Source: Macrostomum hystrix (lineage: Eukaryota > Animalia > Platyhelminthes). Taken from it: a DNA stretch of 64,000 nt. Of the stretch, positions 1-64,000 are shown in pieces (position 1 is the stretch's first letter; every line of letters starts with the position of its first letter). Below the pieces are notes generated by a model. It was given only the letters and a program-made list of their open reading frames with translations. It ran no database searches and had not been told where the DNA came from. The position numbers were made by a program, and so were the translations under genes. The stretch spans positions 18,414,001 through 18,478,000 of the forward strand of contig CATNEN010000039.1 of the NCBI GenBank assembly GCA_950097015.1. Reading direction: 5' to 3'.

Positions 1-819
1 TAATAAATATTAAAGCAGTTAAATGGTTTGACCTTAAGTATCGGATTTTAACTAGTTCCCATCTGTATCCTCAATGGGAAAATTTCCCCATTATTCTGAC
101 ATAGGATTTTTATCGCTCTGGTTGTCCTAGCAGTCCAAATGCTGTTTTTTGATTGGTATGATACAAAATTAGCGACTTCCTGTTGAATTTCCTTCCTGAG
201 CAGTGCTCAAACCCCGAGAGTGATCACTCTCACCCTGAGCCATTTAAATAAAATAATAATAATAAACGCCAATGCAGCCGCCACACTCTAGCCACTTATC
301 TCGCATTCAGACAGATGGCCACATGGGACCAAAGGCTGAGCGAACGGAACCGGTTAGAACCGGTTTGTACAGTCCATCCAGTCTGCTCCTCTCCCGAAAG
401 CTAAAAAACTGCCCAGTTTAAATTCCATTCGCCGCCGCATGGCCCCCAAAGATTACAGAGAGATTGGGGATTAAAATTAAAAAGAGCTGGCATCTATCTT
501 CCCAACCCGTTGGATAAACGCCCCCCCTGTACCCACAACCTCACTGCTTAATCCTACTCAAGAGACGCTGCTGCTCACAGACTCACATTCCGCTGATGGG
601 AAATTATCCCCATTGGGAGAATTTTTCAGCAGATACTAAAAAACTGACAAAGCAAGACCGGAGCTGTTTCAGAGCTGAGAAGCTGAGCAGAAGCTACAAA
701 GTAAAAAATTCTTTGAAATCTGAGCCTATTGATCGTTAGGTAAGTCTTGTAGCAATGTTATCATTGCTTTTAACTGTCTACTCAAGCATAGTGTATCGGC
801 AGCATTTTCTTTTGTCTCA

Positions 820-1146
820 TTCCATGATTTGGTGCGATTCCATGACTTGGTTCGATTCCATGATTTGATTCGATTCCTTGATTTGGGTCGATTCCATGAT
901 TTGGTTGGATTCCTTGGTTTGATCCGATTCCTTGGTTTGGTTCGATTCCATGATTTGGTTCGATTCCATGGTATTGCTCGAATCCAAAATCTGTGTTCGT
1001 TTCTTAATTCTAGGCTTTATTTTTTTTCTAGGTTCGATTCCCAACTCTAGGTTCGATTCAAAATTCTAGGTTCGATTCTCAATTCTAGGTTCGATTCCCA
1101 ACTCTAGGTTCGATTCCCAACTCTAGTTTCGATTCCCAACTCTAGG
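820..1146. repeat. Minisatellite with GGTTCGATTCC core in the probable 5' UTR intron of the MFS gene
   Basis: About 18-bp units GGTTCGATTCCATGATTT / CTAGGTTCGATTCCCAACT. Confidence 0.9.
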
Positions 1147-1174
1147 TTCCTGTCGAAGCCTACCATCGGAATCG

Positions 1175-3700
<2,526 letters not shown>

Positions 3701-4331
3701 CGCGGAGTTTGGTGTTTGCGACGTCCGCCTTTATTATTCTTCTAGGAAAAAAAAATTGTTATATTAAAAGATTTCTAAGAAAAAAATATTTCTCTCTAAT
3801 TATAGATTTCTAGGGAATGAAAGACTTCTAGGAAAATTTATATTTCTAGGAAATTAAAGATTTCTACGAACTGAAGTCAAGTATTTTTCGAACTCAAGTA
3901 TTAAAAACTATACCAAAACATTTTCTCTTTAATGAATACTACACAGGAAAACCAAGTTTGTAATGTATATTTTCGTCGAAATTACAAATAGCTAGGAAGT
4001 GCAAACTTTAAATGCAATCCTATCAATAAATTCTTCAATACGAGACTGACTATAGCAAGAGAATATGTTTATGGGCTAAAAAATAAATTCTATCCATGTG
4101 TTACTTTCGATCACCGTATAATGTATATTGTCACCAGATATACATTTTTGCAAGCTTCCTATTTGGTTTTTTCATCATTCAAATCGGTGCGTGGCCGTCA
4201 GCAGTCTGACGTGGCAGCGTAGTAGAGATTCTGTATAGACAAACCATATAAAGCCATAGACAATAGAAATCAATTGGGTTTTAACTGCGAGCCATTTGGG
4301 CCATAGCTGGAAGGCATAGCCAAAGCAAAGA

Positions 4332-4774
4332 ATGGCGCAGAGAGGACCATCCGCTAAAATCCGTCTGGTGGACAGAGAGAGGATAGTGAATGCATACGTG
4401 ACGGGTGGCGACTGGAAGGCGCTTGGTCGAATGATGGGTTTCGCAAAACAGTCGGTTCGAAACATCGTGACCACGTACGAAGAGACCGGAAGAACGCACA
4501 CTTTGCCGAAAGGAGGAGTCAACAATATCTGGCGAATTAAAAGACGCAAAAGCTCACCGAACCTTTGGTGAATAGGCTGGTTGAATTTGTCAGTGACTAC
4601 CCTGCCGCTACGCTGGAGCAGATGAGATCGCGCCTGCTTCAGGGCAACGACGATGACTTCAACATCAGTCTCAGTGCCATTAGTCGTGCTCTGGATGGCC
4701 AGTTGATCACACTAAAGCTTCTGCGCCAGGTCCCTGTTGATTGGAACACACGGCGTTGGCGAATTAAAAATTAG
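4332..4774 (+). mobile_element. Decayed IS630/Tc1/mariner transposase, N-terminal HTH region
   Basis: Two frameshifted ORFs (DRERIVNAY..SVRNIVTTYEETG..PKGG and LVEFVSDYPAATLEQMRSRL..ISLSAISRAL..ITLKLL) resembling the paired HTH domains of this superfamily; no intact DDE domain. Confidence 0.7.
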
Positions 4775-5122
4775 CGGCTGATGCCTCATCTGCCTTTATA
4801 GTGTACGCGGAGGGGCAGGTGTCAGAGTCTCACTACTCACTACTTACTCATTGCTGCAAAATAGCAAGCATTTTAAACATTTCAAATACGCCTCAGAACA
4901 TAGTATTTGCATGCTAAAAATGACTCACGTACACGGCGAGGCGCCCATGGATCGATACAGCCCAGGAACGGGAGGGAGCGGTTTGGCGAGCTTTTGTTGT
5001 GGACATTGCTTGTAGGACATAGAGACAGTGTCTCCATTTGTCCCCCTTCCTGCCGTCTGTACGCGCGCGCTCATTGATGTATAATACAATGGAAGCGAGA
5101 GGCAGCGCTTTTGTCGAGAGGC

Positions 5123-7813
5123 AACACTCTGATAATCCAACACTCTGATAATCCAACATTCTCTGATAATCCAACACTCTCTGATAATCCAACACTCTCT
5201 GATAATCCAACACTCTCTGATAATCCGACACTCTCTGATAATCCAACACTCTCTGATAATCCAGCACTCTCTGATAATCCAACACTCTCTGATAATCCAG
5301 CACTCTCTGATAATCCAGCACTCTCTGATAATCCAACACTCTCTGATAATCCAGCACTCTCTGATAATCCAACACTCTCTGATAATCCAACACTCTCTGA
5401 TAATCCAGCACTCTCTGATAATCCAACACTCTCTGATAATCCAACACTCTCTGATAATCCAACACTCTCTGATAATCCAACACTCTGATAATCCAACACT
5501 CTCTGATAATCCAGCACTCTCTGATAATCCAACACTCTCTGATAATCCAACACTCTCTGATAATCCAACACTCTCTGATAATCCAACACTCTCTGATAAT
5601 CCAACACTCTCTGATAATCCAGCACTCTCTGATAATCCAACACTCTCTGATAATCCAACACTCTCTGATAATCCAACACTCTCTGATAATCCAACACTCT
5701 CTGATAATCCAACACTCTCTGATAATCCAACACTCTCTGATAATCCAACACTCTCTGATAATCCAACACTCTCTGATAATCCAACACTCTCTGATAATCC
5801 AACACTCTCTGATAATCTAATCCAACACTCTCTGATAATCCAACACTCTCTGATAATCCAACACTCTCTGATAATCCAACACTCTCTGATAATCCAACAC
5901 TCTCTGATAATCCAACACTCTCTGATAATCCAAGCACTCTCTGATAATCCAACACTCTCTGATAATCCAACACTCTCTGATAATCCAACACTCTCTGATA
6001 ATCCAACACTCTCTGATAATCCAACACTCTCTGATAATCCAGCACTCTCTGATAATCCAACACTCTCTGATAATCCAACACTCTCTGATAATCCAACACT
6101 CTCTGATAATCCAACACTCTCTGATAATCCAACACTCTCTGATAATCCAACACTCTCTGATAATCCAACACTCTCTGATAATCCACACTCTCTGATAATC
6201 CAACACTCTCTGATAATCCAACACTCTCTGATAATCCAACACTCTCTGATAATCCAACACTCTCTGATAATCCAACACTCTCTGATAATCCAACACTCTC
6301 TGATAATCCAACACTCTCTGATAATCCAACACTCTCTGATAATCCAACACTCTCTGATAATCCAACACTCTCTGATAATCCAACACTCTCTGATAATCCA
6401 ACACTCTCTGATAATCCAACACTCTCTGATAATCCAAGACTCTGATAATCAAACACTCTCTGATAATCCAACTCTCTGATAATCCAACACTCTCTGATAA
6501 TCCAACTCTCTGATAATCCAACACTCTCTGATAATCCAACACTCTCTGATAATCCAACACTCTCTGATAATCCAACACTCTCTGATAATCCAACACTCTC
6601 TGATAATCCAACACTCTCTGATAATCCAACTCTCTGATAATCCAACACTCTCTGATAATCCAACACCTCTCTGATAATCCAACACTCTCTGATAATCCAA
6701 CACTCTCTGATAATCCAACACTCTCTGATAATCCAACACTCTCTGATAATCCAACACTCTCTGATAATCCAACACTCTCTGATAATCCAACACTCTCTGA
6801 TAATCCAACACTCTGATAATCCAACACTCTCTGATAATCCAACACTCTCTGATAATCCAACACTCTCTGATAATCCAACACTCTCTGATAATCAACCTCT
6901 CTGATAATCCAACACTCTCTGATAATCCACCCCCACTCTCTGATAATCCAACACTCTCTGATAATCCAACACTCTCTGATAATCCAACACTCTCTGATAA
7001 TCCAACACTCTCTGATATCCAAACTCTCTGATAATCCAACACTCTCTGATAATCCAAACTCTCTGATAATCCAACACTCTCTGATAATCCAACACTCTCT
7101 GATAATCCAACACTCTCTGATAATCCAACACTCTCTGATAATCCAAACTCTCTGATAATCCAAACACTCTCTGATAATCCACACTCTCTGATAATCCACA
7201 CTCTCTGATAATCCAACACTCTGATAATCCAACCTCTCTGATAATCCAACACTCTCTGATAATCCAACACTCTCTGATAATCCAACACTCTCTGATAATC
7301 CAACACTCCTGATAATCCAACACTCTCTGATAATCCAACACTCTCTGATAATCCAACACTCTCTGATAATCCAACACTCTCTGATAATCCAACACTCTCT
7401 GATAATCCAGCACTCTCTGATAATCCAAGACTCTCTGATAATCCAACACTCTGATAATCCAACACTCTCTGATAATCCAACACTCTCTGATAATCCAACA
7501 CTCTCTGATAATCCAACACTCTCTGATAATCCAACACTCTCTGATAATCCAACTCTCTGATAATCCAACACTCTCTGATAATCCAACTCTCTCTGATAAT
7601 CCAACACTCTCTGATAATCCAACTCTCTGATAATCCAACACTCTCTGATAATCCAACTCTCTCTGATAATCCAACACTCTCTGATAATCCAACACTCTGA
7701 TAATCCAACACTCTCTGATAATCCAACACTCTCTGATAATCCAACACTCTCTGATAATCCAACACTCTGATAATCCAACACTCTCTGATAATCCAACACT
7801 CTCTGATAATCCA
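5123..7813. repeat. 18-bp tandem satellite
   Basis: About 150 copies of ACACTCTCTGATAATCCA with small indels. Confidence 0.98.
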
Positions 7814-8884
7814 GAATTATTATAATATCTTTTTCTATGATAATCAAAATGGTGCTCGTAGATAATCTCTTACTTTCTGATAATCCAGTACTCTAAGATA
7901 ACCCCCTTCCTTATGATACTCCAGTACTCTAAAAAATCCTGACTTTCTGATAATCCAGTACTCAGGACAATCCAGCAGTCTCAGGACAGGATTCATAATC
8001 CATTTCTGTCTGATAATCCGCCGCTATCATATAATTTTCTCCTCAACCCAGTCAAGCATCTGCCAATGTGCAAATTAAACATTTCTCAGCTGCACTACTC
8101 AAAAGCTCCATCAGCTGCAGCTCACACTGCTCACAGAAGTGTGTGTTGAGTGCTGCTTAAATTATCTGCTAAAAAGTGCAAAAAGCTGAGCAAAAAAGTC
8201 TCTCGCATTCCTAAGTGTCACGCGGCGACGCTACTGTGCTCGAAAACGTGCTCAAACTTTTGCTGTCCACCCCCCATCCAGTTTTCTCGGCAACAATGGC
8301 CTCTTCTCTTCTTCTTAGCCAGCTCCCCGCGGCAGCCAACTCGGAATTGAACCATTTTAGTTGTCAGGTGCAGTTGAGCTGAAATCCATGATTCTATGCC
8401 TATTCAAGTTGAGTTCAAGCAATAAATGTAACTGGGTGGGTGCTCAAATAATTTTGAGTTGGGCTGAGTTGAATAGAGCCACATTCTGCGTACTTCGCCG
8501 CCAAAGTTCGCTTTTTTGAGACCCCGAACCTCCGAGTTTGTCTGCCGCGTGCCACGAGGCCGGAGCAGCTTTGGGCGGGTCTCGATGGCGTGATGCGCTC
8601 CTGTTCTCAGAATGCTGAGTTGGCCCATTGTTCGATACACTTTATTCATTTGCATTTCTCATTTTGGTGTGACAGGTAATTTGTCTTTTCAAGGCTTTTG
8701 CAGCTTTGTCTGCTCAATTCTGCTCAGGGCTGCTTTCTCAGACAACAGCATTTTATTAATATTCATCATTTCATTTCAAGGCCAGTTTTTCAACCCCAAA
8801 ACTCTTCCAGAATTGCTAACGCTGTGTTTTTCATTTAGAGCAATAAATTTTTTTTTGCCTTTGCGCTGCTTTCGACGCTACACC

Positions 8885-9392
8885 TCTACATCTCTCCCTC
8901 TCCATCTCTCCCTCTCCATCTCTCCCTCTCCATCTCTCCCTCTCCATCTCTCCCTCTCTATCTCTCCCTCTCCATCTCTCCCTCTCCATCTCTCCCTCTC
9001 CATCTCTCCCTCTCCATCTCTCCCTCTCCATCTCTCCCTCTCCATCTCTCCCTCTCCATCTCTCCCTCTCCATCTCTCCCTCTCCATCTCTCCCTCTCCA
9101 TCTCTCCCTCTCCATCTCTCCCTCTCCATCTCTCCCTCTCTATCTCTCCCTCTCCATCTCTCCCTCTCCATCTCTCCCTCTCTATCTCTCCCTCTCCATC
9201 TCTCCCTCTCCATCTCTCCCTCTCTATCTCTCCCTCTCCATCTCTCCCTCTCCATCTCTCCCTCTCTATCTCTCCCTCTCTATCTCTCCCTCTCCATCTC
9301 TCCCTCTCCATCTCTCCCTATCCATCTCTCCCTATCCATCTCTCCCTCTCCATCTCTCCCTCTCCATCTCTCCCTCTCAATCTCTCCCTCTC
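8885..9392. repeat. 14-bp pyrimidine-rich tandem repeat
   Basis: CTCCATCTCTCCCT units. Confidence 0.97.
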
Positions 9393-9742
9393 TACCACGG
9401 GATATTTCAAATACCCACTGCCTAGACTTCACGGTTGTTGCCAAACTGAATGACCGATTATCATAAAAGTCCACCATACGGATAAAAATATTCCTCCCTT
9501 TACGATTAACCAATTTTCAAAGCCGTTCGACGTCAGCATCGTCGACATCATCAAGATATTCAGCGATTCTTGTCTAAGACCCTGGAGACAACGACAACAA
9601 GCATTGCCCCGTAAAAAATTCTATGGCGAATACATATTGGATCAACAATAATAAATTCAACAATATTTCCAATCAATATTATCAACTAAATTCGCACATT
9701 TCTGTGGTCCTTTTTGCCATCAGACACCACCGACGAGAATCG
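9392..9742. mobile_element. Dispersed non-coding repeat (MITE-like), copy 1
   Basis: Segments (AAATACCCACTGCCT; GACGTCAGCATCGTC..TCAGCGATTCTTGTC; TTTTGCCATCAGACA) match the reverse complement of 24200-24430, with partial matches at about 19230-19285 and 36030-36070. Confidence 0.6.
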
Positions 9743-9900
9743 GTAAAACAAGTGACTAAAGCAGATGGACACAGATGCTTATAATAAATATTGGATAATT
9801 TTTTTGCTTTCACATGAAACGAAATTTTTTTTAATCAGATAAATAGAAGGAAAGTTTTCACCAATTTTCACACGCATTGCACCAGCATTTCTTTTACTGG

Positions 9901-10244
9901 TATCTCCTCAGTCACTCCACTGTCTCCTCAGTCACTCCACTGTCTCCTCAGTCACTCCAGTGTCTCCTCAGTCACTCCACTGTCTCCTCAGTCACTCCAC
10001 TGTCTCCTCAGTCACTCCACTGTCTCCTCAGTCACTCCACTGTCTCCTCAGTCACTCCAGTGTCTCCTCAGTCACTCCACTGTCTCCTCAGTCACTCCAC
10101 TGTCTCCTCAGTCACTCCAGTGTCTCCTCAGTCACTCCACTGTCTCCTCAGTCACTCCACTGTCTCCTCAGTCACTCCAGTGTCTCCTCAGTCACTCCAC
10201 TGTCTCCTCAGTCACTCCACTGTCTCCTCAGTCACTCCACTGTC
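9901..10244. repeat. 20-bp minisatellite directly after the kinase stop codon
   Basis: About 17 copies of TGTCTCCTCAGTCACTCCAC. Confidence 0.97.
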
Positions 10245-13200
10245 ACTGCAGGAAGGGGTGTCGCAGCAGCTCTGCGGTCTCCGCCCTCCGCTTGGAATCC
10301 CTGGCCACGCAGCGGCGGTAGAAATCTCCCAGATTGTCGGAGGTCCCAGCCGGCAGCGGTGGCAGGTCTTGCTTTTGAATTCGCATTGGGATTTGCATCC
10401 ACGCTAGATTCCCATTCGGAGGCATCATCTGCAGCATCTCGAACACGGTGCAGCCGAACGCCCACACGTCGGTCTTGGGCGAGTACACGATTCGGCCGTC
10501 CTCGCTGTACAGCTCCGGAGCCATGAAGTAGCAGGTGCCGACGAGGTTCTTTGTGCTGCCAAGGGTCGAGTAGATTTCCTTTGCGAGGCCGAAGTCGATC
10601 AGCTTGATGACTCCCTCGTGGGTGAGCATGATGTTGTTGCACTTGATGTCCCTGTGTAGGGTCGGTGTGCTTCGACTGTGCAGGAAGTCGAGTGCCGAAC
10701 AGATCTGCAGGTGTAAAGTTACGCAGAGTGTAGAGTTAATGTGAGCAGCAACAGCCCAGCTTCACTGCCTCATCAGACTGCAACTCACCTGGAATGAGAA
10801 GTCCTTCACCGCTGACTCATTGAAAGGCTTCCGCTGTCGCTGCATCAGTTCAGCAAGGCTGTGTCCTGCGATCAGCTCAGTGAAGATGCACAGCTTTGAG
10901 TTGGATGCTCGCTCAGCCTTGAGAAACAGCACGATGTTCTGGTGTCGAAGGCTGCTCAGCACTGATATCTCCGACATCTGCTGCTGGACTGCGTCATCCA
11001 GAAGGCGAGCGTTGCATGCGGCCTCCAGCTTCACAATCTTGACCGCCACCGTCTGTCGTCTGTCGGTGAAGGCCTTGTACACCTTGCCGAAGCCACCTTC
11101 ACCCAGCAGCTGCTTCTTGCCCTCATCGTCGAGCAGGAAGTCCCAGCTGGCAAAGTCGGCGTCCAGGGACGGCCGGGCACTGGAAGGTCACGGAGGCTGT
11201 GAGTGAGGCGCATTGAGCAGTCCCTCTATCATCAGAGGGAGCATCACCTCTACCTGTGTTGACATGCCCGTGACATCCCTGAGCTGTGCTGACATCCCTA
11301 TAACATCCCTGAGCTGTGCTGACATGCCCATGAAATCCCTCAGCTGTGTTGACATGCCCGTGACATCCCTGAGCTGTGCTGACATCCCCATGACATCCCT
11401 GAGCTGTGCTGACATGCCCATGAAATCCCTCAGCTGTCCTGTAATCCCTTACTTATCCCACAGTGAGCAGTGCTCAGCAGTCAGTAGCCCATGAACTCAC
11501 GGTCGCGGCTGAGTCGTCTCGGGCCGCAGCTGCAAGCCGCCCATCGCCTGAGGCAGCCTCCGCAGCTCCTCATCGGGCGGCTGTGCTCGCTCCGACTGCC
11601 GCCGCAGCCGCTGCTCATCGATCCACTGCAGCAGCCGAGGTCCGTGCCGAGAGTTCAGCCGCGCGTAGTCGGCCAGCGTTTGTCCTTTGCCATCGAGCAG
11701 GTCGAAGGCGGAGTCACCCAGCGTGTCCCAGGTGAGGCGCAGTGAGTCCAGGTCCAGGTGCTGAGCTGCCAGGTGAGCAGGGGTGGCACCGGCTGAGTTT
11801 TTGGCAAGCAGGCAGGCGCGGCCGAGTTCTCTGACGAGCCACTGGAAGGCGGAGCTGCTGGATTCATTCATTGCCGCCATGTGAATCGCGGTGCGATCGA
11901 CTTGTCCTTTCTGGTGGAAGCAGTCTGGACCGAGAAGCGACTTGATGAGCTGCATGGAGTCGGAGCCCTGCTTCCACGCGGCCAGATGGACTGGTGTGTT
12001 GCCTTCTTTGTCTCTCACGGTGAGGCACTCTGGCCCGCAAACCTCCACCAGATACTTGAGGGCGGAGTTGCTGGATTCATTCATTGCCGCCCAGTGAATC
12101 GCGGTGCGATCGAATTGTCCTTTCTGGTGGAAGCAGTCTGGACCGAGAAGCGACTTGATGAGCTGCATGGAGTCGTGGCCCTGCTTCCACGCGGCCAGAT
12201 GGACTGGTGTGTCGCCTAGTCCGTCTCTCACGGTGAGGCACTCTGGCCCGCAAACCTCCACCAGATACTTGAGGGCGGAGTTGCTGGATTCATTCATTGC
12301 CGCCATGTGAATCGCGGTGCGATCGGATCGTCCTTTCTGGTGGAAGCAGTCTGGACCGAGAAGCGACTTGATGAGCTGCATGGAGTCGGAGCCCTGCTTC
12401 CACGCGGCAATATGGACTGGTGTGTTGCCTTCTTTGTCTCTCACGGTGAGGCACTCTGGCCCGCAAACCTCCACCAGATACTTGAGGGCGGAGTTGCTGG
12501 ATGAGTTCTCTGCCGCATTGTGAATCGCGGTTTGATCGAATTGTCCTTTCTGGTGGAAGCAGTCTGGACCGAGAAGCGACTTGATGAGCTGCATGGAGTC
12601 GGAGCCCTGCTTCCACGCGGCCAGATGGATTGGTGTGTTGCCTTGTCCGTCTCTCACTGTGAGGCACTCTGGCCCGCAAACCTCCACCAGATACTTGAGG
12701 GCGGAGTTGCTGGATTCATTCATTGCCGCCCAGTGAATCGCGGTGCGATCGGATCGTCCTTTCTGGTGGAAGCAGTCTGGACCGAGAAGCGACTTGATGA
12801 GCTGCATGGAGTCGGAGCCCTGCTTCCACGCGGCAATATGGACTGGTGTGTTGCCTTCTTTGTCTCTCACGGTGAGGCACTCTGGCCCGCAAACCTCCAC
12901 CAGATACTTGAGGGCGGAGTTGCTGGATGAGTTCTCTGCCGCATTGTGAATCGCGGTTTGATCGAATTGTCCTTTCTGGTGGAAGCAGTCTGGACCGAGA
13001 AGCGACTTGATGAGCTGCATGGAGTCGGAGCCCTGCTTCCACGCGGCCAGATGGATTGGTGTGTTGCCTTGTCCGTCTCTCACTGTGAGGCACTCTGGCC
13101 CGCAAACCTCCACCAGATACTTGAGGGCGGAGTTGCTGGATTCATTCATTGCCGCATGGTGAATCACGGTGCGATCGACTTGTCCTTTCTGGTGGAAGCA

Positions 13201-13725
13201 GTCTGGACCGAGAAGCGACTTGATGAGCTGCATGGAGTCGGAGCCCTGCTTCCACGCGGCCAGATGGACTGGTGTGTTGCCTTTTCCGTCTCTCACTGTG
13301 AGGCACTCTGGCCCGCAAACCTCCACCAGATACTTGAGGGCGGAGTTGCTGGATTCATTCTCTGCCGCCATGTGAATCGCGGTTTGATCGTAATTTCCTT
13401 TCTGGTGGAAGTGGTCGTTGCTGTCCACAGCTCGACGAACGGCCTGCAGCCATGCTCGATCCCGAAACAATGCGGCCAGGTGTACAGTAGTGTTGCCATA
13501 GGAGTTGGTTTCCTCGAGGAAGCCAGGTCCTAGTCGAATAATCAGGGCTTCGAAGCAGCGGAGACCGTCGGGCAACCTCTGGGCGACGTGGTGAGCCAGT
13601 GACTGCTTAAAGCCGAAGGCAGTGAAGCTGGGGTTTGAGTCCACCTGCCGGCACAGACGCAGCAGGCGGTCCGCATCGCGCGCTTCGAGAGCGGCTGCGA
13701 GCTCGGAAGAGGTGGGCGGCGGCAT
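10243..13725 (-). CDS. Ankyrin-repeat array fused to C-terminal STE/MAP3K-like Ser/Thr kinase (about 1025 aa, 3 exons)
   Basis: Exons 13725-11501, 11179-10789, 10704-10243 (phases 2 and 0 join in frame). ANK motifs TPVHLAA/TAIHxAA; kinase motifs GEGGFGKVY, VAVK, EISVL, HRDIKCNN, DFG, GTCYFMAPE, DVWAFG all intact. Confidence 0.92.
11255..11440. repeat. 30-bp tandem repeat in intron 1 of the ANK-kinase gene
   Basis: About 6 copies of CTGTGCTGACATGCCCATGAAATCCCTGAG-like unit. Confidence 0.93.
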
Positions 13726-13809
13726 GGCGTTTGGAGCTGGATTCGGCTGCGGCTGCGAGTTCTGGCGAAGTGGCGTCGGCGTGCAAGTTGAATAGTGTAG
13801 CCTCAGCTG

Positions 13810-13818
13810 CTTATATAA
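13810..13818 (-). promoter_or_regulatory. Candidate TATA box of the ANK-kinase gene
   Basis: Minus strand reads TTATATAAG about 90 nt upstream of the ATG within GC-rich flanks. Confidence 0.4.
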
Positions 13819-14139
13819 TGTGCGAGTGGTGGGGTGGGCGTCAAAGCAGGCTTAAAAAGCAGCAGTTCTGAAGGCCTCACTACTGGCAGTAGTACTGCAG
13901 GCCTTTCAACCGCATTTTTGTAATTTGTTAGAGATGGGCTAAAGCTCGTTTAAGGACAGGAAAACAGTTTCCCGATTTTCTTCGTCAGCTCAGGTTTACA
14001 CTTAATTGATTACTTCTTCTTGACTATTTATTACTGATTACCTTACATCCCCCAGAAGACATGAACTTCTTAAAATTGTGTACAACTTTCTTAAATTAGG
14101 TTTAGTTAGATCTGTCAGATAGGTTTTGCGTTTAGGTTT

Positions 14140-15765
14140 ACCGTTTAGGTTTACCGTTTAGGTTTACCGTTTAGGTTTACCGTTTAGGTTTACCGTTTAG
14201 GTTTACCGTTTAGGTTTACCGTTTAGGTTTACCGTTTAGGTTAACCGTTTAGGTTTACCGTTAAGTTTACCGTTAAGTTTACCGTTAAGTTTACCGTTTA
14301 GGTTTACCGTTTAGGTTTACCGTTTAGGTTTACCGTTTAGGTTTACTGTTTAGGTTTACCGTTTAGGTTTACCATTTAGGTTTACCGTTTAGGTTTACCG
14401 TTTAGGTTAACCGTTTAGGTTAACCGTTTAGGTTTACCGTTTAGGTTTACCGTTTAGGTTTACCGTTTAGGTTTACCATTTAGGTTTACCGTTGAGGTTT
14501 ACCGTTTAGATTTACCGTTTAGGTTTACCGTTTAGGTTTACCGTTAAGTTTACCGTTTAGGTTTACCGTTTAGGTTTACCGTTTAGGTTTACCGTTTAGG
14601 TTTACCGTTTAGGTTTACCGTTTAGGTTTACCGTTTAGGTTTACCGTTTAGGTTTACCGTTTAGGTTTACCGTTTAGGTTTACCGTTTAGGTTTACCGTT
14701 TAGGTTTACCGTTTAGGTTTACCATTTAGGTTTACCGTTTAGGTTTACCGTTTAGGTTTACCGTTTAGGTTTACCGTTTAGGTTTACCGTTTAGGTTTAC
14801 CGTTTAGGTTTACCGTTTAGGTTTACCGTTTAGGTTTACCGTTTAGGTTTACCGTTTAGGTTTACCGTTTAGGTTTACCGTTTAGGTTTACCGTTTAGGT
14901 TTACCGTTTAGGTTTACCGTTTAGGTTTACCGTTTAGGTTTACCGTTTAGGTTTACCGTTTAGGTTTACCGTTTAGGTTTACCGTTTAGGTTTACCGTTT
15001 AGGTTTACCGTTTAGGTTTACCGTTTAGGTTTACCGTTTAGGTTTACCGTTTAGGTTTACCGTTTAGGTTTACCGTTTAGGTTTACCGTTTAGGTTTACC
15101 GTTTAGGTTTACCGTTTAGGTTTACCGTTTAGGTTTACCGTTGAGGTTTACCATTTAGGTTTACCGTTGAGGTTTACCGTTTAGATTTACCGTTTAGGTT
15201 TACCGTTTAGGTTTACCGTTAAGTTTACCGTTTAGGTTTACCGTTTAGGTTTACCGTTAAGTTTACCGTTAAGTTTACCGTTAAGTTTACCGTTTAGGTT
15301 TACCGTTCAGGTTTACCGTTTAGGTTTACCGTTTAGGTTTACCGTTTAGGTTTACCGTTTAGGTTTACCGTTTAGGTTTACCGTTTAGGTTAACCGTTTA
15401 GGTTTACCGTTTAGGTTTACCGTTTAGGTTTACCGTTTAGGTTTACCGTTGAGGTTTACCATTTAGGTTTACCGTTGAGGTTTACCGTTTAGATTTACCG
15501 TTTAGGTTTACCGTTTAGGTTTACCGTTAAGTTTACCGTTTAGGTTTACCGTTTAGGTTTACCGTTAAGTTTACCGTTAAGTTTACCGTTAAGTTTACCG
15601 TTTAGGTTTACCGTTTAGGTTTACCGTTTAGGTTTACCGTTTAGGTTTACCGTTTAGGTTTACCGTTTAGGTTTACCGTTTAGGTTTACCGTTTAGGTTT
15701 ACCGTTTAGGTTTACCGTTTAGGTTTACCGTTTAGGTTTACCGTTTAGGTTTACAGTTAAGTTTA
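14140..15765. repeat. 13-bp tandem satellite between divergent genes
   Basis: About 120 copies of TTTAGGTTTACCG. Confidence 0.98.
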
Positions 15766-16080
15766 CCTGCCTACTTACCACTGACAATAGCTAATGAGCA
15801 CAGGTATTCTAGCAGCATTTTCTGTGCAAATAACTAAACGATTTACAGTTGCCAGTAATACTACTAGTAGTAGTTCTATTCTTCAGTTAAAAATCGAATC
15901 CTTTATTGGAACAGCCGGAAATGAGAAATCGCGTTGCGGTCAAGCACAGTCGACTATGAAAGGCCCCCATTGGCTGTGAGACTGTCAGATATTATATTTA
16001 TTGTGTACCTGGCACTCTACCTGGCTGCTGGAAGTTGCGAGTCACTGATCAGGCGAGCTGCCACAGTTCATCAGCCAGCC

Positions 16081-19000
16081 ATGCACGACGAGCTCTACGA
16101 ATCGGACTTGGCGAATTTCCTGCCGCCACCGCCGCCGGAGTTCGCCGACAATTCGACATTCCAGCCGCCGATGCCGGACAATGCGGTGGACAGGAAGTTC
16201 CTGGACGAGTACTTCTGCGATATGACTCGAAATGAAGCTCTTGAAGCTCTGGAGGCTGTGCAGATGGTAACTCTGGGTGCTCAGAGCCTTTGAGAACTGT
16301 CTCGCTTTTTGTAAAACAAAAAGAGGCATTAAAAGTAGCTAGAATCGCAGCAAAGAATCATAGCTGGAATCGCAGCAGAGAATCGTAGCTAGAATCGCAG
16401 CAGAGAATCATAGCTGGAATCGCAGCAGAGAATCGTAGCTAGAATCGCAGCAGAGAATCGTAGCTAGAATCGCAGCAGAGAATCGCAGCTAGAATCGCAG
16501 CAAAGAATCGTAGCTAGAATCGCAGCAGAGAATCATAGCTGGAATCGCAGCAGAGAATCGTAGCTAGAATCGCAGCAGAGAATCGCAGCTAGAATCGCAG
16601 CAAAGAATCGTAGCTAGAATCGCAGCAAAGAATCGTAACTAGAATCGCAGCAGAGAATCGTAGCTAGAATCGCAGCAGAGAATCGTAGCTAGAATCGCAG
16701 CAGAGAATCGCAGCAAAGAATCGTAACTAGAATCGCAGCAAGATTCGCAGCTAGAATCGCAGCAGAGAATCGCAGCAAAGAATCGTAACTTGAATCGCAG
16801 CAAAGAATCGTAACTAGAATCGTAGCTAGAATCGCAGCTAGAATCGCAGCAAAGAATCGCAACAAAGAATCGTAACTAGAATCGCAGCAAGATTCGCAGC
16901 TAGAATCGCAGCAAAGAATCGTAACTAGAATCGCAGCTAGAATCGCAGCAGATAAGCTAGAATCGCAGCTAGAAACGCAGCAGAAAAGCTAGAATCGCAG
17001 CAGATAAGCTATAATCGCAGCAGAAAAGCTAGAATTGCAGCAGATAAGCTAGAACCGCAGCTAGAAACGCAGCAGATAAGCTATAATCGCAGCAGAAAAG
17101 CTAGAATCGCAGCAGATAAGCTAGAATCGCAGCAGATAAGCTGGAATCGCAGCAGATAAGCTAGAATCGCAGGTAGAAACGCAGTAGATAAGCTATAATC
17201 GCAGCAGAAAAGCTAGAATCGCAGCAGATAATCTAGAATCGCAGCAAAGGCCGCAGCGAAGTCTTTTGTATTCTCGTACTAATTCGAATATCACAAAAAC
17301 CACAGGACGGGGCGTACATAGTTCGGCCGGGCACCGCCAGTCCTTATTGCATCTCATTCCTTCACGGCGGCGAGACGAAGCACGTGAAAATCAAGTGCAG
17401 CAGCAACGGAAAATACTTTCTGGGCGACACCAAGGTGGAAATGGTAGGCAACTAAACAGGAAAGAATTTGGCTGCTACAGTGTCTGCATTCATTTAAAGT
17501 ACATTCATTGCTAGAATCGCAGCAGGAGCTATAGCTAGAATCGCAGCAGGAGCTATGGCTGGAATCGCAGCAGGAGCTATAGCTAGAATCGCAGCAAGAG
17601 CTATGGCTGGAATCGCAGCAAGAGCTATGGCTAGAATCGCAGCAGGAGCTATGGCTGGAATCGCAGCAGGAGCTATAGCTAGAATCGCAGCAAGAGCTAT
17701 GGCTGGAATCGCAGCAAGAGCTATGGCTAGAATCGCAGCAGGAGCTATGGCTAGAATCGCAGCAGGAGCCATTTCTAGAATCGCAGCAAGAGCTATGGCT
17801 AGAATCGCAGCAAGAGCTATGGCTAGAATCGCAGCAAGAGCTATGGCTAGAATCGCAGCATGAGCTATAGCTAGAATCGCAGCAGAAGCCATTTCTAGAA
17901 TCGCAGCAAGAACTATAGCTAGAATCGCAGCAAGAGCTATGGCTCGAATCGCAGCAGGAGCTATTTCTAGAATCGCAGCAAGAATTATAGCTAGAATCGC
18001 AGCAAGAACTATAGCTAGAATCATAGCAAGAGCTATGGCTAGAATCGCACCAGGAGCCATTTCTAGAATCGCAGCAAGAACTATAGCTAGAATCGCAGCA
18101 AGAACATTAGCTAGAATCGCAGCAAGAGTTATAGCTAGAATCGCAGCAAGAACTATAGCTAGAATCGCAGCAAGAACTACAGCTAGAATCGCAGCAAGAA
18201 CTATAGCTAGAATCGCAGCAAGAACTATAGCTAGAATCGCAGCAAGAACTACAGCTAGAATCGCAGCAAGAACTACAGCTAGAATCGCAGCAAGAACTAT
18301 AGCTAGAATCGCAGCAAGAACTATAGCTAGAATCGCAGCAAGAGCTATGGCTGGAATCGCAGCAAGAGCTATGGCTGGAATCGCAGCAGGAGCCATTTCT
18401 AGAATCGCAGCAAGAGCTATGGCTAGAATCGCAGCAAGAGCTATGGCTGGAATCGCAGCAGGAGCCATTTCTAGAATCGCAGCAAGAGCTATGGCTAGAA
18501 TCGCAGCAAGAGCTGTTGCTAGAATCGCAGCAAGACCTTGCAGCTAGAGTTTTATTTAACGCATAATTTTGAATAATATAGTAAAATAATAAACTATTTG
18601 TCATATGTTTTCTATTTTTATACTTATATTTCAACGATAGTCTCGCAATGAACAATTTGACAGCTGTTTGACACAATGTCTCAACTAATGGACTACTTGA
18701 CTAAGAATGTGATTCAAGGCGTCAACGGTGTTGTATTCCGACTGATCATCAACGCAAAGTCCTACTCCCAGAGGTACGTATGTCTTGGCTTCTCTTGGAT
18801 TGCATGTGACATTGTGCAGGCATAGATATGTTACTTGGAATCCGTATGAATTGTGTAGCAGCTGAAATTCGCTCAGGCCTGGCACCCAGAGCATCTGCTT
18901 CGCATTGTTTATGATTAACAACTAGATATTTCAGTCCAGCTGAGGTGTATTTAGCAAGCATCCGCCTGATGCGGTGTTGCTAGCAGAGTTCTGCTTTGAA

Positions 19001-21424
19001 TTCTACTGCTTTGTACATCTGCACTTGTACACTAACCATCTGACAAGCTAGAATTAGTCAGCCTTGTACAACTGCGTGCTTGGGTTTGATTGTCGGATAG
19101 CAATTGTCAACTTATGCTTTAAATGCCTTGCAATTTAGTATTAATCATTTTAAAATTGAAATTAGATTTGTTCAGCTTACAGAACTTACAGAATCACTAA
19201 ACATTGGCAAAATATCGTTGAGATTATTCAAAGATTCTCGTCGGGATGTCTGGTGGCAAAAGCTGCCAAAATAGGCGTAATTGAGCTGAATGAATTTTTT
19301 GGTACACGGGGAGGTAATGCAGTGAAAAGCTAAAAAGTATGTGAAATCGATATTTTCACCAGTAAAGCTTGTCAGAAATCGATTAAGCTCGATCGCTATA
19401 AATAAGGAAACGAATATCAAGAGATAAGTCTTTGATCTGCCAACAATCAGACATGGCAACTAAATCTCTTCAGAGAAAGTGAGAATTTCCCATCTCCGTA
19501 GTGCATTTTATTAGCCATAAGCCAGCCTCTTAAACTTTTTCTAAGAAACTTAGAAATTCCAATCATTAAATTTACGTTTCCTAGAAAATCTTTCGCGCTT
19601 CGATTTGCAGCCAAAGGATGACCAGACCGCCACCGGCTCGGTCTCAGTCGCCCCCGCAGCCGCCGCTGCCGCCATCGCCCAGTGTCTTCAACAACGTCGC
19701 CGTATCGATGCCACGTCGAGGCTCCACGTTTGGATCGCCGACATCGCCAAGTAACGGCGGCGACTTTAGCGGTCTGACCTCTCTGCCTGGCCGGCCGATG
19801 CAGAGGGTGGGCGGAGGTCAACAGCCCGAAGTCACGTTGCCAGCCAGACTGCGACAGCTCACACAGCAGCGATACTATGCTGACATGAGCCGCGAGAAGG
19901 CTGAGGCCAGTCTCATGAATACCAGAATTGTGAGCTCGCTGGGCGCAAGCAGTCAGTAGATTGCCAAGAGAGTCAGTAGATTGTCAAGAGAGTCAGTAGA
20001 TTGTCAAGAGAGTCAGTAGATTGTCAAGAGAGTCAGTAGATTGTCAAGAGAGTCAGTAGATTGTCAAGAGAGTCAGTAGATTGTCAACAGAGTCAGTAGA
20101 TTGTCAAGAGAGTCAGTAGATTGTCAACAGAGTCAGTAGATTGTCAAGAGAGTCAGTAGATTGTCAAGAGAGTCAGTAGATTGTCAAGAGAGTCAGTAGA
20201 TTGTCAAGAGAGTCAGTAGATTGTCAAGAGAGTCAGTAGATTGTCAAGAGAGTCAGTAGATTGTCAAGAGAGTCAGTAGACTGTCACGAGAGTCAGTAGA
20301 CTGTCACGAGAGTCAGTAGACTGTCACGAGAGTCAGTAGATTGTCAAGAGAGTCAGTAGATTGTCAACAGAGTCAGTAGAATGTCAACAGAGTCAGTAGA
20401 TTGTCAAGAGAGTCAGTAGATTGTCAAGAGAGTCAGTAGATTGTCAAGAGAGTCAGTAGATTGTCAAGAGAGTCAGTAGACTGTCACGAGAGTCAGTAGA
20501 CTGTCACGAGAGTCAGTAGATTGTCAACAGAGTCAGTAGATTGTCAACAGAGTCAGTAGATTGTCACGAGAGTCAGTAGATTGTCACGAGAGTCAGTAGA
20601 CTGTCATGAGAGTCAGTAGACTGTCATGAGAGTCAGTAGACTGTCCCGAGAGTCAGTAGACTGTCATGAGAGTCAGTAGACTGTCATGAGAGTCAGTAGA
20701 TTGTCATGAGAGTCAGTAAACTGTTAGTTAACTTATTTCTTTGACCGCAAATCCTAAAATCCCCTCGTCTGTACATTGTCGCCTTCATCAGGAGGGTCAG
20801 TTCCTGGTGCGTCCCAGCAAAGCTTCAGCCTATTGTCTGTCCGTGTTTCACAAGGGCCGGGTTGTCCATCTTAAGATTGTTTGCGTTGGTAATCGCTATG
20901 TGCTAGAGCAGCTTGTGAACGATGGCGAGGTAAGAATTTAATTAGAATATTTTTTCTGTAATTTAAGAAAATTGTTTTAGTAATATCGCTGAACTGAGTC
21001 TATGCTAATTTCAGCCAATCAAACAACAGACGTTGGGTTAAAGGAAATGAAACTTAGATTAAGGGGTAAAGGGGTAGAAAAAACTTTAGGTTCTTGTCTA
21101 GGCTGACCAATTGACGAGCGAGACGAAGGATAGATAATAAATTTTCGCGTCCCTGATCAGCCAATCAGAGAACAGCGGTTGGGTTTAGAATGCAAATAAG
21201 GGAGCCCTTCCATTAACAGTAAAAATACCACCGTCTTTCTTGATCTTGAAACTAATCACCACGAGAATCCAGAACTGTCTACTGTTATAATTCAGCAGAA
21301 TTTTTCGTCGATTTAATTTCAGACTTTTGCCTGCGTTCCGGATCTGATAGACTCGCTGACTTCAAACCGCAGGTCACTAACCCTGATGAATGGCGACTGT
21401 ATTACCCTGCGGCAAACGGATTAA
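16081..21424 (+). CDS. Tandem-SH2 adaptor protein with Pro-rich segments (about 330 aa, 6 exons)
   Basis: Exons 16081-16266, 17306-17443, 18664-18773, 19611-19929, 20792-20929, 21323-21424 join in frame. SH2-1: YFCDMTRNEALEAL..DGAYIVRP..PYCISF..KHVKI..LFDTMSQLMDY. SH2-2: YYADMSREKAEASL..EGQFLVRPS..YCLSVF..HLKI..FACVPDLID. Confidence 0.88.
16337..17247. repeat. 25-bp GAATCGCAGCA minisatellite, SH2 gene intron 1
   Basis: GCTAGAATCGCAGCAGAGAATCGTA units and derivatives. Confidence 0.96.
17510..18547. repeat. 24-bp GAATCGCAGCA minisatellite, SH2 gene intron 2
   Basis: GCTAGAATCGCAGCAAGAGCTATG units. Confidence 0.96.
19950..20720. repeat. 20-bp minisatellite, SH2 gene intron 4
   Basis: About 38 copies of AGTCAGTAGATTGTCAAGAG. 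Confidence 0.97.
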
Positions 21425-22007
21425 AACTAATGCTGACAATCTTTTCACGCAACATAATACCTGACGGGCTGATAACTGACGGGATTTAAGAGTATAACAA
21501 AAGCTTTTCACTAATTTTAATACTGCATCGGATTGTTAAAAAAGCTCCCAATATTGTAAAATAAACTCTAAGGCTTATAAACTATGCTCATCCAAAGATA
21601 AACTAACTCCTTAGATTGCAGAATACAGCCGCCTAGATTTTACTCGTAAAATAAAAAAAACACATCAGATCAAGAATAAATATCCAATATAAAAGAACAA
21701 ACCGATTTGTTTCTGAATCACCCAGTTTTTAAACAGCTATATGTGTCTAGCAAAATTTTTCTAGTTTTAAACCATTCAACTATAAAAATCCCTATTTTTT
21801 AAATCTCCGATTCTTAGAAACATGTTTTATTTTGAGTGATGTCATAAGCCAGCTATAAAATTGTTGTTTTGCAGTGTACATCAAGAATTTCGTAACAGTT
21901 GGCTCTGAATATTCTTTTATAAATATACAACACCAAAGCGCTCATCAAAGAATGGCTCATGTTACTTTTTCTCATTAGTATGCTATTTTCTTACCTGTGT
22001 AAGTTGT

Positions 22008-23672
22008 TCCCGTGTCAAATCTCTCCCGTGTCTCATCCCTCCCGTGTCAAATCTCTCCCGTGTCTCATCTCTCCCGTGTCTCATCTCTCCCGTGTCTCAT
22101 CTCTCCCGTGTCTCATCTCTCCCGTGTCTCATCTCTATCCCGAGTCTCGACATCTCTCCCGTGTCTCATCTCTCCCGTGTCTCATCTCTATCCCGAGTCT
22201 CATCTCTCCCGTGTCTCATCTCTATCCCGAGTCTCATCTCTCCCGTGTCTCATCTCTATCCCGAGTCTCATCTCTCCCGTGTCTCATCTCTATCCCGAGT
22301 CTCATCTCTCCCGTGTCTCATCTCTATCCCGAGTCTCATCTCTCCCGTGTCTCATCTCTCCCGTGTCTCATCTCTATCCCGAGTCTCATCTCTCCCGTGT
22401 CTCATCTCTATCCCGAGTCTCATCTCTCCCGTGTCTCATCTCTATCCCGAGTCTCATCTCTCCCGAGTCTCATCTCTCCCGTGTCTCATCTCTATCCCGA
22501 GTCTCATCTCTCCCGTGTCTCATCTCTATCCCGAGTCTCATCTCTCCCGTGTCTCATCTCTCCCGTGTCTCATCTCTATCCCGAGTCTCATCTCTCCCGT
22601 GTCTCATCTCTATCCCGAGTCTCATCTCTCCCGTGTCTCATCTCTATCCCGAGTCTCAACTCTCCCGTGTCTCATCTCTCCCGTGTCTCATCTCTCCCGT
22701 GTCTCATCTCTATCCCGAGTCTCAACTCTCCCGTGTCTCATCTCTATCCCGAGTCTCATCTCTCCCGTGTCTCATCTCTCCCGTGTCTCATCTCTATCCC
22801 GAGTCTCATCTCTCCCGTGTCTCATCTCTATCCCGAGTCTCATCTCTCCCGTGTCTCATCTCTATCCCGAGTCTCATCTCTCCCGTGTCTCATCTCTATC
22901 CCGAGTCTCATCTCTCCCGTGTCTCATCTCTATCCCGAGTCTCATCTCTCCCGTTTCTCATCTCTCCCGTGTCTCATCTCTATCCCGAGTCTCATCTCTC
23001 CCGTGTCTCATCTCTATCCCGAGTCTCATCTCTCCCGTGTCTCATCTCTATCCCGAGTCTCATCTCTCCCGTGTCTCATCTCTATCCCGAGTCTCATCTC
23101 TCCCGAGTCTCATCTCTCCCGTGTCTCATCTCTATCCCGAGTCTCATCTCTCCCGTGTCTCATCTCTATCCCGAGTCTCATCTCTCCCGTGTCTCATCTC
23201 TCCCGTGTCTCATCTCTATCCCGAGTCTCAACTCTCCCGTGTCTCATCTCTATCCCGAGTCTCATCTCTATCCCGAGTCTCATCTCTCCCGTGTCTCATC
23301 TCTATCCCGAGTCTCATCTCTCTCGTGTCTCATCTCTCCCGTGTCTTATCTCTCCCGTGTCTCATCTCTATCCCGAGTCTCAACTCTCCCGTGTCTCATC
23401 TCTATCCCGAGTCTCATCTCTATCCCGAGTCTCATCTCTCCCGTGTCTCATCTCTCCCGTGTCTCATCTCTCCCGTGTCTCATCTCTCCCATGTCTCATC
23501 TCTGCCGTGTCTCATCTCTCCCGTGCCTTATCTCTCCCGTGTCTCATCTCTCCCGTGTCTCATCTCTCCCGTGTCTCATCTCTCCCGTGTCTCATCTCTA
23601 TCCCGAGTCTCAACTCTCCCGTGTCTCATCTCTATCCCGAGTCTCATCTCTCCCGTGTCTCATCTCTCCCGT
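22008..23672. repeat. Mixed 16/18-bp satellite
   Basis: CTCATCTCTCCCGTGT interspersed with CTCATCTCTATCCCGAGT. Confidence 0.97.
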
Positions 23673-24169
23673 CACAGACTGCTATGACTGCTGCGAGATT
23701 CTATCTACTCGTTAGACTAATCTCTTGAATATCCATGTGCGGCCTCTGATGGTATGGCTATTATATGAAACCAAAAAGCTGAAAAAGTTAAGCATGCTTA
23801 AAAATGAGTAACTTGACATAAAAAACTGTTTGATTTTATATTTATTACAGATATATATTCGTCGTTACAGGAACAGAAGAGAAAATTAGTTTACTCAAAA
23901 ATCTATTCTACGAAGGAAATCTCTATATTAAGCAAACTGCGCGGCACAACGCGCTGTGAAAAAAAAGCGGAAGAAAATTACAACAGTGAAGCGTAGATTG
24001 CCTTTTAAGATCTCCTTTTAAGAAGCGCTTAATTTGCTTAAAAAAGACAACGGGCGGTTTCAAATACACTCATTTTCATTTTTTCTGTATCTCCTTAAAT
24101 GTTCATCCAATTGTAATGAAAATCCATGGGCTAACATTTTCTACCAAACGAAACAACTTCCAGAATTAC

Positions 24170-24432
24170 AGACTACGGCATCGTCAGGATATTCAACGAC
24201 TATCGTCGGGATGTGTCTGGTAGCAAAAGCAACCAATATAGGCATAATTTCTTTGCTCACAAAAGTTAATAATGTAACCATATTTTCTACTATTTCTTAT
24301 TACATTTTACTGATTATATTGTTAATTTTTTGTCCATGGTCTTCGACAAGAATCGCTGAGTATCCCGACGATGCTGACGTCAGGGAGACATTGTGAAGTA
24401 GGCAGTGGGTATCTGAAATACCCCCGTGGTCG
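24170..24432. mobile_element. Dispersed non-coding repeat (MITE-like), copy 2, inverted relative to copy 1
   Basis: GACAAGAATCGCTGA..GACGATGCTGACGTC..GGCAGTGGGTAT is the reverse complement of segments at 9400-9580. Confidence 0.6.
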
Positions 24433-24565
24433 TGGTTCTTCTACTGTTAGCACTTTGATATTAGTAAAACACAATGGGACTCTAGGAATCTAACTGAATT
24501 AAAAATATTTTATGCCGTTTGGAGTAGATTTCATTCATTGTTCTCAAGTCTCTCCCGAAGTGTGC

Positions 24566-25768
24566 TCAGAGAAGGGAGCAGCAGCACTGCTGTGGGTAGT
24601 CGGGGAAGTACACCTTCCTATCTAGGCCATAGACAAAAAACTTGCCGCCTTGGTCCTCGAACTTCCAGTCGGCCTCCACAACTGGCGTGGCCAGTACCGT
24701 GTGCCGCATGGCCAGGATGCGGCCCTCCTTGCTGTACTTGGCCGACATTGCCGGCAACAGCTCCTTGGAGAATTTCACGATGCACTGCTCGGGAAACTCG
24801 GTCAGGGGCACCAGTACGGGGCTCTCATCGCGGTACATCTCCTGGCCCTTCACCTCGGAAACCAGCTTGTCCGGCAGGGCGGTCTCCTCATGTACCTTGT
24901 CCTCCTTGTGCGCCTCCCACTTGGTGTGGTTCTGCACGCTCCACTTGAGCTTCTTGAGACCGGAGCAGGTCTTGCACTTGTACTTGCCGGCGCCGTGGCA
25001 GCGATTGCAGGCGCGCTGACCGCTGCCGCCGCACTGCCAGCAGGCCACGTCGCCCTCTGGTCCAGCCACCGTGCCGCCGCCGCCGCAGCCGTTGCAAAGA
25101 AAGTGCGCCCGGCCCTTGCATTCTCGACAGCGAACCTGGCCCTTGCCCTTGCAGTACCAGCACTTGCGCACCGAGGCCGTATGCGGAACCTCCGCCTTGC
25201 GCTTCTCCTCCTTCCACTGCTGCTTCGGCTGCATCTCCATGTCCCACGGCATCGGGGCGGCGCCCGCGGCCGGCGGGTCGAACTTTTCGCCCTTCTTGTA
25301 GCCCTGGCTGACCCACTTTACCTTGCGCACCTCGATGAACATCTCGCAGCGGTAGATGAACGCGTTGGTGAGCTTCAGGTTGCTGATGGTCATCTGTTCC
25401 GCTGCCCCGGATCGCCAGCAGGCCTGCGAGTTGACGTGCTTCAGCAGCGCTTCGCGCACCTCCGGCTCCTCCATCTTGCCGATGTTGCGCGGAATGTCCA
25501 GCGGCGCCGGCTTGGCTTCGTTGTAGACCGGAGCAGCCGGGGGCGGCAGGAAGCGCGTCTTCTTTCGCTCCTCGCCCTTCTTGCGGTAAGTGGGCGGCCC
25601 GATGATGCTCTCGTAATTGGGCACCTTGTCGGCCCGGTACTTGTGGTCCTTTCCCTTGGCCGCCTTCTTGTTCATCTTCTTCTGCTCGTCGGAGCTCGAC
25701 GAGGCCAACGACGTCTCCGACGACGAATAGTCGGTGTCGATTTCCAGGACTCCGATTTTGAATCCCAT
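24566..25768 (-). CDS. SSUH2: SSUH2 homolog (DnaJ-type CxxCxGxG zinc-finger repeats), intronless CDS
   Basis: 400-aa ORF with EVPHTASVRKC, several CxxCxGxG motifs and C-terminal FFVYGLDRKVYFPDYPQQCCCSLL, typical of the SSUH2/ssu-2 family. Confidence 0.9.
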   Translation of the reverse strand: MGFKIGVLEIDTDYSSSETSLASSSSDEQKKMNKKAAKGKDHKYRADKVPNYESIIGPPTYRKKGEERKKTRFLPPPAAPVYNEAKPAPLDIPRNIGKMEEPEVREALLKHVNSQACWRSGAAEQMTISNLKLTNAFIYRCEMFIEVRKVKWVSQGYKKGEKFDPPAAGAAPMPWDMEMQPKQQWKEEKRKAEVPHTASVRKCWYCKGKGQVRCRECKGRAHFLCNGCGGGGTVAGPEGDVACWQCGGSGQRACNRCHGAGKYKCKTCSGLKKLKWSVQNHTKWEAHKEDKVHEETALPDKLVSEVKGQEMYRDESPVLVPLTEFPEQCIVKFSKELLPAMSAKYSKEGRILAMRHTVLATPVVEADWKFEDQGGKFFVYGLDRKVYFPDYPQQCCCSLL

Positions 25769-26370
25769 GCTTGGCTTACTGGCTGGGTTTGGTGCTGTAT
25801 TTAGATCGCTGTGTTACAAGCGCATATAGTGGGCTAGTGAGCACTGCATCGGGTTCTTATAGAGCACAGTAACAGTTGCTATGGCAGGGTGTGGGTGGTT
25901 TGTGCTGAGCATCAGCCGTCTCAGTGCAATCCTTGTCCAAGTGTACATTGTGTTGCCGTAGCGATGAGGACGCTTTCTCATCAACCCTGTCCCTCAATCT
26001 CCATGAAGCTCTGTCTCTCTCACTCACACAATTGTGTGCTATTCTACTTAGTTAAAAAATACAAGGCATGACAGCAGCACAATGGGGCGTCTTGCAAGAC
26101 ATTTTTAGCGACGAAAAAACTGTCCTTCTGATGTTAAAAAGCGTTAAAACTAGATACTGTAACCAGTGTTCCGTGTCTCATCAGAAGCAATTATGAGTAC
26201 TACAGTTGTTTCGGCTATAATCCTGATTCTCAATTCTGCCAATTTTGTGTCTCAATCTTCAAGCCATCTAGATAATGCTAATTAGCACACACATAAGATA
26301 AGCTTAAATTTCTGTGTGGATCTGAAGAATACTAAACTTTTATTAAGTTTTTCGCTTGCGTTCTTAAGAA

Positions 26371-26450
26371 TGGGGCGAGTGGCAGAGTGGTCTAACGAGT
26401 TTTCCACGGTCCCTAAGTTCGATTCCATGTTGAGGCCACATTTATTTGGT
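26371..26450 (+). mobile_element. tRNA-derived SINE head (family A), truncated
   Basis: A-box-like TGGCAGAGTGG, B-box-like GTTCGATTCC, then GCCACATTTAT as in the 43705 copy. Confidence 0.6.
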
Positions 26451-26944
26451 AACAGAAGAATCAGTAAGAAGTGATTATTGTGTTGAAAACTTCTGGTAGA
26501 CACAATGGCCATGTTCAATAGTAGGTGCATCGCAGCTCAGCAACCAAGGCTTCATGGTAGCTAAGCAACTAAGAATTCTTTATCAGCCTGTCAATGATTT
26601 TCATTCCATACCCTCTCTGGCGCCTTAGTGAATAATTCAAGCCTAGAAAGTACAGAGAGAAACTTTAACATTGATCCATTAGCAATGAATGCGATTTAGG
26701 ATTAAGTTGGAAAGCTCTCAGGTAATTCCATTGTGACGAATGCGAAATACTGAATATTGATTGGATCGCTGACAGTTGTCAAGGCTTCCCCCTCCAGGGG
26801 CCATTGCTAATTAGTCAGATGTCAAAGCAATGTCAGTTTTCTGCTAGATTGTTGTCCATTTAAATTTTTATATCTAGAACTTTTTCTAGATAAACGCGGC
26901 GTTTTTTGCTTTAGGTATTAGACCTGATTTCTATTTCCATTATT

Positions 26945-27620
26945 AGACACCCTTATCTCTGTCAGACACCCTTATCTCTGTCAGACACCCTTATCACTGT
27001 CAGACACCGTTATCTCTGTCAGACACCCTTATCACTGTCAGACACCGTTATCTCTGTCAGACACCCTTATCTCTGTCAGACACCCTTATCTCTGTCAGAC
27101 ACCCTTATCACTGTCAGACACCGTTATCTCTGTCAGACACCCTTATCACTGTCAGACACCCTTATCTCTGTCAGACACCCTTATCTCTGTCAGACACCCT
27201 TATCACTGTCAGACACCGTTATCTCTGTCAGACGCCCTTATCTCTGTCAGACACCGTTATCTCTGTCAGACACCGTTATCTCTGTCAGACACCGTTATCT
27301 CTGTCAGACACCCTTATCTCTGTCAGACACCCTTATCTCTGTCAGACTACCTTATCTCTGTCAGACACCCTTATCTCTGTCAGACACCGTTATCTCTGTC
27401 AGACACCCTTATCTCTGTCAGAAACCCTTATCTCTGTCAGACTACCTTATCTCTGTCAGACTACCTTATCTCTGTCAGACACTCTTATCTCTGTCAGACA
27501 CTATTATCTCTGTCAGAAACCCTTATCTCTGTCAGACTACCTTATCTCTGTCAGACTACCTTATCTCTATCAGACTACCTTATCTCTGTCAGACACCCTT
27601 ATCTCTGTCAGACTACCTTA
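26945..27620. repeat. 19-bp minisatellite
   Basis: About 35 copies of AGACACCCTTATCTCTGTC. Confidence 0.96.
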
Positions 27621-27973
27621 TGTCTACCTGCACCTTTACCTGACACTCTTATCTGCAACTGACAACCTCACTCCACCCGATACCATCACTTCCGCCTGAC
27701 ACCCATATCCACACCTGACACATTATCATCACCTGAAATGTACTGAATAAACAAAATTAAGCGAACGGGACTATATTTATAAATATATATTACAACAGAA
27801 CATTAAAAACACGACGAGTCGACCTATGCGCATTCGTTTTGCAACATTAGTGCTCACTATAGCTTAATATTTGGGCAAACAGTCGAAAGACCTGTGTCTT
27901 GTGCGTCAGCGATATTCGGTATTAGAAAGCTCATCAGTAAATGTAGTAATTGTCGCTACAATTCTTTCCTTAT

Positions 27974-28474
27974 TTATGGAGCATTTTGACGACCAAGTAT
28001 CGTGACGATTTGTCCTCGACCAGATCCCGACAACGCATGTTCATCGTCGTCCTGCTCCTCCTCCTTCTCCGTCAGGGGAGTCAGCTGACGACGCAGCCAT
28101 TCCGGCCGCCGCTGCTTCGACGCGTCCTCCGTCTCCTTGACGGAACTTCTAGCGGTCGAAACCTCGCTGTCAACCGGTTGTTGGCCTGTTGCAGATGCCA
28201 GATCTTCGTGACGTTGAATGCCTCGAGCGTTCAGCCAGTCATCGACTGTGGGCGTCACCGCCAGGAGCTCCGCCCAGTCCATCACCAAGCAGGCCATGCG
28301 CCGATGGCACAGTATCTTTGCTCTATCAGCCGAAGCCTGAATCTCGTCCAGCAGAAGCTCTTTGGCCCGCTGAAGACTGCGGTTTTTGGCCAGGGTCCGG
28401 GCTAGCGTGCTGGCAGCCCGACGAGCTGCCGCTTGACGCTGCTGCTGCTGTTGCTTCAGCTGCTGTTGTTGCAT
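27974..28474 (-). CDS. Hypothetical protein (166 aa, poly-Q N-terminus, acidic C-terminal patch)
   Basis: GC-rich non-repetitive ORF in AT-rich flanks, true ATG preceded by a TTTAG acceptor-like site; no recognisable domain. Confidence 0.5.
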   Translation of the reverse strand: MQQQQLKQQQQQRQAAARRAASTLARTLAKNRSLQRAKELLLDEIQASADRAKILCHRRMACLVMDWAELLAVTPTVDDWLNARGIQRHEDLASATGQQPVDSEVSTARSSVKETEDASKQRRPEWLRRQLTPLTEKEEEQDDDEHALSGSGRGQIVTILGRQNAP

Positions 28475-28804
28475 TTCAGTTTTTCTAAATTAAACCGAAA
28501 AATACTCAAAAGAAGTGTGCAACGGTATTAATAATACTTACTGAAGAGGCAGTGTAGATTGCTTCACACCTATATAGAACCTGTTAAGCACCACACAATG
28601 GCTGTATTATAGTATTTTTTATTGCAGTTTTTTCATTTCTTCTGCTTAATTTACAGCAAGACAGAGTTTAATATTATTGTCGGCGGCATTATCAAAAGAA
28701 ATGTCCAAGAATGGCGGCTGGAAGTGTTAGCGAAAAGAATTTACTGCATGCAATATAATTATTTTTGTGTGCATCTATCCATTGCATGAAATGATTATAT
28801 CATT

Positions 28805-28881
28805 CTATCTATGTATCTATCTATCTATCTATCCATCTATCTGTCTACCGATCTATCTATCTATCTATCTATCTATCTAGA

Positions 28882-28913
<32 letters not shown>

Positions 28914-28946
28914 GTCTATATGTCTATCTATATATCTATCTATCTG

Positions 28947-28978
<32 letters not shown>

Positions 28979-29040
28979 GAATCTATCTATCTATCTATCT
29001 AGAATCTATCTATCTATCTATTTATCCATCTATCTATCTA
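28805..29040. repeat. (CTAT)n microsatellite
   Basis: Direct reading. Confidence 0.95.
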
Positions 29041-29683
29041 TTTAAATAAACTTTTTAACTAGTGAGCTGACAAATTGCGTATAGAACCAGTTGAATAAGC
29101 CCGTGAGTGACAGGAAATCAGTAGGGAAAATGTTCGTATATTTACGAGTACATGCATTCTTCTTTATCCCATTCTAATACTCTGCAATTATTTGTGTTTT
29201 TGTCTCTCCGTCTCGTGTGACAGGCGCGATTCCGATTAAACTGTTGCGAGACAGCCCAACTGACGAAGATGATGAAAAATTCTTCCCACCGACAACACAC
29301 AGAGAAGGAGAAAAATTGTTGAGATCGCATCGTTAATTCAGTGCCGCAGTGAGAGCACCAGTTGTCACGCATGCTAGAATGGAGTGGGAGCGAGAAAGCA
29401 ACAAAAAGAGAATAAAAATGATCCGCTTTGCATTCTCCCAATAAACAAAACGGGATGGATTCCCATAAATGATTCCTAATTGGGCCCCGGATCATTTTCG
29501 GCGACACTATCACAGGTGAATCCCATTCGCAAGGCAGCCAATGAGGGCGCAGGAGAAATGCAGAACTCCTCATTTGACTTCCTTAACGATCTGCTTTGAG
29601 TGTTTTGTTCTACAGCCAAAAGCAGAAATTGCATTGTCGACTCTGTCAAAGTGAGCAGAGATTGCGAGCACTTTACTGACCGC

Positions 29684-32600
29684 ATGGCCTCTACTAGCGC
29701 AACAGGTACGGATTCGCCGGTTGAGCCAGTTACTGACGATCCGAAGGCCATCACCTTTGATGATGCGACCTGGATTCTGGCTTCTACCTTTGTCATCTTC
29801 ACAATGCAGTCCGGTGAGCAAGTTGGAAAATGTGGTTTTTTGTAGTAATGAAGTGATATTTGTGAAGTGACTACCCGTTCTAATAGAGATCAACCAACTC
29901 GAGTCAGGCGGCTCCAATCTGAAGCCGGGTTAGATTCCAAAATAGATAGCGTAGTAGGCAATCTATTAACAAAGATTGCCTACAAAGGGGTCTGTCGCTA
30001 AAAATAGAAACTGACGTCAGATAAAACAAGGCAGCACACCCATAACAAAGGGTCTGTCGCTAAAAATAGAAACTGACGTCAGATAAAACAAGGCAGCAGA
30101 CCCACAACAAAGGGGTCTGTCGCTAAAAATAGAAACTGACGTCAGATAAACAAGGCAGCAGACCCATAGTGAAGTATAGCATGTCTAGTCCGTAGAAACA
30201 TTGACTAGAAAGGCAGATTACTCCTAGTCCTAGGCTGCAAAGGACAAAGCTAAGTTACAAACTAGCGACTCACCTCATTTGTGTAGGATCAGGATGTAAT
30301 GATATTCAGTATAAAGCTGAATTTCTGTAAGAAAAAATGGATTTCTGTAGCATAGATTATAATGGAGTACGATTTCTTTATAAGTGTAGCGGGATTTCTA
30401 CAGGATTAGGCGGGATATAGGGATGTTTTAGCGGGTTTTTTTATAACTGTCACAAAGGCAATAAATGCGAAAACTGTCTAGTAATACACAAGCAGGCAAC
30501 ATTTCTTCACACCACGATTTCCGAGTTTCCTCTTGAAGACATCGAAATTTCTGTTGCTGAGGCAGATTAAATTTCGAAATTTATAGAATTAATTTCACCT
30601 GTCTGAAAATCAATTTATAAGCATCAGAGCCACAGCAAAGTGACATGTTAGTCCTAACAGGAAATCATGAATAAGAATTGAATTATTTGATTTGACGCGT
30701 GAATCATTGAATCCTTTGCTGGTCTTACGAAAGATTTTGAAATTTTATCGATCAGTATGAGGCTGATAATTCTCGGATATTCTAAAAATCCCTGCTGCCA
30801 GCGAGTAGGCAATTCTGCCAATTTCCGCTGACTCTTGAGCAAAAACTCACACAACTCAAACTCGACTCAAACTGAACTCAAACTGAACTCAAACTGAACT
30901 CAAATTAGACTCAAAATCAACACAAGCCCAATTCAAATCAACTCAAATAGGACTCAAACTTAACTTAAATTAGACTCAATCTCAACTCAAATTAGACTCA
31001 AACTCAACGTCAGTTCAACTCAAATAAGACTAAAACTTAAATTAGGCTCAAAATAAACTAAAAGTCGACTCAAACTAAACTCTATCTCAACTTAAACTGA
31101 ACTCAAACTCTACTCAAACTCAACTCAATCTCAACTCAAATTAGACTCAAACTCTACTCAAACTCAACTCAAATTTGACTCAAATTCAACTTAATATCAA
31201 ACTCAACTCAAACTCAACTCAAGCTCAAACTCGAACTCAAACTCAAGGCTTCGGCCTGCTCGAGTCCGGCTGTGTCAACCCTCGAAACGAAGTCAACATC
31301 ATGGTCAAGAATGTGGTGGATGTGATCTTCGGCGGCCTGACCTACTGGATGTTTGGCTACGCCTTCTCGTTCGGGACCGCGCCGGGAAATAATCCTTTCA
31401 TCGGCTGGGGCGACTTCTGCATCGACGCCAGCCCGGACGAGATGGGCCAGAAGTTCACAACGTTCATTTTCCAGATGAGCTTTGCCACCACGGCCACGAC
31501 TATTGTGTCCGGAGCGATGGCCGAGAGAACAAAACTCACCGCCTATATTGTGTTCTCACTGCTCAACACTGTCATCTATTGTATTCCGGCTCATTGGGTC
31601 TGGGGTAAAAAGGTTCGAATGAATGAACCAAAGTGCCAGAGCTAGAATCGCAGCAGAGAATCAAGGCTAAAATCGCAGCAGATAATTGTACTTAGAATCG
31701 AAACAGAGAATCGTAGCTAGAATCGCAGCAGACAATCGTAGCTAGAATCGCAGCAGAGAATCGTAGCTAGAATCGCAGCAGAGAATCGTAGCTAGAATCG
31801 CAGCAGAGAATCAAGGCTAAAATCGCAGCAGAGAATCAAGGCTAAAATCGCAGCAGAGAATCGTAGCTAGAATCGCAGCAGAGAATCGTAGCTAGAATCG
31901 CAGCAGAGAATCGTAGCTAGAATCGCAGCAGAGAATCAAGGCTAAAATCGCAGCAGAGAATCGTAGCTAGAATCGCAGCAGAGAATCGTAGCTAGAATCG
32001 CAGCAGAGAATCAAGGCTAAAATCGCAGCAGAGAATCGTAGCTAGAATCGCAGCAGAGAATCGTAGCTAGAATCGCAGCAGAGAATCAAGGCTAAAATCG
32101 CAGCAGAGAATCGTAGCTAGAATCGCAGCAGAGAATCGCAGCTATAGAATCGCAGCAGAGAATCGTAACTAGAATCGCAGCAGAGAATCGTAGCTAGAAT
32201 CGCAGCAGAGAATCGTAGCTAGAATCGCAGCAGAGAATCGTAGCTAGAATCGCAGCAGAGAATCGTAGCTAGAATCGCAGCAGAGAATCAAGGCTAAAAT
32301 CGCAGCAGAGAATCGTAGCTAGAATCGCAGCAGAGAATCGTAGCTAGAATCGCAGCAGAGAATCAAGGCTAAAATCGCAGCAGAGAATCGTAGCTAGAAT
32401 CGCAGCAGAGAATCGCAGCTATAGAATCGCAGCAGAGAATCGTAACTAGAATCGCAGCAGAGAATCGTAGCTAGAATCGCAGCAGAGAATCGTAGCTAGA
32501 ATCGCAGCAGAGAATCGTAGCTAGAATCGCAGCAGAGAATCGTAGCTAGAATCGCAGCAGAGAATCGTAGCTAGAATCGCAGCAGAGAATCGCAGCTATA

Positions 32601-35600
32601 GAATCGCAGCAGATAATCGAAGCTAGGAACGCAGCAGAGAATCGTAGCTACATGTATAATCGCAGCAAGAGCTGTACCCAGAATAGCAGCAGGAGCTGTA
32701 CCCAGAATCGCAGCAGGAGCTGTACCCAGAATCGCAGCAGGAGCTGTACCCAGAATCACATGCTTTTTTCAATTCTAAAGGGTTTCCTCAACGACCTCGG
32801 AGTTGTGGACATTGCCGGCGTCGGGCCTGTCCACGTGCTCGGCGGCGTCACCGGTCTAGTTGCCACGCTGCTGTTGAAACCGAGGACTGGCCGGTTCGGC
32901 GACAGCGGCACCGGCGGCGACCACCCGGCACCACAGATGGGCTGCCCAACTAATGTACTTCTGGGCCTGTTCATGCTGTGGTAAGGGACAGGAGGATAAC
33001 ATGGAACTTCTGTGTGAAGGAAGCAGTTTTTCTGTAAGATAATGAGGGATTTCTGTAGGATAATGGGGATTTTCGTAGGCTAATGTTGGATTTCTGTAGG
33101 ATATTGTGGGATTCCTGTTGGATAATGAGGGATTTCTGTAGGATAATGAGGGATTTCTGTAGGATAATGTGGGATTTCTGTAGGATAATGAGGGATTTCT
33201 GTAGGATAATGTGGGATTTCTGTAGGATAATGAGGGATTTCTGTAGGATAATGAGGGATTTCTGTAGGATAATGAGGGATTTCTGTAGGATAATGAGGGA
33301 TTTCTGTGGGATAAATTCGGATGAATTAGGTTTTCCTTAAGACAGTAGAGGGATTTGTGCAGGAATAAGAGGGATAAAGGGGATGTAGGCTATGCTGTTA
33401 CTGCTGTGGTAAGTGACTAGTTATCGAGTAACTGGAAAATGCATCTGTCATCGGCATCCAAGTCGCCTGTCCGAACTCTGAATAAGGTGGGGCTGGCTCG
33501 GATTCAACTGCGGCAGCACCTTCGGCATTCGCGGTGGCAAATGGAAGCTGGCTGCGAGATCGGCTGTCACCACCATCTTGTCTTCTGTTGGCGGCGGCTT
33601 GTCAAGCTTAGGCCTGACGTGAGTACAGCCAAAGGCTGAAAACTGTACTGAAAATACACTAAACAGATAGGAACACTGATGCATTGGAACCAGCTAGTCA
33701 GCCAGCCTTCATTGGTCCGGAAAATTGTAGTTTTGTCGTGGAGTAGTCAAGATTCACAGAACTATGGTACAGCTCTGACACGTTACAGATGAAAAAACTG
33801 ATTTTTTGGCTATTTGTCACATAGGTATTTAATTTCTAATTGTAGATTTGCCATTTGTCGGGGAAAATTTGACATTGCCGACATAGTTAACGGTGTGCTT
33901 GGAGGATTAGTCTCAATTACAGGTAAGCCACGAGAGATTATTAACCTAAAAGTCTTATAAATTGCTGGAATTATCTCGCTCACTCACTCCCCAATTACCC
34001 TTCCCTCACTCCTCAACTATCCCTCCTCCACTCCTCAATTATCCCTCCTCCACTCCTCAATTATCCCTCCTCCACTCCTCAATTATCCCTCCTCCACTCC
34101 TTAATTATCCCTCCTCCACTCCTCAATTATCCCTTCCCTCACTCCTCAATTATCCCTTCCCTCACTCCTCAATTATCCCTCCTCCACTCCTCAATTACCC
34201 TTTCTCCACTCATTAATTATCCCTTCCCTCACTCCTCAATTATCCCTCCTCCACTCCTCAATTATCCCTTCCCTCACTCCTCAATTATCCCTCCTCCACT
34301 CCTCAATTACCCTTTCTCCACTCATTAATTATCCCTTCCCTCACTCCTCAATTATCCCTCCTCCACTCCTCAATTATCCCTTCCCTCACTCCTCAATTAT
34401 CCCTTCCCTCACTCCTCAATTATCCCTCCTCCGCTACCCCAAATATCCCTCCGCCGCTACCCCAAATTATCCCTACTCCGCTACCCCAAATATCCCTCCT
34501 CCGCTAACACAAATTATCTCTCCTCCGCTACCACAAATTATCCCTCCTCCGCTACCACAAATTATCCCTCCTCCGCTACCACAAATTATCCCTCCTCCGC
34601 TACCCCAAATTATCCCTCCTCCGCTACCCCAAATTATCCCTCCTCGGCTACCCCAAATTATCCCTCCTCCGCTACCCCAAATTACCCATCCCTCTGTCTA
34701 TCTATCTATTATACTAAAAAATTGCTTCAAGGAATGTGCGCCCTCGCCCATCCGTGGGAGTCTCTGCTCATCGGCTTCATCGCCGGCTTCTTCACCACCG
34801 GAGCCACCCGGCTAATTGCCCGACTGCGCATCGACGACCCGGTGGGTGTCATCCCGGTCCACATGGTCTGCGGTTTCTGGGGCCTGCTTGCTACCGGCCT
34901 GTTTGTTGACAAGGTCTGGGCTCTCTCTTTCACTGAGTCATTGACAGGAGACGATAAAATTCTTTTGACAGACCTGGTTTTCAACGATTTAAGGGGAGTG
35001 AAGGAGAGATAAGGGGAGTGAAGGAGAGATAAGGGGAGTGAGGGAGAGATAAGGGGAGTGAGGGAGAGATAAGGAGAGTGAAGGAGAGATAAGGGGAGTG
35101 AGGGAGAGATAAGGGGAGTGAAGGAGAGATAAGGAGAATTGTTAGTCAAGCGGCAAATTTAACTGATAAAGTCCTTATTGACCCTATCTCAAAATTTCGT
35201 TCCGTCAGTCTCATATAATTGGTTTGAATATAGAACACCCGTGAACTCTCTATCTTGTATCACCTCATCACACGATTGCAATTTTGACAGGACGAATTGG
35301 AAAATTTGACAAAAGGCCGCTACGGCCTCTTCAAAGGTGGCGGCTTTTACCTATTGGGCATACAGGCCCTATCTGCTGTGTGCATTAGCGCCTGGGCTGT
35401 GGTCAACACACTGGCGCAACTACTGGTGAGACTGTTAGACAATCTGTTAGACGGAATTGAAACACCTTAGACAGAAGTGAAACATTCTTTTATTTAAACG
35501 TGTTAGACAAAAGAAAAACCTGTCAAAACATGTTAAAACCTGTTAAAACCTGTTAAAACCTGTTATCTCTAAAACATCACAGCTAATTCAACAACTAGTC

Positions 35601-35912
35601 GGCCTTCGAGTTAGCGTTGAAAATGAACTTCTAGGCGCAGACTTTTGTGAGCACAATATTACTCACCCCAGCTTAGCCGCCCTGCTTAAAGAGAACAATC
35701 AGCAGCAGCAGCAGCAGCAGCAGCCGCCAACAATTAGGGAGGAACCTGAAGGTCGCACCGCTCTGGGCTTGCGTCGTCGAACTGTCGTTGACGACCTGGC
35801 TGAACAGTCGGCAGTAACCGAGCCGCAGGTGTCGGAGAATGAGATCGAATTGAAGGAGAACGCTGCTCAAATTGACTCTGGCGTGTCGAATGGCGGCTTC
35901 ACGGCTGCTTGA
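29684..35912 (+). CDS. amt: Ammonium transporter, Amt family (about 516 aa, 8 exons)
   Basis: Exons 29684-29813, 31248-31612, 32781-32980, 33487-33618, 33846-33922, 34732-34913, 35291-35425, 35583-35912; phases consistent. Motifs [86 protein letters not shown]; both pore histidines present. Confidence 0.95.
29986..30168. repeat. Three about 62-bp direct repeats, each with TGACGTCA, in Amt intron 1
   Basis: GGGTCTGTCGCTAAAAATAGAAACTGACGTCAGATAAA.. three times. Confidence 0.92.
30850..31247. repeat. Degenerate ACTCAA repeat running up to the acceptor of Amt exon 2
   Basis: AACTCA/AACTCAAACTC units ending ACTCAAG|G. Confidence 0.88.
31640..32760. repeat. 25-bp GAATCGCAGCA minisatellite, Amt intron 2
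   Basis: Same unit as 16337-17247, changing to a 24-bp variant at the 3' end. Confidence 0.96.
33030..33310. repeat. 21-bp minisatellite, Amt intron 3
   Basis: GGATAATGAGGGATTTCTGTA units. Confidence 0.93.
33985..34690. repeat. About 22-bp C-rich minisatellite, Amt intron 5
   Basis: AATTATCCCTCCTCCACTCCTC then AATTATCCCTCCTCCGCTACCCCA units. Confidence 0.93.
34990..35135. repeat. 20-bp purine-rich repeat, Amt intron 6
   Basis: AAGGGGAGTGAAGGAGAGAT, about 7 copies. Confidence 0.92.
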
Positions 35913-36866
35913 CTCGAAAAAACACTCTTTGAACTGGGCGGCTGTTCAGTCTATGGACTGTGAGGACGCCACACCCATGACTTTAACTACCCCTGCTAAT
36001 GCTGGACTCACTTAATAGTAGAAAGATGACGCTACGGGGGAATTCAAATACCCACTGCTCACCTCACGAAATGCTGATATCATTGTTAAGAGCTTCGAAT
36101 TTTCTACCTAGAGGTCGGGAGTTCGTGTCAGCCCATATAGAAAGCAATCTGTATCCTTTAGCTTACTTAATTCAATGTCGCCATGACACCCAACGGAAAT
36201 TAAAATGCACTTTGGCGTAATACGTTTTGGCCATAGACAATATAAATTCCGATAAGTAATATCTAATGCAATTTTACATAAGTTCAGTACAGTGGCTAAA
36301 TTACTGAATAATAAGCGTAATAAAATGCTGTAGTTTAAAGAGACGAACGGCTAAAAAATATTTAACCTTCTCTATCATTTCTCATTGTGTTAAATCATTT
36401 TTCTTCAGTTACTAAATTTTCGTCTATAGCAAGTCTACTCAGAGTTTGCTGAGAATGTTAACTGCTTAGCGTTTTGCTACTATATTTAGTTTTTTTCAAC
36501 GCCGTTAAGTGTACTCATGGCGAGTGTACACTTTGCGTTGCCATGACAACTAATGCGACAACAGATAGACTCATTGGTACGCAGTACAGCAGCAGTACTC
36601 AGCAGGTACTGGTAGGGGAGTGAGGGAGTGAGGGAGTTAGATAGACAATTGTAGCTATAAAAAAAGTACTGAGAACGGTCCGTGCAAAATTTCTGTCCTA
36701 AAAGCTAGACTTTGGTTTCTAAAGAGCTGCTGAAAGTGCAAAGCAATTTACTCGTAAAAAAGACTAATTTCTCAACTCGGTTACACCATTAGTTTAAACG
36801 TTGACCCGACAAAGAAAAAAAAATCGGAGTCCAAAACGAAATATCTCGAACAACTTTGTGAGAAGC

Positions 36867-38083
36867 ATGACTGTCAAATTTGAAGTAATCGCAGGTAAGA
36901 TTTTTCTGCTGAGTTTTACTACATAATCTCTGGTATAGACAAATCAAAATATATTAGACAGAATTTACCTATGTTCGGCAGAATCTAGACATGTTAGAAA
37001 AATAAATAAATGTTATACGGGATCGGAAAATGTTAGACATCGTTTTAAAATGCTAAAAGCGGAATATACTCGTCAGTAAAATAGCTTCAGTTTTCAAAAG
37101 GAAAGAGCTCTCGCTACAAACTTATTAATATTTTCTACTTCAGTGGTGTTCACAGCTCTGCTATGTCTCCTCTGTCCACCACTCGATGCTGTAACATGTT
37201 ACGCTTGCAACGGCCAGTGTTCACCCTTCTCGCCAACAGATTCAAATGTTACAACAACCGTCGGGTGTAGTTCATGCCAGGTGAGGTAACTGAATCTATC
37301 TAAAATCATGAAATCTTAAATATTTTTAAGAAATCTTAAATATCCTATCAAATATATCTAATTAGTAATAATACTTGCAGGAGGACTGCAGGCAAGGGTA
37401 CATTATTTGGTGACACTAGACCCGAAGCCAGCGAGGAGGCAATTCTGCCCATTTCGCTGACTCCTGAGCACACACTCACATCTGCCCTGACTTTCTTATA
37501 ATCGTCAGGCAGCATACACTTTCGCTGTTCCATGGAGGTTGTCCCTCAAGGGCGTAAATTGCACGACTAGACCCCAAGCCTTCTCTCCGCGGCTGCGCCC
37601 CAAATAAATGTGGCTTCACCACGGAATTGAGCTTAATCAGGGATCTGAATGCGAGAGACAAATGCGTTAACTGCTTTGCACTCATATGGTTATAAAGTTT
37701 TAGATGTCTACAGAATAAAAGTGCTGTTTAATATTGCTATTTAAAGGGTATTCAAATGGTAAAAGTGATTTAAACTCTCACTAATTAAAACTCTACTATT
37801 CGGCTCTCCACAGTACGTCGTAGCCTACGGTGGCTTTGGCGATCTGTCCAGCATTGAGGACGTTGGAATGCCATTGTGCTCCAATACGCAGTGCTCAAAC
37901 GGCGACGAAGACGCCTATTCGTTCCAGTACGTTTTGAACTCATACGTGTACACAATGCCCGCTTATTCAACCTGCTGCAATAGCGACCTGTGCAACAATG
38001 TCTCTGGGGCGGAGTCAGCTGCTGCGCCATTGATGTGGCTGCTAGCTGGCTCAGTAGCACTTGTGGCTACGGTTCGCTGTTAG
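36867..38083 (+). CDS. Ly6/uPAR (three-finger, quiver/sleepless-like) protein, predicted secreted and GPI-anchored (144 aa)
   Basis: Exons 36867-36894, 37144-37280, 37814-38083. Signal peptide, mature start VTCYAC, 10 Cys ending CCNSDLCN, small-residue omega region and hydrophobic tail. Confidence 0.88.
37385..37690 (-). mobile_element. tRNA-derived SINE family A, near full-length copy in Ly6 intron 2
   Basis: Reverse complement aligns over about 300 bp with 43705-44045 (shared CATGGAACAGCGAAAGTGTATGCTGCCTGAC, AAGTCAGGGCAGATGT, GGGTCTAGTGTCACC); further fragment at about 30790-30850. Confidence 0.8.
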
Positions 38084-40450
38084 ATAACTAAGGCCGTTGG
38101 ACCCTTAATTATTCTGCGATAAAAAATGTTTTTCTAGAATTTTCAAGTTTTGCAAGAGTTTTTTCTTGCGTCCTTTGTACGAGAAAAGCAACAACTCAAC
38201 TTTCTTAACCAATTAAAATATTCTACGATCGTATGATGCGCAAAAAAGTACATACATGTCGCTCCATCATAATTATTCCACTAAAACAAAATATTGCTAT
38301 AAGAACACCGGAAAATCCTAAACTAAAACGCCAGTTTTTGTATCATTGAAAGACTAAAATACTGCTTTAACGCGACCAGAATTACTCTATACGTTTTTAC
38401 TACTAAGCTTAAAAGTAAAGCTTTCCTCAATTATCACTGAATCTCCTGGAAAATATCATATCTAAAAGTTTATTAGCATTTACGCGACTGAATTGTTATT
38501 TTCAATTCCGGGTTTTGTTTTTTATGTTGACGAGCTTTAAAACACGATATATCTTATAAAAGTGCGCTCGGTAATTATTCTCTAACTTGTAAGATGATTC
38601 TTTCTGCACAGAAAAACATATGTACCAGCTAAAATATCAGTTCATGACAAAAGTAGTGACAGATTTTTTAAACTGCCAATTTTATATTTTCAAAATTTCC
38701 GTTTTTTACGAAATAACGGGCGGACAAGGGTCCTCTAAATGTGAACATCTTTTTTTTTCACTATAATAGGCATTTAACGAGTTGTCTTTTTGATTGATAT
38801 AATGTGCATGGGCTACATACCTACATTATCGCACCGTGATTAAGCGTCGCTAGTTTGAAAGACAATAGATAATTATAGTAAATTAGAGATTCAAGCTTTA
38901 TTTGAGCTTGCTAATGTTATGAAGCAATTACGCTTTGTTATGATACCTTATGGTATGTACGAGCCGTAGTTATGGTAGATTTCTAAATATCGATTATGTA
39001 GGTTCACGGCTCGTTTATCATTATTTTAGCGAAGAAATAGACGAATTAGGAGACTACCAATGGCGACGCGTATTGACATGCAGAGTAAAAGAGACGCTAA
39101 TTGAGCCAACGAGAAGCTGGCACAATGAACGAATAGAAAGAAATCACGGCGGGGCACCAGAAAAATATAGCGAAAATAAAAAACGCAATCTAAGCATTGG
39201 TTGCAGGACATACAGGGACGAACACATATGAACAGTGGGCGTGAGGCAAACGGACGAACTTAAGGAGAGAATATTATCTCTCATAATGTCCTCTCCCTAA
39301 CGACCCCGGCCGGATGATTTTTTGACGCTGGATGATGGCAGGCGTTGCTGTAAACGATCCCAGGATCCATCGAAATCATCATCACTAACATCGCCAACAA
39401 AAGCAAAAACAGCAGCGGCAAGCAGAAGCCTTGAAATCCTTTACATCATGAACAGCCTTACAGGACATTGCATTGCTTCCAGCTCCACAGGGCTCCAGCG
39501 ATGCAGGTACAAACGGGCGGACAAACGGATTCGTACGCAATGTTATCATTGCTGAGTAGAATGTATGAAATAAAGTCGTCAGAGAGTCGCCAGGTTAGCT
39601 GTGGGGCCTCCCCTTACAGTGCTTTGATGCTGAAATCTGATGCAAGCACATTGCCAGCAAGGAGCCGTAAGACAGCCTTAGCCAGCTGGTTGCCTTATGC
39701 AGTATACGTTAAGAGATTATAGCTCCAGCCATGCAATGCAAGAACCGACTAGTATAGTTTGCTTTAGCACTAAAGTTACTTTAGTACTTTAGTAGTCCAT
39801 TGCGAAGCTCATGAAGTTGTTATTGACTTATTATTTATCATAGCGCGCGCCCACCGAGCTGGGAGAAATTGGGCTGCAATTAAATTAGACTGCCGAGCCG
39901 ATTTAAATAGCACTACTAAAGCAAAAAACTCACAGAAACCTGGAAAATGTGGAACCGACATTTTGGAGAAATTTGCGAGATTTGGATCTGACACTTGAAT
40001 TAGCAAAGATGATATAATAACAGGATATATGTTATATTTTTAATATTATCTTTGCTTTCGTGAAATTGATCTTTTTCATTTAAAAATGGGCGTGAAAATA
40101 CATCGCTAAGTATGTATTTAAACAAGTTTAACGGTTATATTGCAATACATGGCATTCAAAAAAATATATGACACGATGGCTATTAAAGAACAAGCGAAAA
40201 TGAGGTTGTTATTAATTTATTGATAGCTGTTAACATTATGCTTTAGCTTAAGTCAAACGTTTAATAGGATTTCATTGAATTAATAAGTTATTGTCATTTG
40301 TTTTTTTAACTGTACAAGTACAACCAGAAGCAGCCCACTACTGTGTACTTAGGGATAAGAGAATTCATAAGACAAAGGAGATATGTTGGTTTCTTTAAAA
40401 ATAAAAAAATTACTCAGACAGAATTAGGTCACTAAGGCTAGACTTTCAAA

Positions 40451-43400
40451 ATGACATCTGAAAATATCGGAGCAGTAGAAAAGGGTGTCGAAAAGTCACA
40501 AGGAGAAAGGGTGGAAGTCAACCATGTATCAGATAGTCTCACATTATTACTTTATTTAGGCCTTTTAATTGTGTCATTGCTGACGCTTTGGTTATTTAAA
40601 CACAGAAGATTCCGGTATATTCATGAAACAGGTCTAGCTGTCATTTATGGTAAGTATATTTTGGTATCTTATCTATCTTATCTATTGTATTTATTGTTGT
40701 TGTAGGTTATTATTTTTAATTTTATGCAGTCCTAAATTAAAATTAAGTATCTTATGTTATAATAGCTAGCTTGAAAAGTAAGGCAAAAAAGAAGTATTAT
40801 GGGCATAGGACTAGTCTAGTCTTCAAAATGTAGGCCTACAAAGTGTAGGGGCCTATTCACTATAATAAATTGAGTGTGGATCTATATTCTTAATATTCTT
40901 GCAAGCTTAGAATTTCGCTTTCAAATGCCAGCAAAATTAACACAAAGTAGAGCCAATTTTTTATCTCAAATCAATAAACATTAAATTTAATATAGCCATT
41001 ATTATATAAAATTGCACATTTTCTCTTATCTGTTGCATGTCTGCCTTGTCATTATTTATTCAGTTTTTTCTTATTGAACATTTTAAGTGATTCAATTTAA
41101 AGAAATAAGTTGCTAATATGAGAATTTACATTAAACCAGCTAAATTTTTATCATCATTGTATTGTACTTTTTCAATGCTCTATTTTGCACCCTAATGGAG
41201 CAAATTTAAAGAAGCTGCGGACACTCCTGCTAGGCGCGCAAGTGCGCAGTTGCTTTCAAGAAAAAGAGTGCAAATCCGCAATTGCTATATATCTTCAGTC
41301 TAACTCAATGTAGTAATTGATTTCACGAAAAAATGTCAAAATACCTTTTTTATCTCTGTAGTGTATTTCTATAATTAGAACAGCTAAGCTTGTATTTTCA
41401 CACTCAGGCACTGCGGAGCAAGGGCGCACTGTTTGTTATACATCTACATACTTATAACAACTTTACACACACAAGGTGCGGCTGTGTTGACAGGAATTTC
41501 TTTCTGCGCAGCTATGCAGGCAATTTTTCACAAGCGTGCCGGACACTGTCCACAAAAACCCTTATTGGCTCCAATAGGGATTTTGCATGGTTTGCAATGT
41601 GGTTTAGGTTTGGTGCATAGTGCATAATTTTGGTGGTCAAAATTATTTTAATGCACAATCACTTACTATTGTGACTATAGACAAGGTGCTAAGATAGATT
41701 TTGATATATGTTGTCATAAAGCCAAGGCCTCATTTTAAACTTATTCTATTTACTCCTATTTTCTTGACTATTGTATATAACAAGTGAGAACATTTACTTA
41801 TTCCCATTGAATGCTAGAATGCTATGCACACACACATGTGTGTGCATAGACCCTACCCCAAATTAGTGTGGCCTTGTTGCAGAATCCAGCTTAGGTAACT
41901 TGGTGAGACAGTCAATATGAGATCACTGTGCCACTCACCTCTTACTAAGGTATTCATTTTTTTTCTAAATATGTTCTAGGCATTTCTAGTTAATCATTTA
42001 TGTTATTCAGTTCATGCTGTTTTTTAGTAGCTAGACTAGACCCCTATATAAATAGTTCTTTTTTTCCATAGATTTAGTTTTTGTTGATATTTTCTGTAGT
42101 TAACAAACTTGAACATAAATATAGTTTTTTAACAGGGCTTATAACTCTATCTTCCTCTCTCTTTTGGTAGCATATTCTTCTGGCCAATATTATTCCTTCT
42201 TTCTCTCTAACTCTGTGTGTTGCCCCTTATTCTTTTTCTGGTGGCCTTGACAAGGGCCATTTGAACTCCACAAATCTTACTTTGTGGGTCTGCTTAAGGT
42301 AGTGCTTGCACTGGCATGAGTGGTGTATTCTTTTGAGGCACTGGTCTCTTATTCTTCAGTCTTTACTGGGCATTTATCCAAGATTAGAGGGTCACAGCCT
42401 CAATATCATGCTTTGTCTATATACTCAGAACTAGCGCCTTATTAAATTGACTAACATAACAACTTCACTTATTAAGGATTATTCTCAGTTATTGCCTTAT
42501 TGTTCAGGCTCACTGGTGAGTTATATTTTTGCATCAGACTTCTCTCCTTTTATACTGTTTTGTGAGTTACATATGTTTCAATAAAAGTAATTTCCTAAAA
42601 TGTATAAAATATTCAGAATTTACTGTACTGAAGATACAGGATATTCAGATTTTTTTAGTGTGGATTTAACTATAAAACATAATAGAGTATTAAACTGCCA
42701 CAGTTAATATATATTTTAGATTTTACCCATTTTATAGCTTTTAACTCATTACTAAAAAGCCAAACATTGAGATCATATTTAAGGGGAACATTTTTAGCAC
42801 ATGAGTACAACACCTAATTCCCATTTGCTTTATGTGAAAGGGAGAGTTCAGTGAAAATTTTGAACCTTATTTTGACTCCAACTCAGTGAATTTTTTTGGC
42901 ATTCTGAATCTATTCTAATTTTTAATTTTAAATTTTCTTTTTCCAAGCTAAAAAATCTTACTCATAACCAGTTCATATTATTACAATTTATAAAAAGTAT
43001 AATGTCACCTTAGCCATCAAACTGGATCACAGCATTAGTGGTTCTAGAAATTGGGCTAAATGTGGTCTTGCAATTCATTTATTGAACAGCTATACACTAT
43101 ATTATTGCAGGTACACACCACTATATAATATTGAAAAAGCAAAATAGAAAAAGTTTTTTTGCATAAATTTGTTTTTTATTTAACAAAAAATTTTAACGCA
43201 TGATGGAAATAAAATGCAGTAAATCTTAAGATGTTAAGTATTGTGCATAAATATAAAGTTTAGGATTCTATGGCCATTATATTAAGTGTATTAATGTACA
43301 AATGTACAGCTGCAACTGTTGTTATTGTGATTCTTATATCTTAGCTATTGTTTCAATATTTGATGGTGTTTAAGTAATATATAGTACAATCTCTGTCACT

Positions 43401-46400
43401 CTTTGGATGTATTGTGCAATATCTAAAGCTGTTCATCTGCCCAATCAGGTTAGTTTTGATGAAATACTCAAAACAGAATCTCAATATAAATATATAAATT
43501 GTCAGCTAGCATAACTCTTAAGCCATTATGTCCCTTGTTATCAACGAAACTCATCATTCGATTAGAGTAGAGTATCAAATGTCTGTTGCCACATGTTCTC
43601 CATTATTTTCTGTCTAGCTGACCATACCACATTCCATTCAATCATTTTAGCTTGATAGTTTGTTTAAAAATTTCAATAGTACACTTGTACTCTAAAGGGC
43701 ATGTCTAGGGGGTAGGTGGCAGAGCGTTTGCCTCTTGCACCATGGTCCCTATGTTAGATTCCTTGGCGATGCCACATTTATATGGAGCGCAGCCGCAGAG
43801 AGATGGTTTGGGGGCTTGTCGTGCAATTTACACCCTTGATGGCCAACCTTCATGGAACAGCGAAAGTGTATGCTGCCTGACAATGAGAAGAAAGTCAGGG
43901 CAGATGTACACACCTGTGTGAGCCTGTGCCTGTGTATGGTTTCTGTGTGCGTGTGTGCTCAGGAGTAAGCAAAATGGGCAGTATTGCCTCCTAGCTGGCT
44001 GTGGGTCTAGTGTCACCTAATAATGGATGTGCCATTGCCTGCAGCTTGCATAAATTTTTTTATAAGGGCGTGTCTATTTCTAATCTATAGATAATATTAC
44101 AAAGATAGCATTAAATGTTTTATGGTTTCGTTTACACGTTCAAGTCCAACCGTTGGTTTAGTTCTAGCGCAGGCACACTTAATTGATTGTCTTGTCTGAT
44201 TCATTTTATCTACAAAACATTACAAAAAAGCAAAAATGTTTCCGTTTCTAATTGGAATCCAGGTCTCATTGTGGGTGCAATCATTCGGTATAGCTCTAAG
44301 CCGAGAGAGATCAGCATTCGTATTTTTAATCTGGTTAATGGTCGTACCGACTTTGATTATGCTGCATCGGCTGCTATGCCGTTGCAAAGTAACTTAACAC
44401 CGGCGTCGACTGCACATTCAGTTGTTGATTCGCTGCCGCCTGAAAAGGTGCGAATTTGATGTAGAATTGGCACAAAAATACGAATAATTCTAAGATGCTT
44501 TTGATTACTTCTATAATTGAGGCTCGAGTCGATCGCTACTTCAGTCTCTATTCAGCATCTTCGGCACTCCTTCAGGCTCCGTTAAGCCACTCCTTCAGGC
44601 TCCATTCAGCCAGTCCTTCAGGCTCCGTTCAGCCACTCCTTCAGGCTCCGTTTAGCCACTCCTTCAGGCTCCCTTCAGCCTCTCTTTCATGATCCAATCA
44701 GTTTCTCTCTTAGGTCCCATCTATGACCTTATTTGACCCACTCCCTTATTACTTATTCGCCACTTGTAGGTGTTATTGAGCATGATGGAATTGAGCAATT
44801 CAATCAATCACACCCGAGTATATGAGTACGACTATGCCAGACGAATGCACAACAGCGAATTCAACGCCCCGGCGTTTGGCGACAAGGCCACATTTAACCC
44901 GGAAGTTTTCTTCCACGTTATTCTGCCGCCAATTATTTTCTGCGCCGGCTACAGCATGAAAAGGGTGAGGCGGACGATTATTAGGGTCAATTATATCCTC
45001 AGATTAATCACCAGTATTGCCAGATCCTCAGATTGGATTACCCTATCCTTAGATTAGATCCTAACATTAAGGTCGCGATATACACTGCAGTCGCCACTTA
45101 TTAATTCCTATTTCAGAAGCACTTTTTTAGTAACATCGGCGCAATATTAACTTTGGCTTTGGTCGGAACCACAATATCGTGTGCGGCTGTTGGGTAAGTG
45201 CACGTTCGTATTTCTTATGACAGGCAAGTTGATAATTAAGCCAACGAAGTTGAGAATCTGCCTTGCGCAGCTAGCGAGTTTCCCAACCCTTCCGTTGATT
45301 TAGCATCGACTCTCTTGGCCATAGACATAAAAAGGCCAACCAAGTTGATAAAAAGTTGATTCAATGCTTTTCCATGCATATACCTATATACCATAGATTC
45401 TATAAGCAGCGTTTTTCGACCACAGCAGAGAATGTCTGCAGCAACGTCTCTCGCAGATCGCCAGCGCCTGATCGCTGCGATCTGTGTCGACAACTTACAA
45501 AGTCGAAATATAACATAGACTAAAAGGCAGGCTTGTTGTACTTCCGAGTGGCGGATGCCGTGCTGCAACGTGCAAAGCGGATGGTGAAATGATGGAGCAC
45601 CTGCAGCGGCTTCTTGAGGTGAACCCATTCCTTACTCTGAAGCATATGGCAAACAAGCAGGAGGCTCAGCTACATGACGGTCGATCGAATGCTGCACGGC
45701 ATGCTGTACACTCTGAAACTGGGCACCAAAGGCAGCGACATTTGGTGTAGGCAGGAATACACCAACTTCATGATACGCCTTGATCCTCATGTGAACAGAT
45801 AAAACAGGCTTTATCCTGTAGCTTCGGCGGTCCCAAGGCCGTGCAGTGAGGGTTCGTGCAGTAAAAGAGGGGGATTACCACTCAGAGAGGCCCAAATGTA
45901 ACATTATGCATGGCAATATGTTCCTAATTCGTCTTGCTGCACGCCAGACTGGCTCGCTTCCAGCAGTTCATCGACACTTTAATTGAGCTGCGCTCTGAAC
46001 GCGATCCTGATAGGCGGTGGCTGTCTGATAGGCGATCCTATCAGCGCCTATCACCGCCTATCAGCGATCCTGATAGGCGGTGGCTGTCTGATAGGCGATC
46101 CTCCTACGCAACATTTCTGAATCCGTCTGAGCTGACCAACAGCACGCTGAAGGCTGTAAGATTAAAAGTCGCTTGGTTGAGACGGAATTATTGGAGGAGG
46201 AGGCTGCTCCTTCTGAAGGCGTGACACTGGAAGACTGGAGATTCATGCTAATTGAATGAGAAGCCCGCGCGGCCGTAGCTGAAACTTTCACAGCTGTCAA
46301 GGTGGCAGCGTGATGGCTTTATTGCTCTCGCCTGTGGTTTGGACACTAGCTGAAACAAAATAATGCCAGTATATACCATAGACAGCGTGCAATAATGCTC

Positions 46401-48534
46401 CAGTCAATAATACAATAATACAATCCAACCGTCATCGAGCAGATAATAGTGTATTATTGCACGCTCTCTATGGTCCAAGCCACACATTGATTATAAATTA
46501 TGCTGAGTGTCCAAACCATTCGTCGATGTGATAGAAGCACGGCTTTCTCATGCAGCAACGCCATAGACACTCGTGCGCTTCTCGCGCTTGTGTTCTAGGC
46601 GTTGCTGCACTCAAAAGCCGTGTGCTATGTCCTAGACTATTGAAATAGGCATGGAAAAATACTGAGTTCTAAAATTGGTTGGCTTTTTATTAACTTGGTT
46701 GGCCTTTTTTATGTCTATGGCCAAGAGTGTCGATGCTAAATCAACGGAATGGGTGGGAACACTCCCTGACCGCGCAAGGCAGATTCTCAACTTAGTTGGC
46801 TTAAGTTAGCAATACCTAGCCGAATAAGGCAAAATGTTAAAATCTAGTTTTATAAGACTTTAAAAACTATTCTTGTTTTTAGATCCGTTGTCTATGGCTT
46901 TACCCGCCTGAGCAAATCCATGAGTAGCTCCATTTTATTCACTGATTGCCTGCTCTTTGGTGCCACCATATCTGCCACTGATCCAGGTTTGCCTGTTTGT
47001 TATTATTGCTGCACTATCTGTTCTATTCGCGTGCCAATGCCTCGTATCTATCCATCATGATCACTTTATCAATCAACCTATCAGTCTTTATAAAACATGA
47101 ATAATGTCGACCTATTAATTACTCATAGTGGGGTCTCCATTAGACCCCTTATATATTGCAACAAGTTAGTAAGTGTAGACCGAAATAAAGGGCGGACGGT
47201 CAAGAGGGGATCTAGAGTGCAATTTTCGATCAAGAGGAGGAGGACGTCTCCTATCTGAATACAAGCTCCTGAAATATACGGTAGGGTTGCTGCCACCTTA
47301 GTCAGAAGGGTCAATTGTCTCGGAAGACTTCTCGCTCCTTAGACCTAGCGAAGTCTGTGTTTCTGGGCTCTCGATTGTCTTGTATTTATTGACAGTTTAG
47401 ACCCTTCCTGCTCTGCCATTGGCTGGAGCCTTTCAAGCGCTCTCATTGGCTGGAAAGATCAGGCAGGCGGAAATTCCGTGGGCGTTCCAAAACTGCCATG
47501 GAAAAACCGTGCAAATAACGGCCGAAGTTCTCCTATACTGACAACCTTAAGACGCCAACTAATTATTAGCTTATAGGAAGGATAGATCTCAGGAGTGGGA
47601 TCTAAAGATTCTAAGATTAGTAACTAGTGACTCAGTGCATTATCAAACTCTAATAATTGATCAATCAATTATCCCGCAGTGACCGTACTGGCAATTTTCA
47701 ACGACCTAAACGTAGACGTAGATCTCTACGCGCTAGTGTTTGGCGAGAGCGTCCTAAACGACGCCGTAGCGATTGTCCTAGCCCAGTCTGTGGAAAAATA
47801 CGACAGTCTAATAGCTAGCGGCTCCGCATCTGCCAGTGCTCAGAGCGTTGCCATTGTCACATCAATGCTCAGCTTTCTAGGTGTATTCTTTGGCGCGTTG
47901 AGCATCGGCATTGCAATGGGCTGCCTGACGGCATTAATGACCAAATACACTTTGGTTCGCGATCATCCACTGTTAGAGTGCAGCCTATTCATTCTAATGA
48001 GCTACAGTACTTTCCTAGCGGCTGAAGCTGCTAAAAGTACGGGCATTGTGGCTGTACTATTCTGCGGCATTTCTCAGGCGCATTATACCTATAATAATTT
48101 GTCTAGACAGACAAAGACTTCAACAAAGAGCTTCTTCGAATTATTAAACTTTCTAGCTGAGAATTTCATATTTGTCTACATTGGAGTTACAACTTTTACT
48201 TATCGATCCCACGTCTGGGATCCTGTATTTATCGGCGCCGCCTTCGCCGCCATCCTTATTGGTCGCGCGTTGAACGTTTATCCTCTCTGCTGCCTGCTCA
48301 ATCTGGGCAGGCGTAACCGTATTAGCGCCAACAAGATGCACATGCTTATGTTCTCCGGGCTGCGTGGCGCTATGGCCTTCGCTCTGGCTATTCGGAACAC
48401 GTCCACGGACACTAGGAAGATGCTGTTCTCCACAACCCTAGTCATCGTCATCGCCACCGTGCTGCTGTGCGGCGGATTGGCCACCCAGATGCTGAACTGG
48501 CTGCGGCTCCGGTTAGTTAGTCTGTCTGTCTGCC

Positions 48535-48571
<37 letters not shown>

Positions 48572-51500
48572 TTCTGTCAATCTGTCTGTCTGACTGTCTC
48601 TCTGTCTGTCTGTCTGCCTGTCTGTCTGCTATTTGACTGTAAAACTTTCTAGTCTTCAAAATTTCCTCATAATTTATAATGCTCCGAGTCGCTAAAGCTT
48701 TCTTATTATATTATTTAAACATATTTCAGTGTTGGAGTTGAGGGAGATAACGGAACTTTCAATCACGAAGCCGGGACACCTGTAAGTTCAAGCTATTACC
48801 CATTTTTTATGAGAAAGCTCTAACCAATCACTTTTGCAGGCATCCTCATAATAAACCAATTAATCCCCATCTCATCTCATATTTATCCCCACCTAGATAT
48901 TTATCCCCATCACACATTAATTTATACCGATCGTATATCTATTTCTTGCCATCACATATATTTATCCTCATTCCAGATTTATTTATCCCAATCAAATTTC
49001 TATTTATTCTCATTCCATATCTGTTCATCTGCATCCAAAATATATTTATCTCATCGCATATTTAGTAATCCGTATTAAATATATAATTATCCCCATTTCA
49101 ATAGCCAGTTATACCCCCTTCCCAACATCCCATTGAGTAACCAGGTAAAATTTCCCATCTAATTGTCTATCGTGTATTTTTAGGAATCCGACGATGAAAC
49201 ACTCAGTTTGGACAGTTACTGTTTAATTGCTCAGGTAGATTCGTTTAGGAATTTCAGAGGACAAACACACCTTAGAGTTGAATTTTAGCTCATTATTAAC
49301 ACGGTGGAGGTATTTTATTGATTAAAATCTTATATTTTTCTCAACCTAGAATTGCAGCCGGTCTGCATTTTGGTAACATTTAATTACCATTTACCGTAGT
49401 TGTTAACCAGTTACATTGTTATTAACCAATTAAAATCGTTTATGCAATATATAACAATATGATTAGCAAAACTTCTCTAATAATTTTTTTGGCAAACCGT
49501 AAAATGAATATATAATTTCAAGTAGTTATATTTATTGAGCTAATCAGTAACCCAACAATTTTAACAATACCTATTTGATTTGAAACGCAAATAATTAATT
49601 TTTAGCAAATATTGTCACTTTACATTTTCGTGTCCTTACTGTATTGTTGTTAGTAGCTAATTATGGGCATCAGTATCCGTATTATTTATTGATTAAATTC
49701 CCAGAGCCCTGGAGGAGATTGCGCGGGCTTAGAGGATGCTAGCGACATTGCACAGTCGCCAGTGATCACGACGCGAGGTCGTTGCCGACCCTGCGAACAC
49801 AAATATCAGGGACGATTGGCCAAGTTCTGGCACAAGCTGGACACGAGGTGAGTCACGACTCTACAGCACATTTAGACAGCACTAAACCAAACAGGGCAAA
49901 CCTGAACCTGAAATGACAATCCTGGACCCAGAACGACAATCATGAACCTGAAATGACAATCCTGGACCCAAAACGACAATCCTGAACCCGAAATGACAAT
50001 CCTGGACCCAGAACGACAATCCTGAACCTGAAATGACAAACCTGAACCTGAAGTGACAAACCTGAGCCCAAAACGACAAACCTGAGCCCGAAATGACAAA
50101 CCTGAACCTGAAATTACAAAACTGAACCTGAAATGACAAACCTGAGCTTGAAATGACAAACCCAATCCCGAAATGACAAACCTGAACCCGAAGTGACACA
50201 TCTGAACCTGAAATGACAATCCTGAACCCGAAATGACAAACATGAACCCGAAATGACACATCTGAACCTGAAATGACAATCCTGAACCCATAATGACAAA
50301 CCTAAACTTGAAATGACAATGCTGAATCCTAAATGACAATTCTGGACCCAAAATGATAGAAATGAAGTTAAAATTTAAATCGTAGACCCAAAATGACAAT
50401 CCCGAGCCAAAAAGATCAGTAGCACATAACCTGAAAACTGTAGCACATAATCTGAAAACTGTAGCACATAACCTGAAAACTGTAGCACATAACCTGAAAA
50501 CTGTAGCACATAACCTGAAAACTGTAGCACATAATCTGAAAACTGTAGCACATAACCTGAAAACTGTAGCACATAATCTGAAAACTGTAGCACATAATCT
50601 GAAAACTGTAGCACATAATCTGAAAACTGTAGCACATAATCTGAAAACTGTAGCACATAATCTGAAAACTGTAGCACATAACCTGAAAACTGTAGCACAT
50701 AATCTGAAAACTGTAGCACATAATCTGAAAACTGTAGCACATAATCTGAAAACTGTAGCACATAACCTGAAAACTGTAGCAGATAATCTGAAAACTGTAG
50801 CACATAACCTGAAAACTGTAGCAGATAATCTGAAAACTGTAGCACATAATCTGAAAACTGTAGCACATAATCTGAAAACTGTAGCACATAATCTGAAAAC
50901 TGTAGCACATAATCTGAAAACTGTAGCACATAATCTGAAAACTGTAGCACATAACCTGAAAACTGTAGCACATAATCTGAAAACTGTAGCACATAACCTG
51001 AAAACTGTAGCACATAATCTGAAAACTGTAGCACATAATCTGAAAACTGTAGCAGATAAATTTTTACGAGTTAAAAATTCATTTTACTAACAATTGATTT
51101 GTGCGCCTCTGTGTGATTGTGTTATCGCACTTACGCAGCATCAGTCGCCATAGAATCAACGTAATTAAAATCCTATTTTCAGGTACCTGAAGCCGCTGTT
51201 CACTCACGCCAGACCCCTGCTGACTGAGACCTGCCCACCAGTCTGTCTGCCATTGGCCCGCCTGCTCACCACCAATGAGCAACTGACATTGGTGAGTGGC
51301 TTTTCAGATAAGAGTGTTATGGTTTTTTTTAGATAGTTTTCTGATAGCTGGTGAGTAGTGTTTTATGATAGCTGGTGAGTAGTGTTTTATGATAGCTGGT
51401 GAGTAGTGTTATGTGATAGCTGGTGAGTAGTGTTATGTGATAGCTGGTGAGTAGTGTTATGTGATAGCTGGTGAGCAGTGTTATGTGATAGCTGGTGAGT

Positions 51501-51888
51501 AGTGTTATGTGATAGCTGGTGAGTAGTGTTATGTGATAGCTGGTGAGTAGTGTTATGTGATAGCTGGTGAGTAGTGTTATGTGATAGCTGGTGAGTAGTG
51601 TTATGTGATAGCTGGTGAGCAGTGTTTTCTGACTCCACCCTCTGCATTCCGCATCTGTCGCAGGCATCGGTGAATCGCGATCTAATATCGACAAGTCGCA
51701 TGGAAGACGAACAGTCGATCATTTCTGTCGAACCAGCGGTGGCCTCCAATGCCACACCAGAGGCAAGTGACATGGGCATAGCTAGCCAAACCTATTCGTC
51801 TGGTCAATTTGACATTACGGCCGTTGATTCAACGCCATCTCCGGGCGCCCTAGCCTTCGTGGACTGTTACGATGGACATATTGTTTAG
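40451..51888 (+). CDS. Endosomal Na+/H+ exchanger, SLC9A6/7/9 (NHE6/7/9)-like (about 723 aa, 11 exons)
   Basis: Exons 40451-40649, 44263-44447, 44770-44964, 45117-45193, 46883-46986, 47680-48511, 48730-48781, 49184-49234, 49705-49847, 51183-51291, 51664-51888. Motifs [83 protein letters not shown]. An upstream signal-peptide exon may be missing; small exons 7-8 are less certain. Confidence 0.93.
43705..44045 (+). mobile_element. tRNA-derived SINE family A in NHE intron 1
   Basis: Degenerate A/B boxes (TGGCAGAGCG; GTTAGATTCC) followed by body homologous to 37385-37690. Confidence 0.8.
45236..46804 (+). mobile_element. Non-autonomous IS630/Tc1/mariner-type DNA transposon with about 120-bp TIRs in NHE intron 4
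   Basis: 45240-45355 is an imperfect reverse complement of 46685-46800; TTAA at both ends (45236-39, 46801-04); internal decayed frames [33 protein letters not shown] parallel the 4332-4774 remnant. Confidence 0.85.
48520..48628. repeat. (TGTC)n microsatellite, NHE intron 6
   Basis: Direct reading. Confidence 0.92.
49895..50410. repeat. 20-bp minisatellite, NHE intron 9
   Basis: CCTGAACCTGAAATGACAAT-like units. Confidence 0.92.
50420..51057. repeat. 21-bp minisatellite, NHE intron 9
   Basis: About 30 copies of TAGCACATAA(T/C)CTGAAAACTG. Confidence 0.97.
51342..51625. repeat. 24-bp minisatellite containing TG|GTGAGT, NHE intron 10
   Basis: 12 copies of GATAGCTGGTGAG(T/C)AGTGTTATGT. Confidence 0.96.
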
Positions 51889-51929
51889 ATATATAAAAAA
51901 CTGTTTTGATAAAATCAAAAGACTGCGTA

Positions 51930-52118
51930 CAGCTGTTCAGTCCATGGACTGAGGGAGACGACGATCGCACCATAATTTCTACCCCAGCTGATGCTGGTTC
52001 TCATTTTACAGCTGGGTGAACTGTATCACTAGAGATTAATTACTTTTTATTTCTACTTTATCCAAGATTTGAACCTCTGACCTCTCGGTTAGAGGTTCAA
52101 CACTTTAACCGAAGCGCC
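51930..52118 (-). mobile_element. tRNA-derived SINE family B with Nin/Deu-like core
   Basis: Minus strand: tRNA-like head GGCGCTTCGGTTAAAGTG..GGTTCAAATC then CAGTTCACCCAGCTGTAAAATGAGAACCAGC; partial related copy at about 35940-36012. Confidence 0.65.
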
Positions 52119-52507
52119 TTTACTTTATTGTTTCTAGTTTTTCTTTTATTTACATTTTTAAAATATATCAATGGCTGTTCTCTACTCAAAACAACTGATG
52201 GCGCCTTTCATGATTTGATTAGCATCTTAGTATCTCCAAAACTAGCTATACCTATAGCCAGCTAGTACACCGCTATTGTGTACTTTTATTTGTCATGAAC
52301 TTATTTTCTCTAGTTTTAATTTGTTTACTTTTGGGACTATGTTTGTCCACTTCTTATTAGCAGTTATGTTACTGGTACAGTCCAACACATTGAGTTGTGT
52401 ATTTTTAACATTTTTTGCTTCTGCCTAATACTCCACTAGTTATATTGCTATGTGCCACATTGAACATTTCTCTTTTCTCTTTGTGATACTTAATTTTTTT
52501 AAACTAT

Positions 52508-54465
52508 ACACTCCGACTGTCTAAATCCCACACTCAGACTGGTCTCAATCCCACACTCAGACTGGTCTCAATCCCACACTCTGACTGGTGTCAATCCCAT
52601 ACTCAGACTGGTCTCAATCCCACACTCAGACTGGTCTCAATCCCACACTCAGACTGGTCTCAATCCCACACTCAGACTGGTCTCAATCCCACACTCCGAC
52701 TGTCTAAATCCCACACTCAGACTGGTCTCAATCCCACACTCAGACTGGTCTCAATTCCATACTCAGACTGGTCTCAATCCCACACTCAGACTGGTCTCAA
52801 TCCCACACTCAGACTGGTCTCAATCCCACACTCAGACTGGTCTCAATTCCACACTCTGACTGGTCTCAATCCCACACTCAGACTGGTCTCAATCCCACAC
52901 TCAGACTGGTCTCAATCCCACACCCTGATTGGTCTCAATCCCATACTCAGACTGGTCTCAATCCCACACTCAGACTGGTCTCAATCCCACACTCAGACTG
53001 GTCTCAATTCCATACTCAGACTGGTCTCAATCCCACACTCCGACTGTCTAAATCCCACACTCAGACTGGTCTCAATCCCACACTCAGACTGGTCTCAATT
53101 CCATACTCAGACTGGTCTCAATCCCACACTCAGACTGGTCTCAATCCCACACCCTGACTGGTCTCAATCCCATACTCAGACTGGTCTCAATCCCACACTC
53201 AGACTGGTCTCAATCCCACACTCAGACTGGTCTCAATCCCACACTCAGACTGGTCTCAATCCCACACTCTGACTGGTCTCAATCCCACACTCAGACTGGT
53301 CTCAATCCCACACTCTGACTGGTCTCAATCCCACACTCAGACTGGTCTCGATCCCACACTCCGACTGGTCTCAATCCCACACTCAGACTGGTCTCAATCC
53401 CACACTCAGACTGGTCTCAATCCCACACTCAGACTGGTCTCAATCCCACACTCTGAATGGTCTCAATCCCACACTCAGACTGGTCTCAATCCCACACTCC
53501 GACTGGTCTCAATCCCACACTCAGACTGGTCTCAATCCTACACTCAGACTGGTCTCAATCCCACACTCTGACTGGTCTCAATTCCACACTCTGACTGGTC
53601 TCAATCCCACACTCAGACTGGTCTCAATCCCACACTCAGACTGGTCTCAATCCCACACTCAGACTGGTCTCAATCCCACACTCTGACTGGTCTCAATCCC
53701 ACACTCTGACTGGTCTCAATCCCACACTCTGACTGGTCTCAATCCCACACTCCGACTGGTCTCAATCCCACACTCTGACTGGTCTCAATCCCACACTCTG
53801 ACTGGTCTCAATCCCACACCCTGACTGGTCTCAATCCCACACTCAGACTGGTCTCAATCCCACACTCAGACTGGTCTCAATCCCACACTCTGAATGGTCT
53901 CAATCCCACACTCAGACTGGTCTCAATCCCACACTCCGACTGGTCTCAATCCCACACTCAGACTGGTCTCAATCCTACACTCAGACTGGTCTCAATCCCA
54001 CACTCTGACTGGTCTCAATTCCACACTCTGACTGGTCTCAATCCCACACTCTGACTGGTCTCAATCCCACACTCAGACTGGTCTCGATCCCACACTCCGA
54101 CTGGTCTCAATCCCACACTCAGACTGGTCTCAATCCCACACTCCGACTGGTCTCAATCCCACACTCTGACTGGTCTCAATCCCACACTCTGACTGGTCTC
54201 AATCCCACACTCCGACTGTCTAAATCCCACACTCAGACTGGTCTCAATCCCACACTCTGACTGGTCTCAATCCCACACCCTGACTGGTCTCAATCCCACA
54301 CTCAGACTGGTCTCAATCCCACACTCCGACTGTCTAAATCCCACACTCAGACTGGTCTCAATCCCACACTCTGACTGGTCTCAATCCCACACCCTGACTG
54401 GTCTCAATCCCACACTCTGACTGGTCTCAATCCCATACTCCGACTGGTCTCAATCCCATACTCAA
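52508..54465. repeat. 23-bp tandem satellite
   Basis: About 85 copies of TCCCACACTCAGACTGGTCTCAA. Confidence 0.98.
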
Positions 54466-54794
54466 TTCCAGTTTTTCAATAGGCTTTTCTAGATTTTAAA
54501 TCATTGCATTGTGCTTATAATAGGCATAATGTTCTAACTAGTAATTTTTTATTGATCATTGATCATGACTAATCAGAAAATTTTAAGTCGTAGCTGGTAT
54601 TTTATGTTTTTTGTTTTATGCTGCGTTTAAATGTAGTTTTCTGTTTTTCGTTTTTAATATATACTTTTAAGATGTACTAGACAAGTAGTTAAGTGCTTTT
54701 TCTGTTCTAAATTTAAAGAAATTCAATTTAGAAAACCTAACAAGATCCTCATTAATGACCCCCATGACATAGTTAACAATATCTGACTTTGGGC

Positions 54795-55160
54795 CTTAAT
54801 GACATCAGATCAATGACTCTAATGTCATCAGATCAATTACCCTGATGACATTAGATTAATGACCCTGAAGACATCAGATTAATGACCCTGAAGACATCAG
54901 ATTAATGACCCTGATGACGTCAGATTAATGACCCTGAAGACATCAGATTAATGACCCTGATGACGTCAGATTAATGACCCTGAAGACATCAGATTAATGA
55001 CCCTGAAGACATCAGATTAATGACCCTGATGACGTCAGATTAATGACCCTGAAGACATCAGATTAATGACCCTGATGACGTCAGATTAATGACCCTGAAG
55101 ACATCAGATTAATGACCCTGATGACGTCAGATTAATGACCCTGAAGACATCAGATTAATC
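54795..55160. repeat. 23-bp minisatellite upstream of the periphilin-like CDS
   Basis: GATTAATGACCCTGAAGACATCA alternating with GATTAATGACCCTGATGACGTCA. Confidence 0.95.
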
Positions 55161-55201
55161 ATCCAAAGTAAAATGTTCCAGCGCGGAGAACAGACAGTGC
55201 A

Positions 55202-56587
55202 ATGAGCGCCAGCGATCACATTCCTCCTTCACTGGTGGCGCCGTCTCGCCACTGCATCTACATTCGCGGCCTGTCGGCCAAGCTGCGCGCTGATGATGTC
55301 AGGCGGTTCTTTGTTGACAAAGAGTACAACTGCTCGATTGACTTCTTCACCTACACCAACAATAAGAGTCTGCTAAGTGTGGCCTTGCGCTTTGATTCCC
55401 ACGACATCGCCAGGGAGATGATGCAGAAGTACGACGACAACAATCTTCTGGGCTGTCGGGTTAGCATTGTCTGGTTTCGCAACATGTTGAAGGCGCGAGA
55501 ACGCGTGCGCGCGGATCCGGAACTGCGAGAACGGCTTCAGAGAATGGGCGCCGGCGGGTTTGCCAACAGGTCGAACTACGGCGGAGGCCGCGGTAGCTCT
55601 GGCCGCAGCGGATTAGGTAGGCCTTACGGATATGGCCATCAGCAGCATCAGCAGCAGGCGCACTATTCTAATAACAGCGAAAGTCGAGGCTATCGTCGAT
55701 CCCGATCTAGATCCCAATCTCGATCGAGAGTTAGATCGCATTCAAGATCCCAATCTCGAGATTGGACTCGATCCAGATCCAGATCCCAATATCGATCCCA
55801 GTCTAGATCCCGTTCCGGGTCACAGTCGAGGTCTCAGCAGCGGTCCAGGTCCCGGTCTCCGTCCCGCACTCCGTCTGGCAGCGGTTACAGGCAGCAGCAG
55901 CAGCAGCAGCAGCTGTCGTCGCCGCCGCAGTTTTCAGATTCCCAGCACATCAGCAGGGATAAAAAGCGAAAAAAGCACAGAAAGAGGCGCAGAAGCAGCA
56001 GCGGCGGCGGCGGCAGCGGCAGCAAAAGCAGCGCCAGCAGCATCAGCAACTCCAGCCGGCATCGTCGTCCGCACAGCAGTCGAAGGAGCAGCCGAAGCAG
56101 TCGGCCGGGTCGATTTGATGCAGCCGTTGGTGGCAGCGGCGACCGGCTGTCGCCTTTACAGCCTCCGCCGCCTCCACCGTCTCTGCCGCCAGCGCCGCCG
56201 CCGCCGCCGCCGCAGGAGTCGCCGCCGGATTCGCCGCACCTGCCACCGGCGCCGCCGGATTCGGCTTTGGCCAACTCGTTGGCAGCCGCTGCTGCCGCAG
56301 CCGACGCGGCCGACGCTTCGCCGGGTAGCAGCGCCGGAGCCGGGCGCGCCCTTTCCGAGTCGAGTCTGCGCAAATTGCGCCTGAAAAAAACCGAATTAGA
56401 AGAATCCTACAGGCAGGACTGCGACACCTTCACCATTGTGGTGAAGATGCTCATCAGCAAGGATCCGCAGCTGGAGATTCGGATTCGGGCAGCCCTGAAG
56501 GAGACTCTGCGCGAGATTGGCCAGCAGTGCGTTGAAGAGCTGCGCGACTATGTGCGCCATCTTGATGATAATCAGGCTGCGATCTGA
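55202..56587 (+). CDS. RRM + RS-rich + periphilin-1-like C-terminal domain protein (461 aa, single coding exon)
   Basis: N-terminal RRM-like fold (IYIRGL..DVRRFF..ALRFDSHDIA..LLGCRVSIVW), RG/RS and Pro-rich middle, C-terminal YRQDCDTFTIVVKMLISKDPQLE..ALKETLREIGQQCVEEL matching from memory the PPHLN1 motif YRQDCETFGMVVKMLIEKDPSLE. Confidence 0.88.
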   Translation: MSASDHIPPSLVAPSRHCIYIRGLSAKLRADDVRRFFVDKEYNCSIDFFTYTNNKSLLSVALRFDSHDIAREMMQKYDDNNLLGCRVSIVWFRNMLKARERVRADPELRERLQRMGAGGFANRSNYGGGRGSSGRSGLGRPYGYGHQQHQQQAHYSNNSESRGYRRSRSRSQSRSRVRSHSRSQSRDWTRSRSRSQYRSQSRSRSGSQSRSQQRSRSRSPSRTPSGSGYRQQQQQQQLSSPPQFSDSQHISRDKKRKKHRKRRRSSSGGGGSGSKSSASSISNSSRHRRPHSSRRSSRSSRPGRFDAAVGGSGDRLSPLQPPPPPPSLPPAPPPPPPQESPPDSPHLPPAPPDSALANSLAAAAAAADAADASPGSSAGAGRALSESSLRKLRLKKTELEESYRQDCDTFTIVVKMLISKDPQLEIRIRAALKETLREIGQQCVEELRDYVRHLDDNQAAI

Positions 56588-56859
56588 GGCAACTTGGCTT
56601 TGCAACCGCTTAGCGACGTGGCAATATTTGGTTGCTAATACTGTTGCTTTTGAGACTGAATCACTTTACTTTGTCTCTCTAGTTTTGTTAGAAAACTTTC
56701 TTTTTTAATTCGATTCTGTGTGTGGTTAGTGCCTTTGTTCTATTTCAAACAACATCGGATAAATGTGCTGTGGGTAACTGGGACATGTTATCGATTGGTG
56801 GATCAGTTGGCCTGTGGCTCATGAGGTGGCCATGTGACCTCTCTTTCACCATAGTCATA

Positions 56860-57857
56860 AAAAGTGGATCAATTGATTTTTGTCACCTGTGTCATAAAAG
56901 GCGGTCAATTGACCTTTCTGTCACCTGTGTCATAAAAGGTGGTTAATTGACCTCTCTGTCACCTGTGTCATAAAAGGCGGTTAATTAACCTCTCTGTCAC
57001 CTGTGTCATAAAAGGCGGTTAATTGACCTCTCTGTCACCTGTGTCATAAAAGGCGGTAAATTTACCTTTCTGTCACCTGTGTCATAAAAGGCGGTTAATT
57101 GACCTTTCCTGTCATCTGTGTCATGAAAGGCGGTCAACTGACCTCTCTGTCACCTGTGTCATAAAAGTGGATCAATTGACCTCTCTGTCATCTGTGTCAT
57201 GAAAGGCGGTCAATTGACCTCTCTGTCACATGTGTCATAAAAGGCGGTTAATTAACCTCTCTGTCACCTGTGTCATAAAAGGCGGTTAATTAACCTCTCT
57301 GTCACCTGTGTCATAAAAGGCGGTCAATTGACCTCTCTGTCATCTGTGTCATGAAAGGCGGTCAATTGACCTCTCTGTCACCTGTGTCATAAAAGGCGGT
57401 TTATTGACCTTTCTGTCACCTGTGTCATAAAAGGTGGTTAATTAACCTCTCTGTCACCTGTGTCATAAAAGGCGGTTAATTGACCTCTCTGTCACCTGTG
57501 TCATAAAAGGTGGTTAATTGACCTCTCTGTCACCTGTGTCATAAAAGGCGGTTAATTAACCTCTCTGTCACCTGTGTCATAAAAGGCGGTTAATTGACCT
57601 CTCTGTCACCTGTGTCATAAAAGGCGGTTAATTGACCTCTCTGTCACCTGTGTCATAAAAGGCGGTCAATTGACCTCTCTGTCACCTGTGTCATAAAAGG
57701 CGGTTAATTGACCTTTCTGTCACCTGTGTCATAAAAGGCGGTTAATTGACCTTTCTGTCACCTGTGTCATAAAAGGCGGTTAATTGACCTTTCTGTCACC
57801 TGTGTCATAAAAGGTGGTTAATTGACCTTTCTGTCACCTGTGTCATAAAAGGCGGTC
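56860..57857. repeat. 38-bp minisatellite
   Basis: About 26 copies of CTCTGTCACCTGTGTCATAAAAGGCGGTTAATTGACCT. Confidence 0.96.
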
Positions 57858-59327
57858 AAGCATCTGTGCCATATGTGGGGACGGGGTCATATGACCTGTC
57901 TCTATCACGACTGTTATTTATAGTGTGGTCAGTTGACCCCTCCTGGTCAACGAAGTCATTGTTCGTTAGTTTATTTCTGGCTCCTCTCATTCAGCTTTTT
58001 TATAGATCTATATTAATCGGATCTCATTGGAAATGTCGCGGAAATTTTCAATTTTTCCTTACGTGCAGCTACTGTATTTGTATGAATATCTACAATCAAC
58101 TCCTTAATTTTATGTACTTAATAAAGTGTGCCAGTTATTCGAGTATATATTATTATTTATATGTCCGCTTAAATATATGTTAAGGAAATTAGTTTCAACC
58201 AAAAAGCTTGTTCTAAATAAGCTAGTATAACGTTTACTCGCTTAAATCAAAACACTTGTAATGCTTGTAAATAAATATTTTTAGTTCCACTTTCTTGACA
58301 GCAATACATTTTTTAGATGTTTCGTCTTTTTTTATTTGCATCCCAATTGCTGTGCGCTGCTATTATATATTTATTCTAAATGCTAATTTATTTATCACTA
58401 ATTCTATTGTTGTACGAGTAGTCGAGTACATGAAATTATCAATTCGACTCCACGAGGATTCGTTGCAATTACATATAACATTGTAGTCAGCACCAATAGT
58501 TAGTCATTTTTGCTCTGTTTTATGCTTCTCTTGTCTGTTTCGATAAACTTTAAATTGCGCTGTTTGCAGCCTTAATTCCTGACAGTCTAGTAAAATTAAC
58601 CGTTCGGCCCCACTTAACTTTCGTCTTCAGCTCTTTGCATTCTATAAAATAAATTACTTAATAGCGCTGAAAACGCGCTTTTTGTTACTTGCCTCGTTAC
58701 TGCAGTTTCATCTATCGTTAATTCTATAAGAAAGGACTTTAAGCGGTTTGTGTTTCGTTTTTTCTCCTTAGTTTAAAGAACACGTGTGATTAATTAAATA
58801 GAAAAAAATGCCGCTTGTAATCTTTGTATAGATGGTGTGTCTACTGCCACAAGGATGATTAGAATCAGCTTTTCTCTTAAAATAGACAGTGAAGAGTTGA
58901 TACTTGCGAACCCATCGCTGAACAAAATTAGTCATTTCTTGTTCAATTTAAATCCTTGAAACGTACTCCTTTTATTATTATTATTTTTTTTATCCAATAT
59001 AAAAATTATTCAAAATTATAAAAACAAACAAGTTTTTGCATTGTTAATGTAGTTATTTTTGTTTATTGTTTAAAAACGAACAAAATGTATAACCTAACAA
59101 TTTGACTACCGCTAATCATGCAATTTTAGCGAAACGGTTCACGCTGTCCATGTCTTGGACTCTAGGTGTGTTACCTTGCAAGTTGCTTGCTGATGATAAG
59201 CATTGGCTTGTCTGGTTTTAAAACTGCATAGAGATAAGTACTAACGTTTTTATTTGTTAAATTCCAAATGCCAGTTTTACAAGGTAAATTTTCGTATTCT
59301 CGAGGCACTTTTATTGTTAAATGTACT

Positions 59328-62300
59328 ATGATCTCTGTCTTCGTTTTTTTGCTTCCCATCGGCTCTTTAGCTGTTTCATATCAGTGCAAAGATAGCTACT
59401 TTCAAAGTAACAAAAGAGAAATTATAACAACTGAAGAATCTATAGCTAATGGTGCTGTAGCATTGAAGACGCTTCATGCTTCATCATTACAATCTTGTGA
59501 GATGGCCTGCTGCAAGTACTATGGATGCAATGTTGCTATATATGAAACCACTGTAAGTATTTCTCCTAAGTACACATATTTTGTACCGTATTTTATTTTT
59601 AGTAAGTTAAGGAAATTAAGACTTGTCATGAGATAGCTTGCTATTTGAATAATTAAACCTTATAGGTTTAGCTTTTATTGTTCTCATATGTCAAATTTTA
59701 AATATAAACTGATTCTTTTTTAAAAGGCAAAAAATAGCCCACTGTAATTTTAGCTACACATTTTTGTTTATATAAAACAAAATGAAAATATATAAATTCA
59801 AGACTTTCAGAGAAAATGTTTTCAGTACTGTATATGCTTAAAAAGTTCTACTTAAATACCAATGAATATTCAAGCTAGACCCACTTTGTTTGGTTGTTGA
59901 AAACCTGGAAAATTTCTACTTAGCAATATACATTTTTAGCTTTTTTAGCATTTGCTATTATAAGAAATAAAGAATAAACAATATAAAAATTATATAATAA
60001 AAAGTATGTTAACTTAAAGCAAATATGTTTAATCACAGTTCTTGCTTAAACAGATACATTATATTAAACTTAATCATGTTATATATTAAATATTTTCATA
60101 CTGATCGTCTAGTAATGTGTCATATAGGCTCCTATAAATTTCTTTTTAGACAAAGAATCTTTGCTACCTATTCAACTGTGGCGAGGATGCCAGCCTGTGT
60201 GAATTCAAGCAGCATTCACGATACACTGCCAGTATCAGAATCAGCAACAGACTCAAACCATTTGAGCATGTGCCTGGCGAATTGAATGTGAGGGTCATCA
60301 AATGGCACACACAGCCAACTGCAGAAACCACTGCTACATGTGAGTTCAGTAATGACTAGTTTATGTGAGCTATTGTTTATTAATTACAGATTGAACCTTG
60401 GGGAATTAAAATCACTTACAGGACACTCAAGATTGGTGTAAGTATTAAATCTGTGTAAATGAAAATTGTTTGTTGAATTTTTTCGTCGACTAAAACTAAA
60501 ATTATTTTTTAAATTCAATGTCATTCAATTGTCTTCTGTGCATGTAGCACTAAAATTGCAAAATGAGTATTATTGTTTATTGCTTCAGATTTTTTGTAAG
60601 CTACTTTCTTATAAATGATGTGTTATTTTGTTTAAGTGTATGTCGATATAAAAAATTTGTGCGAAATAAAAAGCATGAAACATGACTTTGCAGCGCATGT
60701 TAACCTTAAAACTAAAGTGAAAATATATTGCCCAGCTAATCATTATTTTCTAACTTAACTTACAAAACGTAAACCTTTTACCTATAGCATAAAAATACAA
60801 ATTAGTTAACAAATCTAACCACTAACTCAAATTAGTTGCTAGACAGCTGCGTGCTCACAGGCGGCAGCAGCAGCAGCATCCCTGGTGCCCCCACCCGCCA
60901 GACATGCAGTTCCAATGCAAAGATGCCAATAAATTCCCGAGCTGCGTGGCCATCTACGATCGCTGCGACGGGTTTCCGCAGTGCGGTGACTCCAGCGACG
61001 AGGCCGACTGCTCAAAGTTGAGCGGTGAGAAATCCTGCATCAGACAGAAGAATCCCCACTTGTCAAATATTGTCAGAATAATACTCGCTTGTCAAATATT
61101 GTCAGAAGAATCCTCAGTTGTCAAATCTTGTCAGAGGAATCCCTACTTGTCAAATATTGTCAGAATAATACTCGCTTGTCAAATATTGTCAGAACAATCC
61201 TCACTTGTCAAATATGGTCAGAACAATCCTCACTTGTCAAATATGGTCAGAAGAATTCTCACTTGTCAAATATTGTCAGAAGAATACTCGCTTGTCAAAT
61301 ATTGCCAGAAGAATACTCGCTTGTCAAATCTTGTCAGAAGAATCCTCAGTTGTCAAATCTTGTCAGAAGAATCCTCAGTTGTCAAATATTGTCAGAAGAA
61401 TCCTCACTTGTCAAATATGGTCAGAACAATCCTCACTTGTCAAATATGGTCAGAACAATCCTCACTTGTCAAATATGGTCAGAACAATCCTCACTTGTCA
61501 AATATTGTCAGAAGAATACTCGCTTGTCAAATATTGTCAGAAGAATACCCGCTTGTCAAATCTTGTCAGAAGAATCCTCAGTTGTCAAATCTTCTCAGAA
61601 GAATCCTCAGTTGTCAAATCTTGTCAGAGGAATCCTCAGTTGTCAAATCTTGTCAGAGGAATCCTCAGTTGTCAAATCTTGTCAGAAGAATCCTCACTTG
61701 TCAAATCTTGTCAGAAGAATCCTCACTTGTCAAACTTTGTCAGAAGAATCCTCACTTGTCAAACTTTGTCAGAAGAATCCTCAACATTGTAGACCTCAGC
61801 GCTTAAGCTAGTATTAAAAGTATTTATTAACGGAAAATAAAGGAAAATGGCTAACCATTGTTTATCTGTAGAATAACCTCCATTTTATTCTAACGAAACA
61901 ATTAAAATTTGATTGGCAGTCTAATTAATCACTATTGGCAGAGTGGCAGAGCGGTCTTGTGTGATTCCCTCTCGCCCCAAGGTCAATGAGCTCGTGTCCG
62001 CGGCGAGGCCTTATTCATTTGTCGCTATGAGGGGCTAGCCTGTAAGGAACAATGAGATTATACCTGCGTGAGTAAAATGGGCAAAATTGTTATCTAAAAT
62101 CTCCACTTTTTGTTGAGCTCCTTTGAAACAATCGCACCTCTCGAGAACGTCGAAATATCCAAAGAATCTGGCAGAAGCTTCAGTAATGCATCCTTAGTAC
62201 GGACTTCATCACTTCTGAATTTCATCAGCTTGTCAAATGTGATATTTTTTGTGTTAAAGCCATTTGTTAAAGCCATAACTCAGAAAATTTAATGAAATCA

Positions 62301-62937
62301 AGTTTAGAATAGAATTTCCGTCAAAGTTAAATCGTCTAAATGTTTTCAGATTCGGCTAGCAAACGCGCGCCAACCTCCAGCGCGACCGAAGTAGTTAAAG
62401 ATTGTAAGTACTTTATCATGGCCGATATGTATAGAAAAAGTTGAATTGTGACTGTTTTGGTAGGCGTGTTTTAAAAAAGAACTATTTATTTTTCACTGTA
62501 AAGGTAAAAAAAATATCTGGAATGCATAAAAAGCTTGAGCTTGAGGTTGAGCAGTTTCCCTGAAAAATTGAATTCGTCCGATATGTATAGAAAATAGCAA
62601 GTTCAGTCCTTTGTAGTTTGTAATTTTGGTTTGTAAAAACAGCTTAAATAACCATTTAGATGTGGTCAGGCAGGGCGGACCGCCTCGTCCGCCGCCAACG
62701 CCGCCGCCTCCTCCGCCGCGACATTCTCTGGCGGACTCGCTAGCCGATCGGTATCATCAGGCGCGCGCCACTGTCATCGGCCTGGGCGTCGCCCTGGCCC
62801 TCACAATCGTGGCCATTGTTGCGTTGGGCTGCCGGCTTCGCCAGCTCAGGTCGCAGTTCGGAGTCGGTCGTCAAGGTAAGCTGCGCAGCCGCATGGTTGA
62901 CGATGAAGACTATTTAATCAACGGGATGTACCTGTGA
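59328..62937 (+). CDS. LRP11-like type I membrane protein: MANSC/MANEC + LDLa + TM (about 311 aa, 5 exons)
   Basis: Exons 59328-59552, 60150-60339, 60836-61024, 62350-62403, 62660-62937. IITTEESIANGA..CEMACC..CNVAIY..CYLFNC (MANSC); FQC..CVAIYDRCDGFPQCGDSSDEADC (LDLa); TM; C-terminal DYLINGMYL. Start could be 59268. Confidence 0.9.
61040..61785. repeat. 29-bp minisatellite, LRP11-like intron 3
   Basis: TTGTCAAATATTGTCAGAAGAATCCTCAC-like units. Confidence 0.95.
61936..62015 (+). mobile_element. Degenerate tRNA-derived SINE head (family A-like)
   Basis: GAGTGGCAGAGCGGTCT..GAGGCC resembles 26371-26450. Confidence 0.4.
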
Positions 62938-63494
62938 GCTCGATTTCATTTCCATTTCCATGTCAGTTTCATTTCCGAATGCTCCGCTAATGCTATTTAT
63001 GCTACTCACATTAAGCTTCGCTAGTAGTATCCACCGCATTTTATTGTCATTATAACATTATATCGATGAGAGTATATTTTTGGCCAATAAAATATCAGTT
63101 CCCATTTTACGAACAATCATTTTTTTATTCCTTATATGTTAATTGTTTACAGAGCTGGAAATTGTACTTACTGCCTTTGCTACATTATGCTAGTGGTACT
63201 ATGTGCAGTGGTACAAGTGCTTCTAATTGTGTTTTTATCGTTTTTTAAACATATTGTGCTTTTTGTTTTATCACACTGAGCAAATTGTTTCCGTAGCGTG
63301 ATTTGTTTATTTAGTCGGATTTTTTCAGCACATATTTAAATTTAAGTGCAGAATCATTGGAGTACCTTGTGTTTTTAATAAAGACACTAGTTTCAAACTA
63401 GACAATTAAACTTTCCAAAAAATGTTTTTAAAACTTACATTTTTCGTAAAAAAGTGTTTGCGTACCGCTGTTCCAGTGATTTTTCAATTCAGAA

Positions 63495-64000
63495 AGCTGA
63501 CGATTTCTGATTGGCTAGGAGATTAAGTAAAGCAAAATAAAGATGAAAATACCTGATTGGCTATGAGATTTGTTGGTTCTTGGCACTTCCTACACTAAAA
63601 TATGACGATCTCTGATTGGTTGAGAGATTCATTAATTATCGCTACTTACACATCTAAAGATGGCGATCTCTGATTGGCTGGAAGATTCAATGGCGCCTCT
63701 TCACTATTTGCGTAAATATGATATCCTCCGATTGGCTGATTAAGAGATTGGGGTTCTTTTCGCAAGCTGACGATTTCTGATTGGCTGGGAGATTTATTAA
63801 TTATCGCTACTACACTTCTAAAGATGGCGATCTCTGATTGGCTGGAAGATTCAATGGCGCCTCTTCACTATATGCGTAAGGATGATATCCTCCGATTGGC
63901 TGATTAAGAGATTGTGGTTCTTTTCACAAGCTGACGATTTCTGATTGGCTGGGAGATTTATTAATTATCGCTATTTACACATCTAAAGATGGCGATCTTT
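63495..64000. repeat. About 164-bp tandem repeat built from GATTGG-containing subunits, runs off the window end
   Basis: GCTGACGATTTCTGATTGGCTGGGAG recurs at 63766 and 63930; three GATTGG per unit. Confidence 0.88.

What the first reader, a model, noticed from the sequence alone, without database searches (positions are those of the whole stretch)
11855..13410. Natural DARPin-like ankyrin array: invariant scaffold, hypervariable binding positions, fused to a kinase
Seen: one exon holds about 7.5 tandem 213-bp (71-aa, two-ANK) units that are almost identical in DNA. Differences cluster at the beta-turn and helix-1 residues. ANK-a turn: NYDQ/QVDR/QFDQ/RSDR/QFDQ/RSDR/QFDR/QVDR; the residue after IH: M/H/N/W/N/M/W/M (codons ATG/CAT/AAT/TGG); after AA: E/M. 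ANK-b turn: GK/GQ/KE/GQ/KE/GL/KE. I noticed essentially one synonymous variant (ACC/ACA). Known: these are the concave ligand-binding positions, largely those randomised in DARPins (2,3,5,13), and homogenised repeats with variable binding residues typify fungal NLR sensor arrays (HET-E WD40, ANK/TPR NLRs). Inference: a diversifying non-self sensor wired directly to a MAP3K-like kinase in an invertebrate.
Basis: partly seen in the sequence, partly recalled or inferred. Interest (0 to 1): 0.9.

Follow-up and report, generated by a model that had tools for sequence, protein, structure and literature searches.

The report
Hypervariable ankyrin array on flatworm kinase
An expressed flatworm gene joins a run of near-identical ankyrin repeats, which differ almost only at the residues such repeats use to grip partners, to an intact protein kinase. 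This design is known from fungal immune receptors but has not been described for an animal kinase, and what the array binds is unknown.

Summary
A minus-strand exon (11501-13725) holds seven full 213-bp double-ankyrin units and the start of an eighth, 94% identical in DNA.

- **Where the units differ:** 27 variable bases fall in 15 of 71 codons. Nine of the 13 replacement codons sit at canonical ankyrin positions 2, 3, 5, 10 and 13 (beta-turn and inner helix).
- **Rate:** replacement changes there are about 15 times denser than silent changes in the rest of the unit (Fisher p 1.5e-9). Whole-unit dN/dS is only 1.9-2.6 (p 0.07).
- **Expression:** spliced RNA contigs from two studies join the ankyrin exon to two kinase exons, giving a 1025-residue protein with all catalytic motifs.
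- **Relatives:** the closest relatives are all from Macrostomum lignano. Its likely counterpart has the same kind of array. The hypervariable positions overlap significantly, and the invariant framework differs at 13 of 51 positions, which indicates concerted evolution.
- **Shared units:** in M. lignano the same units also sit on caspase genes.

So the sequence data point strongly to diversification of the binding groove on a homogenised scaffold. A role in non-self sensing is inferred only. Copy number rests on the assembly alone.

Earlier notes of this scan report similar arrays on other genes of this genome (cGAS-like genes, a TRP channel, a caspase); I did not verify them.

I class it as a new variant of a known kind.

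The parts
10243..13725 (-). Whole coding region of the ankyrin-kinase gene: 3 exons, 2225+391+462 = 3078 nt, 1025 codons plus stop
   Evidence: ORF. GT..AG joints in RNA contigs. In-frame translations of exons 2 and 3. The exons were not joined into one sequence for any search.
13726..13774 (-). 5' untranslated region. RNA contigs end at 13731-13774 and no upstream joint is seen.
   Evidence: table 8 (X5 record 20, X9 record 26, X2 record 14)
11501..13725 (-). Exon 1: start codon, N-terminal cap, ankyrin array, C-terminal cap and linker. It ends CC|GTGAGT (phase 2).
   Evidence: (Ank_2 E 6e-71)
13411..13725 (-). N-terminal region and capping ankyrin repeat (residues 1-105). Not homogenised.
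   Evidence: AlphaFold model of residues 36-390, pLDDT 96.
11920..13410 (-). Seven full 213-bp (71-residue, two-ankyrin) homogenised units. Their first bases are at 13410, 13197, 12984, 12771, 12558, 12345 and 12132.
11707..11919 (-). Unit 8: the first ~63 nt are still homogenised (to about 11857). The rest has diverged into the C-terminal cap.
11180..11500 (-). Intron 1 (321 nt, GT..AG), containing a 30-bp minisatellite at 11254-11441
10789..11179 (-). Exon 2: linker and kinase N-lobe (GEGGFGKV glycine loop, VAVK lysine)
10705..10788 (-). Intron 2 (84 nt, GT..AG)
10243..10704 (-). Exon 3: kinase C-lobe (HRDIKCNN, DFG, APE) and stop codon at 10243-10245. The transcript runs on to at least 10215.

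Best explanation
**Shown**
This is an expressed three-exon gene of a Macrostomum-type flatworm. It encodes a 1025-residue protein. No signal peptide or membrane segment is evident by eye, and none was predicted with a tool.
- The protein has about 18 ankyrin repeats: an N-terminal cap, 7.3 near-identical two-repeat units and a C-terminal cap.
- A ~60-residue linker follows, then a C-terminal Ser/Thr kinase of the STE/MEKK-like kind with all catalytic motifs.
- The repeat framework is kept identical within the array, silent sites included, yet differs from the framework of the M. lignano counterpart. This is the signature of concerted evolution by unequal crossing-over or gene conversion.
- The residues on the beta-turn tips and on the groove face of the inner helix differ from unit to unit, often by two or three bases per codon.
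- Those residues have turned over completely between the two species.

**Inferred**
- Selection keeps the groove residues diverse. The array is therefore a fast-evolving recognition surface, and shuffling of units changes it.
- Ligand binding in the groove would control the kinase. The likely routes are bringing kinase domains together for trans-activation, or releasing an autoinhibited state.
- The same array is attached to caspases in the sister species. That suggests a sensor module that can be plugged onto different effectors: a NOD-less counterpart of fungal receptors with highly internally conserved repeats.
- The ligand is unknown. Foreign proteins (from a pathogen, symbiont or mobile element) are my leading guess.
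For: **Anatomy and expression**
- Searches give the array, the ORF and the splice sites.
- RNA contigs from three runs give joints 11501|11179 and 10789|10704. One 1046-nt contig runs from the kinase into the ankyrin exon.
- The ankyrin fold is supported by Pfam (E 6e-71) and an AlphaFold model (pLDDT 96, pTM 0.91). Its nearest structures are ankyrin solenoids solved with partner segments (Espin1-AR/Myo3b, AnkB/autoinhibition segment).
- The kinase motifs are intact.

**Homogenisation**
- 56 of 71 codons, holding about 38 silent sites, show no change in seven copies.
- The edges of the homogenised tract are sharp.
- 51 positions are invariant in both species' arrays, and 13 of them are fixed differences.

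**Diversification**
- 27 variable bases fall in 15 codons (permutation p < 1e-5).
- Variable positions are enriched in two published sets. For the DARPin set 2, 3, 5, 13, 14, 33 the p value is 6.6e-4 here and 2e-4 in M. lignano. The ANK-N5C set 2, 3, 5, 10, 13, 33 comes from PMC4308713.
- 22 replacement events fall on 30.7 replacement sites of that set, against 2 silent events on 41.7 silent sites elsewhere. The ratio is 14.9, Fisher p 1.5e-9.
- Variable positions overlap between the species (8 shared, p 4.6e-4).
- Between the species, identity is 35% at hypervariable positions and 75% at the framework. Units of the same rank do not correspond.
- 22 of 105 site pairs fail the four-gamete test, some only 7-16 nt apart.

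**Family context**
- The pattern repeats in paralog L051.
- At least 7 ankyrin-kinase loci exist in this genome and more than 35 in M. lignano.
- In M. lignano, units with an identical framework, and some wholly identical units, sit in kinase gene P0002 and caspase genes P0001, P0003 and P0008.
Against: - No ligand, phenotype, induction or population data exist.
- Whole-unit dN/dS is only 1.9 (pairwise) to 2.6 (event count), p 0.066. The strong test assumes that silent sites of the framework give the neutral rate for the whole unit.
- A paralog with older units (C41:2.47 Mb) has dN/dS below 1 in both site classes: 0.40 at binding positions and 0.19 elsewhere.
- Positions 2, 3, 5, 10 and 13 are also the least constrained positions of ankyrin repeats in general (PMC4308713).
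- Copy number and unit order rest on the assembly. The short-read contigs I could lay collapse the array (a skip of 1278 = 6 x 213).
- I could not obtain model coordinates, so groove exposure is argued by alignment to the canonical repeat, not measured.
- There is no NOD or other oligomerisation domain, so the activation step is conjecture.
- Earlier scan notes report a similar array on a TRP channel. If that is right, homogenised ankyrin arrays here are not limited to immune-type genes.
Confidence: 0.6

Rival explanations
1. The array is a recognition module, but for the worm's own fast-evolving or numerous partners. Examples would be substrates of the expanded kinase and caspase families, reproductive proteins, or developmental and regeneration signals. 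It would be an adaptor that recruits targets to the kinase, not an immune or non-self sensor.
For: - The protein looks intracellular and no immune domain is present.
- Many natural ankyrin-kinase proteins are scaffolds. TNNI3K is the best N-lobe match.
- The family is large and genus-specific, as expected for a lineage-specific signalling expansion.
- Earlier notes report a similar array on an ion channel (not verified).
Against: - Groove residues show no conservation between species at units of the same rank.
- The same array is attached to caspases.
- Together these fit a conflict-driven sensor better than a stable housekeeping adaptor. Neither point excludes co-evolving self partners.
Confidence: 0.25
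2. The pattern is a neutral by-product. The locus is prone to tandem duplication and homogenisation. The framework looks frozen because the copies are young. The differences simply accumulate at the structurally free positions, without selection for diversity.
For: - The locus is full of minisatellites.
- Units 3 and 5 are identical.
- The variable positions are the least constrained ones in ankyrin repeats generally (PMC4308713).
- Whole-unit dN/dS is not significantly above 1.
- Older paralogous units show dN/dS below 1.
Against: - Relaxed constraint cannot push the replacement rate above the silent rate. Here the ratio is about 15-fold (p 1.5e-9).
- Codons differ by 2-3 bases and carry up to four residues.
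- The same positions are hypervariable in an independent species and in a paralog.
Confidence: 0.1
3. The array is an assembly artefact: a shorter or polymorphic repeat that the assembler expanded or mis-ordered.
For: - A short-read DNA contig (X1) and an RNA contig of a related organism (X9) each skip exactly 6 units.
- No read spanning the array was available to me.
Against: - Such skips are what 31-mer graphs give for near-identical repeats.
- RNA contigs of two studies match the array's variant segments exactly: 28 of 33 pieces in X2 and 21 of 25 in X5 are at least 99% alike.
- The reading frame is intact over 742 codons.
- The M. lignano counterpart has about eight units in the same layout.
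- The assembly has 42 contigs for 220 Mb, which suggests long reads (inference).
Confidence: 0.04

Closest known systems
Fungal NLR-type receptors with highly internally conserved ANK, TPR or WD repeats (Podospora HET-E/HET-D/HNWD family; Dyrka et al. 2014, PMC4986451)
   Same: - Repeats are more than 85% identical within a protein.
- Hypervariable sites lie on the concave face (inner helix and beta-hairpin).
- There are signs of exchange between repeats and between loci.
- The effector domains are modular.
   Different: - No NACHT or NB-ARC domain: the array is joined directly to the effector.
- The array is N-terminal, not C-terminal.
- The host is an animal.
- The homogenised unit is a pair of repeats (71 residues).
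- Repeat-number polymorphism is not yet shown.
Designed ankyrin repeat libraries (DARPins; ANK-N5C library, PMC4308713)
   Same: - The framework is fixed.
- Diversity sits at positions 2, 3, 5, 10, 13 and 14 of the repeat.
- In crystal structures of the designed proteins these positions form one continuous binding surface.
   Different: - This array is natural and germline-encoded, with few variants per position.
- The two repeats of a unit have different frameworks and extra short helices.
- The comparison is an analogy of design, not of descent.
Platyhelminth ANK caspases (Lee et al. 2014, cited in the 2024 paper; 'Evolution of Apoptotic Signaling Pathways Within Lophotrochozoans', PMC11463336)
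   Same: - An ankyrin pro-domain is joined directly to a death or signalling enzyme in flatworms.
- M. lignano proteins P0001, P0003, P0007 and P0008 carry this same repeat unit on a caspase.
   Different: - The window gene carries a kinase, not a caspase.
- The paper does not describe repeat homogenisation or hypervariable positions.
- The paper calls ANK caspases unique to parasitic flatworms.
Animal ankyrin-kinase proteins (TNNI3K, ILK, DAPK1, ANKK1/RIPK4)
   Same: - Ankyrin repeats and a kinase sit in one chain.
- TNNI3K has the same order (ANK then kinase) and is the best solved match to the N-lobe (E 2.7e-7).
   Different: - Similarity is weak and orthology is not shown.
- To my knowledge, none of these has near-identical repeats with hypervariable groove residues.

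Membership tests
Ankyrin repeat proteins (Pfam Ank_2 PF12796, Ank PF00023) | Tandem ~33-residue helix-turn-helix plus beta-hairpin repeats with the G-x-TPLH-x-AA signature, forming a curved solenoid | tested here: met
   - Ank_2 E 6.3e-71 and Ank E 6.3e-51.
- Both halves of the unit align to canonical repeats of NOMPC and ankyrin.
- AlphaFold model has pLDDT 96 with paired helices throughout.
- Foldseek top hits are all ankyrin solenoids.
Active eukaryotic protein kinases (Pfam Pkinase PF00069) | Glycine loop, VAIK lysine, alpha-C glutamate, HRD catalytic loop, DFG and APE motifs | tested here: met
   - Pkinase E 1.3e-11 (exon 2) and 8.7e-22 (exon 3).
- GEGGFGKV, VAVK, HRDIKCNN, DFG and APE are read.
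- Enzyme activity was not assayed.
MAP3K (STE11/MEKK) kinases | Placement inside the STE11/MEKK clade in a kinase phylogeny, and phosphorylation of a MAP2K | tested here: inconclusive
   - Best non-Macrostomum database matches are plant MAPKKK1-type proteins at 35-38% identity.
- Best solved structures are PAK4/SLK/MST (STE20 group) for the C-lobe and TNNI3K, SLK and ASK1 for the N-lobe.
- No tree was built and the substrate is unknown.
NLR/STAND receptors with highly internally conserved repeats (fungal HET-E type) | Central NOD domain (NACHT or NB-ARC) | tested here: not met
   The Pfam scan of all three exons finds only ankyrin-type and kinase families. The 1025 residues are accounted for by the ankyrin array, a linker and the kinase.
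NLR/STAND receptors with highly internally conserved repeats (fungal HET-E type) | Repeats more than 85% identical over at least 100 residues | tested here: met
   Seven 71-residue units have a mean protein identity of 89.9% (range 84.5-100%) and a mean DNA identity of 93.9%.
NLR/STAND receptors with highly internally conserved repeats (fungal HET-E type) | Hypervariable, positively selected sites on the binding face | tested here: met
   - Variable positions are enriched at canonical positions 2, 3, 5, 10, 13 and 14.
- The replacement rate there is 14.9 times the silent rate elsewhere, p 1.5e-9.
- Exposure was not measured on coordinates, and no likelihood site model was run.
NLR/STAND receptors with highly internally conserved repeats (fungal HET-E type) | Repeat-number and repeat-order polymorphism between individuals | not testable with these tools
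   Only short-read contigs were available, and they collapse the array.
NLR/STAND receptors with highly internally conserved repeats (fungal HET-E type) | Exchange of repeats between paralogous loci | tested here: inconclusive
   - In M. lignano, one kinase gene and three caspase genes share an identical framework, and some units are wholly identical. Only the opening (N-terminal cap) regions of P0002 and P0003 overlap, and by eye they are roughly 70% alike (not computed).
- This was seen at protein level only, because the DNA could not be fetched.
- In this genome the closest paralog array is only about 70% identical in DNA.

The most novel reading that the evidence does not exclude
Macrostomum flatworms would have a germline-encoded repertoire of variable intracellular receptors with no NOD domain.
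- One homogenised ankyrin cassette has groove residues kept diverse by selection and reshuffled by recombination within and between loci.
- The cassette is plugged directly onto different output enzymes: kinases, caspases and, by earlier unverified scan notes, cGAS-like enzymes.
- Binding of a foreign or non-self protein would trigger signalling or cell death by induced proximity.
- This would be an animal counterpart of fungal receptors with highly internally conserved repeats, and a new route to recognition diversity in invertebrates.
Probability: 0.3. Interest if true: 0.9.

Novelty: new variant of a known kind. Interest (0 to 1): 0.72.

Why it matters
How animals without antibodies diversify recognition is a long-standing question. 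The known answers are few and scattered across lineages, such as lamprey VLRs, snail FREPs, Dscam and sea-urchin 185/333.

Homogenised repeats with hypervariable binding residues have so far been worked out mainly in fungal NLR-type receptors. A survey found them rare in metazoans (0.8% of repeats, PMC4986451).

Here the same evolutionary mode appears in an animal. It sits on an intracellular protein without a NOD domain and is wired directly to a kinase. In the sister species the same module is wired to caspases.

According to the literature as I know it, Macrostomum lignano can be manipulated by RNAi and transgenesis. If so, ligand hunting, array swapping and infection tests are feasible. 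The natural variants also give a ready-made set of ankyrin binding surfaces for protein engineering.

Tried and rejected
- **Whole-unit dN/dS as the main test.** It gives 1.94 pairwise and 2.64 by event count, p 0.066. That is suggestive only.
- **A paralog with older units (C41:2.47 Mb) as an independent test.** dN/dS is 0.40 at binding positions and 0.19 elsewhere, with silent sites near saturation. It shows relaxation, not proof of positive selection.
- **Targeted hypermutation of the diversity-generating-retroelement type.** The variable codons show no adenine-specific pattern (read). I dropped this as a leading idea but did not formally exclude it.
- **Conserved, repeat-specific contacts to one fixed ligand.** This does not fit the lack of correspondence of groove residues between species.
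- **Verifying copy number with reads.** Only short-read contigs were served, and they collapse the array.
- **Looking for a caspase next to arrays of this unit in this genome.** None of the 81 caspase matches adjoins the arrays listed. Only the best candidates are scored, and an earlier scan note reports an ankyrin-caspase gene elsewhere.
- **Checking the earlier notes on cGAS-like fusions.** PF03281 gave one match, not near these arrays, so the notes stay unverified.
- **Fetching paralog loci and M. lignano DNA.** The M. lignano comparison is therefore at protein level only.
- **Searching the whole protein.** The spliced coding sequence was never joined.
- **Measuring exposure.** Model coordinates are not returned, so solvent exposure of the variable residues could not be computed.
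Full report
**1. The observation**

Tandem Repeats Finder reports one array at 11841-13411: period 213, 7.4 copies, 92% matches and no indels. It lies inside a 742-codon ORF on the minus strand, 11497-13725. Pfam scores this ORF as ankyrin repeats (Ank_2 E 6.3e-71).

Cut in register, there are seven full 71-residue units (window 13410-11920). An eighth unit follows the others for about 63 nt and then diverges into a C-terminal cap. The sequence before unit 1 is not similar at a lag of 213 nt, so the homogenised tract has sharp edges.

Units are on average 93.9% identical in DNA and 89.9% in protein. Units 3 and 5 are identical.

The 27 variable bases lie in 15 codons. In 100,000 random placements none was as clustered. 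Thirteen codons change the residue. Two are purely silent: N18 AAT/AAC, next to the GAA/TCA change, and T38 ACA/ACC.

**2. The gene**

Contigs of three runs that behave as RNA (X2 and X5 of organism A, from two studies; X9 of a related organism) carry two joints with GT..AG ends on the minus strand. These are 11501|11179 (a 321-nt intron that holds a 30-bp minisatellite) and 10789|10704 (an 84-nt intron).

One 1046-nt contig runs from the kinase C-lobe through both joints into the ankyrin exon. RNA contigs stop at 13731-13774, and no upstream joint is seen. The ATG at 13725 is therefore the likely start.

The three exons add up to 2225+391+462 = 3078 nt, which is 1025 codons plus stop, in frame. 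Exons 2 and 3 encode a protein kinase (Pkinase E 1.3e-11 and 8.7e-22). It has GEGGFGKV, VAVK, HRDIKCNN, DFG and APE.

Each was searched by reference.

**3. What kind of kinase**

- The C-lobe matches PAK4, SLK and MST kinases best among solved structures (E 2e-21).
- The N-lobe matches TNNI3K (itself an ankyrin-kinase protein), SLK, MST4 and ASK1 (E about 1e-7 to 1e-6).
- A database search used the kinase part of the closest M. lignano protein. Beyond Macrostomum it finds plant MAPKKK1-type proteins at 35-38% identity, then bacterial kinases.

'MAP3K-like' is fair as a similarity label. Membership of a named family is not established.

**4. Organism and family**

The genome has 220 Mb in 42 contigs. 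All close relatives of the ankyrin exon are Macrostomum lignano proteins. After them, scores drop to generic ankyrin proteins.

P0002 (1026 residues, partial) has the same layout. It is 64% identical over the ankyrin exon and 71% over the kinase C-lobe. The nearest paralogs in this genome are 64-65% identical there. P0002 is therefore the likely counterpart.

This genome has at least seven loci where the ankyrin unit lies next to this kinase type. M. lignano has more than 35 ankyrin-kinase proteins.

In M. lignano the same repeat unit is also joined to caspases (P0001, P0003, P0007, P0008).

**5. The pattern recurs**

Units cut from P0002 (kinase) and from P0001, P0003 and P0008 (caspase) share one identical framework. 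Some whole units are identical between kinase and caspase genes. By eye, the opening (N-terminal cap) regions of P0002 and P0003, the only pair that overlaps there, are roughly 70% alike (not computed).

The variable positions compare as follows:
- M. lignano units vary at positions 2, 6, 7, 8, 9, 14, 17, 19, 20, 43, 45, 53, 54, 56 and 70.
- The window's units vary at 6, 7, 9, 11, 14, 17, 19, 42, 43, 45, 48, 50 and 57.
- Eight positions are shared (hypergeometric p 4.6e-4), and the per-position entropies correlate (Spearman 0.55).
- Of 51 positions invariant in both species' arrays, 13 carry a fixed difference.

Identity within arrays together with divergence between species is the classic sign of concerted evolution.

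Paralogs show the range of states:
- A paralog at C1:22.83 Mb (L051, also ankyrin plus kinase) has three 72-residue units that are 90-95% identical in DNA. They vary again at the turns and the inner helix.
- Most other paralog arrays have diverged units.
- The paralog at C41:2.47 Mb has units 77% identical on average, plus three nearly identical copies.

The family therefore shows arrays in all states of homogenisation.

**6. Where the variable residues sit**

Both halves of the unit align to canonical repeats. An AlphaFold model of residues 36-390 is a continuous solenoid (pLDDT 96, pTM 0.91).

In canonical numbering (D1-x-x-G-x-T-P-L-H-x-A-A-x-x-G) the positions map like this:

| Repeat in unit | Unit positions | Canonical positions |
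|---|---|---|
| first | 6, 7, 9, 14, 17 | 2, 3, 5, 10, 13 |
| second | 42, 43, 45, 50, 53, 54 | 2, 3, 5, 10, 13, 14 |

The secondary structure of the model puts them in the loop before helix 1 and in helix 1.

The ANK-N5C library paper chose positions 2, 3, 5, 10 and 13 (plus 33) as the most variable in natural repeats. Its crystal structures show them forming one continuous binding surface on the beta-turn and helix 1 (PMC4308713). The DARPin set 2, 3, 5, 13, 14, 33 I give from my own knowledge of the design. The DARPin papers I read confirm only that six positions per repeat on the concave face are randomised (PMC3602593).

Variable positions are enriched in the DARPin set (p 6.6e-4 here, 2e-4 in M. 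lignano). Nine of the 13 replacement codons fall in the ANK-N5C set.

The closest solved folds are ankyrin solenoids solved in complex with partner segments (Espin1-AR with Myo3b, AnkB with its autoinhibition segment). I could not obtain model coordinates, so exposure is inferred by alignment, not measured.

**7. Selection**

Whole-unit tests are only suggestive:
- Pairwise Nei-Gojobori gives pN 0.069 and pS 0.035, a ratio of 1.94.
- A minimum-event count gives 28 replacement and 3 silent events, omega 2.64, binomial p 0.066.

The informative contrast is within the unit. At the a-priori ANK-N5C positions there are 22 replacement events on 30.7 replacement sites. In the rest of the unit there are 2 silent events on 41.7 silent sites. 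The ratio is 14.9, Fisher p 1.5e-9. With the DARPin set the ratio is 14.0, p 6e-6. Outside the set, the replacement rate (0.044 per site) equals the silent rate (0.048 per site).

Homogenisation copies contiguous tracts, and the variable codons are interleaved with invariant ones at a scale of 3-20 nt. Neutral sites should therefore all show the same low diversity. A 15-fold excess needs either selection that keeps groove residues different or a mutation process aimed at those codons. I saw no base-specific signature of the latter.

Two further results:
- Twenty-two of 105 site pairs fail the four-gamete test, some only 7-16 nt apart. This indicates short-tract exchange or recurrent change.
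- Between species, hypervariable positions are 35% identical against 75% for the framework. Units of the same rank share no groove pattern. This argues against a fixed set of repeat-specific contacts to one conserved ligand.

Caveats:
- Seven units are a small sample.
- The units are not independent lineages.
- The older paralog array gives dN/dS below 1 in both classes (0.40 against 0.19).

**8. Is the array real**

RNA contigs from two studies match segments of the array exactly. In X2, 28 of 33 laid pieces are at least 99% alike; in X5, 21 of 25.

A short-read DNA contig (X1) and an RNA contig of organism B (X9) each skip exactly 1278 nt, which is six units. That is what a 31-mer graph does with near-identical repeats, so it says nothing about copy number.

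No long read was available. The intact frame, the like-sized array of the M. lignano counterpart and the contiguity of the assembly make an artefact unlikely, but not excluded.

In X9, the only differences inside the array fall on unit position 42-43 (AAA GAA read as GGA CAA), one of the other natural variants.

**9. Mechanism**

Shown:
- The architecture and its expression.
- Homogenisation of the framework.
- Excess change at groove positions.
- Recurrence across species and paralogs.
- Attachment of the same array to caspases in M. lignano.

Inferred:
- The array is a variable ligand-binding surface that governs the attached enzyme.
- Initiator caspases, and kinases of this broad type such as ASK1, are activated when brought together (general knowledge). 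The simplest model is therefore that a multivalent or oligomeric ligand clusters the protein.
- Release of an intramolecular block is the alternative.
- Whether the ligand is foreign is open.

**10. Comparison with what is known**

The closest known system is the fungal NLR-type receptors with highly internally conserved ANK, TPR or WD repeats. There, hypervariable and positively selected sites map to the concave face, and repeat number varies between isolates (PMC4986451). That paper found such repeats rare in metazoans (0.8%).

The window gene shares the mode of evolution but lacks the NOD domain. It is therefore not a member of that family.

Concerted evolution of metazoan protein repeats is known to be rare, and a link to host-parasite conflict has been suggested (PMC5100051).

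Flatworm ANK caspases are published (PMC11463336). That paper calls them unique to parasitic species and does not mention homogenised or hypervariable repeats. It also reports an M. lignano caspase with a kinase-like pro-domain.

My literature searches found no description of ankyrin-kinase genes of this type or of such arrays in Macrostomum.

**11. Earlier notes of this scan**

Earlier notes of this scan (AI notes, not independent evidence) report similar arrays on other DNA of this genome:
- on cGAS-like genes
- on a TRP channel
- an ankyrin-caspase gene

My one check, a Mab-21 family search, found a single match away from the arrays of this unit. I therefore cite the notes as context only. 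If they hold, this gene is one member of a wider set of homogenised ankyrin arrays in the genus.

The TRP channel case is a reason not to equate the pattern with immunity.

**12. Verdict**

- **Observation:** confirmed.
- **Interpretation:** partly supported. A diversifying binding surface on a homogenised scaffold, fused to an intact and expressed kinase, is well supported. Non-self sensing is a reasonable but untested inference.
- **Novelty:** a new variant of a known kind.

Noticed in passing
window 9000-9392, 9903-10244, 11254-11441, 14120-15767, 16335-16952: The gene is surrounded by minisatellites, and one lies inside it:
- 14 bp x 28
- 20 bp x 17, reaching into the 3' untranslated region
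- 30 bp x 6.3, in intron 1
- 13 bp x 128
- 25 bp x 25

The locus looks prone to tandem-repeat formation.
   Followed up: no
G000 C24:2966892-2968937; C38:8.738-8.784 Mb; C1:23.930-23.933 Mb: Kinase and caspase matches lie side by side on one strand at several places. This fits the caspase with a kinase-like pro-domain reported for M. lignano in PMC11463336, and it suggests a whole family of such genes.
   Followed up: no
M. lignano proteins P0001, P0003, P0007, P0008: These free-living flatworm proteins join this ankyrin unit to a caspase domain (PF00656). PMC11463336 states that ANK caspases are unique to parasitic flatworms.
   Followed up: partly
L051 (G000 C1:22825569-22828952): A paralogous ankyrin-kinase gene has 72-residue units that are 90-95% identical in DNA. 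They vary at the same turn and inner-helix positions. Whole-unit omega is 1.09.
   Followed up: partly
G000 C41:2470680-2473780 (L006-L010, L042, L044): A 1033-codon open frame holds about 13 units of the same 71-residue type. The units are 77% identical on average, but three consecutive copies are nearly identical (one base apart). This looks like a recent local expansion inside an old array. No effector domain was seen within 1.1 kb downstream.
   Followed up: partly
G000 C10:6-9 kb and 266-270 kb versus C41:654-658 kb and 406-410 kb: Ankyrin matches on contig C10 mirror those on C41 with identical scores, in inverted order. This could be an uncollapsed haplotype or a segmental duplication.
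   Followed up: no
window 13536-13770 as read in run X9 (organism B): A related organism's transcript contig differs by 10 bases and a 3-base deletion in 235 nt of the N-terminal region. The kinase exons differ by only 2 bases in 471 nt and 2 bases in the 565-nt contig that also covers the end of exon 1. The N-terminal cap region may evolve faster than the kinase.
   Followed up: no

What the first reader, a model, noticed from the sequence alone, without database searches (positions are those of the whole stretch)
55202..56587. Invertebrate periphilin-like (HUSH) domain fused to an RRM and SR-like region
Seen: the last about 70 aa closely follow the periphilin-1 C-terminal helical domain, while the N-terminus is an RRM followed by RG- and RS-dipeptide tracts. 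Known: in human HUSH this domain dimerises and binds TASOR, and periphilin binds RNA through a disordered Arg/Tyr-rich region rather than an RRM; HUSH silences L1 and intronless retro-DNA and is mostly studied in vertebrates. Inference: an ancestral or lineage-specific SR-protein-like periphilin linking splicing-type RNA recognition to HUSH-like silencing in a repeat-laden genome.
Basis: partly seen in the sequence, partly recalled or inferred. Interest (0 to 1): 0.82.

Follow-up and report, generated by a model that had tools for sequence, protein, structure and literature searches.

The report
Flatworm periphilin gene with RRM
This is an intact, intron-free flatworm gene joining an RNA-recognition-motif domain and an Arg/Ser-rich stretch to the periphilin C-terminal domain, which is the usual, already auto-annotated but unstudied form of periphilin in invertebrates, not a new fusion.

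Summary
Window 55202-56587 (+) is one 461-aa open frame.

- **Periphilin domain.** Its last ~70 aa match Pfam Periphilin_C (E 1e-27) and human periphilin-1 in PDB 6swg (E 6e-17). All four human residues shown to be needed for dimerisation or TASOR binding are conserved.
- **RRM.** The N-terminus is a real but divergent RRM. On its own it scores below Pfam's cut-off. A 9-sequence family profile, an AlphaFold model and Foldseek all point to RRMs.
- **RS region.** 42 RS/SR dipeptides and a short RG/Tyr tract follow the RRM.

The architecture is neither new nor lineage-specific. The same RRM + RS + Periphilin_C layout occurs in Macrostomum lignano, Schistosoma, an annelid, Caenorhabditis and two sea stars. 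It is auto-annotated in UniProt, Pfam and the ESM Atlas, and C. elegans melo-1 is called periphilin 1.

This genome has three paralogues. The window copy is the only one without introns and has the shortest branch in the RRM tree. The scan already met a paralogue on other DNA of this genome (s1-278242) and reached the same verdict.

The HUSH role is untested. The genome holds pseudo-PARP (DUF3715), TASOR alpha/beta and MORC domains, but I could not show a complete TASOR-like partner or an MPP8. Verdict: an ordinary new member of a known, unstudied family.

The parts
55202..56587 (+). Complete single-exon coding sequence, 461 aa plus stop, of a periphilin-family protein
55253..55474 (+). Divergent RRM core, aa 18-91 (strand-helix-strand-strand-helix-strand). 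RNP2 is IYIRGL with Tyr20 kept. RNP1 is LLSVALRF, lacking the aromatic residues at positions 3 and 5; Ala61 is invariant in the family.
55484..55549 (+). Two predicted helices after the RRM (aa 95-116). The conserved W-F-(K/R) motif lies just upstream, at the end of strand 4 (aa 91-93).
55562..55681 (+). Gly/Arg/Tyr/Gln-rich low-complexity tract (aa 121-160) with 4 RG/GR dipeptides
55682..55906 (+). RS domain (aa 161-235): 26 Ser and 22 Arg in 75 residues, 31 RS/SR dipeptides
55961..55993 (+). Basic cluster KKRKKHRKRRR (aa 254-264). I read it as a nuclear localisation signal from the sequence alone.
   Evidence: sequence; the function is inferred
56102..56368 (+). Pro/Ala-rich linker (aa 301-389), low complexity
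56369..56569 (+). Periphilin C-terminal domain (aa 390-456). Leu417, Leu424, Ile428 and Leu447 correspond to human L326, L333, I337 (dimer interface) and L356 (TASOR contact).

Best explanation
The ORF is a functional member of the periphilin family in its ancestral bilaterian form. It has an N-terminal divergent RRM, an RG/Tyr tract, an RS domain, a basic cluster that is probably a nuclear localisation signal, a Pro/Ala linker, and the C-terminal helical-hairpin domain. Shown here: the domain identities, conservation of the four residues that in human periphilin make the homodimer and contact TASOR, the wide taxonomic spread of the layout, and purifying selection. Inferred: the C-terminal domain dimerises and docks onto two helices of a TASOR-like scaffold. 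The RRM plus RS/RG region holds the complex on nascent RNA or on the splicing machinery, doing the job that the disordered Arg/Tyr-rich N-terminus does in vertebrates. The complex would then lead to chromatin silencing of transcribed repeats. The window copy is one of three paralogues in this Macrostomum-type genome. It is the only one without introns and has the shortest branch in the RRM tree.
For: Periphilin_C E 1e-27 and 6swg E 6e-17. Human L326/L333/I337/L356, needed for TASOR binding and silencing (PMC7544229), align to Leu417/Leu424/Ile428/Leu447. RRM shown by profile, model and fold search. Same architecture in M. lignano, Schistosoma, Owenia, C. nigoni, Patiria and Asterias, and in Atlas clusters of nematodes (RRM_1 in 92% of members) and flatworms. 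dN/dS against the paralogues is 0.15-0.34, with dS at 1.1 or more and too saturated to estimate in one of the five comparisons. The window copy has the shortest branch in the RRM tree. In the C-terminal tree its terminal branch is flagged as long, but its root-to-tip path is the shortest of the Macrostomum copies. The genome holds two DUF3715 pseudo-PARP exons, one matching human TASOR 6tl1 at E 3e-6, one TASOR alpha/beta domain and three MORC S5 loci. TASOR-like proteins are reported throughout metazoa (PMC10578480).
Against: The RRM keeps only one of the three canonical RNA-stacking aromatic residues (Tyr20); RNP1 position 3 is Ser and position 5 is an invariant Ala, so RNA binding is not assured. 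No gene with the full TASOR layout was shown: the DUF3715 exons and the alpha/beta domain lie at different loci, PIN_TASOR gave nothing, and the M. lignano orthologue of the contig 8 gene has DUF3715 only. MPP8 was not resolved. No functional study of any RRM-bearing periphilin was found.
Confidence: 0.55

Rival explanations
1. An SR-like splicing or mRNP factor that works independently of any HUSH-like complex. In this reading the periphilin C-terminal domain is only a dimerisation module, and the protein regulates splicing or mRNA processing.
For: The N-terminal RRM followed by a 75-aa RS domain meets the formal layout of SR proteins. The best fold match is the SR-like splicing factor Tra2-beta. 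C. elegans melo-1/periphilin 1 came out as a central node in an inferred neuronal splicing-regulator network (PMC12084653). No complete TASOR or MPP8 was shown here.
Against: The TASOR-contact residue (human L356, here Leu447) and the whole hairpin are conserved across phyla. That is easier to explain by a conserved partner than by dimerisation alone. The melo-1 result is a network inference, and its authors state that no splicing role is established.
Confidence: 0.3
2. The RRM is a protein-binding pseudo-RRM rather than an RNA binder. RNA contact, if any, would come from the RG/Tyr and RS tracts, as in vertebrate periphilin.
For: RNP1 lacks its basic first residue and both aromatic residues (window LLSVALRF). 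Ala at RNP1 position 5 is invariant in all nine family members. Two helices follow strand 4 in the model and could cover the sheet.
Against: Tyr/Phe at RNP2 position 2 is conserved in every member, and Phe at RNP1 position 3 is kept in the annelid, nematode and Patiria proteins. The best sequence match, La RRM1, has a similarly degenerate RNP1 and is, to my knowledge, an RNA binder.
Confidence: 0.3
3. A decaying retrocopy of one of the intron-bearing paralogues, with no function of its own.
For: It is the only one of three copies without introns. It sits between minisatellite arrays. No orthologue was returned from M. lignano.
Against: The 461-aa frame is intact, with both domains and the key residues in place. 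dN/dS is 0.15-0.34 at saturated dS. Its branch is the shortest in the RRM tree, and its root-to-tip path is the shortest of the Macrostomum copies in the C-terminal tree.
Confidence: 0.05

Closest known systems
Human periphilin-1 (PPHLN1), HUSH subunit; structure 6SWG
   Same: The C-terminal helical hairpin is shared: 66 aligned residues at E 6e-17, with L326, L333, I337 and L356 all conserved. Both have a Ser/Arg-rich, Tyr-containing low-complexity region upstream.
   Different: Human periphilin is described as disordered over residues 20-291 and as relying on an Arg/Tyr-rich N-terminal domain (PMC7544229). The window protein has a folded RRM at its N-terminus and a true RS-dipeptide domain.
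Invertebrate 'RRM domain-containing protein' periphilins: Schistosoma P0003/P0004, Owenia P0006, C. nigoni P0007 (C. elegans melo-1/periphilin 1), Patiria P0005, Asterias P0008
   Same: Same order of parts: RRM with the conserved motifs SRH-x-LF-IRG, ALRF and WFK, then an RS-rich region, then Periphilin_C.
   Different: The window protein is shorter (461 against 583-761 aa), is encoded without introns, and has Ser instead of Phe at RNP1 position 3.
Macrostomum lignano BOX15_Mlig022724g1 (P0001) and Mlig019216g2 (P0002) and their orthologues in this genome (contig 10 and contig 8)
   Same: Same family and layout. They are 59% (contig 10) and about 53% (contig 8) identical to the window copy in the RRM, and 56% and 53% identical in the C-terminal domain.
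   Different: They are paralogues, not orthologues, of the window copy. The contig 10 gene has an intron after the RRM-linker exon, and the contig 8 gene has one inside the RRM. Both are more diverged in the two domains.
Classical SR and SR-like splicing factors (e.g. Tra2-beta, SRSF1)
   Same: An N-terminal RRM followed by an RS domain. Tra2-beta is the best structural match of the RRM model.
   Different: The RNP1 motif is degenerate, the RS domain is internal, and a periphilin domain sits at the C-terminus. No splicing function was tested.

Membership tests
Periphilin family (Pfam PF25234 Periphilin_C) | C-terminal domain scores above the curated cut-off | tested here: met
   96.7 bits against a cut-off of 27, E 9.9e-28, profile positions 17-83 of 84; 6swg_A E 5.8e-17
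Periphilin family | Hydrophobic dimer-interface residues (human L326, L333, I337) | tested here: met
   They align to Leu417, Leu424 and Ile428 (alignment, residues checked; their roles are from PMC7544229)
Periphilin family | TASOR-contact leucine (human L356) | tested here: met
   It aligns to Leu447
Periphilin family | Physical binding to TASOR in a 2:1 complex | not testable with these tools
   This needs a multimer model or biochemistry
RRM (Pfam PF00076) | Own sequence scores above the Pfam gathering score | tested here: not met
   14.6 bits against 20.7, E 0.03
RRM (Pfam PF00076) | Homology by family profile, and the strand-helix-strand-strand-helix-strand fold | tested here: met
   The profile hits over 100 PDB RRM chains, best E 7e-8. 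Orthologues from Owenia (21.0 bits) and C. nigoni (30.1 bits) pass the cut-off. Model pLDDT is 80, and the listed Foldseek matches are RRM proteins or complexes containing one.
RRM (Pfam PF00076) | Canonical RNP2 and RNP1 aromatic residues for RNA stacking | tested here: inconclusive
   Tyr20 at RNP2 is kept. RNP1 position 3 is Ser and position 5 is an invariant Ala.
SR proteins (N-terminal RRM plus an RS domain of at least 50 aa with more than 40% RS content; definition from my own knowledge of the Manley and Krainer nomenclature) | RRM followed by a long RS-dipeptide domain | tested here: met
   In aa 161-235, 48 of 75 residues are Arg or Ser, with 31 RS/SR dipeptides
SR proteins | Activity in splicing | not testable with these tools
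   No assay was possible. I file it as SR-like only.
HUSH-like complex | TASOR-like partner (DUF3715-SPOC-DomI...) encoded in the same genome | tested here: inconclusive
   DUF3715 lies at contig 8 position 4453682 (6tl1 E 3e-6) and contig 38 position 2294312. TASOR_alpha-beta lies at contig 38 position 7974042. These are separate loci. PIN_TASOR was absent, and the model of a putative SPOC region was unusable at pLDDT 38.
HUSH-like complex | MPP8-like chromodomain plus ankyrin protein | tested here: inconclusive
   There are 27 chromodomain hits, none within 5 kb of a listed ankyrin hit, but only 150 of 2155 ankyrin candidates were scored
HUSH-like complex | MORC-type effector present | tested here: met
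   Three Morc6_S5 loci, best E 2.6e-22. This is not specific to HUSH.

The most novel reading that the evidence does not exclude
RRM-bearing periphilin is the ancestral RNA-recognition subunit of a HUSH-like silencing complex that predates vertebrates. In this reading, vertebrates replaced a folded RRM plus RS domain with a disordered Arg/Tyr region. In this flatworm the slow-evolving, intron-free copy would work with TASOR-like and MORC proteins to silence transcribed repeats, directly linking the splicing-factor-type protein architecture to intron-sensitive silencing.
Probability: 0.3. Interest if true: 0.6.

Novelty: new member of a known kind. Interest (0 to 1): 0.3.

Why it matters
How HUSH recognises nascent, intron-poor RNA is still debated, and human periphilin offers only a disordered region to study. 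Invertebrate periphilins, from flatworms and nematodes to echinoderms, carry a folded RRM and an RS domain. This gives a structurally tractable handle on that question, in animals where RNAi is routine. The fact is visible in automatic annotation, but I found no paper that discusses it. This particular gene adds one more member, plus the detail that Macrostomum keeps three paralogues.

Tried and rejected
1. A word search restricted to aa 385-461 returned nothing, although the full-length search had found eight relatives with that same domain. I treat this as a limit of the tool, not as absence.
I used the Owenia homologue instead.
3. A single-sequence AlphaFold model of the region after the contig 8 DUF3715 exon, made to test for a SPOC domain, had pLDDT 38 and was not searched. 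Pfam and PDB sequence searches of that region were blank.
4. ORFs upstream of the TASOR alpha/beta exon gave no Pfam or PDB match.
5. PIN_TASOR was not found.
6. Looking for chromodomain and ankyrin hits close together, as a proxy for MPP8, was unresolved.
7. The C-terminal domain tree is unresolved at depth because the domain is so short.
8. The large representative-protein search was not run.
9. The paralogues were analysed exon by exon.
10. The window is not human-like: its best relatives are Macrostomum proteins.

Full report
**What is there.**
Window 55202-56587 (+) is a single open frame of 461 codons starting at ATG. The frame is open for only ten codons upstream. The overlapping ORFs in other frames are by-products of the low-complexity middle part.

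The last 67 residues match Pfam Periphilin_C at E 9.9e-28 (96.7 bits against a cut-off of 27). They match the crystallised C-terminal fragment of human periphilin-1, 6swg_A, at E 5.8e-17.

Prigozhin et al. (PMC7544229) showed that L326, L333 and I337 form the periphilin dimer interface. They also showed that L356 contacts TASOR, and that mutating any of these abolishes TASOR pull-down. In the alignment these positions are Leu417, Leu424, Ile428 and Leu447 of the window protein (checked). All four are conserved.

**The RRM.**
The window protein alone gives only a sub-threshold RRM_1 hit (E 0.03, 14.6 bits against 20.7). I therefore aligned its first 120 residues with eight homologous N-termini (A1).
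- A profile of that alignment hits more than 100 RRM chains in the PDB. The best are La RRM1 at E 7e-8, then hnRNP D/A1, FUS and Tra2-beta.
- Seven of the nine members hit RRM_1, best E 2.4e-8. The Owenia and C. nigoni proteins pass Pfam's cut-off on their own.
- An AlphaFold model (pLDDT 80) shows strand-helix-strand-strand-helix-strand followed by two helices.
- The listed Foldseek matches are RRM proteins or complexes that contain one, with Tra2-beta first.

The fold is therefore real. By the La alignment, RNP2 is IYIRGL with the aromatic Tyr20 kept. RNP1 reads L-L-S-V-A-L-R-F. It has no basic residue at position 1, Ser at position 3 (Phe in the annelid, nematode and Patiria proteins) and an Ala at position 5 that is invariant in the family. 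RNA binding is plausible but not assured.

**The middle of the protein.**
The parts, all, are:
- aa 121-160: a Gly/Arg/Tyr/Gln tract with 4 RG/GR dipeptides;
- aa 161-235: 26 Ser and 22 Arg, with 31 RS/SR dipeptides (42 in the whole protein);
- aa 254-264: the basic cluster KKRKKHRKRRR, which I read as a nuclear localisation signal by inference;
- aa 301-389: a Pro/Ala-rich linker.

**Relatives.**
The full-length word search found eight proteins, all with Periphilin_C: two from Macrostomum lignano, two from Schistosoma, and one each from Owenia (annelid), Caenorhabditis nigoni, Patiria and Asterias (echinoderms).
- All of them begin with the same RRM-type domain and have an RS-rich middle.
- Several are named 'RRM domain-containing protein' by UniProt, and the C. 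nigoni protein carries PF00076 + PF25234 in the precomputed annotation.
- The ESM Atlas holds a nematode cluster (Periphilin_C in 97% of members, RRM_1 in 92%) and a flatworm cluster (98% and 20%).
- A C. elegans splicing atlas names melo-1 as periphilin 1 and lists it among putative splice factors. Its authors state that no splicing role is established (PMC12084653).

The layout is thus the ordinary invertebrate form, present in both protostomes and deuterostomes, and so ancestral to bilaterians by inference. In six literature searches I found no paper that discusses it. Human periphilin is described as disordered over residues 20-291, so the RRM was probably lost on the line to vertebrates. 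I did not test this directly.

**This genome.**
The assembly is 220 Mb in 42 contigs. The best relatives are M. lignano proteins at 89% (contig 10 copy against P0001) and 73% (contig 8 copy against P0002), so it is a Macrostomum species other than M. lignano.

There are three paralogues:
- the window copy on contig 39;
- a copy on contig 10, with an intron containing a minisatellite right after the RRM-linker exon;
- a copy on contig 8, with an intron inside the RRM.

I analysed these exon by exon and did not build or search a joined spliced model. The window copy has no intron.

It is about 59% identical to the contig 10 copy and about 53% to the contig 8 copy in the RRM. In the C-terminal domain the figures are 56% and 53%. 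dN/dS is 0.15-0.34, with dS at 1.1 or more, and dS could not be estimated for one of the five comparisons.

In the RRM tree the Macrostomum copies group together (support 91/92) and the window copy has the shortest branch. In the C-terminal tree its own terminal branch is flagged as long. Its total path from the unresolved base is still the shortest of the three Macrostomum copies. Its best identity there (53%) is to the Patiria protein.

It is therefore an old, constrained gene, not a decaying retrocopy. Origin by retroposition is possible but not shown.

The gene sits in a 1.7-kb island between minisatellite arrays.

**Possible partners.**
- DUF3715 pseudo-PARP exons lie at contig 8 position 4453682 and contig 38 position 2294312. 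The first matches human TASOR 6tl1 at E 2.9e-6.
- A TASOR alpha/beta domain lies at contig 38 position 7974042.
- There are three MORC S5 loci.
- PIN_TASOR gave nothing.
- The M. lignano orthologues of the contig 8 gene are 'DUF3715 domain-containing proteins' with no other recognisable TASOR domain.
- A model of a possible SPOC region was unusable.
- MPP8 could not be resolved.

Published work reports TASOR-like proteins throughout metazoa (PMC10578480). Other notes of the scan on this genome mention TASOR-like, DomII+PIN and MPP8-like genes. I used those only as leads.

**Verdict.**
The family assignment is secure. The HUSH role stays an inference: it rests on conserved contact residues and on the presence of some partner-type domains. 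The scan had already found a paralogue of this gene on other DNA of the same genome and reached the same conclusion (s1-278242). Interest is modest.

Noticed in passing
window 52508-54464, 54801-55159 and 56835-57856: Three minisatellite arrays flank the gene closely: 23 bp x 85 copies, 23 bp x 15.6 copies (ending about 40 bp before the ATG) and 38 bp x 27 copies. The intron of the contig 10 paralogue is also filled by a minisatellite of roughly 21 bp (L002, minus strand, about 1100-1430).
   Followed up: partly
window 11497-13725 (-): A 742-aa ORF made almost wholly of ankyrin repeats (Ank_2 E 6e-71), with a weak Beta-TrCP_D hit near the N-terminus. It has no chromodomain, so it is not an MPP8 candidate.
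   Followed up: partly
window 60904-61806 (+): A 300-aa ORF with a hAT C-terminal dimerisation region (E 4e-12) and a weak LDL-receptor class A hit. It is probably a hAT transposase remnant.
   Followed up: no
window 47679-48593 (+) and 2699-3700 (+): Exon-sized ORFs of a Na+/H+ exchanger (E 8e-42) and of an MFS transporter (E 7e-14). These look like ordinary host genes.
   Followed up: no
window 55173-55205 (+): A short upstream ORF (ATG TTC CAG ... TGA) overlaps the start codon of the periphilin ORF. The TTCCAG just before it could be a spliced-leader acceptor site.
   Followed up: no
L017 1694-5143 (G000 contig 8, 4454693-4458142, +): The exon after the DUF3715 domain is a 1150-aa open frame. 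Its middle is a long, nearly perfect tandem peptide repeat (TPVPVSIATMAPAV...). Its first 330 aa are 57-59% identical to M. lignano DUF3715 proteins.
   Followed up: partly
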